A stretch of 63,289 nucleotides of DNA, counting the filler, from Choristocarpus tenellus KU-1152 (taxonomy: Eukaryota; Protista; Phaeophyceae), in assembly GCA_964200185.2 (NCBI GenBank). It is 13 parts of 13 records of this genome, joined end to end, with 100 filler letters (N's around TTAATTAATTAA, not from the genome) between each part and the next. Parts side by side here need not be neighbours in the genome. Positions count along the whole stretch, not along the records: positions 29,155 to 33,834 come from CAXNAD020013490.1; 12 more parts are not named here. One strand, 5' to 3'. Made by a program: the position numbers and the translations under genes. Under the pieces are notes generated by a model, which saw only the letters and a program-made list of their open reading frames with translations, had not been told where the DNA came from and searched no databases. Of this stretch, positions 1 to 63,289 are shown in pieces (the first letter of the stretch is position 1; the number at the start of each line of letters is the position of its first letter).

Positions 1-62
1 GGGCTCTTTTTCCCCCCCTTCTTCCGGGACTGCCCCCCCTGCATTGGGCCCGGCCCCCCTCG

Positions 63-95
<33 letters not shown>

Positions 96-1032
96 TTTCG
101 TTTACTGGAACCAGTCCTGATGCGCCACTTTCACCCTGCTCACGATTCCCCACACCCGCACCACTCCCTGGGGCCATGGGAGCTGTGGAAATTTCTGATG
201 CAGACTCTGATGGACTGACCGCCTTACCTGCTTCTGAACTCCCCGCCATCGTTGCAGTCGTTGCCACATTTGCTGCAGCATCTGTTTCCCCTGCCCCTTT
301 CTGATCGGTGGTTTTACACCCCCCTCCTCTGTTTCCTCCTCCTCCTCCTGCAGGCCGTACCGCCTCTGTTTTGGTTTCATCTACCCTGCCCCCGCCCACA
401 CTGGCTTTTTGACTGCGCAGCAATGAAAGGAGTTGCATGCGACGTTTGTGTTCCTTGTTAGAAAACGCCTCCTTCAGTGCCAGTAACGCCTCTAGGAACA
501 GCCTTCGTCCTTTGAGGTGGGCTAAGATACGCTGTCCCACCTTGGCCCCGCTGGGACCCCATTCTCCTCCTCCCTCCCCACGGTGGTCATTTTCAATGCC
601 AAGACTAGCGCTGCTGTTGCCACTGCCCCTGCCCTCATTGCTACCTACCTCCTTATCCTTGGATCGTGGCTGTGCATTTGAGCTCAATTGGACCTTCACA
701 GGAATGACGGGGTTTTTTTCATATATCAGTGCCATCTATTACAGTGTTTGTTTGGTGTGGAAGATAGAAGCAGGGGAAGGGGTTTTACTAACTATTGATG
801 AGGCGGGATGAGACCACCACCCTTATGTCTTGTCTTGTAAACAGGCATACCATCAATAGCACCAGGTACTCTAGCGGGACATGCAGTGGCAGGGCAAGGT
901 TTGATCACACTATTGGTATTGAAGTGCATAGCCTATTGTAAGGCGTGTTGGTTTTCCGTTAAGAGGAAGGCTTGACCCTATATTGCCAGTAGGGAGACTG
1001 AGCAGTGAAAGCAGAGTTTCGTTGGCACAGGC

Positions 1033-1076
1033 TGTACACTGCTTGTACACTGCTTGTACACTGCTTGCACACTACT
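1033..1076. repeat. 11-bp tandem repeat (TGTACACTGCT) x ~4
   Basis: tgtacactgct tgtacactgct tgtacactgct tgcacactact read directly. Confidence 0.9.
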
Positions 1077-1494
1077 TCAATTCTCACGAAACTCTTGGAA
1101 CTGAGTTAGAATCAAGTTAGAATCAATCTCAAACATCCATCATGTGCAATCTCAAAACAACTACTGGGAAAAGACCTTGGAACAAATTGTCAACTACTGG
1201 GACTAATCGCGAAATATCAGTTACGCCAATATGACGCATGCTGCACCTTTACTTCAATATGACTAGGACAAGAACGCCTACAAGGTGGCAAGGCATGTCG
1301 GGATACATTGGCAGGCTTTTTCGATCACAGGCGCCCTCCACGCGTTCTAACACTACACTAGAGGTACAGCTAGTTCCGCACTTGGAACGGAAGGAATAGC
1401 TTGGGGTGAAACATTCTTCACTCTCCCATCAGACTTCTATAGCACCCCCATCAATTTCTAAGACACTTACTGGATGTTTTTCTGTATAAAAAAT

Positions 1495-1498
<4 letters not shown>

Positions 1499-1526
<28 letters not shown>
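1499..1526. repeat. (AT)n microsatellite
   Basis: Direct reading. Similar (CA)n/(TA)n at about 2575-2615 and (TG)n at about 9768-9796. Confidence 0.95.
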
Positions 1527-1529
<3 letters not shown>

Positions 1530-1813
1530 ACGCTGACGGTGCCATCGATCTCATCATTAACCCCCCAAATATGATGTTGCTCTATGCTTTTGAACACTAA
1601 TGTCGCGCTTGTGCTCATAGATACGTCTAGTCCTCGGTGCAGATATAACGTTCTCTCCATACATGACCTAAACTAGTGATAAAACAAAGTAGGCTTCCAC
1701 GTTGTTGATGGCGTTAGCATTTCTATTCAAGTTACACTGCTATTTCTCAGAGTCGAGAACATTTTTTTTTTTCTGTCACGTGCTATGTCCGCTGACACTT
1801 CGCAGATAGCGTC

Positions 1814-1848
<35 letters not shown>

Positions 1849-3084
1849 AGAGGCAACACGTGAGAGAACTCAACCCGCAAGATGGCAGGCAGCAGAGCCT
1901 GTGCTGCATATGGCAATAGCCTTCCCCTACACCAACAGTACTGGTGGTATTATTGGATTAAAAAAGAAAACAGATGCCTCCCTATACTGCAATAGTGCAT
2001 GTAATACATCTGAGCAAAGACATGCAACAGACAAGCATCAGATCATGCAGCCGGACATATATCACTCACTCGATGGCGGTATGCACTCTTGAACTCATAC
2101 CGTCATCGGTATATATGGTGATTTTCATCACAGTGTGGTAATGATGTTGGCGTTGGTGACTAGTGGAGGTTATTCATAATATGAAAGTTGGTTGAAGGTG
2201 TAGATTCAGATACAAAAGTTTGCCGTCACGTGCCCGTAACTTTAAACACAAGTATGGAGCGGATATTTTCACCACGAATCTCTTTCACCAGTGCCATATT
2301 CATCTACTACCCCCTTTACTACCCCCTTTATGCAGCACACGAAGACCATCGACCCTGAGCTAAAGCGAGTTATCCATCACCCCCAAGACTGTTGTGGGAT
2401 CATTCAATTCCCGGTTACAGTAGGAATCGACACTGGCAACTACTCTCACAGAATCAAAAGACTTCAACTGGCTAGAGAGGTAGTTCTGAATTAGTGGCAA
2501 CACCGATAACATTAGCATAGAAGTGTTCGCGTTTGTATTCATTGCGCCTGAGGTGTTCAGTGGATATACATAAACACATACACACACATATCTATCTATA
2601 TATATATATATATATAATGCCATTGTTTGTGAGCACTTTCAGTATAAGCAGCTCTATTACGGTCACAACATCAGCCGGTCAGTGGAAGGCTCCCCATCCT
2701 ATTCAAGGTAGCAGACAGTAACAAACATCAATAGCGACCCATTTCTTACATATTTCTACAGGTGGACAGAAATTTGAGGTGTCCTTCTCTCACCGTACTG
2801 CATCATACTGCTACGTTTGTAGGCTCTGTTGGTGAAGTAATTGTCTGTACCAAAGCAATCTTGAACACAGAAATTGCACAATGATGGCACATGGGTATGG
2901 AGGGCAACACAATCCACTACTACACAGATTGCGAACTTAAATCACCCCAAATGTAAGACTGCGACAAAAGCAAAATGTTGCTGCATCAGTCTCCCCCTCC
3001 CTGCACTCCAAAAACAGTGAAACAGCTCTAGTACAGCAGTAGTGTTGTCGGGGGAGGAGAAGCGCACTGCCATATCGATGCCCT

Positions 3085-3563
3085 TCACATTTGGGACAGT
3101 CCACAAATGGTGGCGAGAGCAGCAATTAGGACACTAAATGGTATCGTCGGACATTTTTCTATTCCCTTCAAGAGGTGGCCACCCAGATATAACAGGTAGT
3201 CAATTCCTTCAAATACATCCCTCAACCAGACCCCAGCTGTGTATGACCCAGCTTTCTCCCTCCCCATGGAACTCACCCTCTGTCCCACAGCCCTCTCCGC
3301 CAGGGCTAACAGGGCCAAGATGGCACCATCTTCTACCTGTGGCACCAGTCTAAAGCCATAGGTATTGGCATTGAAATCTTCCTCATCATAGATATCTGCC
3401 AGTAGTATGATGTCCCTCGCCATGGAGCAGCAACGCAGTGTGCCCAGGGAGTGAGCTAGAAGGGCCAGTGTTAGAGCCTTATCGCTCCAGTGACTCGATA
3501 CACCACTCCCATCATTGGGGCTACCACTGCCTTGATTCTCTGTATTCCGATTCCCACAATTGC
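3085..3563 (-). CDS. NAA35: NAA35/Mak10 exon 3 (3' boundary and later exons unresolved)
   Basis: ARDIILLADIYDEEDFNANTYGFRL matches the Mak10 EEDF..TYGF motif. Phase-1 aag acceptor at 3564 fits the exon 2 donor. End coordinate is just the ORF stop. Confidence 0.75.
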
Positions 3564-3862
3564 CTTTGCCAGGGAAGATTCCAGTGCATGGACGGGAAAA
3601 GAAGAGCATGCGATCTTTATGGTAGTATTATTGTATGCGAAAGGTGGCTGTATGGGGAAGGACAGGCAAAATCGTACCAGAAAAAAGAAGGGGACTTCTC
3701 AATACTTAACACACTCCACTAACCCACTTCAGAGCAAAAATAGTGGCAAACTCTTGAGAGTTATCTTTCCAGAAATATAGACGTAAAGGAGATTACGCAC
3801 TGTAATTAATTTTTCAGTCATACACTAGGGTGGATTTGCGTTTGATGTACGCGAACCCTAAC

Positions 3863-4199
3863 CTGAGTCGATTTGGAGGTCGAGCTTCGGGAACCCAACC
3901 TGCGGTAGTGGTCCCAGTCCAAGCTCGTCCATGAGAGCGGAATAGGCCAGAGGATGAAGATAGAGGCACGTATAGAGGGTTTCGGGCAGGGTGCCACCCT
4001 CGTGCCATGCAATCTCACAAACTACCATGCCGTCCAGAACCCCAAGCAGAACCTCGGCTGGGGATATTGTCTCATTCCCCAACAAGGCCTCATCTGTAGC
4101 CGACGAGGAGATCACTGGTGGAGTCGAGGGTTTAAGACGATGCGAGAAATTTTCCAGCTTTCTTGGCAGAACACCATCTTCAATCCTGGATTCTAGAGA
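3863..4199 (-). CDS. NAA35: NAA35/Mak10 exon 2
   Basis: Polypyrimidine tract + cag acceptor in phase 0. Encodes LLGVLDGMVVCEIAWHEGGTLPETLYTCLYLH (Mak10 W-x-x-G-x-x-L-x-x-T-x-x-T-C-L-Y motif). Donor G|gttagg proposed; an alternative donor exists near 3900. Confidence 0.85.
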
Positions 4200-4397
4200 C
4201 TGGGACGGTGACAAGACGGAAAAGGAGAGGCCAGGAAATAAGAGCGGTGCCCTGATTCTCTGCGTTTAATTGCACTACAGCTATCATAATAGGAAAACAA
4301 ATATGCAAAAAGTTAAGCACATTTGTAGCAAATACATAACTACGAGCCAAGGTCGAGCAAAGAGCAACAAGGTGAATATTGGGTGAAGGTGGGCTAC

Positions 4398-4664
4398 CTG
4401 CAACGCAGGCAAAGGCTTGTCCATCTTGGGATCCATGAGCTCAAGCGCCGACATTGCATCGAACAGGCTGAAATGACTCCCATGTATCATCTCGTCGGGT
4501 CCCAGCTCTGCCGCCGCCTCTTTGCAGAGGGCAGTGATGTCTTGCCATTCCTCGCATTTTTGTTCCTCGATCGAATTGGCAATCGTAGGACTACTTTCAC
4601 TATTTTGGTCCCCGATTGATACCGGGTGAACCATGTCTTCGTCGGCTCTACTGGCAATATCCAT
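4398..4664 (-). CDS. NAA35: N-alpha-acetyltransferase 35 (NatC auxiliary subunit, Mak10), exon 1
   Basis: WQDITALCKEAAAELGPDEMIHGSHFSLFDAMSALELMDPKMD matches the Mak10 N-terminal signature. ATG at 4664; donor CAG|gtagcc after 4398 (phase 0). Confidence 0.9.
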
Positions 4665-4974
4665 TTTGCCTTGCCCTCTATTGGAGCAGTGAGAGACCCT
4701 CAGTTGCTGGTCAGGGTCAACCCCTGTTTCAGTTTTCCCTCCCCTACGGTTTAAAACTCATTGTCCAATAAACATTGATCCGTGTTTTCTTATTTCCCCG
4801 GTGTGTCGTACATGAACTACTATTGAGTACGCCATTCCCTCAAACATCTCTCAGTGCTCGGCACTACCTGTGCTGGGAGCCTGGAAGGAGTACCCTCATA
4901 CCTTTCCCCCTTGATATTAAGCTGCTGTAAAGTCGACGGTGGATGCCGTGGGTGGCATCCAGGCCCCAAAGCAC

Positions 4975-5404
4975 ATGGATTATTCAAGGCAACGTATTCT
5001 GATCTTCATGTCTTTCTGCTTCGTAGTTGCTGCGTCCCGTTGCGCCTTCAACCCAGGCCTCCCTGAAATTTCGTCACACAATTTGCGGAGCCCATACCGC
5101 TCATTTCCCAGCCGCTCATTGACTGGCTTGGTAAGCATGAGCGAGGAGAAACAGACCACGGGGAAACTACGTCCCACCTCCCAACGAGGTCGGAAACCCG
5201 TAAATCCCTTCGCGAGATCTTCTTCCACTCTCACCTCCCCGGGGATGGCTATTGCAGAGGTGGCCGAATATCCTAGGAGACCGTTGATCGGTCTTCGCCG
5301 TATGCTGTGGAAGCTTAAGAATCCTTCAATTCCTCAGAGTATTAACGACGAGGGGAGATTCCTGTTACTCGCCTCTTTGGTGGGACTCATCACAGGAACC
5401 GCAG
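4975..5404 (+). CDS. CLC-family chloride channel/transporter, exon 1, with bipartite plastid presequence
   Basis: ATG at 4975; hydrophobic signal peptide ending VAASRCA-FNP; S/R-rich transit-like segment; then helix FLLLASLVGLITGTA. Donor GCAG|gtaag. Confidence 0.7.
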
Positions 5405-5847
5405 GTAAGGTGACCCCCCCCTCTCACCATCAATTGGATGGCGTACTTGCCTCGGACCAGCTATTTCAGCAGATAGGTAGAAGATGAAACTTGTTAGATC
5501 CATCGAGTTCTGTCGGCGTGCATTGTCTTACTCAAATCGTGCAGCCTACACTATTCCATTTAGCAGACTCGTCACTAGGCTTGCATGATGTGGGTTCATT
5601 TTTCCATCGCAATTGGGTGACGAGCTCGCCTGATGAGACTTTCGAGTATGCCGACACGAATAGATGGTGTTGGCAACTGCAAGTAAGGTACATACGCAGG
5701 TCTTGACCCACCACTCTCACTCCCATGCATTTTGACATCGCCTCACTCAACATGAATGCGCCCCCATCACCAGCACCTCCTCTATCACAGAGGTGGCAAC
5801 AGTCTCACATCCCCTATCCATTTCTCCACTCACCTTACAAACTACAG

Positions 5848-6073
5848 TCACTGTGTTTAAGACGATGATAGGGTCTGTGAAGAGGTACTCGTACGGCGAC
5901 CTTGTCGGTATTTTTCCAGTTAAATTCGCGCCCTTGGTGGCAGCCTTAGTGCCAGTTCTGGGGGGTGCCGGAGTGGTGCTACTGAAGCACTTGATGGCAC
6001 TAAAGTCGTTTGGACCAGGCCTCAGCGGTCTCACAGAGGAGGTTGACAGGCAGACCCCGTGGAACCCAGCTAG
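5848..6073 (+). CDS. CLC-family chloride channel/transporter, exon 2 (gene continues off contig)
   Basis: Phase-1 tacag acceptor joins to give LVGLITGTAVTVFK...ALVPVLGGAGVVLL...FGPGLSGL, the N-terminal helix pattern of CLC proteins. Donor AG|gtggg. Confidence 0.7.
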
Positions 6074-6785
6074 GTGGGTGTTTGCGACACATGAAACAAT
6101 GTAAATATGAGGGAGTTTGGGTTGTAGCTCCAACAAGCACAAGCAAGGCTTTTTACAATCTCAGGTTGTATGGTAGGGAAGAGTGCTTGCACTTAACCTC
6201 TCCCTTGCAAAGACTCAATTTGATTCGTGTACTGTAAGTATGGAATAAAATGTTAAATGTTAACAGTTGAAAGGGGAGGATATTGTTTTCCTTGAAAGAG
6301 TAAAGAGTAAGGTTGTTTTTCAAGTCCACTAGGAGCAATCATCTAACTTGCAACTTTTTCCAGCTTGGGGGTATGACTGTTGGTACATATCAATTGTCTT
6401 TAAAAATGGGATCAAGGGCAATCAATCTTTGGAGCTATTTCTTCATAAGACAGACAGAACACAGGTAACACAGTTATAATCTTAATGGGACAGAAAAATA
6501 GTCTTTGATGTTCTTTCTTCAAAAGATGTGAGCTATCAAGCCTGGTGAAAAATGCACAGTACATCAAACAAACCACTAGTCATTATTCAGCAAGTCAGAG
6601 TCACCTCGGCGTCCACACTCAAGCTCATTATACACGCCTATCAAACATCAAAACCAAAAGTCACTCACCAATCTTCTTTTTTTTTCCTCCACAGCACAAC
6701 CGCTCACTCCCCCCCCCCCCCCCCCCCACAAAACCCAAAAACACGCCACTACCGACACAAAAAAACCCCCCCCACCCGCCTGCAG

Positions 6786-6885
6786 NNNNNNNNNNNNNNN
6801 NNNNNNNNNNNNNNNNNNNNNNNNNNNNNTTAATTAATTAANNNNNNNNNNNNNNNNNNNNNNNNNNNNNNNNNNNNNNNNNNNN
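6786..6885. other. Artificial contig linker (first of 12)
   Basis: 44 N + TTAATTAATTAA (stops in all six frames) + 44 N. Identical linkers at 10824-10923, 14769-14868, 21597-21696, 29055-29154, 33835-33934, 36842-36941, 41753-41852, 45098-45197, 48635-48734, 53389-53488 and 59544-59643. Confidence 0.98.
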
Positions 6886-6930
6886 ATCAAATATTGTACT
6901 CATGTATATAGTTTTCATTGGTTTCCCCCT

Positions 6931-7096
6931 GACACATCTGCAAAATGTCAAAGGGTATAATAATAAAATACAAAGAATAATTGGTGTATTGTGTATGTGG
7001 TTTGTAATGGGTGTTTGGACCTGACTATCCCAACAAAAGAATGTGGGTGTATATATATTTTTATTATTATGCACTCTGACATTTTGCAGATGTCTC
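6931..7096. mobile_element. Small inverted-repeat element (MITE-like hairpin)
   Basis: About 41-bp arms: gacacatctgcaaaatgtcaaagggtataataataaaat (6931-6970) versus the reverse complement of 7056-7096. A related left arm plus flank recurs at about 14633-14705. Confidence 0.6.
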
Positions 7097-7419
7097 TGTG
7101 TATATCAGTAATAGAGGTGTATATGGTATATCGATTCTTTCTGGTTACTAACAACATACAAGAAAAATAATTTATTCACAACCTTAAAATTGTTTTGGGG
7201 TTTGGTAATAGGAATCATAGACTTCCAAGTCTTCCTGAACCGCCTCGTTCCACGATTTTGAAATGAAAGTCAACCTTGTTGACCCGAACCCACACAGTAT
7301 CCCCACCTCGCGACGACCTTTGTACCTACCCGAGGGCACACTATCGTACGAACTAGCAGTCCTGAAAACAACCATAGGCGAGGGCGATTATTGCGTACAC
7401 CCCCAACACAGAGCGCACG

Positions 7420-7923
7420 ATGCGAGCTGACTGGGATATTGCGCCACCACCGCCTATTCCTAGGGTCAGGGCCTCCACCCAACTTTCCTCAGTTTCACCG
7501 TCTAGTTCGGCTGAAGAACGATCTTACCAGAAGTCGAACGAGCGGTACGGCATAGGTCCAGCTTTGCGTGTGAAATACGCATTTGGCGGAGATGAAGAGG
7601 TGCTGCCTAAGGAGGCCGAGGACGGAACTACAGAGCACATTTCGGTCCCCGTCACGCTGCAAGAAATGCGGGTTCAGGTCCTTTGCCGATTTCGCCCCTT
7701 GGTGGAGGGGTGGCCTTCAAATTACGTTAGCAATAAGACAGAGGGTTGGTTGCGCTTTGGAGAAACTGCACACATGGAGGGTGGGGTGGATGATCTGGAA
7801 AAGTGCGAGAGGGGCTGGGGAAGGGTCAGACAACAGGTGGAAACAGTATGTGTTTGCGTGGAGGGGAGATGGAGCAAACGTGGCTTTGACCGGGTTTTCA
7901 GACCAGGGATCAACCAGCTAGAG
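7420..7923 (+). CDS. Kinesin motor protein, exon 1 (start codon tentative)
   Basis: RVQVLCRFRP and GFDRVF..Q motifs; donor GAG|gtaatt. Confidence 0.85.
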
Positions 7924-8545
7924 GTAATTCAGTGATCTATGATGGCGTGGTTGCTGATAGTGGTGATTGCATGACTAGGCTGAAGAGCCCTGGACCTCCA
8001 TATTGTATGAAGTGGGTTATTGATAGTCTCCTCTTGTCCAGCGCAGTCGGGAATGTGTTTGCCATTTTGGAAGTACTACTGCAGGTATCAACGCGAACTT
8101 GACCGAGGAACCAAGCATTCTGGATCTTGCACATTTCTAATTTCTCGAGGACTTTCGCAGTTGGTACAAGCCACCATGGAAACTGTCGATCAAACTCGAT
8201 TCCGCCCGTGGTATAGACATCTTCTCGCTGTACTTTGACTGTGTTTGTACCGGATCTATTGTGGCCTATTTCGCTGCATTCTGCGCTCCAGTTGCATCCT
8301 CAAGTGCAACGGCGCTGCCGTTCTGCCAGAATGCTTACATAAGTTTTTTTTTCGTGTCTGTTTTCTATGAGTTGCCTATCAGTCTTGAATCTTTGTTTTA
8401 AGGAGAAATCTTCCTGTTCACATCTAAAGTCAATTCTGGATACTTCCTTGAGAACACAAAAAAAGCAGCTCCCACTACTACAGTACAATGCAGTGCAAGA
8501 GTACCGCAACCAACCCCCAGTGCCAATCTTTTCCCACATCTGAAG

Positions 8546-8890
8546 GTGTACCGTGCTGTGGAGAACATTGCCAACGGGGTCGTGTCTGGATTCAATGGGA
8601 CAATAATGGCCTATGGCCAGACAGGTTCAGGGAAAACGTACACCATGGAAGGCGAAAGAAGCCCCATCAGCACCCCGAAAACACTCTCATCTTCCTGTCG
8701 AGCTACGGCTTCTGCTGTTGTTGAGGTGGGAAATAAAGAGGGTATCATCTCCAGGTCAATATTTACCATCCTTAAGGAGGCAACTGCACGAAGGGACCAA
8801 GGGTGTGAGTTTGCCTTGTCTGCCAGCTATGTTGAGATATACAATGAGAGGGTACGGGACCTGCTGCGTCCCAAGAACAACAATATGAAG
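8546..8890 (+). CDS. Kinesin motor protein, exon 2 (P-loop)
   Basis: GFNGTIMAYGQTGSGKTYTMEG and SYVEIYNERVRDLL; aag acceptor and AAG|gtgtg donor, phase 0. Confidence 0.95.
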
Positions 8891-9388
8891 GTGTGTTCCC
8901 ACCACAGATACAACAGAGATTAATTGGCGGTTCGGGAGGAGAGTACTGACAGCTGCAACAGGTAGTGGGCATTGGGGCCTTGATAGAGAAGACACATTCG
9001 GCAAGGTTGGGCATGGATATTGGTGAATGCGAACAGAAGTGTGGTACTGTCATGACAGTTACGTCCTAGAGTGCCAGGTACTATTTATCCTTGCGATAGG
9101 TGTAGTTGGTATGCAACGCCTTGCTCAGTTCTTTTGCTTGTTTACCCATCCTCATGTCAATACAATTAATGTCTCCCTTCTTCCCCAAGCCCCTCCCTCT
9201 CTCCACTTACTCAGAGGACCTGTACGCCCTCGAGGAGAAATGTGTGGTTTTATTCCCTCTCTAATGATATGGTGGCTTTTGACTCACTGTGAGTATCTCC
9301 GTCTTGTGAGGGTAAGAGCACCCGCCTGACAGTGCTTATTTGTCATATTCCCTCTCAACCCCCCCTCCCCATGACCTCAAATTCATAG

Positions 9389-9568
9389 GTAGTGGAGCAT
9401 CCCGGGGAAGGCTTTGTTGCATCAGGAGCACAGGAATTGTTGGTTACGTGCCTGGATGATGCCAGGCACATATTGGCCGAGGGGTCCCGCCACCGTACCA
9501 TGGCACCCACCCTTATGAACAAGGATTCAAGCCGCAGTCACAGTATCATGACTCTCAGACTCGACCAG
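9389..9568 (+). CDS. Kinesin motor protein, exon 3 (switch I)
   Basis: TLMNKDSSRSHSI; tag acceptor; probable GC donor CAG|gcatgt. Confidence 0.92.
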
Positions 9569-9761
9569 GCATGTTATAGAACAACGTGTGCACTTCCACC
9601 CCTAACTTTAAATTGCCCCCCTTTGTTTTATTCACTCTCCGTGGCATTCCTTTAGTGAGGACTACGTGTGCAGCTTTCTCATCAATTTTTCGCCAGTGCA
9701 TCTACCCTCTATTAATAGCTGTGCTTATCTTATGGTGATCCAAAATGGATACTTCGAAGTC

Positions 9762-9799
<38 letters not shown>

Positions 9800-9910
9800 C
9801 TTTGGAATGGGCCACCCTCTCCCCTCCGGGACGGGCGACCCTGTAGAAGGAGGAGGCCCCTCTCTTTTGACCTTGATTTCTTTTTTCTTTTTCATGTGCT
9901 GTGCATACAG

Positions 9911-10152
9911 CGTGACAGTGTTCGGAACTGTGACATGAGTGGCCGGCTGGTGCTGGTTGACCTGGCGGGTTCAGAGCGTGTGAGTAGGACACGGGCAGAG
10001 GGTCTCCGGCTGAAGGAGGCGAACCGTATCAATGTGTCCCTGACCACGCTGGGCATGGTTATCAAGGCTCTCACTGAGGCAGCCCCGCACGTTCCCTACC
10101 GGGACAGTAAGCTCACACGCCTCCTGCAGGAATCACTCGGTGGAAACAGCCG
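9911..10152 (+). CDS. Kinesin motor protein, exon 4 (switch II; gene continues)
   Basis: [32 protein letters not shown]; cag acceptor; CG|gtaagt donor. Confidence 0.95.
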
Positions 10153-11115
10153 GTAAGTGAGTGTGCCATTCTCACAACAGACAAGCCCCTATTGCCGAAG
10201 CACCTGACCCACCAAGACGTTGGTGAGGTGTAGGAGACTGTTAACGATGTGATAGGTGTTGCTTCCCTTGCTCGGTTCTTGTTTTTGAGTGGATGCTTTG
10301 TAGTGTGCGTCAATCGCTTTTTGAGGGGGTGTGAAGTGATACCTGGAGACCGTTTGTGATCTCACTATTTTCTTAGGCTTGGTACATTCACTTGCGTGCC
10401 TTCATCGTGGTTCGTGATCGTAGTTGAGCTGAGGGACAAGTGAAGAAGGATCAGCGCAGACCATCCCCCTTTCCCCAAAAAATGTCCCTTCAAGGGACAG
10501 CATAGAAAGGCTATCTATCCCTCATGCCCCTCTGGACGAACACGCTTTTGGGGTTCGTGCGTTTATGCTCGCAACTTGTGCGCGTGTTCTGGCCTTGTCC
10601 TCCGCTGCGACTGCCACCCTTGATTGAGAGCACTAGTCACCCGCCTCCCCCGCCTTTTTTCCGAGCTCTCGTTGAATCTCTTAGATTCGCACCTGTAATA
10701 TAATATTTTTGTCTTGCCAGTTGTCCACTCCTGGAAGGAACTCAAGGCAAAGGCAATGAACTCACTGTTGCCTCCCTCCACCCCCACCGATTCTGTCCCG
10801 CTACCCAACCTTTCCCCCCCCCCNNNNNNNNNNNNNNNNNNNNNNNNNNNNNNNNNNNNNNNNNNNNTTAATTAATTAANNNNNNNNNNNNNNNNNNNNN
10901 NNNNNNNNNNNNNNNNNNNNNNNGTGGCAAATAAAGAGACGTGGGGGTAGCTACTGCAACGCCACACACAGAGGGACCCCGCAAGTCCCACCAGTTCAAT
11001 GGCGTGCACCGTTGAAAAGAGACAACGTAGTTTGCCGTTCGGGGGATTGGATGGAAACCAATCTTATGCCATTAATTACCCGCCATCCTCGTGTGCACCG
11101 TTACAACTACATTAC

Positions 11116-11480
11116 TCACCAAGACGTAGGTGGAGGATTGCATTCAGTACAGCAAACACCCGCGTTCCACCCTCCATAGCCGTTTTGTTCATCTTCCGCA
11201 CCAGGAATACTGCCGACAGAACCCCCTTCACCCGTATCCTCCCTGTCTGGCAGTCCGTCCCCTCCCTCGTCTTCGTACCCTCCTTTGTGTTCGCACCCTC
11301 CCTCGTCTTCTTTCTCACGGCCATCTGATGCCGATCTGTTGTTGCTCTCAACGTCTGCGCCACCGCCATCACAGCCCCGCCCGCTGTGAACCCAGTGGAG
11401 GTTGACCTGGTTGAGGACATCCTGGTATTTCCCATCCCAGGTGGTGAGGTAAACGCGTAGAGTCGAGTCCTTCTCAAGAA
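11116..11480 (-). CDS. Possible exon of unknown protein with acidic Gly-rich tail
   Basis: Pyrimidine-rich tract + accag acceptor, then open frame ILEKDSTLRVYLTTWDGKYQDVL...; 18-bp internal repeats encode EDEGG. Same strand as the ParB-like gene; no family recognised. Confidence 0.35.
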
Positions 11481-11582
11481 TCTGGTGGTGGATACGGCGG
11501 AGGACGTTGTTGAGGAGAGGAGGGGACGATGGTGACGTCAAAAATGAGAGAGTGTAGTGGAAGTACGATAGCATGTCAATCA

Positions 11583-11840
11583 GAGTGAAAGTATCTTAGA
11601 GGGTACGAATTTTGCCCTGTTTGTCCATTTGGGGCTTGGCTTCCCACAGGTGTTTTATGGCATTTTCCTACTCCAAAATGTTTCGGAGTAGATAAAATGT
11701 GTATGTTATGAAAAGGCGTGTCTGAAACATAGATATTGACACTTCCTAACAAACACGATAGCCAAAATTACATCAAAATGGCAAAATTATATTTTGACCC
11801 GCAAATGGACGCAGCTCTACCCTCTAAGAAACTTTGGCTC
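11583..11840. mobile_element. PIF/Harbinger-like MITE, family C (complete, 258 bp)
   Basis: TIRs GAGTGAAAGTATCTTAGAGGGTA / TACCCTCTAAGAAACTTTGGCTC; perfect 3-bp TSD TCA at 11580-11582 and 11841-11843. Confidence 0.85.
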
Positions 11841-12268
11841 TCAAACAGAGCAAACGATACGGTTGACATGGTGAACGTGTTTAATGGAGGCGGCTTGCGG
11901 GGCGAAAAAGTTTGAAAGAAATCCATGTCGAGGACGCCAGCCTGTCTGTAGGTTACGACAGTGACACGTGTTGGAGGCAGAAACGAGGTGGAGATTGACG
12001 AAGATCGTTGTCTAGAGTAGAAGAAAACGATTGGCTATTCCCACTATTAGCAACGAAAGACTAGAACTGACAAAACAGCATCGTTTGTTGTAGGCAAGGC
12101 AACTCTGTCACTCATGATGATGACGAAGACCCACCACCAATCCTACCAAGCGTCAACTATTTTTTGTTGTACAAGCCATTTCAGCTGTAATTACGAACAG
12201 AGGAGGCACACTCACAGCTCTGATCGGTTGCAGAGGTTTCATTCCGACTACCGTGGAGATGTTTGCCC

Positions 12269-14449
12269 TCAGCTCCCGGAGGGCCCCGCTTGTTGGTCGA
12301 CAGATGAAACCTTCTGCAGAAGTTGGGCCACCTCCCTCTTCCTCCTCTCGTAGTGGGACTTGACCCAGAGGTCGTGCATGTTACAATTCTCATATGCGAG
12401 CCTGTTCATTTCCCTAGCAGCCCGTGCATCATTCACGTAACGTCCGGAATTCAGAGCAGTTTTGCAACAATCAATAAGTGCGGTGCCGAAAAAGACGCTG
12501 ACAGTATATTTTACAATTGAGGGGCGCATGGCGACGTATGGGTGCACAGGAGATACGGGAAAGGCAAAAAAAAAACCGCTGCAACTGCACCATTTACCAA
12601 CCTTTGGAGCTCTGGTGTCCACTTCTCTTTGGGCACAATCTGCCTCGTGCGCAAGACAACCATCTCAGACATGTGTGCGTCCGATTCGATGTCCTTGTGG
12701 CCCCTCACCGTACGAGCCTTCCCGTAGAACGACTTGTACCTGCTAAAAGAGAATTATCATGAAGGATGTCAACGAGAATGATGTGCAGGTAGTGATGAGG
12801 CAAGGGTCGCCACTGCAGCACATATTATTCATGGATCGATTGTCGTAGTTCATAAAAGATAAGAGCGCACATACACAAGAAATACACACTGTTCGTAGAA
12901 TTAACACAATACTACGAAGGGTTCTTCGTTCGACACAACAATGGCCGACTACATTCTTCATCGCAGGAGACACTTATTTAACGTTCCTGTGCAATGTGCT
13001 GCGACCTGCACGCATTGCGCTTACTGTTGTCTACACGATAAATCACAGTGGCGGTTTAACTTGCCTAGAAAGCAGATGGATGCATAGCCCCTGCTTGAGA
13101 GAAGTGAAGCCGGCAAACTCCTCGCGACTCAGATAGTTCAGTGTGACTGCGTTGCGGTCGACCTGTGGTGACGAGGTCTCACACACTTCCTTCAGTACTC
13201 AAAGCACTCTGGTCCAAGAGACTTTACGCCTTACTGCCAGTTTCGTAGAGTTGTTTTCGCCGGGGGATTTACGCCCACTTTCGCGATGGGCAGAGAACGG
13301 AAAATATTATGCACCCAGCCAGCAAGGATGAGGCATCGCTATTACCACGCCAACCGGGTATGTATGTGGGGGGGGGGGTTCAAGCAACACCGTCGATAAA
13401 ACAATCAAGGACGCTTTTTATTGTGTATGTGTGTGGTTAACCACACATACATACTACATGGTCACCCGAAAATCAATACGTTGGTTGACAGGGTTCCTAT
13501 ACGTGGGATAACTATATCAACTTAGGTTGGATAGGAGAACACAGAGAGATTTCACAACTTTTGTAACCCAACTAGAAGAGGAGTAGAGCGCAGCCATCCC
13601 ACCAACGTTGACAACTCCCTCACCTTTTTGTAAATTTTGCGGATCTCTACTAGAGACACTTCGTTTTTCTTCGTCTGTCGCTTGATAACTTCTTCAAGCA
13701 CGTGCTGAAAATATATCTTATCGTACAGTGTGCGCTTAAACACACTCTCGGTCGCGTCGTTTAATGCTATAAGCGTGGCGGTGCAGAGGGCGAATGGGAC
13801 AAGGGTTAGGTGGGGAGCGGTCGCGGGACACACGGGGCATGCAGTACACAGCAACATGTTGCTGTGGACAGAAAGAGACCACGAGGGATAAAAAAGATGA
13901 ACAACGAAAAGATCCACAATGGGCTGACTGACGATGAATCAAGCAAAGGAAACTCGGCAACATCTTCGTATATCAGAATAGTCATCAGGCGGTCTTGGAA
14001 CAACGAAAACACTCAACTTACTTTGTTGCATAGTTGATCAGAATGGTCAGGCGATCATGGAACAACGAAAACACTCAACTTACTTTGTTGCTTAGTTGAT
14101 CAGAATGGTCTGGCGATCATTGAACAACGTGATGATTCTCAACTTACTTTGTTGCTTTGTTGCTTTGTTGCTTTGTTCATCAGATTAGTTATCAGGCGAT
14201 CATGGAACAACGAAAGCACTCCATCACCCACCGTTGGCAATTAGCCTCTCATCTGCTTGGTTGAACTCCATATAGACCCGCATCATGAAAGCACGTTCGG
14301 GATCAAACTCTCTCTTCAGCACCGTTATTCTATGGTTTCCGTCCAGTGCAGGAGAAAAGGAGCCATCAAATCCTGTGTACGCCAGATAGTCTAAGTCACA
14401 ACGCAGGTAGCCCTGTTTAGATGGGTATTGCGTTTTAAGCTGAAGTCAC
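12269..14449 (-). pseudogene. Multi-exon ParB/Srx-like (DGNHR) gene with possible HTH, decayed
   Basis: Exons 14449-14232, 13766-13624, about 13280-13065, 12739-12602 and about 12499-12269 join in consistent phases, except the exon 3 acceptor, which is uncertain. Spliced product includes PALDGNHRITVLK...FMMRVYMEFNQADERLIANALNDATESVFKRTLYDK. In-frame TGA/TAA and one frameshift. Confidence 0.6.
13972..14222. repeat. About 62-bp tandem repeat (~4 copies) inside an intron
   Basis: Unit gatcagaatggtcaggcgatcatggaacaacgaaaacactcaacttactttgttgcttagtt; unit starts at 14036 and 14098. Confidence 0.9.
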
Positions 14450-14868
14450 CTGGGAGATGGGCAAGGAGGGGGTTGTTAGATTGTTGGGATACTTCCCTAG
14501 CTCCTCACTCTGGGGTGCAGGAATAGGTTTGAGATCCAGGAAGGCAGTAGTACAAACATAGACAGTAGTAAAGTAGGAAATTAACATTTTTCACTTTTGT
14601 GACAACTGTTACTTCATTAGGGTTTTTTCAGACATGTGATAGTTTTCATTAGTTTTTACCCTGGCACATCTGCAAAGGGTCAGAGGGCATAATAATATTA
14701 TACAGTACCTACTGTGAATCGTGTGATTCTGTGACGGCATGGTTCACTCAGGCAAGGGTGGCGAAGAGNNNNNNNNNNNNNNNNNNNNNNNNNNNNNNNN
14801 NNNNNNNNNNNNTTAATTAATTAANNNNNNNNNNNNNNNNNNNNNNNNNNNNNNNNNNNNNNNNNNNN

Positions 14869-14956
14869 GACGTATGCAACCAAATCACCAAAAATCGTGA
14901 CATGAAAAATTGACCCCAATTGGACAGCCGCTACCCCCTCCCAGATACTTTGAGCC
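14869..14956. mobile_element. PIF/Harbinger-like MITE family A, partial
   Basis: Reverse-complement match to the left half of 54488-54664; ends CCCAGATACTTTGAGCC. Confidence 0.8.
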
Positions 14957-15549
14957 AATTGCTGGATGCACTTAGGAGTCCCATATGGCAGGAAGGCAAA
15001 CAAAACACTGAGGCAGGAACTTGAAAATTGCTGACATTTTGGTACTAATACAAAAGAAGGATATGTTTCTTCAGGAAAATGTCGAGGAGGATTGAAGGAG
15101 TTATTCCTTATAACACCAAAACCTGTGGCACACGCTGATGAAGTTGTATCTGAGCTTAGGGGTTGGCGGAAGAATGAACAAGGACACCATTTTGCCATGG
15201 TAAAAGACATGAAGAGTTCGCCTTAAATTGTTCCTTGTCTCTAGGTAATTGACGGATGAGATAGCGTGCACTGATGACATTGATGCCTGCTGCTTTGAAC
15301 TTCATATCCTTTTTTGCATTCTCATTTCACTCCTTGTGCTTCCCCTCATCATCTCATTTCACACCCTTCTCAAACCTGACGAATTTGCAATCAATCTGCA
15401 TGTTGCTCCACAAAAAATATTTCTTCAAGCAATAAACACACACAAGAAACACACACACATTATTTGTAAGCACATACTCAAGCATGGTGGGGATCAAAGA
15501 CGATTTTGTGCCCAGATGAAGGAAATCGCCTTTTGTCGAATTACACAAT

Positions 15550-16800
15550 ACGTATCAATTCAGAAACCACTCACAGAGACAAACCCCTTGACAACACCAG
15601 CACGCCCTCTAGGATATATCGACGCCGTGCATGGGTCTACAATTCCATACGCAAACTAGGGGTGCTCTGGATGGACCTATTCCAACATCTCCGTGTGGGA
15701 TCATGAAGAACATGGGGCTCCATCCTACTCAATAACCCAGTCCCCCCACACTGCATGCACCCTCTCATCTCTATCTTCTGTTGAAAGGTCTGCCACCGTC
15801 CTGAAGGCATGCTTGCCTCACAATGCTTTCTCGTATGATAAGACTACTGCCCCAGCCCCACCAACTATCTTGACAGTGGAAGACGTTCAATCTCCACCGA
15901 CCCTGAACATCTTGCAGGCCACTACCACTACCTCCGGCGTCATATATAGACCGAGATTTCCCTTAAATACCTCGTCACTTGGTAGAGTTTCCGAACCCAA
16001 AATTGAGAGTCCCAAACACTTCCTAGGATTTGCTGTGATGTCTTTTATATATATATTTCTGATCTGAAGACACCCTTGGTGAGCCAAGGAGTAACCCTAC
16101 CATCCACAACAACTGCCGAAATAAGTGCCACTGTCAAAGACAAGAAGATCGTACCACCACCAGGAGTGAGGGCGCTTGTCACCTCAAGGGCAGGTACAGC
16201 TATTGATTTACATAGAGATTGAACCTCCTCCCAACAAGAAGGATATGTTCTGGGCCAATGCAGACCCAGAAGAAGGTTTCTTCGCATCATCATCAATGTG
16301 AACCCTTCCCAACTGTGGCAAATACCCTATCTGCTAGTCCAGCACCGTGGAGGTATCCACCTCAAAAGAGACCACTCATCTGAACCTCAAGAGGTGCACT
16401 GTCAAGGGAGTTGCAGAGGAAGGAGACTGGTGCTCATGATAGAAGCCTACGACTGTCAACCACTTTCAATAACCTCTCCAGGAAAACCCTGGAAGCCGGG
16501 TGGAAAGATTTGTATCAACTCCGGGAGAGGCACCTGGCATTCCTCCTCATTTGTGGTATCCCTCCAGAGTCAGCATGCACTTCTTTCTTGAATCTAGGCT
16601 ACTGAGAAGCTATCTTCATATTGACAGCATGGCTTAAGCTGGAGGGCATGATATGGGGTCAGTGAGCAAGATTTTCCTTTCTTGCGCCTATAGACATGTG
16701 GGTTACTCCCAAGAATGATCATATCTGCACGGTTATGGGCTTTGGTTGCGAGGTTTTCTGTTACAGCACGCTCCAAAGCTTACCTCCATGGGATGTATAG
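15550..16800 (+). mobile_element. Highly decayed Ty1/Copia pol fragment
   Basis: Faint motifs RIYRRRAWVY (post-integrase region) and ACTSFLN..EAIFI (Copia RT D-x-x-T-A-F-L-N); many stops and frameshifts. Confidence 0.4.
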
Positions 16801-17013
16801 CTCCAGTCCACAAGCCTGCCTACAGATGACACTGATGCACGTACAGGACTCCTGATTCACAAATCGTCAAGTATGCTAGATCTCTCACTTGGATTATTCC
16901 TTTCAGAAGTATCAGTATCATCGTATGAAAAGGAACTGGTCAACGATGTCTTATCTCTATCAGGCATCATAATAACCAAATATAAAATAAATAAGTCAAG
17001 AATTACAAATATA

Positions 17014-17358
17014 CTCCCTCTGTCCCTTAAGTCTGTTCCTTCATGCATGTACCTCTTCGAGATGACCTTCGATTTCAAAACGGATTTTTGCGTTGGATTC
17101 CTCGAAATATTTTACGTTAGATGAGTAATATTTGAAAGAATATATCCCGAAAATGTTATGAAAATATGTAACAGAAAACATAAAATAATTCGGATATTCT
17201 GTTCCATATTTTAAGAACAACTACGAGGTATATATTTCAAATATGTCACATCTTACGTAAAGTTTTCCGAGGAATCCAACGCAAAAATCCGTTTTGAAAT
17301 CAGAGGTCATCCCGAAGAGGTACATACATAAAGGAACAGATATATGGGACGAAGGGAG
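17014..17358. mobile_element. Stowaway-like (Tc1/mariner) fold-back MITE, 345 bp
   Basis: TA|CTCCCTCTGTCCC ... GGGACGAAGGGAG|TA; arms complementary over more than 130 bp; TA TSD. Confidence 0.9.
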
Positions 17359-17429
17359 TATAAAATCTAGGACTTCAAGATCATAATGGCGTTTATGAAA
17401 CCACCATCAAGAAATATCGCCTGAACCAT

Positions 17430-20400
17430 TTCTTGATGGAGACAGCAGGATGGGTTGGAGGACACCGTTTCATTGTTTAGGTCACGGGATCTTCCCTTCC
17501 TTGCTGCGCACCTTCCTGAACAAGTGGTAGCACTTCCAGACCAACATGCACTCACAGTTCTAAGTTTTGGACAGAGTTGAATACTTCCATTTTAGAGCGG
17601 GAGAAGTTTCCTACTTTCTCCACCTTTTACATGAAGGCCCACACTTCATGCCCAACGTGTTTTCACATTTTTATATATTGCCTTAGGTGACATAGTTGTG
17701 CTTTCAGAGAGAGGGGTATTATTACTATCTTGCAAGCTCATGACTGAGTAGTCTCACATCAGGATCAACCCCCATTCATTGCTTTAGATATTGTATGAGG
17801 TATCTATCTCTGTACATAGTGTACTCTTGCACATGCTGTCCCATTTTTTCTTGCCATGAGTCGTTCTATATTATATACACACCCTACCTTATGTGTGCCT
17901 TTCAGATATTGGTGTGTCATCACACACGTATTATGTACCACCTGTCTTGGGGCTTCTTTCTCAACAACGTAGTCCAGGTCAGCATTTTTCTTTGGGGCGT
18001 AACCTATGATGAACATGGCTGAATTTGATGTGCCCCTCAGCAAAATCCGAACATTCACAACTCGGTTCCTGATGTATCACGCCTTCAGGTTTTCTCCATG
18101 GGCAATCGACTTATTCACTGCCAGTGCGATAAGATGTATCCCTGATCCATCCTCGTCTCTACTACAATATACGACATACTGGTTTCGAATTCATGTTGTC
18201 CAACTCACTTCGTCTCCTCAATTCCAATTACTACATCATATTCGATACTATGGCTTGTGGCAGTAGGATATTTGCATCTACAATCTCGTTCGCATTATTC
18301 AAGTTCGTCGTGCGAATAATCCAGGTGGCAGTTACGACCTTGTTCCCAATCCTTGCGTAGGTGTGACCAATTCCTCATGCTATTTCCTTTACATTACAAG
18401 GTGTTGGGAAGACTCCCTCTCCTCTGTCAAGCTTGATCTTCCTTCCTCGCTCTCCTCGTATGGCCTCCATATTTGCCGTAATTTTCGCGTCATGGGGTTG
18501 GCCATCCCACAGGTTGTCGACAACCAACAACTTCCCCCCATCGTTGAAACCTAAGGTTACTCTACCATGGTAACGTTTGGTCTAAAGAGGCTTCGCCCAC
18601 TATTTTTTGGTCTAGCCTCCGCTTGTAAATCCGCGGTGTTTCCCATTGTCCTCCTCCTTCTCATACCCTCCATCCTACATGGCTAGATTATATTGGGGAT
18701 AGTTTCTGAGAAATGGTTCTTCGACTTGTGAAATCGGAATCTTCCCAGAGCCCCAAACAAAGCTCTGGGCACCCTGGAATTTGAATCAATAAACAAAGAC
18801 CACAACATTTCACCACCAGGTCAACTCATCTTGCACTTAACAGAGCAGGAACAAAACATTGAAGTGTGTTGGCCAATACTTGGCAAAAAGGTTGTCATGG
18901 AGGAAAAAGAAGCGCGTATTGGGGGTATAACACGATAGAATTCAAAGCCGGTGAGGCATTTCGCCCCATTTCGCTCGTATCATGCAAGAGCAACACATTC
19001 TGACATGAAGTTGGAATCACTTGTCTTGCCTCTCCCGCCTCAATTCTCCCCACTTTGAACTACATCATTTCCTCCTAGCCTTGCTTCCATATCAACCTAA
19101 CAAGCTCGTTGTTGTGTCACACTAAGGCTAGCCCATTCATAGTTTTGACCTACCAACATAATTTGAGAAAAGGAGGTTAACTTGATCATATCGTCCTTCT
19201 TTCGTTTGAAGGAGAAGCTCAACTTCGCACCTGCTACCACACAACATCACCCTGGCATGTATTGGGATTTTGAACTATACCAATGTCGCACTTCTCAGTT
19301 ACACCCTGCTTTGACAATGTACACCTGAAACGTATTTTCCATCATGTGCCTTATCATTTTGCTGAAGTTTGTGAGTGCACGTTGGAGTGGTACACTATAT
19401 TTTTTGAACACTTCGCCAACAAGTATCCTTCCAATCCATAAGTGCTCTCTACATACTCCAGGCTAAGCCAAGTATACTGGGAGTCGCCGCTGGGAGGACG
19501 AGATGACCTTCCTCGGAGCAGTGCTCGCTCTGCTTCTGCCACGCTCGGCATGGAGGATCATCCACCTACCCCGACGCCCCCCCCGACCACAGCGCCGACA
19601 ACTTCTCGGGCCACTCGTGGTACACATAATCAGGGGTTGTCGTAGATATTAAGGGTGTCCACGTTTCAGCATTTTGTACTCGATGTGTCACTGGTGTAAG
19701 ATATTGGTGGAAAGTCGATAAGCTCTCTCCAACTACTCCGACACGAGCAACTCTTGCAAGTATAGACGATATGTCCTGATGGAAACGAGTGAATGAAACG
19801 ATGGAAGGACGAGCATTTCTCGAAATCATTGAGTGCCGTGAAGATATACTGCCTCCTCAGAGGTGCTGTCTTTGCTGTAAGGTGTACCTCCTAGGTCACC
19901 CTCCTTTCTGTCGTATACACAATTTCGAGTTGAGCGTTCATGTGGGACGTAGGAAGAACCCCCTTCCCCACACACAATTTCCCCTCCATCCTATTTGACA
20001 TTATCTTCAAGCCTATTTTGTGGGGATTTCGTCCTGGCTAATGTGGAGATTTATTGCTTGCGAAAGTGGGGTATCAAAGTGCTCAACACCTGTGATTGGC
20101 GGGTACTGACTGGGTCATGTAACAGGTGCAGCCTTATTGCAGTGAGACATGTACCTCTGCGGGCATGGTGCTTTTGGTAGTAAGAACATCATTGGGTGTT
20201 TGACCAGTGGGCTATTGCAGTATATTGTCGACACAATTTGCGAAACAGGATGCTCACAATCTAGTACTGGCTGATACAAATCACCACTGTTGGACAATAG
20301 TGTGTTCGAGGTGACTACAAAGTGTGTACTGACCCGAGTAGGGAGGGGGTGGACAACACTGGAATTGTGGAAGTGTTGAGGTACATGAATGCATGCAGAT
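17430..20400 (-). mobile_element. Decayed Ty1/Copia LTR retrotransposon
   Basis: RT motifs YVVY...IHLIALAVN and HQYLKGTHKVGCVY. Possible LTR-end/PBS-like ccaaca-gtggt near 20290. Boundaries approximate. Confidence 0.55.
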
Positions 20401-20572
20401 CTTCCAGAACGTACTTAGTTAATTAATGTAATTCCTCTTGTACAAGCTAGGGACACGCTTATATATTGTTGAAGTGCACGGGGTGGCCTATATATCTTAA
20501 AATCTCCCTCCCCCGATATATGTTGTATCCTTTGCTAGTTGCCTGCCCTCTCCTCTCCTTCTCTCCTCCACC

Positions 20573-21084
20573 GTGCCAACCCCCAACCGCTACGTCTTCA
20601 TTGAACAGGGAAACCAGGGGGCAAGTTCGACTCAGGAGGAGGAAACTACTCGGGTGGAAGTAGAAAAGGCTCAAGGAGGGCAGGGGGATACTGGTAGAGG
20701 GACACAGAATGGCGAGATTGGCATTAGAATGGCAACAGATGATGGTTCACCGTTGGAAGGGGAAGGGGAAGGGGAAGGGGAAGGGGAAGGGGAAGGAGAA
20801 GGGGAAGGAGAAAGGGAAGGAGAAGGGGAAGGAGAAGGGGAAGGGGAAGAAGAAGGGGAAGCGGATGAGGAAGGAGGGAGGGATGGAGAGGAAGAGGGTG
20901 GTGGTCGAGGGAGGGAGCCGGAATGGGCCCTAAACCTATCGCTGACTTGGGAGGGGGCTGTTCTGGAGGATGTGGAACTACGGCACGACCTTTTAGGAAG
21001 TCTGTTGGGACTGCCGGTGGATCTCCCTTACGCTCACATTAGGAAGGCGACACTTCATATCCCCTGGTATACACTTTTCTTGGG
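20573..21084 (+). CDS. VPS13-like chorein N-terminal domain exon with (GE)n insertion
   Basis: LNLSLTWEGAVLEDVELRHDLL..LLGLPVDL..AHIRKATLHIPW matches the Chorein_N pattern. Donor GG|gtgagt; 5' boundary uncertain. Confidence 0.7.
20757..20850 (+). repeat. (GAAGGG)n hexamer encoding Glu-Gly
   Basis: Direct reading. Confidence 0.95.
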
Positions 21085-21737
21085 GTGAGTTTTTTGTTGT
21101 TGTTGGATTTTTTTTTGGTCCAATCCCTAGCCCTAACCCTAAGATTTTTTTAAAAAAAAGGGGGAAATGGGATGGGGGGGGGATTGGGAGGGAGCCTCAA
21201 GAGGGAGGAAAGGAATGAGATTGAAAAGGATTGGAAATGTTTCGGGGCTGGACGTGTCTTGCCTATGAGTTCCTTTCAGATTTGGATCTGTTGATCATTG
21301 AACAGTGAATCACGGTTGCGGTGGTTTGGCTCTCGTGAGCACGGGTGAGTGTGCAGCATGTGCCCAGGTGAGCAGTGTATATCACCTCGAGTTCGGAGCC
21401 CCCGTGGCTATCGACCACGTCACGTGTTGAATGCAAGGGTGTTGAGGGTAGCTTTCATCCCATCACCTGTTTGCACAAAAAAAAAGCTCTCATTGAACGG
21501 AAGAGTCGAAGAAGTTTTTTTTTTTTTTTATTTGACCTCTCCTCAATAGTCTCGCGATGGTCTCGTGATGTGTCCATCTAACGTGCAACAGGGTACNNNN
21601 NNNNNNNNNNNNNNNNNNNNNNNNNNNNNNNNNNNNNNNNTTAATTAATTAANNNNNNNNNNNNNNNNNNNNNNNNNNNNNNNNNNNNNNNNNNNNCCCA
21701 CAGAATCATATTTTACACATGAATAAAAAGCATATTC

Positions 21738-23017
21738 TTAACACAACTTCTCCATATCGAGGGCGGGGGGGGGGCACAGTACACCAACACCAGCACCAAC
21801 ACCAGCACCACCTGCTATATTGCGATTCCCACTCCAGCCCCTTCCACCGACTCCCATTCCTAGCTCTAACCCGTCTGCTACATGTCTTTCCAAGCTATTA
21901 TCTACCTCCGCCTGTCCAAGGTGTTGAACTTGTTGTTGCTTGACACGGTACAGCCCTTTCTGCTTCTCTACATCACAGCGCACATAGGACATGTCTAGTG
22001 GTATGTTACCAGACACCTCAATCTTCCCAGAGTCTGTATCGTCTGTATAATCAGTCTCACCATCCATGCCAGAGTCACTACCATCAGAGGATACTTCCAC
22101 GGGACTGCATGTTGCACCAGACATGCCTGACAGGCTAGAGTACACACAACCTCCCTCATCCACCCCAACCTCAGCCTGGAAGTGTCCTTGTCATTGTTCT
22201 TGGTTCTGTATATGTTGGCGCTCTTGCTGTGTTGACAAGTGTTTGCGTCCTTCTCGATGTTGCTGATTAACATAACCATTAACATAACCATCAACATAAC
22301 CACCGCTTCCATGAGGCTGTACTTCTTCAAGCTTTGTCCAGAGTTACTTCCCAGGTGCCTCTGTCTCAGATCTAGACCCAAAAGGACTACCTCCAGGACT
22401 ACTAGTATGCTCTAAATGACCAAGGGCAGAATGATGCTGGCCTGGTTTTGTCCAATAACAGAGACAAACACCAGTATGAACAAAAAATAAATACATACAA
22501 CAGCAATGTTAATAACATTACCAACAACAATAATAGTAGTAGTAACAGCATGCAGTAGCAAAAATACAATGAAATGCAAGACCTACACCATGGAATGAAA
22601 TAGCTTCAACATCTGCCATTGGAAAATGAGGTCAATAAATGCATCCTCATTGCACTGCATGACTCACCTTGCAATTCTCCCTTGCCTTCCCAAACGAGGA
22701 AATCCTCCACTTCCACCCCAATATCCTCCCCCTACCTATCCAGGTCCAAACTCACCCCTTGTCCTGACCGCAGACCTGGCCCACACTCACCGCTGCCCAT
22801 AGCCGAATCATGTCCCAACATCCCCTCCATTTGCTGTTGGTGAGCACATTGGTGCCGTTTTTGTGCCTGTGTCTGCCCAGTAGTATCACCTGAACCACCT
22901 GTGCATGTTCCCAACCCTAACCCTAACCCTAAAAAGTGGTGTGGCGTCTTGTTGCTATTGAAATTAGTCAGACTAGTTTGCTTTTCTACTTGGTTATTGT
23001 CTCCATCTCTCCTAACC
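21738..23017 (-). pseudogene. Two low-complexity exon-like segments with in-frame stops
   Basis: ctgcag acceptor at 23018, AG|gtgagt donor near 22668, second segment about 22441-21738; isolated TAG/TAA/TGA stops; no domain recognised. Confidence 0.4.
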
Positions 23018-24260
23018 TGCAGAAGATAAAAGGATAAAATGAAGATTAAAATAAAAATAAGGTTAGGGTTAGGGTTTGTGAAAGCAATAGGACCTTCTGA
23101 GGAGAACAATGCTGATCAAATCACAGAAGTCCTCCATCTCTGATACATAGAAATCCCATGTCTTTGTTAGGAGGGTTTGATAGTGTCAAGTTATAGCTGA
23201 TGGTACAAGGGAAACCTCAAATCGCATGAATGACTATAATAATTGTAACTGTCTGTGTCTTGCACGGTCAGCTGGATCTTGCAGTCTACCAAAATCATCC
23301 CCAATCCGCTTCACTATCATTAGATAGGGTATGGCAAAGGTAACGAACAGGATATAAGACGTGGATACACACTTTGTGTACTCTATCAATGGTTTACTCA
23401 TAAATCATTCAGCTCATCCTGGGGCAATTTAGTTCCACAAACTGCATCGATACTTGCCAAATGTCTAGCATTGCACAGGCCTAGGATGTACAGCACTCTA
23501 CTCAAAATCGTGAACATCCATAAACATTGATCTTACAACATCATTGCAAACACGGGCCACTCTGACCACAGCCCTAACCCTAACTCCAACCCAAAGATAC
23601 CAGTACATTATTTCATATTAAAAATAATATATGTAGGATGTATCTTATTGGTAGTAATTCAACTAGTAGATGCAGAGTGGTACATCTGCAACTATATCCA
23701 TCCACATACCACCCCCCCTCCTGTCCCTTCCCTTCCCTTCTATTGTATCTCACATCCCTTCTGGGGATATATTGCCGACATTTCAAGGGATGGGAAAATG
23801 ACAAAAAAAAAACATCAAAAAGTTTCTACCTGTACAGTCATCAAGAGATAGCTAACCCTAACCCTAAACACTGCATCATTTTGGCTGCAACAATGACCAC
23901 AGCTAACCAGCTACCCAGCTACCCAGCCAACCAGCTAGACATGGCACCTTTGTTGTGGTTAGGGTTAGGGATTCTACACACTTTGTGTGTTGCAGTGCAC
24001 AGAGGAACACCCCTCTCTTTGGGAATCCCCACAGTATACATATTTCTTGCTTTTTTACGTGCATTCTTCAAAACCTAACCCTAACTCTAACCCTATCTCT
24101 AACATGTGTGTGAAAAATAGACCTAGCCTGCCAAGGAAACATTGTACAAGTGATGGAGGAGTATAGTGTGCACTGGGGAAACACAACCTCTCATGGATCC
24201 ACCACTTTTCAATTTTTCACACTCATTTTCGAGAATCTAACCCTGATCCTAACCCTAAAC
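22913..24260. repeat. Cluster of short interstitial telomere-like (CCCTAA/TTAGGG)n motifs
   Basis: Short arrays near 22913, 23061, 23573, 23853, 23957, 24071 and 24237 in both orientations; others near 21125, 42137, 52278 and 61825. Confidence 0.8.
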
Positions 24261-24354
24261 CATGTGAAGAGTCTTGAGTGGTGGTTCCCCAAGGACAGTA
24301 GGTGCTCCCAAAGACATTGGGGGTTCCCAAAGACAGGGCAGTTCCCCTGTGCAC
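23995..24354. mobile_element. Inverted-repeat-bounded element with internal CCCTAA motifs
   Basis: gtgcacagaggaacacccctctctttgggaatcccc (23995-24030) versus ggggttcccaaagacagggcagttcccctgtgcac (24320-24354); a third arm-like copy near 24168. Confidence 0.55.
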
Positions 24355-24699
24355 CTGAGCATATTGAACCATGTGCAAAGAAAATTCAAGCAGCACAGAA
24401 TTCCATCCCCAACCCCAAAAATCCAGTCCCTCTGAAATTTGTTAAGCTTTGCTCAACTAAACAGAAATAATAGTCACTACTACTGTTATTATGTTATTGT
24501 TAACTGCAGTTGATACTATCGAATTATTCTATAATCAAAATCTGCTTAATTCTAAAAGTAAAAAGATACGAAGGCAAGTTGAACTGAAAGTGTTTTGTCT
24601 TGCTTCTCCATCACCATCTCACCTGCGGTATAGCCCTGACTCCTTTCCTACCCCTTCTTGCACATGGAGTCACTTCCACTTGAACCCCCTCCCTGTTTC

Positions 24700-26640
24700 C
24701 GCTAGACTCCTGCCATAACGGCAGCATCCTACTGTCCAATTCCTCTGTACCCAGTCGCACTAAGGCACAGTCAAAGAACGCCTCTCTTTCTTATGGAGAT
24801 CCTTCAAAAGGCTCACCCCCTGAGGTGGAAGCCCCAGAGTTAACAGAGCCTGCCAGTCGAGACACCTGCACTTGAGATTTATTACTATTATTTGCAGTGT
24901 TAGCTGCAGGACCCATCCTCAATATATGAGGTGTATTGGAGTTTAACAGCACTGCTTAATTAGTGGCACTGCCTACCCCAACCCCACCCCCAGGCACATT
25001 TGAAAACACTGCCGAAGAGTCATTGCCCATGCCAATGACTCCTTGCTCATCCCCACTACAGGACCCGGACTTCCCCCTCCAGAGTGGAGTTGATGCAGGG
25101 ACCACAGGAATTGATAGTGACAGTGAGATGACATCCTTTGAGGATGAACAGAGTGGGACTAAATACAAGCACAGGCCACCCGGAGTTGGTTTTGACAACT
25201 CCTCCATGCAAGTCATCCATGATGTATGTCATTATGTGTTGGGCTGTGCTAAAGCACTATTTTTGAGGACTTGAGTCACACAGGTAACTCATGAAGTACC
25301 CATTCTTCGAGGCCCAGGAGTCCCCGCACAAAAACCTCCCTAGATTTCATCTCTTAAAAAGTTGCTCTAACACATCCCATAAGACACATTCCAAACACAC
25401 ACTTACACAAGACACACATTGGTGTGGCACACACCACCTGTCATTATCCAGTCTACACTCTACAATGATATGACAGTGAAAAATGCAGGTCTCACACTCA
25501 AAGCAACCTAGATATCTGATTTGAAATCTCTGTGGCATATCCTGTTGGGATAGACAATTATTTACAACCCAAAAGATATGTTGCACAAAAGATATGTTGC
25601 ACAAAAAATATGCGCATTGGTTACTAGGCACTACAATTTGCCACCCCAATATATGCCTGACGATATGCGAAAATGATCCGATATACAGCACACCTCGCTG
25701 GATTGAAGAAATGCTTCAAAATCCATGCCCTGACCTTCAAAGCCCACGCCTCTTTATCAGGCGCTCTCAACACACCTCTCAGAACAAAAGACTCCCTAAC
25801 CATGGTAGGGTGCACAGTGCATGAGTATGTACTGCCTTTCAGTGTTTGATACGCACACTGCATCAGGATGCCTCTAACAGAGCAAATCGCGTGATAAAAT
25901 TCGACCCTTCTACCACACACACAGAGCAATTCCGCACGGCATGCTTCCTCTTCCACCTCCACCATGCAAAGTTCTGATTGCAGACACATCCTGATAATCG
26001 GGAAGGCTAGTGAGGGACAAGAGTATGGTTGTACCTTCATCCACGTCCAGACAGCCAGATCATTGCAAATCTACACTACTCATGGAAATTCCAAATCCAG
26101 AAACATCACCAGCTTGCCATATTCGACTCCGAAACCTGAACCACGTACTACACGGGTTGCCGATTGCCACGACTCGCTCTCCTCTCCATCCTTCTTTGGC
26201 GTTTGGTCCTCAATACCTGCTCCGCGCCACTTTCCTCTCCTTAGTGTGCATTCCTTTTCTCTTCTTCCTTCCCACATCTGTGCATCTCTCTTTCTCCGCC
26301 AGGGTGTGACTCACCCAACTAAAAGCATCTAAGCCCCTCACATGCAAGAGACCTCATGTTCCAAACAATAGTCATCTGGTACGACTAAGCAATGCACACC
26401 TACCTGATATACGACTTCGATTGATCCTTCCAGCAGACAATAGCAACCAAGGGTCGACAATCAAACCAAACAATTGCCCAAACTGTCATTCACTCATCAT
26501 CATCCATTATCACTTTCGACACTTCCTACTAAGCGTCAATGGCGTGACCAAATCATCTCCTATGTCGTTCTCCCTTGCGATATCTCACCTTCCTCGCCGT
26601 GAACAAGGCTGTCCTTCGCCGGCCTTGTTCTAACACAACA
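24700..26640 (-). mobile_element. Decayed Copia-like gag/protease/pre-integrase fragment
   Basis: VLRGVLRAPD, then H-x-x-x-H ... CETC spacing reminiscent of the Copia GAG-pre-integrase region; heavily degenerate. Confidence 0.35.
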
Positions 26641-27339
26641 GAGATCAGCTCCGCCGAATACGGATATCCCCTTCCTTCCTCACCTGTAGCCTCGAGCCCG
26701 CAAGGGTGACCTCCAAAGGAAAATCTATACTAATTCCTCACCCCTTTCCTCTTCGTAAGGACAGTCTATGTTTGCGGGGTCCTCGCAAACCTTTGCACCA
26801 TATTCCTGCCAACAGCTTTCATATACCCTCCACATATCCCGTGAGGACGACGGAACTCACACCGTGCCAGTTGGGTGTCAGGTTTGCATCCTCCACCCTC
26901 CTAAAATCCCATCACCTCTCAGGCAACCAGCCAGAACTGTGTGGAGCCGTTTCCAAAAGGAATCTGGAACAGATTATCAACAATACCTAACACCACTCAA
27001 TAGATTTTTCGGGGCACAACCAAAAGCCAAGTTGCGATCACAAGAAATTGTGGTCAAGTCAAGTCCGACACTTTCTATCTTTCGTGCAAGGGGTTTATAG
27101 TACTTCGAAGTATTATTGACAGTATTATCAAGTTATTTATTTGGAGTCTTCACAATGGGTTTGCCTCCATCATTACTTAACCAATTCATCATCGAAGTAC
27201 TAAAGTTCTAAAGTAAAACTAGAGATAGGCACCTCACTAAATTGCATCTGTACTTACCACTACCACTACACCGCACTGTTGTACAATACAGCACTTGGCC
27301 TACGGCCATCTTCCAGCATTACATGTCATCCTGTTGACT

Positions 27340-27900
27340 GTTTAAAAGCAGGAAGTTGGCGCCAAAGCGCGGTCTCTGGAAATGTTCCAAGAAGGACCGC
27401 ACGGACTGTGACAACTAGGGGGACATCTCATTGGTACCACACGCTGGCAAAGTTCTCGTCAAAGGTGTTGCATGGAAGTTGGGGGATTTTACCTGCAATG
27501 GGAGAACACCCTTCTTCATGAGGAACAATAGTGTTGTTTTCTGGTCCCGACTCTCCACCACCACAGTGAGTCGACATGATGTACTCCATACGTGCCCTCC
27601 AAGAGCTTGGGCCGGAAAAGCATGTAACCCTCTTCATTTCTTTGATCGGCCTGTAGAAAGTACATGATTGACTCTTTTGATAGAGATCTCTCCTGTTTAT
27701 GCATGGGTTGTGCTGACCAAACTTGGCGTACCTCCAAAAAGATTTCTGTCATCTTCCAATTCCATGATGATGGTACGAGGGCATGTGTTGGCAGGGATGA
27801 TGGTAACTGCTCAGAGTCGTTCGAGGGTGGACAGGGCCTTTAGCAGGGATGTGCTCTTGCCCTGATCCTCCTCAACTTCTTTTTCACTGAAGTGCTAAGG
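27340..27900 (-). mobile_element. Decayed RT fragment, possibly RLE/CRE-type non-LTR element
   Basis: Frameshifted remnants FSEKEVEE, FRPKLLE..YGV, HEEG and CNTFD (N-A-F-N-like) in the expected order. Confidence 0.35.
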
Positions 27901-29154
27901 CTGTGGAATATAGGTGGTCCAGAAGAGTGCCTTCTATACTTAGTATGTCCTAATACATACATGGACACAGTAGTGCCATTTTTCTCCAATTACACGTGGT
28001 TAATTTGAAATATCTGATTGTTGATTTGACATCAGGATGGAAACAGCTCCCAAGGCAATATATGGTTTTGCCGCAAGTGACATGTCGGATTCTTGCAATT
28101 TTTGACGGTCTAGAAATACACTCATATATTATCCATGGCAAATAGAAGTGGATGTGAGTCGATACAAGCTTTTTATCGCTGGCTCCAATTCATTTCATGA
28201 TAGTCCTCGCACCAACGCCATATTGCTCCACTTTGTTGACTTGATTCATCTTGTGTCCAGTGTTAGCAAGTCGAGCGCTTTGCCTTTCTGTGCCAAAGAT
28301 TATAGTTTACATTTATTGGCGCTACCTCTGACGAGTCCTTATGCTTCCCCTAGCGCTTTGTCGTGCTGGACTTTCGACAACGCACCGCCCCCAACCTTGT
28401 TGGCAGCACTTTCCCCCAAACTTGACCCCGTGGCAGACAACTGTAATTTGTTGACGACAAGAAGGCCGTTTCTAGTTCGAGGAGATGAAGTCCTTGAAAC
28501 AACAATAGGCTCTCCTTACCGGTGGCCTCTTCACTATTCTCTGCACTCCTCGGGAGTGTGGCAATCAAAACACAGCACAGTCTCTTCGTTTCAACAACCC
28601 CGTTGAGATACTCGGTTCTACAAATTCCTGAAGTTGATGTGTCACACCGACATTTATGCCCAATGAAGTGTTGTGATCTCCGTGTGACAGAAGGAATCGG
28701 ACAGAGTCCTTTTGTTGGGCACAGTAAGGTCAAATTGTGCAGGTTATAGATGGGGAGGACACTGCTTTGGTGTATATAGGACAACAAAGCAGGTCCTCAC
28801 CTCCCTTGGTATGGCATGTCTGTCCTTGTTAAGTCGTGCCTGTCCACGTCAGGAGGCATGTGTTAGAGTATCCCCTCCCCGATAATACCTAAAACATTTT
28901 ATTTCTTAGGGCACAAAATCGAGAATGACATTTGACCAAGCCAAAATGGTATGATGAGGGGGGTTGGCAGCTTGTTAGCGGATGTGTAGAATCCCAAGTC
29001 TTGATATTGAAATATGTAGATAAATTCCTTCTCAGTTATGTTGTAGTGGGTAGANNNNNNNNNNNNNNNNNNNNNNNNNNNNNNNNNNNNNNNNNNNNTT
29101 AATTAATTAANNNNNNNNNNNNNNNNNNNNNNNNNNNNNNNNNNNNNNNNNNNN

Positions 29155-32100
29155 TTCGAGGTTGAGGTGGGGTGGACGTGGGTGGGGTTGTCGGTTCGGC
29201 GCACAGTATGGCCGTAACGGTTTCCCAGCACTTGGGACCCATCGCCGCTGCTGGGCACCGAATGGGCGTTTGGGGATATTCCCCGAACACTCCCCCAAGA
29301 CGTGGACTCTGAGTCCGTGCCTGAGCGCCCACCCACGTTGTCCTCTACAAGCTCCTCTAGATCTGACAAAGCCTTGGAAATGGGTCGGTCCCCATCGCCT
29401 TCAGAGTCATGAACCGAGGGGGTGTGATCGTATGCCTACCCCTTGTTGGAGTCCTGGTTCCCGTACCTACTGCAAGGCTAGGCAATGCATTATCTTGTTC
29501 CTCTTCGTCACCTGATGTGGGTTGGGTCTTACGCAAGGTATAGGCGTGGATACGCCACCAGCTACGGTGTCTTCATCAGTTGAAAATTGCGGAAGGCAGA
29601 GAGTTGGTCCATGAAGAGCTTGAGACGATCTGGATCTAGGTTGTTTCCGAGGGCGGTGTATGTGATCACGACGCCTCCTGGTCGGGTCTGGAGAAGCGCG
29701 AATTCTCTCTCATGAGCGGCGTTCGTATCGGACCCGAACTTGTCAAGGTCGTGCTCGGACGTGTCGTTTTTGTCCGGCGTGATGAGGATGTTTATGACCC
29801 GTGTAATCTCTGTGATGGTGGAGGAGTGGGCAAAGAACATGGCAAAGTACGGGTCAAAACGACGGGGGAAGGTATTAGAGCGTTAGGAAGCAGGGGATAG
29901 TATGGAGGTTGGTGAGAACAAGTGAGGGAGGCAGGATACAGAGGAGGAGGCAGGGGCTGAGGAAAAGATGGATGGGTTGGAGTACTTACGGTTCGTTAAA
30001 CTTGGGGGGATTATTCGAGCCCATTACACAGGAGACGAACAGGGCTGGTAACATATGGTGAAGAGGATGTATATAGGACTAGCGTGTAACCGCGACATAA
30101 TTTGCCTTCTTTTGCCGGGTTCTCTCGATCAGTACGACACAGCGAAAGTATAAATCAGTCTCTTCGACGAGCAACTTCGCAACATATATAAAACTGGAGA
30201 ACCCTGTGACCATGTTCGTTGTGAAACTGTAAATTGTCGGTAAGATCTGTGAGAGTCTAGGTTGTGTGTTTGGTGTAGGTAACCATGTTTGGATGTTAAC
30301 GTATGGCGATGTTGTTCAATGATATAATTGCTTGTCTGTGTGTTTGTCACTGCTGTTGAGGGTTACGACTTCAGAGTATTTGACGATGTCCAGGAATTTT
30401 GTACCCTCCTCGACATCCTCCCTCAACACGAGGTCCCTCTTCACCTGTGGGTGTTAGGGGGTTGCATTAATGTGCGCTACCAGGGCGTTTATTGTGATGT
30501 GTCTTCATACAAACTGAAATACGGTGGAGAGATGAGACGGTCAACCTCAGACTGAGTCGATTACCTTGTCGCTGAGGATGTGTTTTTTCTTTGGAGGACC
30601 CTCTTCTGAAGACCCTGCTGAGGAGTCATCGGCGTTGGGGTCTATCCTGAGCTCGTCTTTCCTTTTTAGGTCCTTCATGACTTGCATGGCGACCTCCAGG
30701 ACAGCCCCCTTGATGAGGACATCCTTGGAGTGCATAAGTCTGCTGCATGCCAGTCTGACATTCGAGGGTTGAGATGCCCACTCCTCCTCCGCCTGGGCAG
30801 CAGACACCGGGTCTGGATCACCGACCCCTGGTCTGTTCTTCTTCCCCTTTCCTCTTGTTTACTTCTTTCCTTTTTCCTGGTCGGCCGGGGGTCGTTTGTT
30901 CCGGACGCCCCTTAGAGTGTGGGAGAACTGTCATGGAGAAGCACGTGGGTAGTGGAAAGGTAAGGCACATGCATGACATGGGTGTTTGCCTCGCGAGGCG
31001 CGAACTAGACGGTACACGTTGCTGCTGTTGCAGGGCCAGCAGTGGGGTAAATGCATATACATCCATATGGTTACTTTAATCGTCATGGTCAAAGATTGAC
31101 TTACCTATTCCAATGGAAACGTCTCCGTCCCGACAACATACGTCAACGCGAGCGCATCTGTAGGGAGTCTATTGGCTGCCTGCTGCTCTGAGAAGACATG
31201 CGCAGCCACTTCAACAATGTTGCGCCAGCGATGGCCTTGGGGGGTCTCCCCTCTGAGGATGGGTAGTCCGACTCCAGCGAGGAAATCAGTGCACATCCTT
31301 GTGATATATTGCTCCTTGACCTTGTTTGTGAGCTACACATATGTACATCAAGTGCGGGTTGGTGTGTCGTTATGAGACTGGTAAAGAATGATAAGCTCTG
31401 AGGATGTGGATGATTTATGGCTAACAGTGCATTGATCATCAGAGAAGGGTTGCCAGGGGATGCGCGTAGCACAGCAGAACCCTACGAGCTTAGGCTTCGT
31501 TGGAAACTGATGGCCTTTACCGTTCGACAAAGCACATCAAATTCCTTCATTATTGCCTGCCCCATGTCAATTGTGGCGTCGTGCGGGGACAGCATAATTG
31601 GGAATGTTTAACCCACCTTAAACCTGTAGGCGTGTGTGAACCCCGCCCAGTTCTTGATGGATTCGATGGCGGTATCCAGGTTAGCTACCACAGGACAGTG
31701 AACATGTGAACCGCTCTAAAGTCGGATTTGTCCTAGTAAGGTGCGCGCTTGGTGTGTGGAGAATAAGGTGACATGGTCAGGACAGAAGAACGTGGGAGCG
31801 GGAGTGGGTCCGTTGGTTGACCGCGTATTTCATAAGGTCTATAGCGATACACATGTATAAGAGGTCAATTCAAGCTCAATATGCGAAGGTAGGGGTTACT
31901 ATGGTGTTGTTGGAGTGTTAGTGGTGGTGTATTGGATGTAAAAATGTGGGGATGGCTGCACCACACTTACCGTTGACCTGTCGCAATTCTTGTGCTCTCT
32001 CCACACACTGAGAAGGATCTGCTCCAGTCCTTTTGTCTCTGGTGGAACATAATGAGGGGAAGAAAGGGATCGGGTTGGTTGGATCGCCGACGCGGAATTA

Positions 32101-33374
32101 ATATGGGTATGGGCGACGAAAAGTAGGGGATGCTTCACAATCGTTTCACAAACGTTTCACGAATCGGTTCCTGTAGAAGGAGCCGTGAGAACCTCACCTT
32201 CTCCCGCGCATATGTAGACCAAGGGTGGCGATCGCATTGAAGAACTGGACGGAGATTTGGTCGGTGAGTCTACTCATCCCGCTTTCCATGTGTGTGTCTT
32301 CCCAAGCTTCTTCGAGGAATGCCTTTATCTTGGCAGCTACCATCCTCTTAATAGCCGCCTGTAACGCGGCATCCGTACTCCAGAGGTCTACGAGCCAAAG
32401 TATAGCATATACACTTTCCCTACTCCGAACATTTTGGAGTAGGAAAATGTCATAAAAGAACCCATGGGAAGCCAAGCCCCAAATGGACAAAGAGGGAAAA
32501 ACTCGTGCTCTCTAAGATACTTTCATTCTATGTCACCTAGACAATACCGCTTGCACTTGGTGACCAATGTCGCCATACGCATGCAACGATCAGAGTCCTC
32601 ATCCGCTTCCCGGACGTAGGGGTGAGACTTGTCGCATCTGAAGTCGCGCCTATACTCCAGGATAGCGACAACCCAAGACACCATCCAATGAAATATGTCT
32701 AGGATGTTTGGTACGTGCGATCTGCTGGCTGCAACGCTCTCTCCTATGGAGATTGATTCAGTCTTTTCCCGACTGCACTGCGGATATATCTTCCACTTGA
32801 AGGTCCTGCAGTGTCCACTTTGGAGGTTTACCCCTACTTCCGAGGCCCATGGCATTGTCACATGGGCCGGGGGGTTGATACCACGTGGGATATTCTCCTC
32901 CCTGGCGACACAGTCGATTGTCCTCAACACCATTATGCGGTGTTGTCCATTGAGGTAAAACAGGAGGTTGCTATTGTCCTCTGTATCCCTATCGTCACTA
33001 TCCTGGTCCATGCCCAGGTTGCCATTGACAATGTACCTTTTTCGAATTAGTTCGCCGTGGGGCACACCAGAGGGCACGTTTCCCCTGCGCATGTCGACTT
33101 CGAAGTCCGTAATGGTTTTCCACCTCGCGCACATTGAAAACGGTTGCCCACTCAGCATCCCCGTGAGCCTATCGGCGGCGATCTGTGAATCCGGCCCCAG
33201 CTTCGCCAACATGGCCTCCACTCTACCGTTGTTCAGAAGGTTCGCATTATACTTCTGTGTCAAGAAGACAGACGTGGCGAGGTCCAGTCCATCGTACACG
33301 TCATGCTGAGGTTGGATGTGACAAGCTCGGTGGTCTTTTTGCGTTCATCCTTTTTTGGGCCTGAGGCCGGCTGT
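29155..33374 (-). pseudogene. Multi-exon ParB/DGQHR-like gene, decayed and MITE-interrupted
   Basis: 258-aa ORF 33299-32523 contains LFYLNGQHRIMVLR and TFKWKIY...; the frame continues after MITE removal into 32388-32198. Further GT-AG bounded exons near 32040-31970, 31730-31620, 31400-31105, 30920-30565, 30444-30320 and 29860-29560, with scattered stops. Confidence 0.6.
32392..32528. mobile_element. PIF/Harbinger-like MITE family C, internally deleted (137 bp)
   Basis: Minus strand closely matches 11583-11710 and keeps the other end (ATACTTTGGCTC); flanked by TAC/TAT, a degenerate 3-bp TSD. Confidence 0.8.
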
Positions 33375-34349
33375 CTGTGAACGTAGAGGGGAGAATGTCA
33401 GGACAACGGTATCAGGTAAGGAGAACGATATAGACGTGGGGTGGAGGATATTGTCAGCCCAGCACAGGAAGGGTGTGCTTGTACGAACAGTGATTGACTA
33501 TGTTATTAATGATGAGGGGATTTGTACGGAGTGCACGAGGTTCGTGTCCATGTGTGGGCTATGCAAACACGATATGAAAAGGGTGTAGTGATGCTGTGGA
33601 CATGAACACGGCTTAGCGCCTTCCTCGAAGGCCGCTATTTAGTAAAAAAAAATGGAGCACAATTTTATGCTTGACATATGGCAGACAGTGATGAGTGAGT
33701 TTCATGTGTTCTGACGAATGGTAAAGGTCATCAATATCCAAGGCGCGGCGAAATTGTTGAGGGGGGGGGGGGGGGGGGGGTTTCAAAAAGAAAAAAGGGG
33801 GGGGGAAAAAAAACTGTAAACTTAAAAAAAAAAANNNNNNNNNNNNNNNNNNNNNNNNNNNNNNNNNNNNNNNNNNNNTTAATTAATTAANNNNNNNNNN
33901 NNNNNNNNNNNNNNNNNNNNNNNNNNNNNNNNNNATTTTGAAAGGGTTAGGGGGGAATTGTTGGGGGGGGGGGGGGGGGGGGGCTGGTGGTGGATAGGTA
34001 TTTTGGCAGCAGTGTGATTGGTTGTGTTCCACTCATGTACATTTGAGTGAAGGTCTAGGTAGACCTTGATGCAATGGTTGATTGAACTCATGTGTATGGT
34101 GCCTGATCGGGGTAGTGTTGGTGTTCCTGGTTTGCTACAGGGCAAGGGAGGCACATGGTTTCTTGGTTGGTAGTTGTGTGTCCCTTGGAATTATGGTTGT
34201 TACTGTAGCACCTTGTCCAAACTAGTCTGATCCAAATCACTCAATGTATTGCTTGAAGGATTGCTTGGATACTTACACACACTCATATGAAATCATGCAT
34301 TATAGTACAGTTGAGTATGTTAGTGTGTACTTGACCTTCATTTTGGGGG

Positions 34350-34394
<45 letters not shown>

Positions 34395-36768
34395 TGAATG
34401 GGGTGTTGGAGGGGTAAAAAGTGTTTCCAAGGTGTAAGGCATTGAATTTTCAGGGCAGAAGGTGTTATTTGTCCTCTTTTGTTTGGTGCTCTGGGGTTGG
34501 ATTACCTTTTGGTGTCTGTTTGGGTGAAGGTTGTTCAATATTCATACGATGCACATGTTGGAGTTGGAGTCTTCAGCAAGAAGGGTGGAGGGCTTAGGGT
34601 TGAAGGAAGGAAAGGGAAAGGTTGCTCGGAGTTGTAGGTGTGAGGCAGGGAAGGGATTATTTGGAGGAGGAAGGGACCCAAGGAGACTGAGATGAAGGAG
34701 GGGGGGTAATGAGTTGATGAGTTAGTATAGGCAGGAGGTTGGGTGAGTAAATGGAGGAAGGTTGAATTGTTTTTCGGTAGGATGGAGCCTGTTGTGCGTT
34801 GGCATGGTGTTGCTTCTCAGTAGGCTGTTCACTTCCATCTTTCTTTTTGGACTTTTCCCTTCCCCCTCCCCCCCTCTGCCTTCTGTGCCATGCTTGGGTG
34901 TTTATTCTGTTAAAAACCTATTGTTATGGCAGACACGTGTTTACACTGTGAGTGTATGTGTGGAGCTGTTACTGTGACTTGGTACATAGCACCTTGTCTT
35001 TGCTCCACCGGGTGGCGGTGGGGTCCCTCCCATGATGTGTGTGACTAAGGATGGGAGTGTGTAGCTGCACACATGCTGGTGCACACATAGATTTAAGTAC
35101 ATACGTATGTCCGTGTAGGTTCCTTGACTTGGACTTGTGACTTCCTTGTCGTACCAAAATGGTTAAAGGTGGTGTAGTTCGGAAAGGGGTATTTCATTTG
35201 ACGGAAGGGGGGGGTGCAGGGTTCAGTTTGAAATATAGGTAGTGTGGGCATGGTGATGATGGGAAGAAGTGGAGGCAGGGGCGGGGTAGGTGAGGTAGCG
35301 GAAGGAGTAATAGGCGTGCAGGTGATCTTCGAGGGTTTCAGGGGAGTGTAGGAGGTGAAGAAGAAAATGGAGCTGGACGGTCTTGAGGAGGTGTTTTTCC
35401 TTGGTGGTAGTTATTATTGCAGCTCTTTATATTAATGACTTAATCAATTTATAAAGAAGAGATTGATCATTATGATGCCCCTTGGACTGATCGTCACATG
35501 CAGTAATAAAATTAATAATAATAGTGACACCTCTTTTGGAAGTCAATTTCGGGTGGTGGCAGGTTGAGAACTACTTGCCTCACTACGAAGATGTTTTAAG
35601 ATATAATTGTGATGTGAGCAGTGGAATATTAGTTCACAGATTAAAGAAATCCTACATTTTGGTTCCCTCCCTAGTAGTGTATGGGTGTATCTATTCTGTG
35701 TCTATCTCTCTGGTTTGCCAGATGATGAATTGTGATAACCAGCTGTGAGTCCTCTCCCTTCCTTGCCTTGGTCCAATTATTGCTGACAAGGAAAAACATG
35801 ATGACTTACTCACCAAATAAGAAGATGAATTGTTGTATTTATTTTTCTTACGAACATATTATCATTTTTTTCATGTTTCGGAACATGTTGCGAAATAATG
35901 AGGAAAGATGGAAGAATATTTTTATTATCTTTAAGGGCTATTTTCTTGTTAGATAAACGTCTCTCCTATAGTATTGTATTAAATGTGACCATCACTAAGA
36001 ACTCTTATTTGTTAGCAAGAGAGGGAACATACCATGTTCCCTGTACACTTAACATTCGAATGTGACAGTCTAAAACAGCACGTTTTTGGGGAGGGTACGA
36101 AAGTATTGTCTCGCCCACCACAGATTAAACCCACTCCTCAACGAGGTGTTACTAGCAAGAGGGCAATTTCCATGCAAGTTTATTCAAAGAAGAATTGAAT
36201 CGCTACTACTTTTTTATATTATTGAACTCTTCACGTTAGTCTAAGAAGGGACTATTTATTATGATCTGCGAAAACTCTTTAACTCTCAAACATTACCTAC
36301 TCTTAACTAACTCGTGGTGTACGACAATAAATTGTACTATCAAAATATAGAACGGAGTATGTATACCCTTGAATACTTCTTGTATGACACGTGATTATGA
36401 AGACAACAGGAATGGGTCCAGACTGTTATGCTAGAGGACTAGATGTGTTTTATTTTTAGCAATTGGAGTTGAAGCGTTGATCAGAAATCGGGGGTAAGGA
36501 ACACTTCTGCATAACGTATTCTGGAGTATTTGTACGTTGGACAAAGTTAGGTGTCTATTGGACTACATTTTAAAAACCAAGGGGGGAAGAGGTAGACTTT
36601 CCCACAACATGGAGGACTAATCCCTACCTCATCTATCTGGAGTTAGGTAACTACCACGCCTAAAATACAAGCAAGGGAAGATAACATATCCCTTGGCAAC
36701 AGTCATCCTGACAAGCTAGTTATCACCACTCTTTAAATTCTATGCCTAGTTTGAACAAGAGCAGAGAT

Positions 36769-36841
36769 GACCCAAAGTATCTGGGAGGGGGGGAGGGTCT
36801 ACACCAGGGTGTCCATTTCGACCAAAATCAGGAAAAGTGCA
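36769..36841. mobile_element. MITE family A, partial (contig end)
   Basis: GACCCAAAGTATCTGG..G-run..GTCTACACCAGGGTGTCCATTT matches the other copies. Confidence 0.8.
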
Positions 36842-36942
36842 NNNNNNNNNNNNNNNNNNNNNNNNNNNNNNNNNNNNNNNNNNNNTTAATTAATTAANNN
36901 NNNNNNNNNNNNNNNNNNNNNNNNNNNNNNNNNNNNNNNNNC

Positions 36943-37467
36943 TTACATGATTACTCAGTTGGAGGAGGAAGACAGGGGGGGGGTGTTTATGAATGCACTG
37001 AAGGTGCTACAGAGCCAGGAGTTGAGAAATGGCACTCTCTGGGTGATAAGAAGAAGCAACAACACGAGGAGCAGGGTCAATGGCTGTGGCACAGCCGAGG
37101 CTTGCTGGTTCCAGAAGTTGGGTGGCTGGAGGCTGCCTTGACAGTACGGCACATCCTTGAGGAAGAGGGACTACAGCATTTTGGGTCCCACAAGAGAGTG
37201 ACCTCTCCCATAGTGGGTTCAAGGGAGATAGGACAAACAGCACCTGCAGGGGTAGCAGACAAGTGGTTGACCGGCCTGGGTTTGGCCGCGCAGAGAGCTT
37301 TACTTCGAGCTCTGTTACCACTGAGGGGAAGGCACAATGGGGTTCGCACTGTGCATCATGCTCGGGGAGATGGAAACTGGGCAGCACTTGCTCTAGAGCT
37401 AGAGCTGGAAGGGCGCTATCATGAGTCTGCCTCCGCTCGACTGCGGGGAGTTGTTTGCCTTGTACAG
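36943..37467 (+). CDS. Uncharacterised protein, penultimate exon (5' truncated)
   Basis: Frame open from the contig start to CAG|gtgagt; phase 0 matches the next exon. Confidence 0.6.
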
Positions 37468-37992
37468 GTGAGTGCGGATGGCTGTAACAGCAGAATCATT
37501 GCACAGTTGTGGGACTCCTGGCCTATCTATCTGTGAGTGACCATTGCTTCTCAAGGAACGGGAATGGGTACCCCAGGGAGGGCCAAAGTGAGAGGAATAG
37601 GGCAGAAAGAGTTTGTGATGGCTCAGCTACAGAGAACTTTTGTCCTCATCGTGCTTGGTACGGGTGTGAACATGATTTGTATGATCTCCACTGTCCTGGA
37701 AAAATTTGCCGTAGTAGTCCCTTGGTGGGTACAGTTACAGTGACTGTAACTACTTATGCAGGAACCCCGCTCCAACGGTGGTCAATTTCTGCGGTGGCCA
37801 TTATTCAAACCTCTTCCCAATGTGGCCCGACACAACTTTGCTCCTTTTTTTTTGTCTTCACTTGCACTGGTCTATAGCCCCTCCCCCAATGCCCTCCAAA
37901 ATTTCTCACTTTACATCTTGCTGTACCACTTATCACTTCTTGCTTTGTAAACGGCACTATTTTCTGTCCCTTTGGTGGATAAACTGGAAAAG

Positions 37993-39330
37993 GACGCTGA
38001 GGGAGAAAGGGGACAGCACCCACAAGCTGTCATGGTTAACTGTGTACTTCAGGGGAAGCAGGAGTCAAATAGCACTTTCGTAATCACCCCACCTTCTGCC
38101 AAAATAGACCAGTTGTGTCAAGACTGTATCACTGAGGATGACCTCTGTGCGTACCTGCTCTCGATAATGGATTGTTATGCCTTTACTGCATCGGCACATC
38201 AAGGAGATGGGGGTAGTATCCCCATTTCTGCTCAGCAAAGAACAGGAGATCTTCCCTATGCTCCAGTTTCCTCCCTTTCCCCCACCTCAGACGGCACCCG
38301 TGTTCTTGACTCCAACCCTGCCTCACCCCAATCAGCAACAGCTACCCCTTCTTCTGGTACCATTTTAGCAATGGCCTCTATTTTGGCACAGGCTCTCTGT
38401 GTATGGCGCTATTTTGGACTCCCTTCCAAGCCGTTGGATGAGTCCTTTCGTAAGAGACTCGCCTTCCCAACAGATATGCGCATCCTTTGTGCCCTCTTCT
38501 TCCCTGATCTATCCTTAGACTGGAAGGACAAGGGAAAATTACAGGGAGGGTTGAGGGGTGAAAGGTCAAGGCAAGGCCCTGAGTCAGAACAAAGGATGGG
38601 GAAAGTCATGGAGGGCAGATACTTTGGGTGTGATTTGGATATTCTTCAATCTTGGCCAACCACGGTGCAGACAGCGGCTGTGCGTAAACTGTGCCTATCC
38701 CCACGCCTCTACCTTGCCATGACCCAGGCCTGCACGGCTCTGTCCAAGACCCCTGCCTCTAGGAGGCCAGTGGCAAGGCCCTTGGCACAACCAGGAGGAG
38801 GTACACCTGCTGGGGTGTCCCAGGTACGCCTCCTCCTTGAGCGTTTTGCCGAGCGAGGTGGCACTGCATGGGTTGGGTCGGCTGTTGCCATGGATAGTGC
38901 TGGATCTCACTGCAACAATGAGGACAGGGGAGAACAACACATGCTTCTCACTAACCATAGAGGGTTAGGGTCAGGACATGATGGGGAAACAAGTGTCGAG
39001 GAAGGAGAGAGGGAGAAGGAGAAGGAGGAGGTTTGGTTCACGTGTGGGCATCACTTCCCAAAGACATCCTTCCTGGTGGATGTCGTCCCAGCTTGTGTGG
39101 CTGACCTCGGCTTCACCAGCTCTCTTCAACTAACACGGCAACTCCTGGCTCAGGAGTATGGAGTGGAAGGAAAGACGGCAGAAGGATTGCCCGATACAGC
39201 TGAGGTAGCATGCCCCAAGTGCGCTGCAGCTGAGCTTCGGAGAATGGTTGCAGTATTGCACCCAATGGCCCCGCCCCATGTTCCCCCTAACACTACTGTC
39301 AGGAAAGTAGGCAAAGCATTGAGTTCTTGA
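37993..39330 (+). CDS. Uncharacterised protein, terminal exon with split Cys/His (WFTCGHHF...ACPKC) module
   Basis: Longest ORF in the window (452 aa in the track); aag acceptor at 37992; stop at 39330. Confidence 0.75.
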   Translation, partial: DAEGERGQHPQAVMVNCVLQGKQESNSTFVITPPSAKIDQLCQDCITEDDLCAYLLSIMDCYAFTASAHQGDGGSIPISAQQRTGDLPYAPVSSLSPTSDGTRVLDSNPASPQSATATPSSGTILAMASILAQALCVWRYFGLPSKPLDESFRKRLAFPTDMRILCALFFPDLSLDWKDKGKLQGGLRGERSRQGPESEQRMGKVMEGRYFGCDLDILQSWPTTVQTAAVRKLCLSPRLYLAMTQACTALSKTPASRRPVARPLAQPGGGTPAGVSQVRLLLERFAERGGTAWVGSAVAMDSAGSHCNNEDRGEQHMLLTNHRGLGSGHDGETSVEEGEREKEKEEVWFTCGHHFPKTSFLVDVVPACVADLGFTSSLQLTRQLLAQEYGVEGKTAEGLPDTAEVACPKCAAAELRRMVAVLHPMAPPHVPPNTTVRKVGKALSS

Positions 39331-39769
39331 AGTCCTGCACTAGAAGAACTACCTTTTTTTGTCGTCACATGATATGAAGTAGAAGTTTTTCTCTTGAACG
39401 TGTAACGAGTAAGAGTCCTTCCTAATTCTTTTGGGAACATTCTTTAAGAAAAAACGGGAACGAATGGAAGGGTTCCTAGGCTTGATGGGTAACACGTGTG
39501 TGTGACATGCGGATTAGCAACTTCTACCCTGACTGTAGCGGTGCTGCTCAATGTGTCACAACCATCACAATCACACAGTAGCAACAGCATTCTCCGGCTT
39601 CTGCGCATGCCATTGTTTAATAGCACCTTGCCTCCTTCTGCACCTTGATGAAGCAGATGGCTCCCTCCTGAGGCAGCCCTGGTTTCGATCAGCATGACCC
39701 TTGTCTCCTGATAATAGTCTCACAGACATCACTTGAGGTCACCCTGCAATAGAACACGCCTCCCAAGTT

Positions 39770-41030
39770 TGCAATGTGTCGTCAACCGCGCTACCCTTTG
39801 TGTTGACATTCTACAACATCAACACGATTGACAAAATAGAGGAACATCAACTTCAACCTCTACTACCGTATCCATTACGCCAACGAAGTCTTTGCAGAAC
39901 TGTTGCATGGGGGACTGACTGTAACGCCTCTGCTTTCCAGCACTCGCTGTGTGTGATACATGAAACAAGAGGTTTAGGTTTACCAAGGAGTCCCATAGAT
40001 TTTGGTCATGGAACATACCCCTATGCCCCCTGAGGCTGCGAGGTGGTGACATGTTCCATGGGATTTTCTGAAACAGGGGTTTCCTCCATGAAAATGAAGT
40101 GTCACGATTCCCTTATTGTTCTGTGTGCCTGTCATGATATCTTGAAGAACACACGAATACCTTTCAAGGTGAAAGTATAACATACATCAACACAATCCAA
40201 TCAGCAACACTCAACCACCTATCCTGGGGGCCAGAGTCACCATGTATGGACATCGATCTTTCGTAGATGTCTACAGACATTGATTTTCATTTTTCTATAT
40301 TATATATTTTTTGCAGCGTGTTCAAAGCAGTACTACTCCACATTTGTTCATTTTCAGCTGTAAAAAACAGATCACGCTCCCCAAACTCCCACAAAACCAG
40401 CTACTAGGTCTCCTAGAGGCAAAGGAACAAAACATTGATGTGCACAAAAGGAATGTATGTGCTTGCAATTTACCACAGTTTAGAATTGTGAAAAAAGCAC
40501 CACAAGAAGATTAATTACCCATGCCCCCCTTCTGCACAGTTTTTTAGCTTCAAGGTTACTCATCCCCCTCAGACAACCCACACACCATGCAGAGGGAGGG
40601 AGGGAGCTGTGTTGTTGGTTTTTGTGTAGAAGCTGTCGAAGGGTCTCTACCAATGGGATACAAGAAGTATACGGTGCAAATTTCAATAACTGTGAAATAC
40701 CAGCACATGATTGGTTGAAGCTGTGGTGCACCAGGAGCAAGTTCAGCACAGGAAGGCGTGCATTTTTTTTTTTTTGCAGGAAATGTTTTCGGTGCCATTC
40801 GAGATGCTTTTTAAAGAACATAGAACAGTCAAGAATAACAAAAAACGTTATTAAGATGCAGCCCCAAAACTCTGAAGTAGCAGTTATTTTGGTTAGGACT
40901 TCGATCATTTCCGACATAGCCGACTGGGTGCAGGTAGACACTGCCTTAATCATTGAGCCACTGAAGGCACATGTAGCAGGCTGGAAACGCAAAGCTCTTC
41001 ATTACCCCTGGCAAATGTTCTTGAAGAACC
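39770..41030 (+). mobile_element. Decayed hAT-like transposase
   Basis: C-terminal IPAHDW.KLW ... FK.....K....+..V.LVR pattern resembles the hAT dimerisation domain; fainter upstream motifs; many disruptions. Confidence 0.45.
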
Positions 41031-41852
41031 ACTGAGACTGTACCTCTTCTTGTCACCCCCAGCACACGTGTCATGAGAACAACTGTGAGAAAGAAAAAGG
41101 TCCGGTCACCAATGCTTGCCCAGGTAAGACGATGATGTGCATGGAAATGTGCTCGAATTAAACCTGTGCTGTTGAGGTTAGGGCTTGTTTGCAGTGGAGT
41201 CGATATCTCTGTACTGGAAAGTACAATATAAACAGGTAATGGCTTTTCAAAAGGTTTTCATAGTGGTCATGTGCGGGCGTGTGTGCGCGCGCGCGTGTGT
41301 GTGTCTAATACAGAACATTTCTCCCTTCAAACATAACTCTATTTCCCTATCGTAGTACTGCCATTTCAATCATTCATGAGACACTGTACACTTAGAAAAT
41401 CACTACTACTACTACCGTCACTATTTTGTGGAAACATATTTATTAAATGCACACACACACACACAATAAATAAATAACGCAAGGTGTTCAACAGACAATC
41501 TTGACACCAATCTCATTAGGGGGTCCTTTTTGTAAGGTAGGGTCCCCAATTCAACTCCACAGAAAGAGCGGAGGCATCACCTGGTACAAACTAGCCCATG
41601 CTCCAACCCTCCCCATCGCTCAGGTGTCCACCAGACTCTCCAGGGTAAGACCAAAAGCCTCAAGGGTTGCCCTAGCACGGGTCACCCGCATCTCTTGCAC
41701 AGCTCCACCCCATACGCCGCTCTGCCTCTGCCCTGCTACAACCTCACCCCCCNNNNNNNNNNNNNNNNNNNNNNNNNNNNNNNNNNNNNNNNNNNNTTAA
41801 TTAATTAANNNNNNNNNNNNNNNNNNNNNNNNNNNNNNNNNNNNNNNNNNNN

Positions 41853-41876
41853 CCCCCCTCCCAGATACGTTGGGTC
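41853..41876. mobile_element. MITE family A terminus
   Basis: CCCCCCTCCCAGATACGTTGGGTC at the contig start. Confidence 0.65.
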
Positions 41877-42382
41877 TGCAACTTTAGTTCACATTCTAAA
41901 AAACCTGGCAAAGGATGTTTAAAGGGTGTCAAGTAATACTACTAGCAGTGCTTTTCAGTTTCTAGGTTCTACACATGACGTAGTACTTGGCTTAAACTGG
42001 ATTTCTATATGTCGTGTACAACAAGTGATACGTGGCAGTCTAGAAAATGAGGAAAGATCACAGTCATGAGTCAGCTAGGAGTCACTATATGGGGTCCTGC
42101 CTTAGCTGGACATGGTCAATATAGTGAGTTGCAAAGGTTAAGGTTAGGGTTAGATAATGTGCATCAGTCACCCAGTCACGCGTCCTTACAGGTTACTCTC
42201 TACTTGTGACATTTTCAGACAAGATATATAATCTGTTGCAGATGGTGGTCCTTCCTTACAACCCCCCTTCCTATTTCTAACTACTATACTTTGAATGCCA
42301 TCATCAAAGAAATGTCTTTATTGAAAGGGCAAAAGAGTATCACATGGTATCACATGATATCATATGGACATTGTCGTTAAAT

Positions 42383-42458
42383 GATTGCTTAGTGGTTAAG
42401 GACTAGCGTTCCTAATGGAGTGTGAACTTGGATTTGAACCCAGGTGTCGCCAGATTTT
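42383..42458 (+). mobile_element. tRNA-derived SINE head or tRNA pseudogene
   Basis: A-box-like TGCTTAGTGG (42386) and B-box-like GGATTTGAACCC (42430) at tRNA spacing, followed by a T-run; stems degenerate. Confidence 0.5.
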
Positions 42459-44963
42459 CCGTTAAGGGAAGTCTGATTTCAATGAACTATGTGGTTGGAC
42501 AGCTCTATGGATTGTACACTGGGGCTACCTCAGCAAGCTACCTACTTGTAGTATGCTGCCTGTCCCCCAAATAATACAGAAGATAAATTAATACATGATA
42601 TGACAAGCCTTCATTTTGGAGCACCGAAAGGCTAATACTACATGAGATTCGAGAGAGGAGGTGGAGTGATGGAAAGCCACTGGCGGGGTGGCTGTACCGC
42701 ACATGTGAGAAGCAATGGCATGGACAAACGCTATAATTTGCTGTAGGGCAATATGTGGTTGTTAGTTCGTAGTTTAACAATCAGACGTAGTAGTGCAGTG
42801 TGTATGTAAAGGGGTGGGGTTTAGGTAGGTACCTATTCTACGCCGAAAGGTCTGGTTGAGATTTAGTAGTCATCGGTAAGGTATGATTATGCATACAACT
42901 AACTGTTGATAATGGATTATTAATTTGATTGAGGTAGATATCATGATCTCGTACTGCTCTACCAGCCGGATGATATCGTGGGATGTTAACCTTAAGCCTA
43001 CCGAATCACATGTTACGGTACCCACTATGAAGAACTTCCAAAAACAAAATGATACGTGGGTCATTAAATCTCTTGTGGAAAACGAGTCGGATACGACATT
43101 TGAGTGTGGATGCAATTTAATAAATTCAACTCCATTGTGTGTGGCATTGGACAAGAAGAATGACCACGATTATACATTCAGTCCCTACATGTCCCCCCTC
43201 TGACTCCTACCAATCAAAAGATTGCCTGATGTATACAACACCAATGCATGTCTACACGCGAAGATGTGGACTACATATTATGAACAATTATCTTTTAAAC
43301 TTTTTATTTCTTCTTAATAATGCTTAGTAATAATGCATCTAAACTACGCGATAACTGGGATGTTCAGAAACCACGTGTGTTTGGCTATTCATAAAATCAC
43401 TTTGTTTTAGGAAGCTGCCATTGGATTTGGACTCTCGTGAAGCGTTGGGGTGTAGCTGCAGCCAGTAGTAGTCTGAACAATGTTGAAAGGCTCTCCCAAA
43501 ACTTAGGTAAAGAAAATCTTAAAATGATATTTTTCTTTATTCTCAAAGTAGGTATATGTAATATATATTCGGTAATACTCTTCTTTTATGATTGCTTATT
43601 GACTCTGTTCTTGTTGTGTACCTTGTATTGTCTTGTTGTTTGTCATAAAAATATTACTGAATATACTTCGGAGTATGTATGTGTGTACCTGGCAACATAC
43701 TATATACCAGTCAGTACATCTACTTTACGTATATATAGTATGTTAGTAATATCAGTATATTATAATGTATATGCGTCTGTGTGAATACATACATATTTAA
43801 GATCTCTGTCTGTCTGGGGGTATTGTTGTGAATATATTGCATTGCGACAATTCCGAGTAGTACACTACTCCTGAAGTGCTACTTTGTACTCTCGACTACA
43901 TGAACAATAGTAGTAGTACTTGGTTGGGAATGGGGGAATATGTATGTATGCATATACTCCGACTATGTTAAAAAAAAAAGTGTCTACTCCCAAGCGGAAA
44001 AAAGAGATAGATGACAACATTCATCACAGGAATGCAAAGAAGTTAAAATGGACACGAAGCGAGAAGAAAAAACTTACGTACACACCTTGGTGGTTGTCAG
44101 GACAGCTTAACCGTGGAGAGATAGATGTAGTGATTGGTAATATTTCTCATAGTGTATTATCTTTCATCCTCATCATGGTGCCCCCTTGACTAAAAAATTG
44201 ATTGGTAAAATATACGCAGATCACAATGACGTTCTTCATCCCCTTTTGGTACTACTTTCGGACCCGTCCACGACAACCCCCCCCCAAAAAAATCTTTAGA
44301 GTACTTACCTTATTATTCATTTGTTCTAATTGCACAAGATAGTTCTGGAGCCAATAATGCCTCCTAAGGTTAGGCCTTTCAGACATACATGGCAATCGGT
44401 TGTATTAAGCAGATAGATGGATAAAACGTCACTACGAAGAAAGCAAAAAAAGAGCCGAACCGAAGCATATATCCCACTAATGATCACAAAGAAATAGGGC
44501 GGATCAAAAGGATCTGTTTAAGTCAGCTCTTGTTTCTTGCGTTCGCAGGTACTTCATAAACCCTATCATATATATATGCATGGTTTGTACCCAACATATA
44601 TTCCGTTTACTATGTAATGAGCACCTCTCTGGAAGGTAAATGCAGCACCGAAATAACTCACCTCATGAATCTAGTATGTTGGTTAGTATTTCACGTTCTA
44701 CACAGTAATACATACTTACACAGAGAATATAGACATAACCTCGACCTACTCCTTGTTCGAAACAATTACTGCATTCACTACATATATTTGTATCTTAGTA
44801 GGAGTAACACATTGAAAATAATAACACACAACTTTCTTGTATGGTCGTGGAATATGCTGAGTGGCAAATTCACTCCACTGACGCTAAAGGCAACACGATT
44901 GTCACTCTCAATTTATTGGTGCAGATAACTGTAGTCGAAACATTCTCCCTGCCGGAGTTACCA

Positions 44964-45097
44964 GACCCAAAGTATCTGTGGGGGGGAGGTCTAGACCAGG
45001 GTGTCCATTTTGGGTCAAAATCAGGAAAAGTGCATTTACATTATCCATCCGACATATGCAACAAAAAAAAAAAAAAATCGCGATATGAAAAAATTGA
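44964..45097. mobile_element. MITE family A, partial (contig end)
   Basis: GACCCAAAGTATCT terminus and internal match to 54488-54664 in reverse orientation. Confidence 0.85.
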
Positions 45098-46786
45098 NNN
45101 NNNNNNNNNNNNNNNNNNNNNNNNNNNNNNNNNNNNNNNNNTTAATTAATTAANNNNNNNNNNNNNNNNNNNNNNNNNNNNNNNNNNNNNNNNNNNNCAA
45201 TCGGTACCACGGTATAGCGGTATATGGCATACGGCAATAACGATATAATAACAGACAAACATGCTTTCCACAAAACGCAGTATACTGTCATAGAAAGACT
45301 CTTTCCCTTCACTACCATAAACACAAATGAATACAAACGCAAAATCACAGTAACACCGAAATAGGTTACTGCCATAGAAACCTCTCCCCCTTCAGAACTA
45401 CAAACAAAAATAAATGCAAGACACAAAAAAATGTTTCATGGTCACATAGAAATTGGGTACCGAGCCAAAGTAAAGGAGAGGTACCCAGGTTTTGGCCATT
45501 TTGGATTTTAAGTCACTTTTTTTCATCTTCTATAATTTCCCCGTATTTTTATTGTTGAAGTGCTAAGATCGAATCAATCCTAACACTCTTAAGAATATTT
45601 TTCGACAGAATTCATAAACTGTTGCTGATATATTTGTACAAAAAGCCGACTTTTGTCCATTATTGTCACGATCTTTAAAATGCAACCCCCAGTAACTCTT
45701 GTTTTCTTTAGCTCACTGTCATAGAAAGACTCTCCCCTTGTTGCGACCACATACAGTAGGGTTTTGTGGCCCACTCATACATACAAAACAATCTCCCCCC
45801 TCCTATTGCCATCTCCAGTGTGTTCTTGTTTGCTGCATCCGAAGACTGAAAATATCGTACTTGTCTTGCCTTCCTTTTGTCTCTCCCTCAAGGTACTCAG
45901 CCCAAGTATCCAGTCTCCATCTTTGCTCATTGTGTCACACCTTCTTGATGGGGATATCTGTGGGTCACAGACAAAGCACACCCTGTGTTCCCTTAGCCAT
46001 CTGTGCCTGGTTGTGACTGATCAAACTGCTGGTTATTTCTGTACCTGAAAGCGGCGATTGCAACGCAGGAGAATGCAAAAAATAAACAGCGAGAGTATCA
46101 ATGGACGACAAGAGTTGAGTATGTCAATAAAGCAGAACCTTGTCTACAGAAAATCGAGACACATATGGAACACACAACAGTAATACTGCCAGCAACTCCA
46201 TACATAATCTCAAGGTGGTTTCCCTCATGTCAGGGAGGCCCTGAGATTATGGTCTCAGGCATAGGTCATTCGTACAACCCGATGGATGCAACAAGGCAGC
46301 CTGTACTCTTGTCTAGCCTCAAGGTCGTAAAGAAAGACCCTGAAGCCGATATCACAAGTGCAGGTCATTGATACGAACCAGTGCAGAAAGTAAGGTGACC
46401 TGCACTCCATTACACAGAATCAAGGCCGTAGAAAGAGACTCTGAAGCTATGATCTGGAGAGCAGAACATCGTTGCAAAACTTCACTCGTGTTTGCAACAC
46501 CCATCCCTCGCTGAGGGGGAGTAACAGATGCGACCATATAGACCCTTTCCCTCCAATTTGAGAGAAGTGAAGATGGAGATGAGTCCATGGCATCCCAAGG
46601 AGCTAACAACAGTCCCATGTATGTGGTTAAGCTGAGTATTCTCTCTGGTTTTAAAGAGACGAGGTAGGCCCTCCTTGTTACAAAACAACCCACAAGCCTA
46701 CCATGATGGGATATGTAGCTCCAATCTACAAGCTTGTAGGGTGTAAATGAGGCTCGTAGAAGACACCTGAATGGAAACATAACCAA

Positions 46787-46977
46787 ATATGCTGGATCTC
46801 TCACTGCAATTATTCATTGCTTTATGGGGGTATACATACAGGACTGAACATCCCTTCCTGCCAAATGTATGGTCACAAATTCACTAAAAAATAATAATCA
46901 ATATGTACAGTGTACAAAATCTAGGACTTGAAGATCATAATGGGGTTTATCAAAACTCCCATTAAGACACATCGCCC
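46787..46977 (+). repeat. Dispersed repeat, paralogue of about 16872-17422 without the Stowaway-like insertion
   Basis: tatgctggatctctcact and aaaatctaggacttgaagatcataatgg match the two flanks of the 17014-17358 MITE. Confidence 0.75.
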
Positions 46978-47559
46978 GTAACAGATTTTGATAAAATAGT
47001 TTTTGCTCCACAATTTTATTTCTAAGATAACACTATTATTATCACTATCAATCCATATTATTATTGTTATCGGTGGTACGTTATCATAATTGCAATTTTT
47101 AGTATCATTAGTAGTAGTAATAGTAATAGTAGATGGAGGAGTAAGATATATTACTATTTTTATTATCGAATTTTTCGCTGAACAGAGTTGAAGACTACTG
47201 ATTGATTCCGATATGTTTTCATGTTAACTAAACACGGATTTCCTGGAATTAGGGCATGCTTATTGCTGGTGGTGATCAAGTTTCTTACAAAGGTAGACCA
47301 AAAAGATAGAAATCCTCTCAAGGAGGTAGGTTCTTAATCGTCTTGTGATGTCGCTAATATATATAATTGGGGTTAACCCTCTACATGTTCAGACCCCGCC
47401 TCACAGGAGCTGAAAGAGAGTATTTATTCAAGAATTTGTTTTAATTTATTGCATTTGACCGATTCTTACTTCGACGGCTTTTTTTTATAGGGGTTGTGGA
47501 TGTAAGGCAGGACTCACGAGAACTCAGAAAGAAAAGAAAAAAATTAATAGTTTCTTACA

Positions 47560-48400
47560 GGAGTGGGTGACTGACATTTATACAGGAGCAAGTCATGGAT
47601 ATTGGTTTCACCACCAAAAATATAATTAATCTTATGATTTCTGACAAGTCCATCCTCACTAAAGATGTCAGATGATGGCCACTCTGACCCTTGACTGCCT
47701 CCTCGAAAGGTTTTACCTTTTCTGACGTCCTTGACAACTATGTTGAAACATCCAAAATATTAATATTGGGACACTTTGCTGTATCCCATCGTTGGATACC
47801 AGTAAGAGATAAGCACTGATGTGTCATTGTCGCCTCATAGCTGTGAGGCTTGCACAGGTTGAATCTTTACAGGTTGGTTCATCTCCTTGGTTTCTGGTTT
47901 CGGTGTGGAAGTGGGGGGTGGTGGAGTGGACGGGATCATCATATAGCACATGGATGCTACATATTTATAGGAGTTTCTCCACGTATATCAGAATGCTATC
48001 CTAGTAGTTGAGGCCCAGCAACACACCCTTACCTCCCAGCTGAGCCGCTGAGAAACTTGATACTGCTGCCCTGTCATCTATCATCTTTAATCCTCACGTT
48101 CAAATATCTCAATAACAATGCCCCTTTCGTCTGACATGGCCTTCGAACCTTCTATCAAAACTCTTTAGACAGGAACAGGGGATCAGAGCATGTATTGCTA
48201 CTCGCACTCGCAAGCAGCAAGTTTGTGCACGGACATCCCAGTAGGGGAAAGTTACAGTCGCTGTAGATATGGTGCAATAACTGCAGCTTGAGAATAATTC
48301 GTTAGTTTTTGGTTGCATTACGACTTCTAAAAACTCACGACTTTCCAGAATGCTCTTATTGTTCTCATACACACCTTTTCAGTATGGGCTCGGTTTAGTA
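47560..48400 (-). mobile_element. Possible decayed hAT C-terminal fragment
   Basis: TSEK...TSL......IIRLIIFL loosely resembles the hAT dimerisation end; weak. Confidence 0.25.
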
Positions 48401-48421
48401 TGAAAAGAACTATACCTTTGA

Positions 48422-48572
48422 GGTTCAAAGTATCTGGGGGGGTGTGTAGCGGCTGTCCATTTGGGGCCCATTTTTCCATGTCGTAATGTTTGGGAGATTG
48501 GGTTGCATGTGTCGGATGGATAATGTAAGTGCACTTTTCCTTGTCATGGCCCAAATGGAAACCCTGGTCTAG

Positions 48573-48627
<55 letters not shown>

Positions 48628-48634
48628 ACACCCA
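48422..48634. mobile_element. MITE family A, near-complete, ending in a long C-run
   Basis: tga|GGTTCAAAGTATCTGGGGG terminus; colinear with 54488-54664. Confidence 0.85.
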
Positions 48635-48734
48635 NNNNNNNNNNNNNNNNNNNNNNNNNNNNNNNNNNNNNNNNNNNNTTAATTAATTAANNNNNNNNNN
48701 NNNNNNNNNNNNNNNNNNNNNNNNNNNNNNNNNN

Positions 48735-48803
48735 CAAAAAAGTGAAAATCGAAAAAAGGGTGAAAAACGGACGCCGACACCCCCCCCCAAGATACTTTGA
48801 CCC
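48735..48803. mobile_element. MITE family B, partial
   Basis: Reverse complement of 54751-54820; ends GATACTTTGACCC|tga. Confidence 0.8.
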
Positions 48804-51800
48804 TGAAGTGTTGGTAGTTTGTATTATTTTGCAGTAATTTCCACCCGTTTAAACCCATCACTCCTACCTCTGATGTTACTACAATTCTAGTGGACACACA
48901 TCGGGTGCAGGAAGAGGGAAGTAATGCACTACCCTTTGCACACACAAAATTGTACCAGCAATTCTGGAACACAAAAAATTCTACTTCTCTCTCCAACTCC
49001 TCAAAATTGCCACAGAGGGGATGTATACATGTATAACACCATTCCTGATTGAGACATGTTTGGTTGGCCCCCTTGCCACAAAAGAAATTTCAATATAAAC
49101 ATAAAAAAATAGTTTTGCTTCACTCACAACTTCCACTACAAAAATGCCCCAAGAATGTCAACTTCTGAAAATTCTTCTCTGGTCTTTGGTAGTTTACTTT
49201 TTACTAATAAAGTTCACGTGTTTAGTGGACACTGTAATATTTTCCTTTGTTTCCTGCCAAGAATCCCCCTCTTACATGCGAAGCTATGTATGTACCTTAT
49301 TGTAAGCTCCGAAACTCCAACCTAATGCAATTGACTCGGTGTCCAGGTATGGCAAAGAGTTCAGATTACCTGTACACCTCGAGTCTGTGATGCGGCACAC
49401 ACACATTTTCGGCATTACCTTTCTCAACATTAGTGATGACTACGGTGTGTGTACCTTCCAAAGGAAGCAAAGAGTTAAGTTCGTCCAGCAATATATCGCT
49501 GGGGTAAATCAAGTGAGATGATAGCAATTTTTCTCGCAGGCATGCAACATGGAATTTTTACCACAGTATATACGTGCATAGAGTTTTGGTTAGGTAGATT
49601 GGATAACACCCTCAAAATCCTATCGGTTTCGTTGAGAAAATATTTTGAGTAGTTCTACAGAGTTAGTGGAGTTTTCTACTTGATTTAGGGTAGTCCCCAA
49701 TATTGCCGCCAAAAGTGCTAGTCCTCGCATCTACGGACATCTGGATCCTTTGATACACAAATTCTCATTCTCAGATATTACATTTACTCTGATCAACGTA
49801 TTTCAAAACATTGTAAATTGCACATACAGTAAATCACGTACAATGAATGACAATTGGTAGAAATTATTTATATAATCTGGAGTATCACGGAATAATATCA
49901 GATTGTAGTAGTATCATTCTCCACCACCAGGGAAGCACTTGGTTGTTGATAGGGTTAAGACTTAGAGGAATACCTAGCACCAGTTGGAGAGCAATCAATC
50001 TGCTATCCTCGGTCAGTGTCCTTGTTCACCGGATGAAGGAGAGGATACCCTGCTTCAAGGTTATCAAAGGGCACCCTTTCGTTTGAATTATTCGATTGAG
50101 CTGAGAAAAGCAGCAAATATGACAAAGGAAAATGTCGAAACTAGAGCAGGACGACCTTTTCACTCAACAAATCGCTGTATGGAGCTCCTTCATTATATTA
50201 CTGGGCGCTACACAGCCAAAAAAATGGACCACCACATCAAATGTTTCATTAATCAAAATAAAGAGCTCGCTCTAATTCAGTGGTTCTTATTTTCTTTTCT
50301 CTCAAGTAGTTTAGGTTGTAGAAGAAGTAGTTATGGAGTACAAATGAGACAGGCAGGTCTTTGATGCTGTAGTTGTTGTTGGTGCTGTTACTACTATGTC
50401 ATCATTAGTCTTATTAAAGACCGATCTATAAGAACTCTGATATTTTCTTGCAAAATGTAGTGAGGAATATGTGGAAAGAAAAAAATGAGGTACTGCAAAA
50501 TCAACAAAAAAGAGAGGAGAGGAGGAAAACACTGGTAAAATCAAAGTAACAAGACACTCCTAGAAGAAAGCTCCATAAAAATCGACGGAAAAAAACTACT
50601 TGCCAGACACACATTAGACCATCAGACATCACTTTAGTTATGAGGGGAGGTATACAAAACACGAAATTCCAGTCCTCACATCCTCACACCTCACCTGTAC
50701 GTGGTTGGAGGATGTCTCTTTTGTTGAATCCCTCCCCCCCAAAAACAAAATCAGAGGTGTAAGGCTATTTTTGATTTTGCGCTGCTCATCCAACTACTAC
50801 TTTGTATAGGGAATGTAAAACGAGCTCGACTTCTTCCAGCTTCAACTCTCCTCCATACATCACAGATGGAGCATACGGCACACATTGATATAGTGATGTG
50901 TTCCGAAAAACCTGCTCATTCCCTTCTTGCCCAGGTCTGTTTGACCTTACATACGACAGTGGCCCGAGCATCAGAGTGAGTGAGTTCAAAATTCCCTCAT
51001 ATTCCTCTGTGCGGATGTGAGACTGAACGCCCTGAGGTTCACACACACAATCATCTTACTTATGGTGAAGATGTATGAGAATTGCGAAAATGCCTTGGGA
51101 AAGTCTGCAGCTTGGGGGTTGGATTCTGAAATGTGGTCAGACTGGCCTGTTTGTTTTCTAGTAAGGGAGGAATTTTCGCTCTGGTCTTAATATGTTTTTC
51201 CCATATACCCCTGAACAAATGCGATTAATATCACTTGTGCTACCTGCAATACTGGTATCATCATTGTCCTGCTCATCACATTCCACATTGGCATCCACTA
51301 TTTGCCTTGCACCCTCCACTGCACAACGAACATGCCTTCCTCCAGTCAGAGGTGGCACTTATGTGGGACCAAGTATTGTCAGGTTGACATTGTGGGGGTA
51401 ACCATTCTTGCAATTTCCATTTAACGTCCTTGGAGGGGTCCAACATTTTCTCCGCCATGACTCCACACTCGTAGTCTTTGCTGTCCATGAATGTGTACAA
51501 TATCCTTGGCAGCAAAGAGATTTCCCGTGTACTGCTCTATGAGAAGTGAGAGGGCTTTCCTGGCCTTAAGGTTGAACCTCTCTCCTACCCGATTGGCTTT
51601 GAGTTGTGTCTTGGCAAAAGACTTGTGAAAATATTATTTCATTTGTTCTTCTCCTACTTGCGCACTCTCCTTGGCCACAAGTTCGGGACCAACAAGTTGG
51701 GCATTGCCTGAATCGAGTTATTGGATGTGCAACAAGTATGGAAGAGTCTATTATTATCATGAGATGAGATTTCAAGTCATCACCTAGCCTTCCATGAACC

Positions 51801-52269
51801 TTTGATTATAGACTGGACTCTCCACAACAAGCCTGCGAACTGATTTTTGTTATCAGTAATTATGACGTAGTACGGACGATAGCTGTGAGGTAATAATATA
51901 TATACATAATTGTTAGGTTGGGGCGAGGTGATTCACCATGTATCTATAACCAACTACCCCCATCAGTAGTACTGAGAGGCTACGTCCTATATATAGGTAT
52001 GTTGATCATTTATATTTATGCTTCGGGCTTCAGGTTTACCAATGGATTAGATACTATACCTCCTAAAGGCGGACGATATGTGGTTCGAATGTTTCTATAT
52101 ATAACGATGGTTACTCGATCATGTATGTACTATATTATTTTATTATTATGCCCACTGACGTTTTGCAGATTTGTCAGGCGACAAATCAACAAAAACTACT
52201 CACATGTCAGAATAATTCCTAAAAAAGTAACAGTTGTCATAAATGTGAAAAACATTAATCTATTCGCTA

Positions 52270-53340
52270 TTTATTCTAACCCTAACCCTAAGCTATGCTA
52301 TACCGTTCACTTCCTGTGCCTCTAACCTAGCTTAGTCCTGTACTTCAGGGTGACGGGTTAGGGAGGCATCCCACGAATCTATCTTTGCCCATCTCCCTGG
52401 TGTCTCCAGCTTAAAGCGCATGATCCGTCTGGATAGGGTTACCTGTCTTGTGACAGAGAAAGTATCTGTCGTAGACGGGATTTGACAGCCCTCTTCCTGC
52501 TAGAACCTCCCGCCCCTCTCCCCCCTACCACGTGCGTAGCTAGCTCATCCAGAAAACTTTCTACTTGCTTACTAAGGCGCCTAAAACTTTCCACCGCGAA
52601 GGTGTTGAGGTTATAACTAGTAGGGTCATAAGAGCCCTTGTAGCGGGTGTGCTTTCGCACCTCAGCTGCAGCAGCAGCGATACCATCGCTGGTGGATGAG
52701 TGGGGAAGGTCGGAGGTTGCCTGCACTTCTGCAAACGTAGCATCTAGCAGGAGGCCTTTATCCCTGTAGGGGGCTGATCCGGCGTCTGCAAGTGCCCCTG
52801 CACGGGGGAGATTAGATCCATGCGGAACCTTCTGTCCACTGTGAAGGGGCTACCGTCCGCCATATGGCAAGGGATACCCATTCCCTTGCATAGTTGACTG
52901 AGACGTTTCACTATAGGAGTGTATTGGCGAACATGGCCTCCTGCCCTGGGGTAGGTACGGGCGTGTCTGGTGTCAACATTTTGCCTCCTGCGCCCAGTCA
53001 CTGGGCACCTGTTTGATAGGGTCACCTCCCTCCCTAGGGATCTCCTGGCGGTGAGTTTAAACTCTGAGGGGGGGATCTGGCATGCCAGCTCCATGGGTTG
53101 TGTTGAGGCCCATGCATTTACCCCTTGTCCATACTGGTTCCAGTGGCGTGCTAGGGCTAGTAATGGAGTTTTCCTTCCCCTGTTCCTCTTCATTTGGTAA
53201 GGCAGCTAATTGGGTCCGGAAGGAGTCAAAGCGGATCCTGTTTAGGAGGCGAGTGATCCCCTGTTGAGCCCTTCTTGTGATCCTGGCGTCATGTGGCGGT
53301 GCTTCATAGAGGAGAGGCCCAACCGCCCCTTGTTCGTAGA
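52270..53340 (-). mobile_element. Non-LTR retrotransposon 3' end with restriction-like endonuclease (RLE; CRE/R2/NeSL type)
   Basis: Degenerate zinc knuckle (RCP...DTRHA), then RMD, LLDAT, AAAAEVRKHTRY and FAVESF..L in canonical RLE order; frameshifted. Confidence 0.8.
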
Positions 53341-53488
53341 TAGTGCTGTTGATACACTATAGACACCACTGGTGGATTATGTGATAGGNNNNNNNNNNNN
53401 NNNNNNNNNNNNNNNNNNNNNNNNNNNNNNNNTTAATTAATTAANNNNNNNNNNNNNNNNNNNNNNNNNNNNNNNNNNNNNNNNNNNN

Positions 53489-53533
53489 GGTGAAAAACGG
53501 ACGCCGGCACCCCCTCCCCAGATACGTTGACCC
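53489..53533. mobile_element. MITE family B, partial
   Basis: GGTGAAAAACGGACGCC..CCCCAGATACGTTGACCC at the contig start. Confidence 0.75.
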
Positions 53534-54487
53534 AAGAATAAGGACATAAACATAATTTATTGGAGATAATTGTGGAGGTCATGACGACAAAGAGGAGTTA
53601 ACCACATGTTCAATCCGATTAACCAAACGTATGAATCCCAGCAATCACCTCAAAACACAGGCACCACAAGAGGTACATTAATTAGTTATTGTTGAACCCA
53701 CCCCTGGCATTTGGTTCAGAACCATAGCATCGAACCTTCAAGTTCATCTTCCTCACCCCTTCACTCCACGTCTATGGGTTAGTCACTGAGGTTTGTGTTG
53801 GTATCTTACATTGCGACCCCCTGGAGATGGAAGAATTCACATCTATATGCGCTAACCATCTCTACGTTTGTTTTCAATTAGGAGGGGGCCTGCGTTCACG
53901 AAATATATGTCAATGCCATTCGAGATATGGAATCCTGGGACAACTGACTCTAGTGGAGGAGGCTGCTCTTAGCCACCGCGTTGTAGAATAAGCTCATTTC
54001 AATCCATTTGCACCAACTGGACACTATTCGCTCAATCTGGATGACCCTGGTGATTGGGCCATTTTCCAGGCCACTTTGAGACTGGACAGGGAGAGAGGCG
54101 TCTGCCATAGTGGCTGGGAACGCGTGATTTGTACCGGATCATTGAATATACTATTCTCTGTGTGATTTAAGCTTAATTATAACATACAGTACTGGGTGGT
54201 TAACTTTAGAAGAATGGAAATTGATGTATGCAAAGCAGTTTTCACAGATGGTTAAGAAAACATTATCGAATCAGATACATTGCTGTTTGTTCTCATGCCG
54301 TTCAATACCATCATCATTCTGTTGCCTAGATGAATCGTGCTCACAACAAAGATATGGATCTGATTAATCCCTCCCAGCATGGAAATAAACATTTCTTCCG
54401 GAAATCTACCGTGGGAATGGGACCAGAATAGTCAAATTCGACCTCATGAAATATTTCCCACATTGAGAATTTGAAACAGAGAAACTA

Positions 54488-54664
54488 GGCTCAAAGTATC
54501 TAGGGGGCTGGCGGCTGTCTATTTGGGGTCAATTTTTTCATGTCGCGATTTTTGGGTAATTTGGTTCCATACGTTGGATAGATAATGAAAGTGCACTTTT
54601 CCTGGTTTTGGTCCAAATGGACACTCTGGTGCAGACCCCCCCCCCCCCCCAGATACTTTGGGTC
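54488..54664. mobile_element. PIF/Harbinger-like MITE family A, complete (177 bp)
   Basis: GGCTCAAAGTATCTAGGGGG ... CCCCCAGATACTTTGGGTC; flanks CTA/TTA (near 3-bp TSD). Confidence 0.85.
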
Positions 54665-54750
54665 TTACTCAAAGCAAACACTGTTACGGAGTGAACGAGG
54701 TAGATCTGACTGAAAAATTAGTTATAACTCATAGAGTGTTACTCTAGAGT

Positions 54751-54928
54751 GGGTCAAAGTATCTGGGGGGGGGGTGTCGGCGTCCGTTTTCCACCCTTTT
54801 TTCGATTTTAACTTTTTTGGTGTGATTTGGTCGCACGTGTTGGATTTGAAATGTCAGCAAAAAAAAGAGTTTGACCGATTCGGACGCCCCCTCACAAACC
54901 ACCACCCCCCCCCCAGATACTTTGACCC
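54751..54928. mobile_element. MITE family B, complete (178 bp)
   Basis: Perfect TIR GGGTCAAAGTATCTGGGGGGG ... CCCCCCCAGATACTTTGACCC; interior differs from family A; TSD not clean. Confidence 0.85.
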
Positions 54929-56339
54929 AAGTGCTGCATGTTTTCCTGAATCTTGCATTGCAGTCTTATCCCATGACTGAAGATTCATTTCAGATGTCTC
55001 GTTCCATCATCTTGCTGTACTTTCGTTCTATCAGAGAGTTCACATGCTGTCCAAGAAGATGCAAAAGAAAAAGAAAGGTCGTTCGAAAAAAGGTCGAAGG
55101 CAAAGAGAACAGTTCACCAGCAAGGAGTAAGAAGTCCCTTGTCAAGAAAAAGGCAAAAAGGATACAGAAGGCTGGGGAAAAGGCGAAGTCCAAGACGTAT
55201 GGCAAGATGAAGACTAAACAAGGTGATGTTGTGATCTATCATCAATAGCCCAACGTATCCCCCCCTGACACCTACCCCGATGATTAAAGTAGTAAAAAAA
55301 TGCCACGAGCAAAAGGTTCATTCGCAAAGAGCAAAGTTTACTTGATCTTGCTGGACATGTTTCTTGTTTGTGCAGTCAAACCCTTGTCAGCCATGTGTCG
55401 ATCCGACTACAAAAGGGGTGGTTCTTCGGCAAGCACACGCTCTCTCCATGAGCGATACCATGGTGACTCCACCGTGGCCAGGCGTTGCAGAAAGTTATCC
55501 ACACATGTGGAGGAAGCACCAGATATCTTGTTAAGAAGAGGGGGAGCACCTTCTAAGGTTTGGAAGCAGAGGATACGGCCACACAAAGCATCATCGGCGG
55601 AGAAGTGTGCATTTGTGAGCTGATGTTACATTGATCTTGTGCTCAGATACTCTGCTGTTCTGTTAGTGGGTTAACAATATCTTTGTGGCAGAGGGCAGCT
55701 AGATAGAGGCAGCATTAAAGTCATATGGGGTTGTGTCAGATCCAATTAAACTACTCCAGCAGAAGTAATACTCGGAGTATATTTCTACCTATCCTCTTCC
55801 TTGATAACAGAACGTGGAATATAGCCTGCATTATGTTTATATGGAAAAGAAAACTTAGTTTATTGTTTTACGGGAATCTTTCTGCCTTTCAATGAAAGAG
55901 GTTGTTTTAAAGAAGAGAGTATTATTATTGTCCACATTAGCCTGGGGCGTCCCAGATCTATGGTCGGAAGGTATATATAGTCCAAAGAAGGGAAATAAAC
56001 TACTCGAGAAAGGCAATGCGTAAAAAAAAATGACAGAAGAAGAGAAAAGAGACTGAGCGGACCTGCAGGTTAATGGACTAACCTCCACAACAAACTCGAG
56101 TCGTATCAGGTCCATCGAGGAAAACAAAACATCACTCGTCACATCTTACACAAAGGAAACGAACGGGTAATGAGAAAAAAACTAAAACTGAAAACTAAAA
56201 CAATAAAGCAGCATTCAACAGTATTGTTTGTGTGTATTGGATGGGCAACCTTTAGTTGCTGCCTAAACTTGTTGTGCATTGGTGATCACATAGTCGTTGG
56301 AATGTCACTTTGCCGTGAAGCTTGTTGTGTCGACAGTGA

Positions 56340-57420
56340 CACCCTAGTACCGATACGGTTCGTTAGTGGTCCTTGAGCTCCATCCCTCAAACATGATCTG
56401 AAACTTCTCAAGTTCATCTTGGAGGCACATCAATCAGTTCTTCTCCTGTCCACTTTGCCTTTGTTTTACATGTGCAAGCTCACCAAAGCATCAAAATATC
56501 TCGGGAAGTCTCTCATCTCCCATGCAAGTAGCTGAATCAGCAAAAGCGAATCTCCGTTTGTACTGAGTCACCTCGATGTTCTTAGATCCATTCTTCAAAA
56601 CAGCATCTCCACAGGACTGTCCAATATCGATGTGTTCCCACTTGCAAGATCTAATGCAATGTAAGAGGAATTTTTGGTGATGAGAGTGAAGCTTCAAAGC
56701 ATGGAGTATCCATATCATACAACCATGTAACAGAACTTTAAACACTCCAGCCTTGATAATTCGAATATTGAGCTAGAGTCATACACTGTCATGGAGCGCT
56801 TGGCTGGATTTTCGGAACCAACTCCAAGTTTTCTGGATCCGCTTATTTCAGAGTGATATCGGCTTTGGCACTGATGGTTCCCTCAAGTCAAACAAACATA
56901 TCAATCTGCTGGTAGTTCAAGTCCAGTGCCTGGATATGCACAATGTCTGCATCCTTATCAGGAGGCCAAAGACACATTGTCAATGTCTTCAGCTCTGACA
57001 CGGTCAGATCAAATGACCCGGTTAGCTTCACAAGCACTGTCATCTTCCTGGCCAAACCTTGGGTCTTAGAGACAATTTCTACAATGTCACCATAAAGTAT
57101 ACCGCACCAAGCCTGCTGAAGTGTTATCCCACTCCCCTGGCCCTCTTTCTCCTCTGAACCAGTGGTTTTGGCTGCTCTTTTGATGACAACAAGATCCTTA
57201 GAGATGGCCGAAGACAGAGGTGAACTCATTAACCGCTATACTTAGCCCTGCATTGAATAAGGTATTGAAGAGGATGGAAGCAAGAACACATCCTTGTTGA
57301 AGGCCCTTTCCTGCCTCAACCTATTCTGTGACCTTGCTGTTGCCCATGAGACACATGCCCACATTCCATCATGGAGCTGGCGGATCTCTAGTGCATGATA
57401 TGGTCGTCTTGCAAGCGCAT
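56340..57420 (-). mobile_element. 5'-truncated RTE-clade LINE, reverse transcriptase remnant
   Basis: HDGMWACV, GLQQGCVLASILFN, ILYGD (YADD site), LTVSELKT, LLHGC..W and KRR.AFA....MGDERLP; stops and frameshifts. Confidence 0.9.
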
Positions 57421-59327
57421 ATCTTTGACCATGATTAGGGACCCTTCCGACCTTGCCTCACCTATTCCAGAAAAAAACACACCGTGTTCAGAAGCACTTC
57501 TAACCTACAGTAGTATACTGTATTAACCCACAGTAACTCTCATCATAAGTACACCCAAAAAACTGTTCAGTACCTGCTGACCAAACCTTCATCCGTGCCT
57601 ACCTCAGTGATTGTTTCAGGCCTAATGCTTTGCCGAATGATGGCTCCACTCATAACCAAGCCCCCCCCCCCCCCCGCCCCCGACCCCGCGCCCAGCCCGC
57701 CTCTCGCTCCCGCCGAATCACGGCTCCACCCATACCCAAGCCCCCCCCCCCGCCCACCCCCCTCTGCCTTTGTCTCTTCCTCCCACCCTCCCCTACAACT
57801 TCACCTTGATTGTCCTGCTGTTGGCGACAACGTGAGGTTGGAGAGGAGGAGCTCTCCCTTTCTCCCTCCCTCTGCTCATCAGACAACCCGCCTCCATCCT
57901 CTTGTCCACTAAATTCTGAAGTATTTACCCTGTCAGGTGTAGTCACTTTACGTCGCTTTTTTCCACTCTGACTCCCCCCACCGATACTATTATCATTGCC
58001 TGAAGCAGAGCTCTCTGATAAATGTGATAGAGACATTCGAAACTCCTTTCGGACCTCCACGGATGAGTTCATGCCACAGGTTCTCTGGTAAATGTGGTTG
58101 GGGCAGGGGGGAAGAGGGGAATATACGGCTAGGTGGGGTCAGGAGGGCAGGAAGAGGGCAAAAGAGTGCGAGGGGGGTGCAGATGGAATGGTGCAGATGG
58201 GAAGATGAGGAGAGGAGGTCAGCGTTGAGGCTCTAAGATTAAGGGGTAGAGTGCATGCTACGAAAAGTAACATTTTCACCAACAGATCAAGGTGTAACTG
58301 TCACATTGAGCCAGTAGGATGCACTCGCCTGGCAACCTCTGCCACCCCCTCACTCCTACCAGAGCTCAGCTTAGGAAGAGGGATCGACAGTAGGGGAGGG
58401 TGGTGAAGATCATTAGAAGGCACATGTCCTTGGGTGTACTCAGAAAAGGTTTAGGAAAATGGCGGCTGCGAGGGGTGTGTGGGGTCCGATGCGTATTCGA
58501 GCGTGACGGAAGGTTGCAGTAGGGTTTTGTTTCCACTCCTGTCAGCTACAAGGTGCTTAGCAACTGGGAAATCCGAACCTCACAACAAAGTGCTCCAGAA
58601 AAATAAATAACACAGTTGTCCGGACAGTATCACGGTATGAGGAGTTCTCATTTTATCAATGATACGGATGCCATATAGCGTATGTTTCTTAATTATTATT
58701 TTGTCTCTTGCCAAATAAATCCATCGCCCTTTGCATTGCTAAAATCTATGAACTACTTCGAAGACAACTACTACCACTGTTACGCAATAACCTACAGGGG
58801 GTCTTTGCTTCCGCAGTAATGTTCATTTCAACTTGCTCTTCAACCTGCTGCTTCACAAAACCAACATTGCTTGAATTGTCCCAGAAAAAAAGAACAACTG
58901 CACATAACAAAGACGGTGGAGCAGGGGAAACCCCCCCCCCCCTCAGGTTCTTTCACCCTCACTTCTTTCATTCCCCGTGAAGGTTATAAAGGCAGAGAAA
59001 AAGTACCTGCAAAAGATACTCCTGAAAATAGAACTAGTCTCGAATACCCTGTCGACAAGTGGCTACCCCAAGAGAGTCGCAGCCACTCCCACCGTATGCC
59101 CGCGCTCGGTGCAATTCCTTCACTCTGACACTCAGGGCACTGGGCAGAAATCACCTCGTGTCAACACCACCTCCAGCCCTCGCAGTGCTTTGTTTTCAAA
59201 TGAACTACAACATGCCGGCAGGCATTGAAAGACAGTACAGTATCAAGTACATACCGTATCTATCGCTTCAAAAGTAGGTTATGTGAGTTGACAGCTAGCG
59301 ACTCGATCAGGGTATCCCACCGGGAGT

Positions 59328-59491
59328 GGCTCAAAGTATCTGGGGGTGGGGGGTGGTGGCTGTCCATTTGGGGTCAATTTTTTCATGTCGCGATTTTTGG
59401 GTGATTTGGTTGCATACGTCGGATGGATAATGTAAACACACTTTTCCTGGTTTTGACCCAAATAATAACAAATGGACACCCTGGTGTAGAC

Positions 59492-59538
<47 letters not shown>

Positions 59539-59543
59539 CCCAC
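59328..59543. mobile_element. MITE family A, near-complete, ending in a long C-run
   Basis: GGCTCAAAGTATCTGGGGG terminus; colinear with 54488-54664. Confidence 0.85.
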
Positions 59544-60054
59544 NNNNNNNNNNNNNNNNNNNNNNNNNNNNNNNNNNNNNNNNNNNNTTAATTAATTAAN
59601 NNNNNNNNNNNNNNNNNNNNNNNNNNNNNNNNNNNNNNNNNNNCTCTCTCCCTCTCAACGAAGAGCTCGGCTTTTGTTTTGGTGTGGTATCTCCTTACCC
59701 CCCCAGATACATTGGATCATTCTTTTCTTTTTTCATCCACTGCTTTGTTCTTCTTCAATGGTCCTTGTCGCCTTTTCTCAAGCAGTGTCTATTGCCTTCC
59801 TTTGTTGGACTACATTTTCCATCATGGGTCTGGGATGCCTCAAACTAATGCCATGACTAATAATGATAAAATTCATAATAATGCCATGGATGAAACGTAT
59901 GAGAGGAGTGGGAGGGTCAAAAGAGTGGAAGTCGCAGCAGTAACCTACACACACACACACACACAAACACAATATACACCTGTAGAGGTCTAATCACTAG
60001 GTGGCTGCACAAACAATTTTCAAGTGCAGGCCAACATAGAATTTTCATAGAAAG

Positions 60055-60595
60055 TCAGCCTCCAACCTTACATAATAGAAACAAATAAACATCCCACCCT
60101 CTCATCCAACATTGACTGACACAATACTTGGTAAGAATATCCTTCCCGCAGTCACTCCTTCCACACTCCATACTTATCAAACCCACCTTTGGTCCCTTCA
60201 CGGCACTCCTCTTTGGTGAATTTATGTCTGGCCTAAAAGTGCAGGCCCCGTACATATCCCCTTCGGTGCTCAGATTCTTCTGTTTACCTCTTACTCCAGG
60301 CTTGGCTCCTGGCGCGGACTTGATGTGCCTACAATGAATTGCATTATCAAAGAGGACTACTGGTGAAGAGGCCAATTGATGCCTGTAGCATAATGTAAAG
60401 TTGGATTTTAGAACAGGTTTGATCTCAAAAAGGTTGGACCCTAGGTGTCAGGAGGCTGAAGGATCGTTCTCTTCTTTCGGGACATCACAGGCAGGGTATG
60501 GGATGCCAATATCAGGGTTGGGTGGCTTGGGCATGCTCTGTTCATACTGAAGTGGGTGGTGCTCGCTCAGGGTATGAGATTGTTCAGAGCTTGCT
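60055..60595 (-). pseudogene. Exon-like segment with CTFRPDIN motif and one in-frame stop
   Basis: ttccag acceptor near 60595; long frame with a single TGA; the CTFxP.IN motif occurs in protist coiled-coil proteins. Confidence 0.3.
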
Positions 60596-62029
60596 GGAAA
60601 AAGTCAGAAAAGGAAATGTGATGTGCACAGAACTAATCCATAATTGAGGTGTTACGGTAAACACCAGGTGTGTGGAGTAACATTTGAGTCCTCGGCGATC
60701 GTTAAATAGTCTGGGGAGTGTTGGGATCAGAGCTTGTGCCAGGTCGTGGGTTAGGCAGGGGGGTCGGCTCTAGAAGTGTACTAATTGGTGGACAACCAAG
60801 GCTAGCTTGGTCCCGTCCAAGTAGGAGGTCAGTGAGGAAGGACCTCATCCACAAAAAAGCTATTGCAGAGCTCTTAGGGCTGAGGTTTTCGGTGCTTCTT
60901 TCAATTTAGTCAGACAAGTTCAGGGTGGGCGTGGCTTGAAAAACTACCCAGTACACAGCAGAATTCCGTCCGAGAAGAACCGTGCAACAGATTGTCTTGG
61001 CAAGAACATATGCATTTTCCATACCTCTTGCTTGGTGAGGCAATCGGTCGAAAGCTGTATTGGGAGTTGGTCACGTCTCTAAGGTTCTTGGCTATCTTCA
61101 CCCTCCTCGTCGCGGACTGTATTTTTTTTAGTTCAGGCAGAAAGGGTCAATTACAATAACTACCGTAATCTTATTGATCTGGTGAGCATTGTTGGGAATA
61201 CCTCCCCTACAAAGAATGATATCGAACCTACACCAATCAAGTGTTGCCTGCAGTCTCAAAGTGAAAAAAATTATCGAGAGACAGCTTGCACAAAATGTAC
61301 GCACAAAAAGGGGACAGGGACGAACGAGTAACGGGTACACTGTGCGATAACACTGCGACAATCAAAAGGCGCCAAGGGCTCTGGTGTATTTTACTGTGGC
61401 GAACAGACTCTTAGTCTTCCTCAGACTCGTCATTCGAACCGGACCTTACTGAGCTCTGTGGCATCGTTGCTTCGATTCCTGCGGCGAACATACTTATCCA
61501 ACCCCCCATGGGCTTCTCCGCTTACCACATGCACTTCTTCACCCTTCTCCTTGCTCGAAGTTGAACTGGAGACCAACACTGCCCTGCAATCAAAGGTACA
61601 CACATCTTGCCCAACATTAAGTCTCTCCTCTGGTCGCGGCTCGGGCCTTCAATTCAGACACGAGTTTCTTCAATTCACACAACAGTCTCTTTTGTGCATG
61701 CTTTCCTCAAGCTTTAGTCTTTCCGACTCTCAGTTACAGTCCAAGCAGACGGAGAACACACTGGACAATGATACTACCTACCCTTCGCAATGTTTGAAGA
61801 TGATTTTTGGTTGTTTTAGAATCTAGGGATGGGGTTAGGGTTTGGCCTAGAGTTGGGGTTGGGGTTTAATGTCACACATTCAGTTGGTGTTGTTGAGGTT
61901 CGGGCGAATCTCAACCCTAACTCCAACAAACAAACTCACCACCGGAGAGGGAAAATGTATGGTAAGTGAGACCTTTTCCTTCAAGACAGGGTTCGATTCC
62001 GTAAGTCGGTTGAGTTCCCCGAAACACTG

Positions 62030-62800
62030 CAGTCCTTCGTGAATGACAATGCAGACGAGCCACCAACGAACGGATTGATCTTCTCCCAAAATTCAAAAGA
62101 TGGACCATGACGAAGTCAACATTGCTGTGCTCTGCGATAGCTGGGAGGAGGGTACCTTCTGAGTCGCCCCAACTACAAACAAACGAGCCGACGAGCAACG
62201 ATCTCACCATCGTGAAACGCAAGGTCATCGTCCTGGGTCTCTCTTCTTCCTCCTACCCCCCACGCATCGCCCTCGATATGCCCCAATTCCATACTTCTCT
62301 CGCAGTCCTTGCATAGAGCGTACAGACTTCCCAACTTCGGTTACCACATCTCCTGATATATGTCTTTGTCTGGGAGTGCCATCCTTGTCAACGGGAGAGG
62401 GACTTGACCTTCCTCTTCTATGGCCCCGAAAAACACTAAATTTGCGCTCGTCAACCCTTAACATCGCGAGCAATGAGTACGGCGCCCGAAGAGCTTGCCC
62501 GTAACGACGACCATCAACCATTATGTGCAATGCGGGGGTACCGACCAGGTCAAAAGACCCTCCGGGAAAAAATGACCCTCAAATAATACAAGCGGCACGA
62601 GGAGACTCGGGTGAGACAAACCATTAGACAGACTAACTACCCTCGAACAATTAAAGACACCATGAGCAGAATGTGGTGAGAGGGAAACAAACCGTACGGG
62701 AGGGCTTCGAATTTCGCATCGATTGTTGACTGAATGCATCCCTTGCTTCCCAACCGGCATTTGTCGAGTGACAACAATGAGCGCACTGCCCCTAACGCTA
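62030..62800 (+). mobile_element. Possible decayed APE-type LINE endonuclease fragment
   Basis: VNIAVLCDSW and CNAGVPTR resemble APE motifs; very degenerate. Confidence 0.3.
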
Positions 62801-63289
62801 ACCGCTCTTAGCTTTGTCTACTACAATCCCAGTCTCTATTGTTTCAATGACCATATAACTAACTATGTAAGGAATGGTGAACCTCTCGCATCAATTCCCT
62901 GGCATCGATATCTCCATGGGACGACTGCGGCATTCCATCAACCAGACAGAACCAGAGGAGCCAAACAATGAGCGGTGCGTCTAAGAACAGTCGTCGAGAC
63001 TTGAGGGGCAATACTCTGCATTCCACAATCGTCTATCTAATCTATCGATCGACTGACAAAACCTTCTGAGGTGAGGTGCGTGCGACCGATTGTTAGACCA
63101 CCTTTCAACGACTCACCCTTGTTGGTTGGAAGAAAGCGTTTCCTTCGCAAGCAGTGGCCTCCTCACAACAGCAGAGTGTAGACGTTTCTCGGTCACAAGT
63201 GCGTCGAGGGATGCGGTTGTTGTTCGATTAGACTCTTCCAACTCTATCGGACAGTTACGGTAAATTATTTATGGAGTAATGGAACAATC

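Follow-up and report, generated by a model that had tools for sequence, protein, structure and literature searches.

The locus described here raises the question of whether a repeated element of a eukaryotic genome carries a gene of the DGQHR-type ParB clan, or a gene of another kind that resembles it in a single motif. The window, i.e., the whole stretch of DNA that was analyzed (63,289 nucleotides), contains a 4.7-kb piece at positions 29155-33834 with a GC content of ~50%. A preliminary description had placed a ParB/DGQHR-like gene on its minus strand and had seen in it a copy of an expanded, TE-like family. The peptides cited there, LFYLNGQHRIMVLR, TFKWKIYPQCSREKTES...ILDIFHW and NANLLNNGRVEAML, are all found exactly within one minus-strand ORF.

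This ORF belongs to the sole long open frame on the minus strand of the piece (32526-33344, part A in what follows), which spans 273 codons from stop to stop. Counted from a GTG at 33299, the ORF (32523-33299) encodes 258 amino acids. The first in-frame ATG is located at 33212-33210, and no ATG occurs near the start of the open frame. All other open stretches of the piece, on both strands, have a length of at most 119 codons. A frame of 273 codons was matched in only ~0.1% of 2000 shuffles of the piece (p ~0.001), and the GC content at the three codon positions of part A (GC1/2/3 = 0.53/0.41/0.63) follows the coding-like order GC3 > GC1 > GC2. Because such an open length is rare in shuffles and the codon-position GC is coding-like, the frame is very probably protein-coding now, or was so until recently.

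The distribution of the piece was followed in Logan contigs from three runs (samples), aligned at ≥80% identity. The runs stem from one study and one organism, and one of them may be the source of the window. They yielded 11,493, 8,500 and 1,685 contigs, respectively, which cover 30 of 30 bins of the piece in each run. The majority of these contigs map to one short stretch, an inserted 136-nt element that is discussed below. Over the remainder of the piece, including the ORF, several diverged contigs are present at each position, 81-89% identical. Individual contigs show 49 differences in 258 positions over 32539-32796 (record 13), 41 in 280 over 32745-33027 (record 6), 46 in 380 over 32653-33033 (record 22), and 28 differences plus 10 gaps over 33117-33380 (record 7). 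Alternative letters at ORF positions are backed by 4-22 distinct contigs. Internal deletions vary among the other copies, with joints that skip 587, 1233, 1919 or 2318 nt.

The whole piece (29155-33834) is a copy of a dispersed and diverged, transposon-like repeat family, and it ends at its edges while still within repeated DNA. The family is most likely an old, dispersed TE. The earlier proposal of an expanded, TE-like family is supported by the multiple copies with their range of identities, by the internal deletions, and by a nested insertion for which insertion-free copies exist. We infer that the family is a mobile one and that the element itself was served by the gene; as to mobility, the copy pattern is the only guide, since neither a transposition enzyme nor termini nor target duplications were detected for the large family.

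Between the copies, 475 places with transitions and 311 with transversions were counted in run X1 (ratio ~1.5). TpA is depleted in the piece, with an observed/expected value of 0.74, and on these two grounds, fungal RIP was ruled out. The substitution pattern among the copies looks like ordinary neutral decay. At position 32219, more than half of the contig depth, which does not equal copy number and was not used as such, is without one base that is present in the window copy. This extra base is a further sign of decay. Over the last few C-terminal codons, the frame of the window copy differs from that of most copies as a consequence of this indel.

The stop codon of the ORF (32525-32523) falls within an insertion of 140 nt (32387-32526), made of a short abundant element of 136 nt and a 4-nt duplication, which ends the open frame here. 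The insertion is assigned to the window copy because contigs of other copies join 32386 straight to 32527. This joint, which skips 140 nt with an ambiguity of 4 nt, was found in all three runs, and on each side of it, two insertion-free contigs (records 5 and 12) match the window at ~83% identity. TCTA is duplicated at 32387-32390 and 32527-32530, and the 4-nt ambiguity at the joint indicates a target-site duplication. In each of the three runs, no other sequence of the piece comes close to the abundance of the 136-nt element. Hundreds of contigs pass from it, at 32525-32529, into unrelated flanks that are AT-rich (agreement 0.33-0.42); left of the insertion, the family consensus carries on (agreement 0.75). 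The element holds an internal hairpin with a 9-bp stem (CTACTCCGA / TTGGAGTAG). It is not recognizably tRNA-derived, since Rfam and tRNA scans gave no match, and it probably belongs to a host-genome family of the MITE or SINE type.

When the 140 nt are subtracted, the open frame continues beyond the insertion. Part B (32197-32385, minus strand) adds 63 codons up to a stop codon at 32196-32194, in register with part A, as was checked by frame arithmetic: a part-A codon starts at 32528 and a codon of the part-B frame at 32385. Its GC1/2/3 values (0.52/0.44/0.62) have the same pattern as those of part A. By the same arithmetic, parts A and B together, minus the 140 nt, comprise ~336 open codons, or ~292 when counted from the first ATG. 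The GT..AG stretch that follows 32197 might suggest an intron, but at 27 nt it is too short, and this reading was rejected.

Other features are present in the piece. Two additional minus-strand open stretches have a coding-like composition, one of 103 codons at 30550-30858 (GC1/2/3 = 0.59/0.42/0.63; no Pfam match) and one of 106 codons at 29565-29882 (GC1/2/3 = 0.53/0.40/0.67; no match in Pfam or in word searches). These stretches could be what is left of additional genes or exons of the element that holds the main ORF. An imperfect inverted repeat of 71 nt is formed by a left arm at 31500-31570 (plus strand), identical at 53 of 71 positions to the reverse complement of a right arm at 33671-33741 (minus strand; local score 62, 75% identity). 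No target-site duplication was seen flanking it. This repeat may mark the ends of a 2.2-kb sub-element, or may consist of two copies of another small repeat; its arms bracket the ORF at a distance of 2.1 kb. The edge of the piece (33761-33834) is of low complexity, with 20 consecutive G and then homopolymers rich in A and G, and may be an assembly or sequencing artefact.

The proposed ParB relationship was built on the NGQHR motif (32937-32951, minus strand; context LLFYLNGQHRIMVL), whose coding position, read as 32951-32937, and preceding Leu-Asn codons, CTC AAT, had been given correctly. In the ORF it reads LLFYL-NGQHR, with an Asn where DGQHR has an Asp, and with a hydrophobic stretch preceding the motif. 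By chance, GQHR is expected in six frames 0.05 times per piece and 0.37 times per window of 33.9 kb; the corresponding values for [DN]GQ[HQ]R are 0.005 and 0.04. Taken alone, the motif is weak to modest evidence. The segment NANLLNNGRVEAML, which had been compared to ParB box I, is situated 95 residues N-terminal of NGQHR and upstream of the first in-frame ATG. Among 113 viral DGQHR proteins (see below), the motif is usually found at around residue 50-90. The spacing of 95 residues exceeds the whole pre-motif part of most of these viral members, and the segment was aligned by no profile, whether with custom HMMs or with hhalign against the viral DGQHR proteins. The assignment as box I is not upheld.

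Homology searches were performed with the ORF, the motif region and part B separately. None of them gave a match at E ≤ 10 in Pfam, NCBIfam, PADLOC or PHROGs, where Pfam includes ParB_N, DndB, GmrSD_N, DUF6551 and DUF3723, and NCBIfam includes a DGQHR-domain model. Nothing was found for the ORF among PDB sequences, nor in three word searches, even at E ≤ 10. When 1.84 billion representative proteins were searched exhaustively with phmmer, only two matches were returned (E ~5e-5). Both are spurious, being tandem-repeat proteins that score by summed short chance matches. Scans of viral and metagenome loci revealed no relative of the ORF, and tblastn against phages and plasmids gave matches only at E = 8. 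A tblastn match in Ralstonia was rejected, as it sits in a fatty-acid/polyketide-type cluster. Against its own piece, the ORF showed no internal paralogue by tblastn.

The same holds for the rest of the piece. Ten further open stretches had no Pfam match; open stretches of at least 85 codons showed no transposase, reverse transcriptase, integrase or recombinase domain, and no methyltransferase remnant was found in the piece. The mean pLDDT of single-sequence AlphaFold2 models was too low for use (31.8 when the whole ORF was modelled, 37.8 when residues 70-200 were). As judged from these sequence searches, the encoded protein appears to be an orphan, without a detectable relative.

A dedicated test was made, since genuine DGQHR members may match Pfam only weakly (E ~1e-4). 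Viral contigs were scanned for the coding pattern of IIDGQHRL, which resulted in 120 loci, nearly all with the motif inside a real ORF of ~240-360 aa, and 113 proteins were used. Representatives of these have sub-threshold or clear matches to ParB_N, DndB, GmrSD_N and DUF6551. Custom HMMs of the main cluster (n = 99), of an HNH cluster (n = 7) and of all proteins (n = 113) gave scores of -0.1, 1.7 and -0.4 bits for the ORF. As controls, FYLNGQHRIM was kept in place and both flanks were shuffled; the real score was reached by 85, 73 and 98 of 500 controls for the main, HNH and complete HMMs, respectively. With hhalign, the probabilities were 9.7% (main), 1.7% (HNH) and 13.2% (all); the alignments spanned just 11-20 columns at the motif, and the results were matched by 10, 38 and 4 of 100 controls. 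In these comparisons, the ORF and the viral DGQHR proteins share nothing detectable beyond the pentapeptide. The ParB/DGQHR-like identity originally given to the gene is not borne out by the library searches, the HMM scores, which equal those of motif-kept shuffles, or hhalign; the ORF does not align significantly to ParB-like profiles.

The viral scan also revealed multidomain proteins. Loci L007, L021, L035, L062 and L088 encode proteins of ~340-360 aa in which IIDGQHRL lies at residue 72-89 and the C-terminus holds an HNH endonuclease domain. The N-terminal part of this DGQHR-HNH clade has no Pfam match, and several of its contigs are labelled GVMAG (giant-virus MAGs). This looks like a DGQHR-HNH fusion present in giant-virus and phage contigs. 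Loci L038 and L044 encode proteins of 762-774 aa with a central DndB-like domain (E 1e-9); at the N-terminus, these weakly match a Card1-like endonuclease.

In a language-model search, the top cluster of the ORF was DUF3723 (0.95, 168 shared features), and eight of the 30 nearest clusters were DUF3723. When DUF3723 was excluded, the nearest named clusters were ParB_N (0.90, 117 shared features) and DUF6551 (0.89), and each of the ten best named hits belonged to the ParB clan, an agreement that is also reached by one third of shuffled proteins. Both feature counts are under the 170 that, by calibration, are typical of true family members. The language-model recognition was 2625, above the mark of 2300 typical of real proteins; for the 273-aa form it was 2292, below this mark. 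The signal may largely be a reflection of the motif itself. A coherent pattern of ParB-clan neighbours would not be expected from a pure chance motif. The proximity is regarded here as a lead, not as evidence.

DUF3723, suggested beforehand as a comparator, is favored solely by these language-model features; its profile, Pfam PF12520, had no match at E ≤ 10. It appears improbable that the ORF is a decayed member of the ParB/Srx fold (DGQHR-type), carried by eukaryotic transposons and remotely related to DUF3723. If true, DUF3723 would gain a fold and a testable role, that of a nucleotide-gated DNA-binding protein acting on its own element.

The explanation that we favor, and consider somewhat better than evenly probable, is that the piece holds the orphan gene of an unclassified transposon in a copy that is dead, the gene having been disrupted by the nested insertion of a short element. 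It starts from direct observations: an open frame that is coding-like in composition, a family of multiple diverged copies, an insertion nested in this copy, and a frame that continues in register beyond it. The piece would be an old copy, no longer active, of a dispersed repeat that is unclassified and most likely a TE of at least 4.7 kb, in a repeat-rich eukaryotic genome. This element would once have borne a protein gene of ~290-340 codons on the minus strand. The 136-nt short mobile element presumably entered at 32387-32526, with a target duplication of 4 nt, and brought the stop codon. Many substitutions, and indels such as the one at 32219, also set the window copy apart from its relatives. 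NGQHR would most likely resemble the DGQHR motif by chance; at best, it would be what remains visible of a very remote ParB-clan module.

The ORF could instead be a true, very remote DGQHR-type ParB/Srx-fold protein, related to fungal DUF3723 and serving as a transposon accessory gene. This reading would add the binding of nucleotide and of the element's DNA, as well as the loss of the Asp by a CpG transition in the dead copy; taken as a whole, it is possible but unlikely. The hydrophobic stretch before NGQHR is as in real DGQHR proteins; DUF3723 is the first language-model neighbor, and once it is excluded, ParB_N and DUF6551 come next, with all ten named hits in one clan; and only 4 of 100 controls beat the ORF in hhalign against all viral DGQHR proteins. 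The ParB-like accessory proteins of algal transposons provide a precedent (PMC12477816). A decayed remote relative could also escape the profile tests, because genuine viral DGQHR proteins themselves match Pfam weakly (E ~1e-4). However, four profile libraries are without a match at E ≤ 10, motif-kept shuffles reach the HMM scores in 85, 73 and 98 of 500 cases, and hhalign probabilities stay at 2-13%. The shared features (168 and 117) remain below 170, recognition drops to 2292 in the longer form, and a third of shuffled proteins attain the same 10/10 clan agreement. In addition, the motif is further from the N-terminus than in most real members, and the AlphaFold2 models (pLDDT < 40) are of unusable quality.

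The multi-copy pattern can also be read as a host gene family or a segmental duplication, the window copy being a pseudogene into which a short transposon happened to insert. Neither a transposase nor termini were recognized in the piece, and a diverged multi-copy pattern is also expected of old gene families. Against this, the entire 4.7 kb is repeated, including parts that look non-coding, and the internal deletions differ among copies; phmmer found no homologue in other organisms, which is unusual for such families, and the ~50% GC of the piece contrasts with the AT-rich flanks of the inserted element elsewhere in the genome. We consider this reading improbable. Least credit is given to a chance ORF in non-coding repeated DNA, which seems very improbable. 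It would agree with the lack of homologues, with an open frame that has no ATG near its start, and with a product that AlphaFold does not fold, but not with the shuffle result (p ~0.001), a language-model recognition (2625) above the real-protein mark, the codon-position GC shared by parts A and B, or the register kept across the insertion.

As the evidence stands, the piece is an ordinary dead repeat copy with an orphan gene, mainly useful for the repeat annotation of this genome. A link between ParB and DUF3723, if demonstrated, would hint at the way in which giant elements of eukaryotes deal with their DNA; it is not established by the present evidence, and a literature search returned no paper mentioning DUF3723 and ParB together. 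In a survey of the ParB-CTPase fold, sulfiredoxin is the commonest eukaryotic representative, and in eukaryotes the fold is known almost solely in this form (PMC12704722), next to a few accessory proteins of algal transposons that are reported to be ParB-like and to include a DNA methyltransferase (PMC12477816). Because of these algal cases, a transposon-borne ParB-like protein in a eukaryote would not be unprecedented.

Compared to the DGQHR-type ParB clan (DndB PF14072, GmrSD_N PF03235, ParB_N PF02195, DUF6551 PF20188 and the NCBIfam DGQHR domain), the ORF has in common the GQHR core after a hydrophobic stretch, and it is similar in overall size (~290-340 codons) to some viral DGQHR members. 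It differs by the Asn in place of Asp, by a motif farther from the N-terminus and by the absence of a profile match, and it comes from a repeat of a eukaryote, not from a bacterium or phage. DUF3723 (PF12520) is carried by fungal Starships as an auxiliary gene whose function is not known (PMC9156397; 10.1101/2025.02.28.640899). It is the top language-model neighbor of the ORF, and both sit on mobile or repeated DNA. Unlike the Starships with DUF3723, the 4.7-kb piece has no DUF3435 captain or other Starship gene and no sign of RIP. The lack of RIP, like the very large number of copies of the short element, speaks against a typical Pezizomycotina genome, and this weakens the comparison with Starships.

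The element Sola1-1_Ec32 of Ectocarpus (PMC12477816) offers a precedent for a ParB-like protein on a eukaryotic transposon, which was also the idea behind the preliminary description. Proteins of the Sola1-1_Ec32 type, however, have recognizable ParB-like and methyltransferase domains and a length of ~1100 aa, whereas no domain is recognizable in the piece. The locus also resembles decayed transposons with a nested MITE or SINE. The host element here is unassignable to a superfamily, being without an enzyme signature and having only the 71-nt imperfect inverted repeat, but it shares with such transposons its diverged copies, its internal deletions, and an ORF broken by a nested element of 136 nt that was inserted with a duplication of 4 nt.
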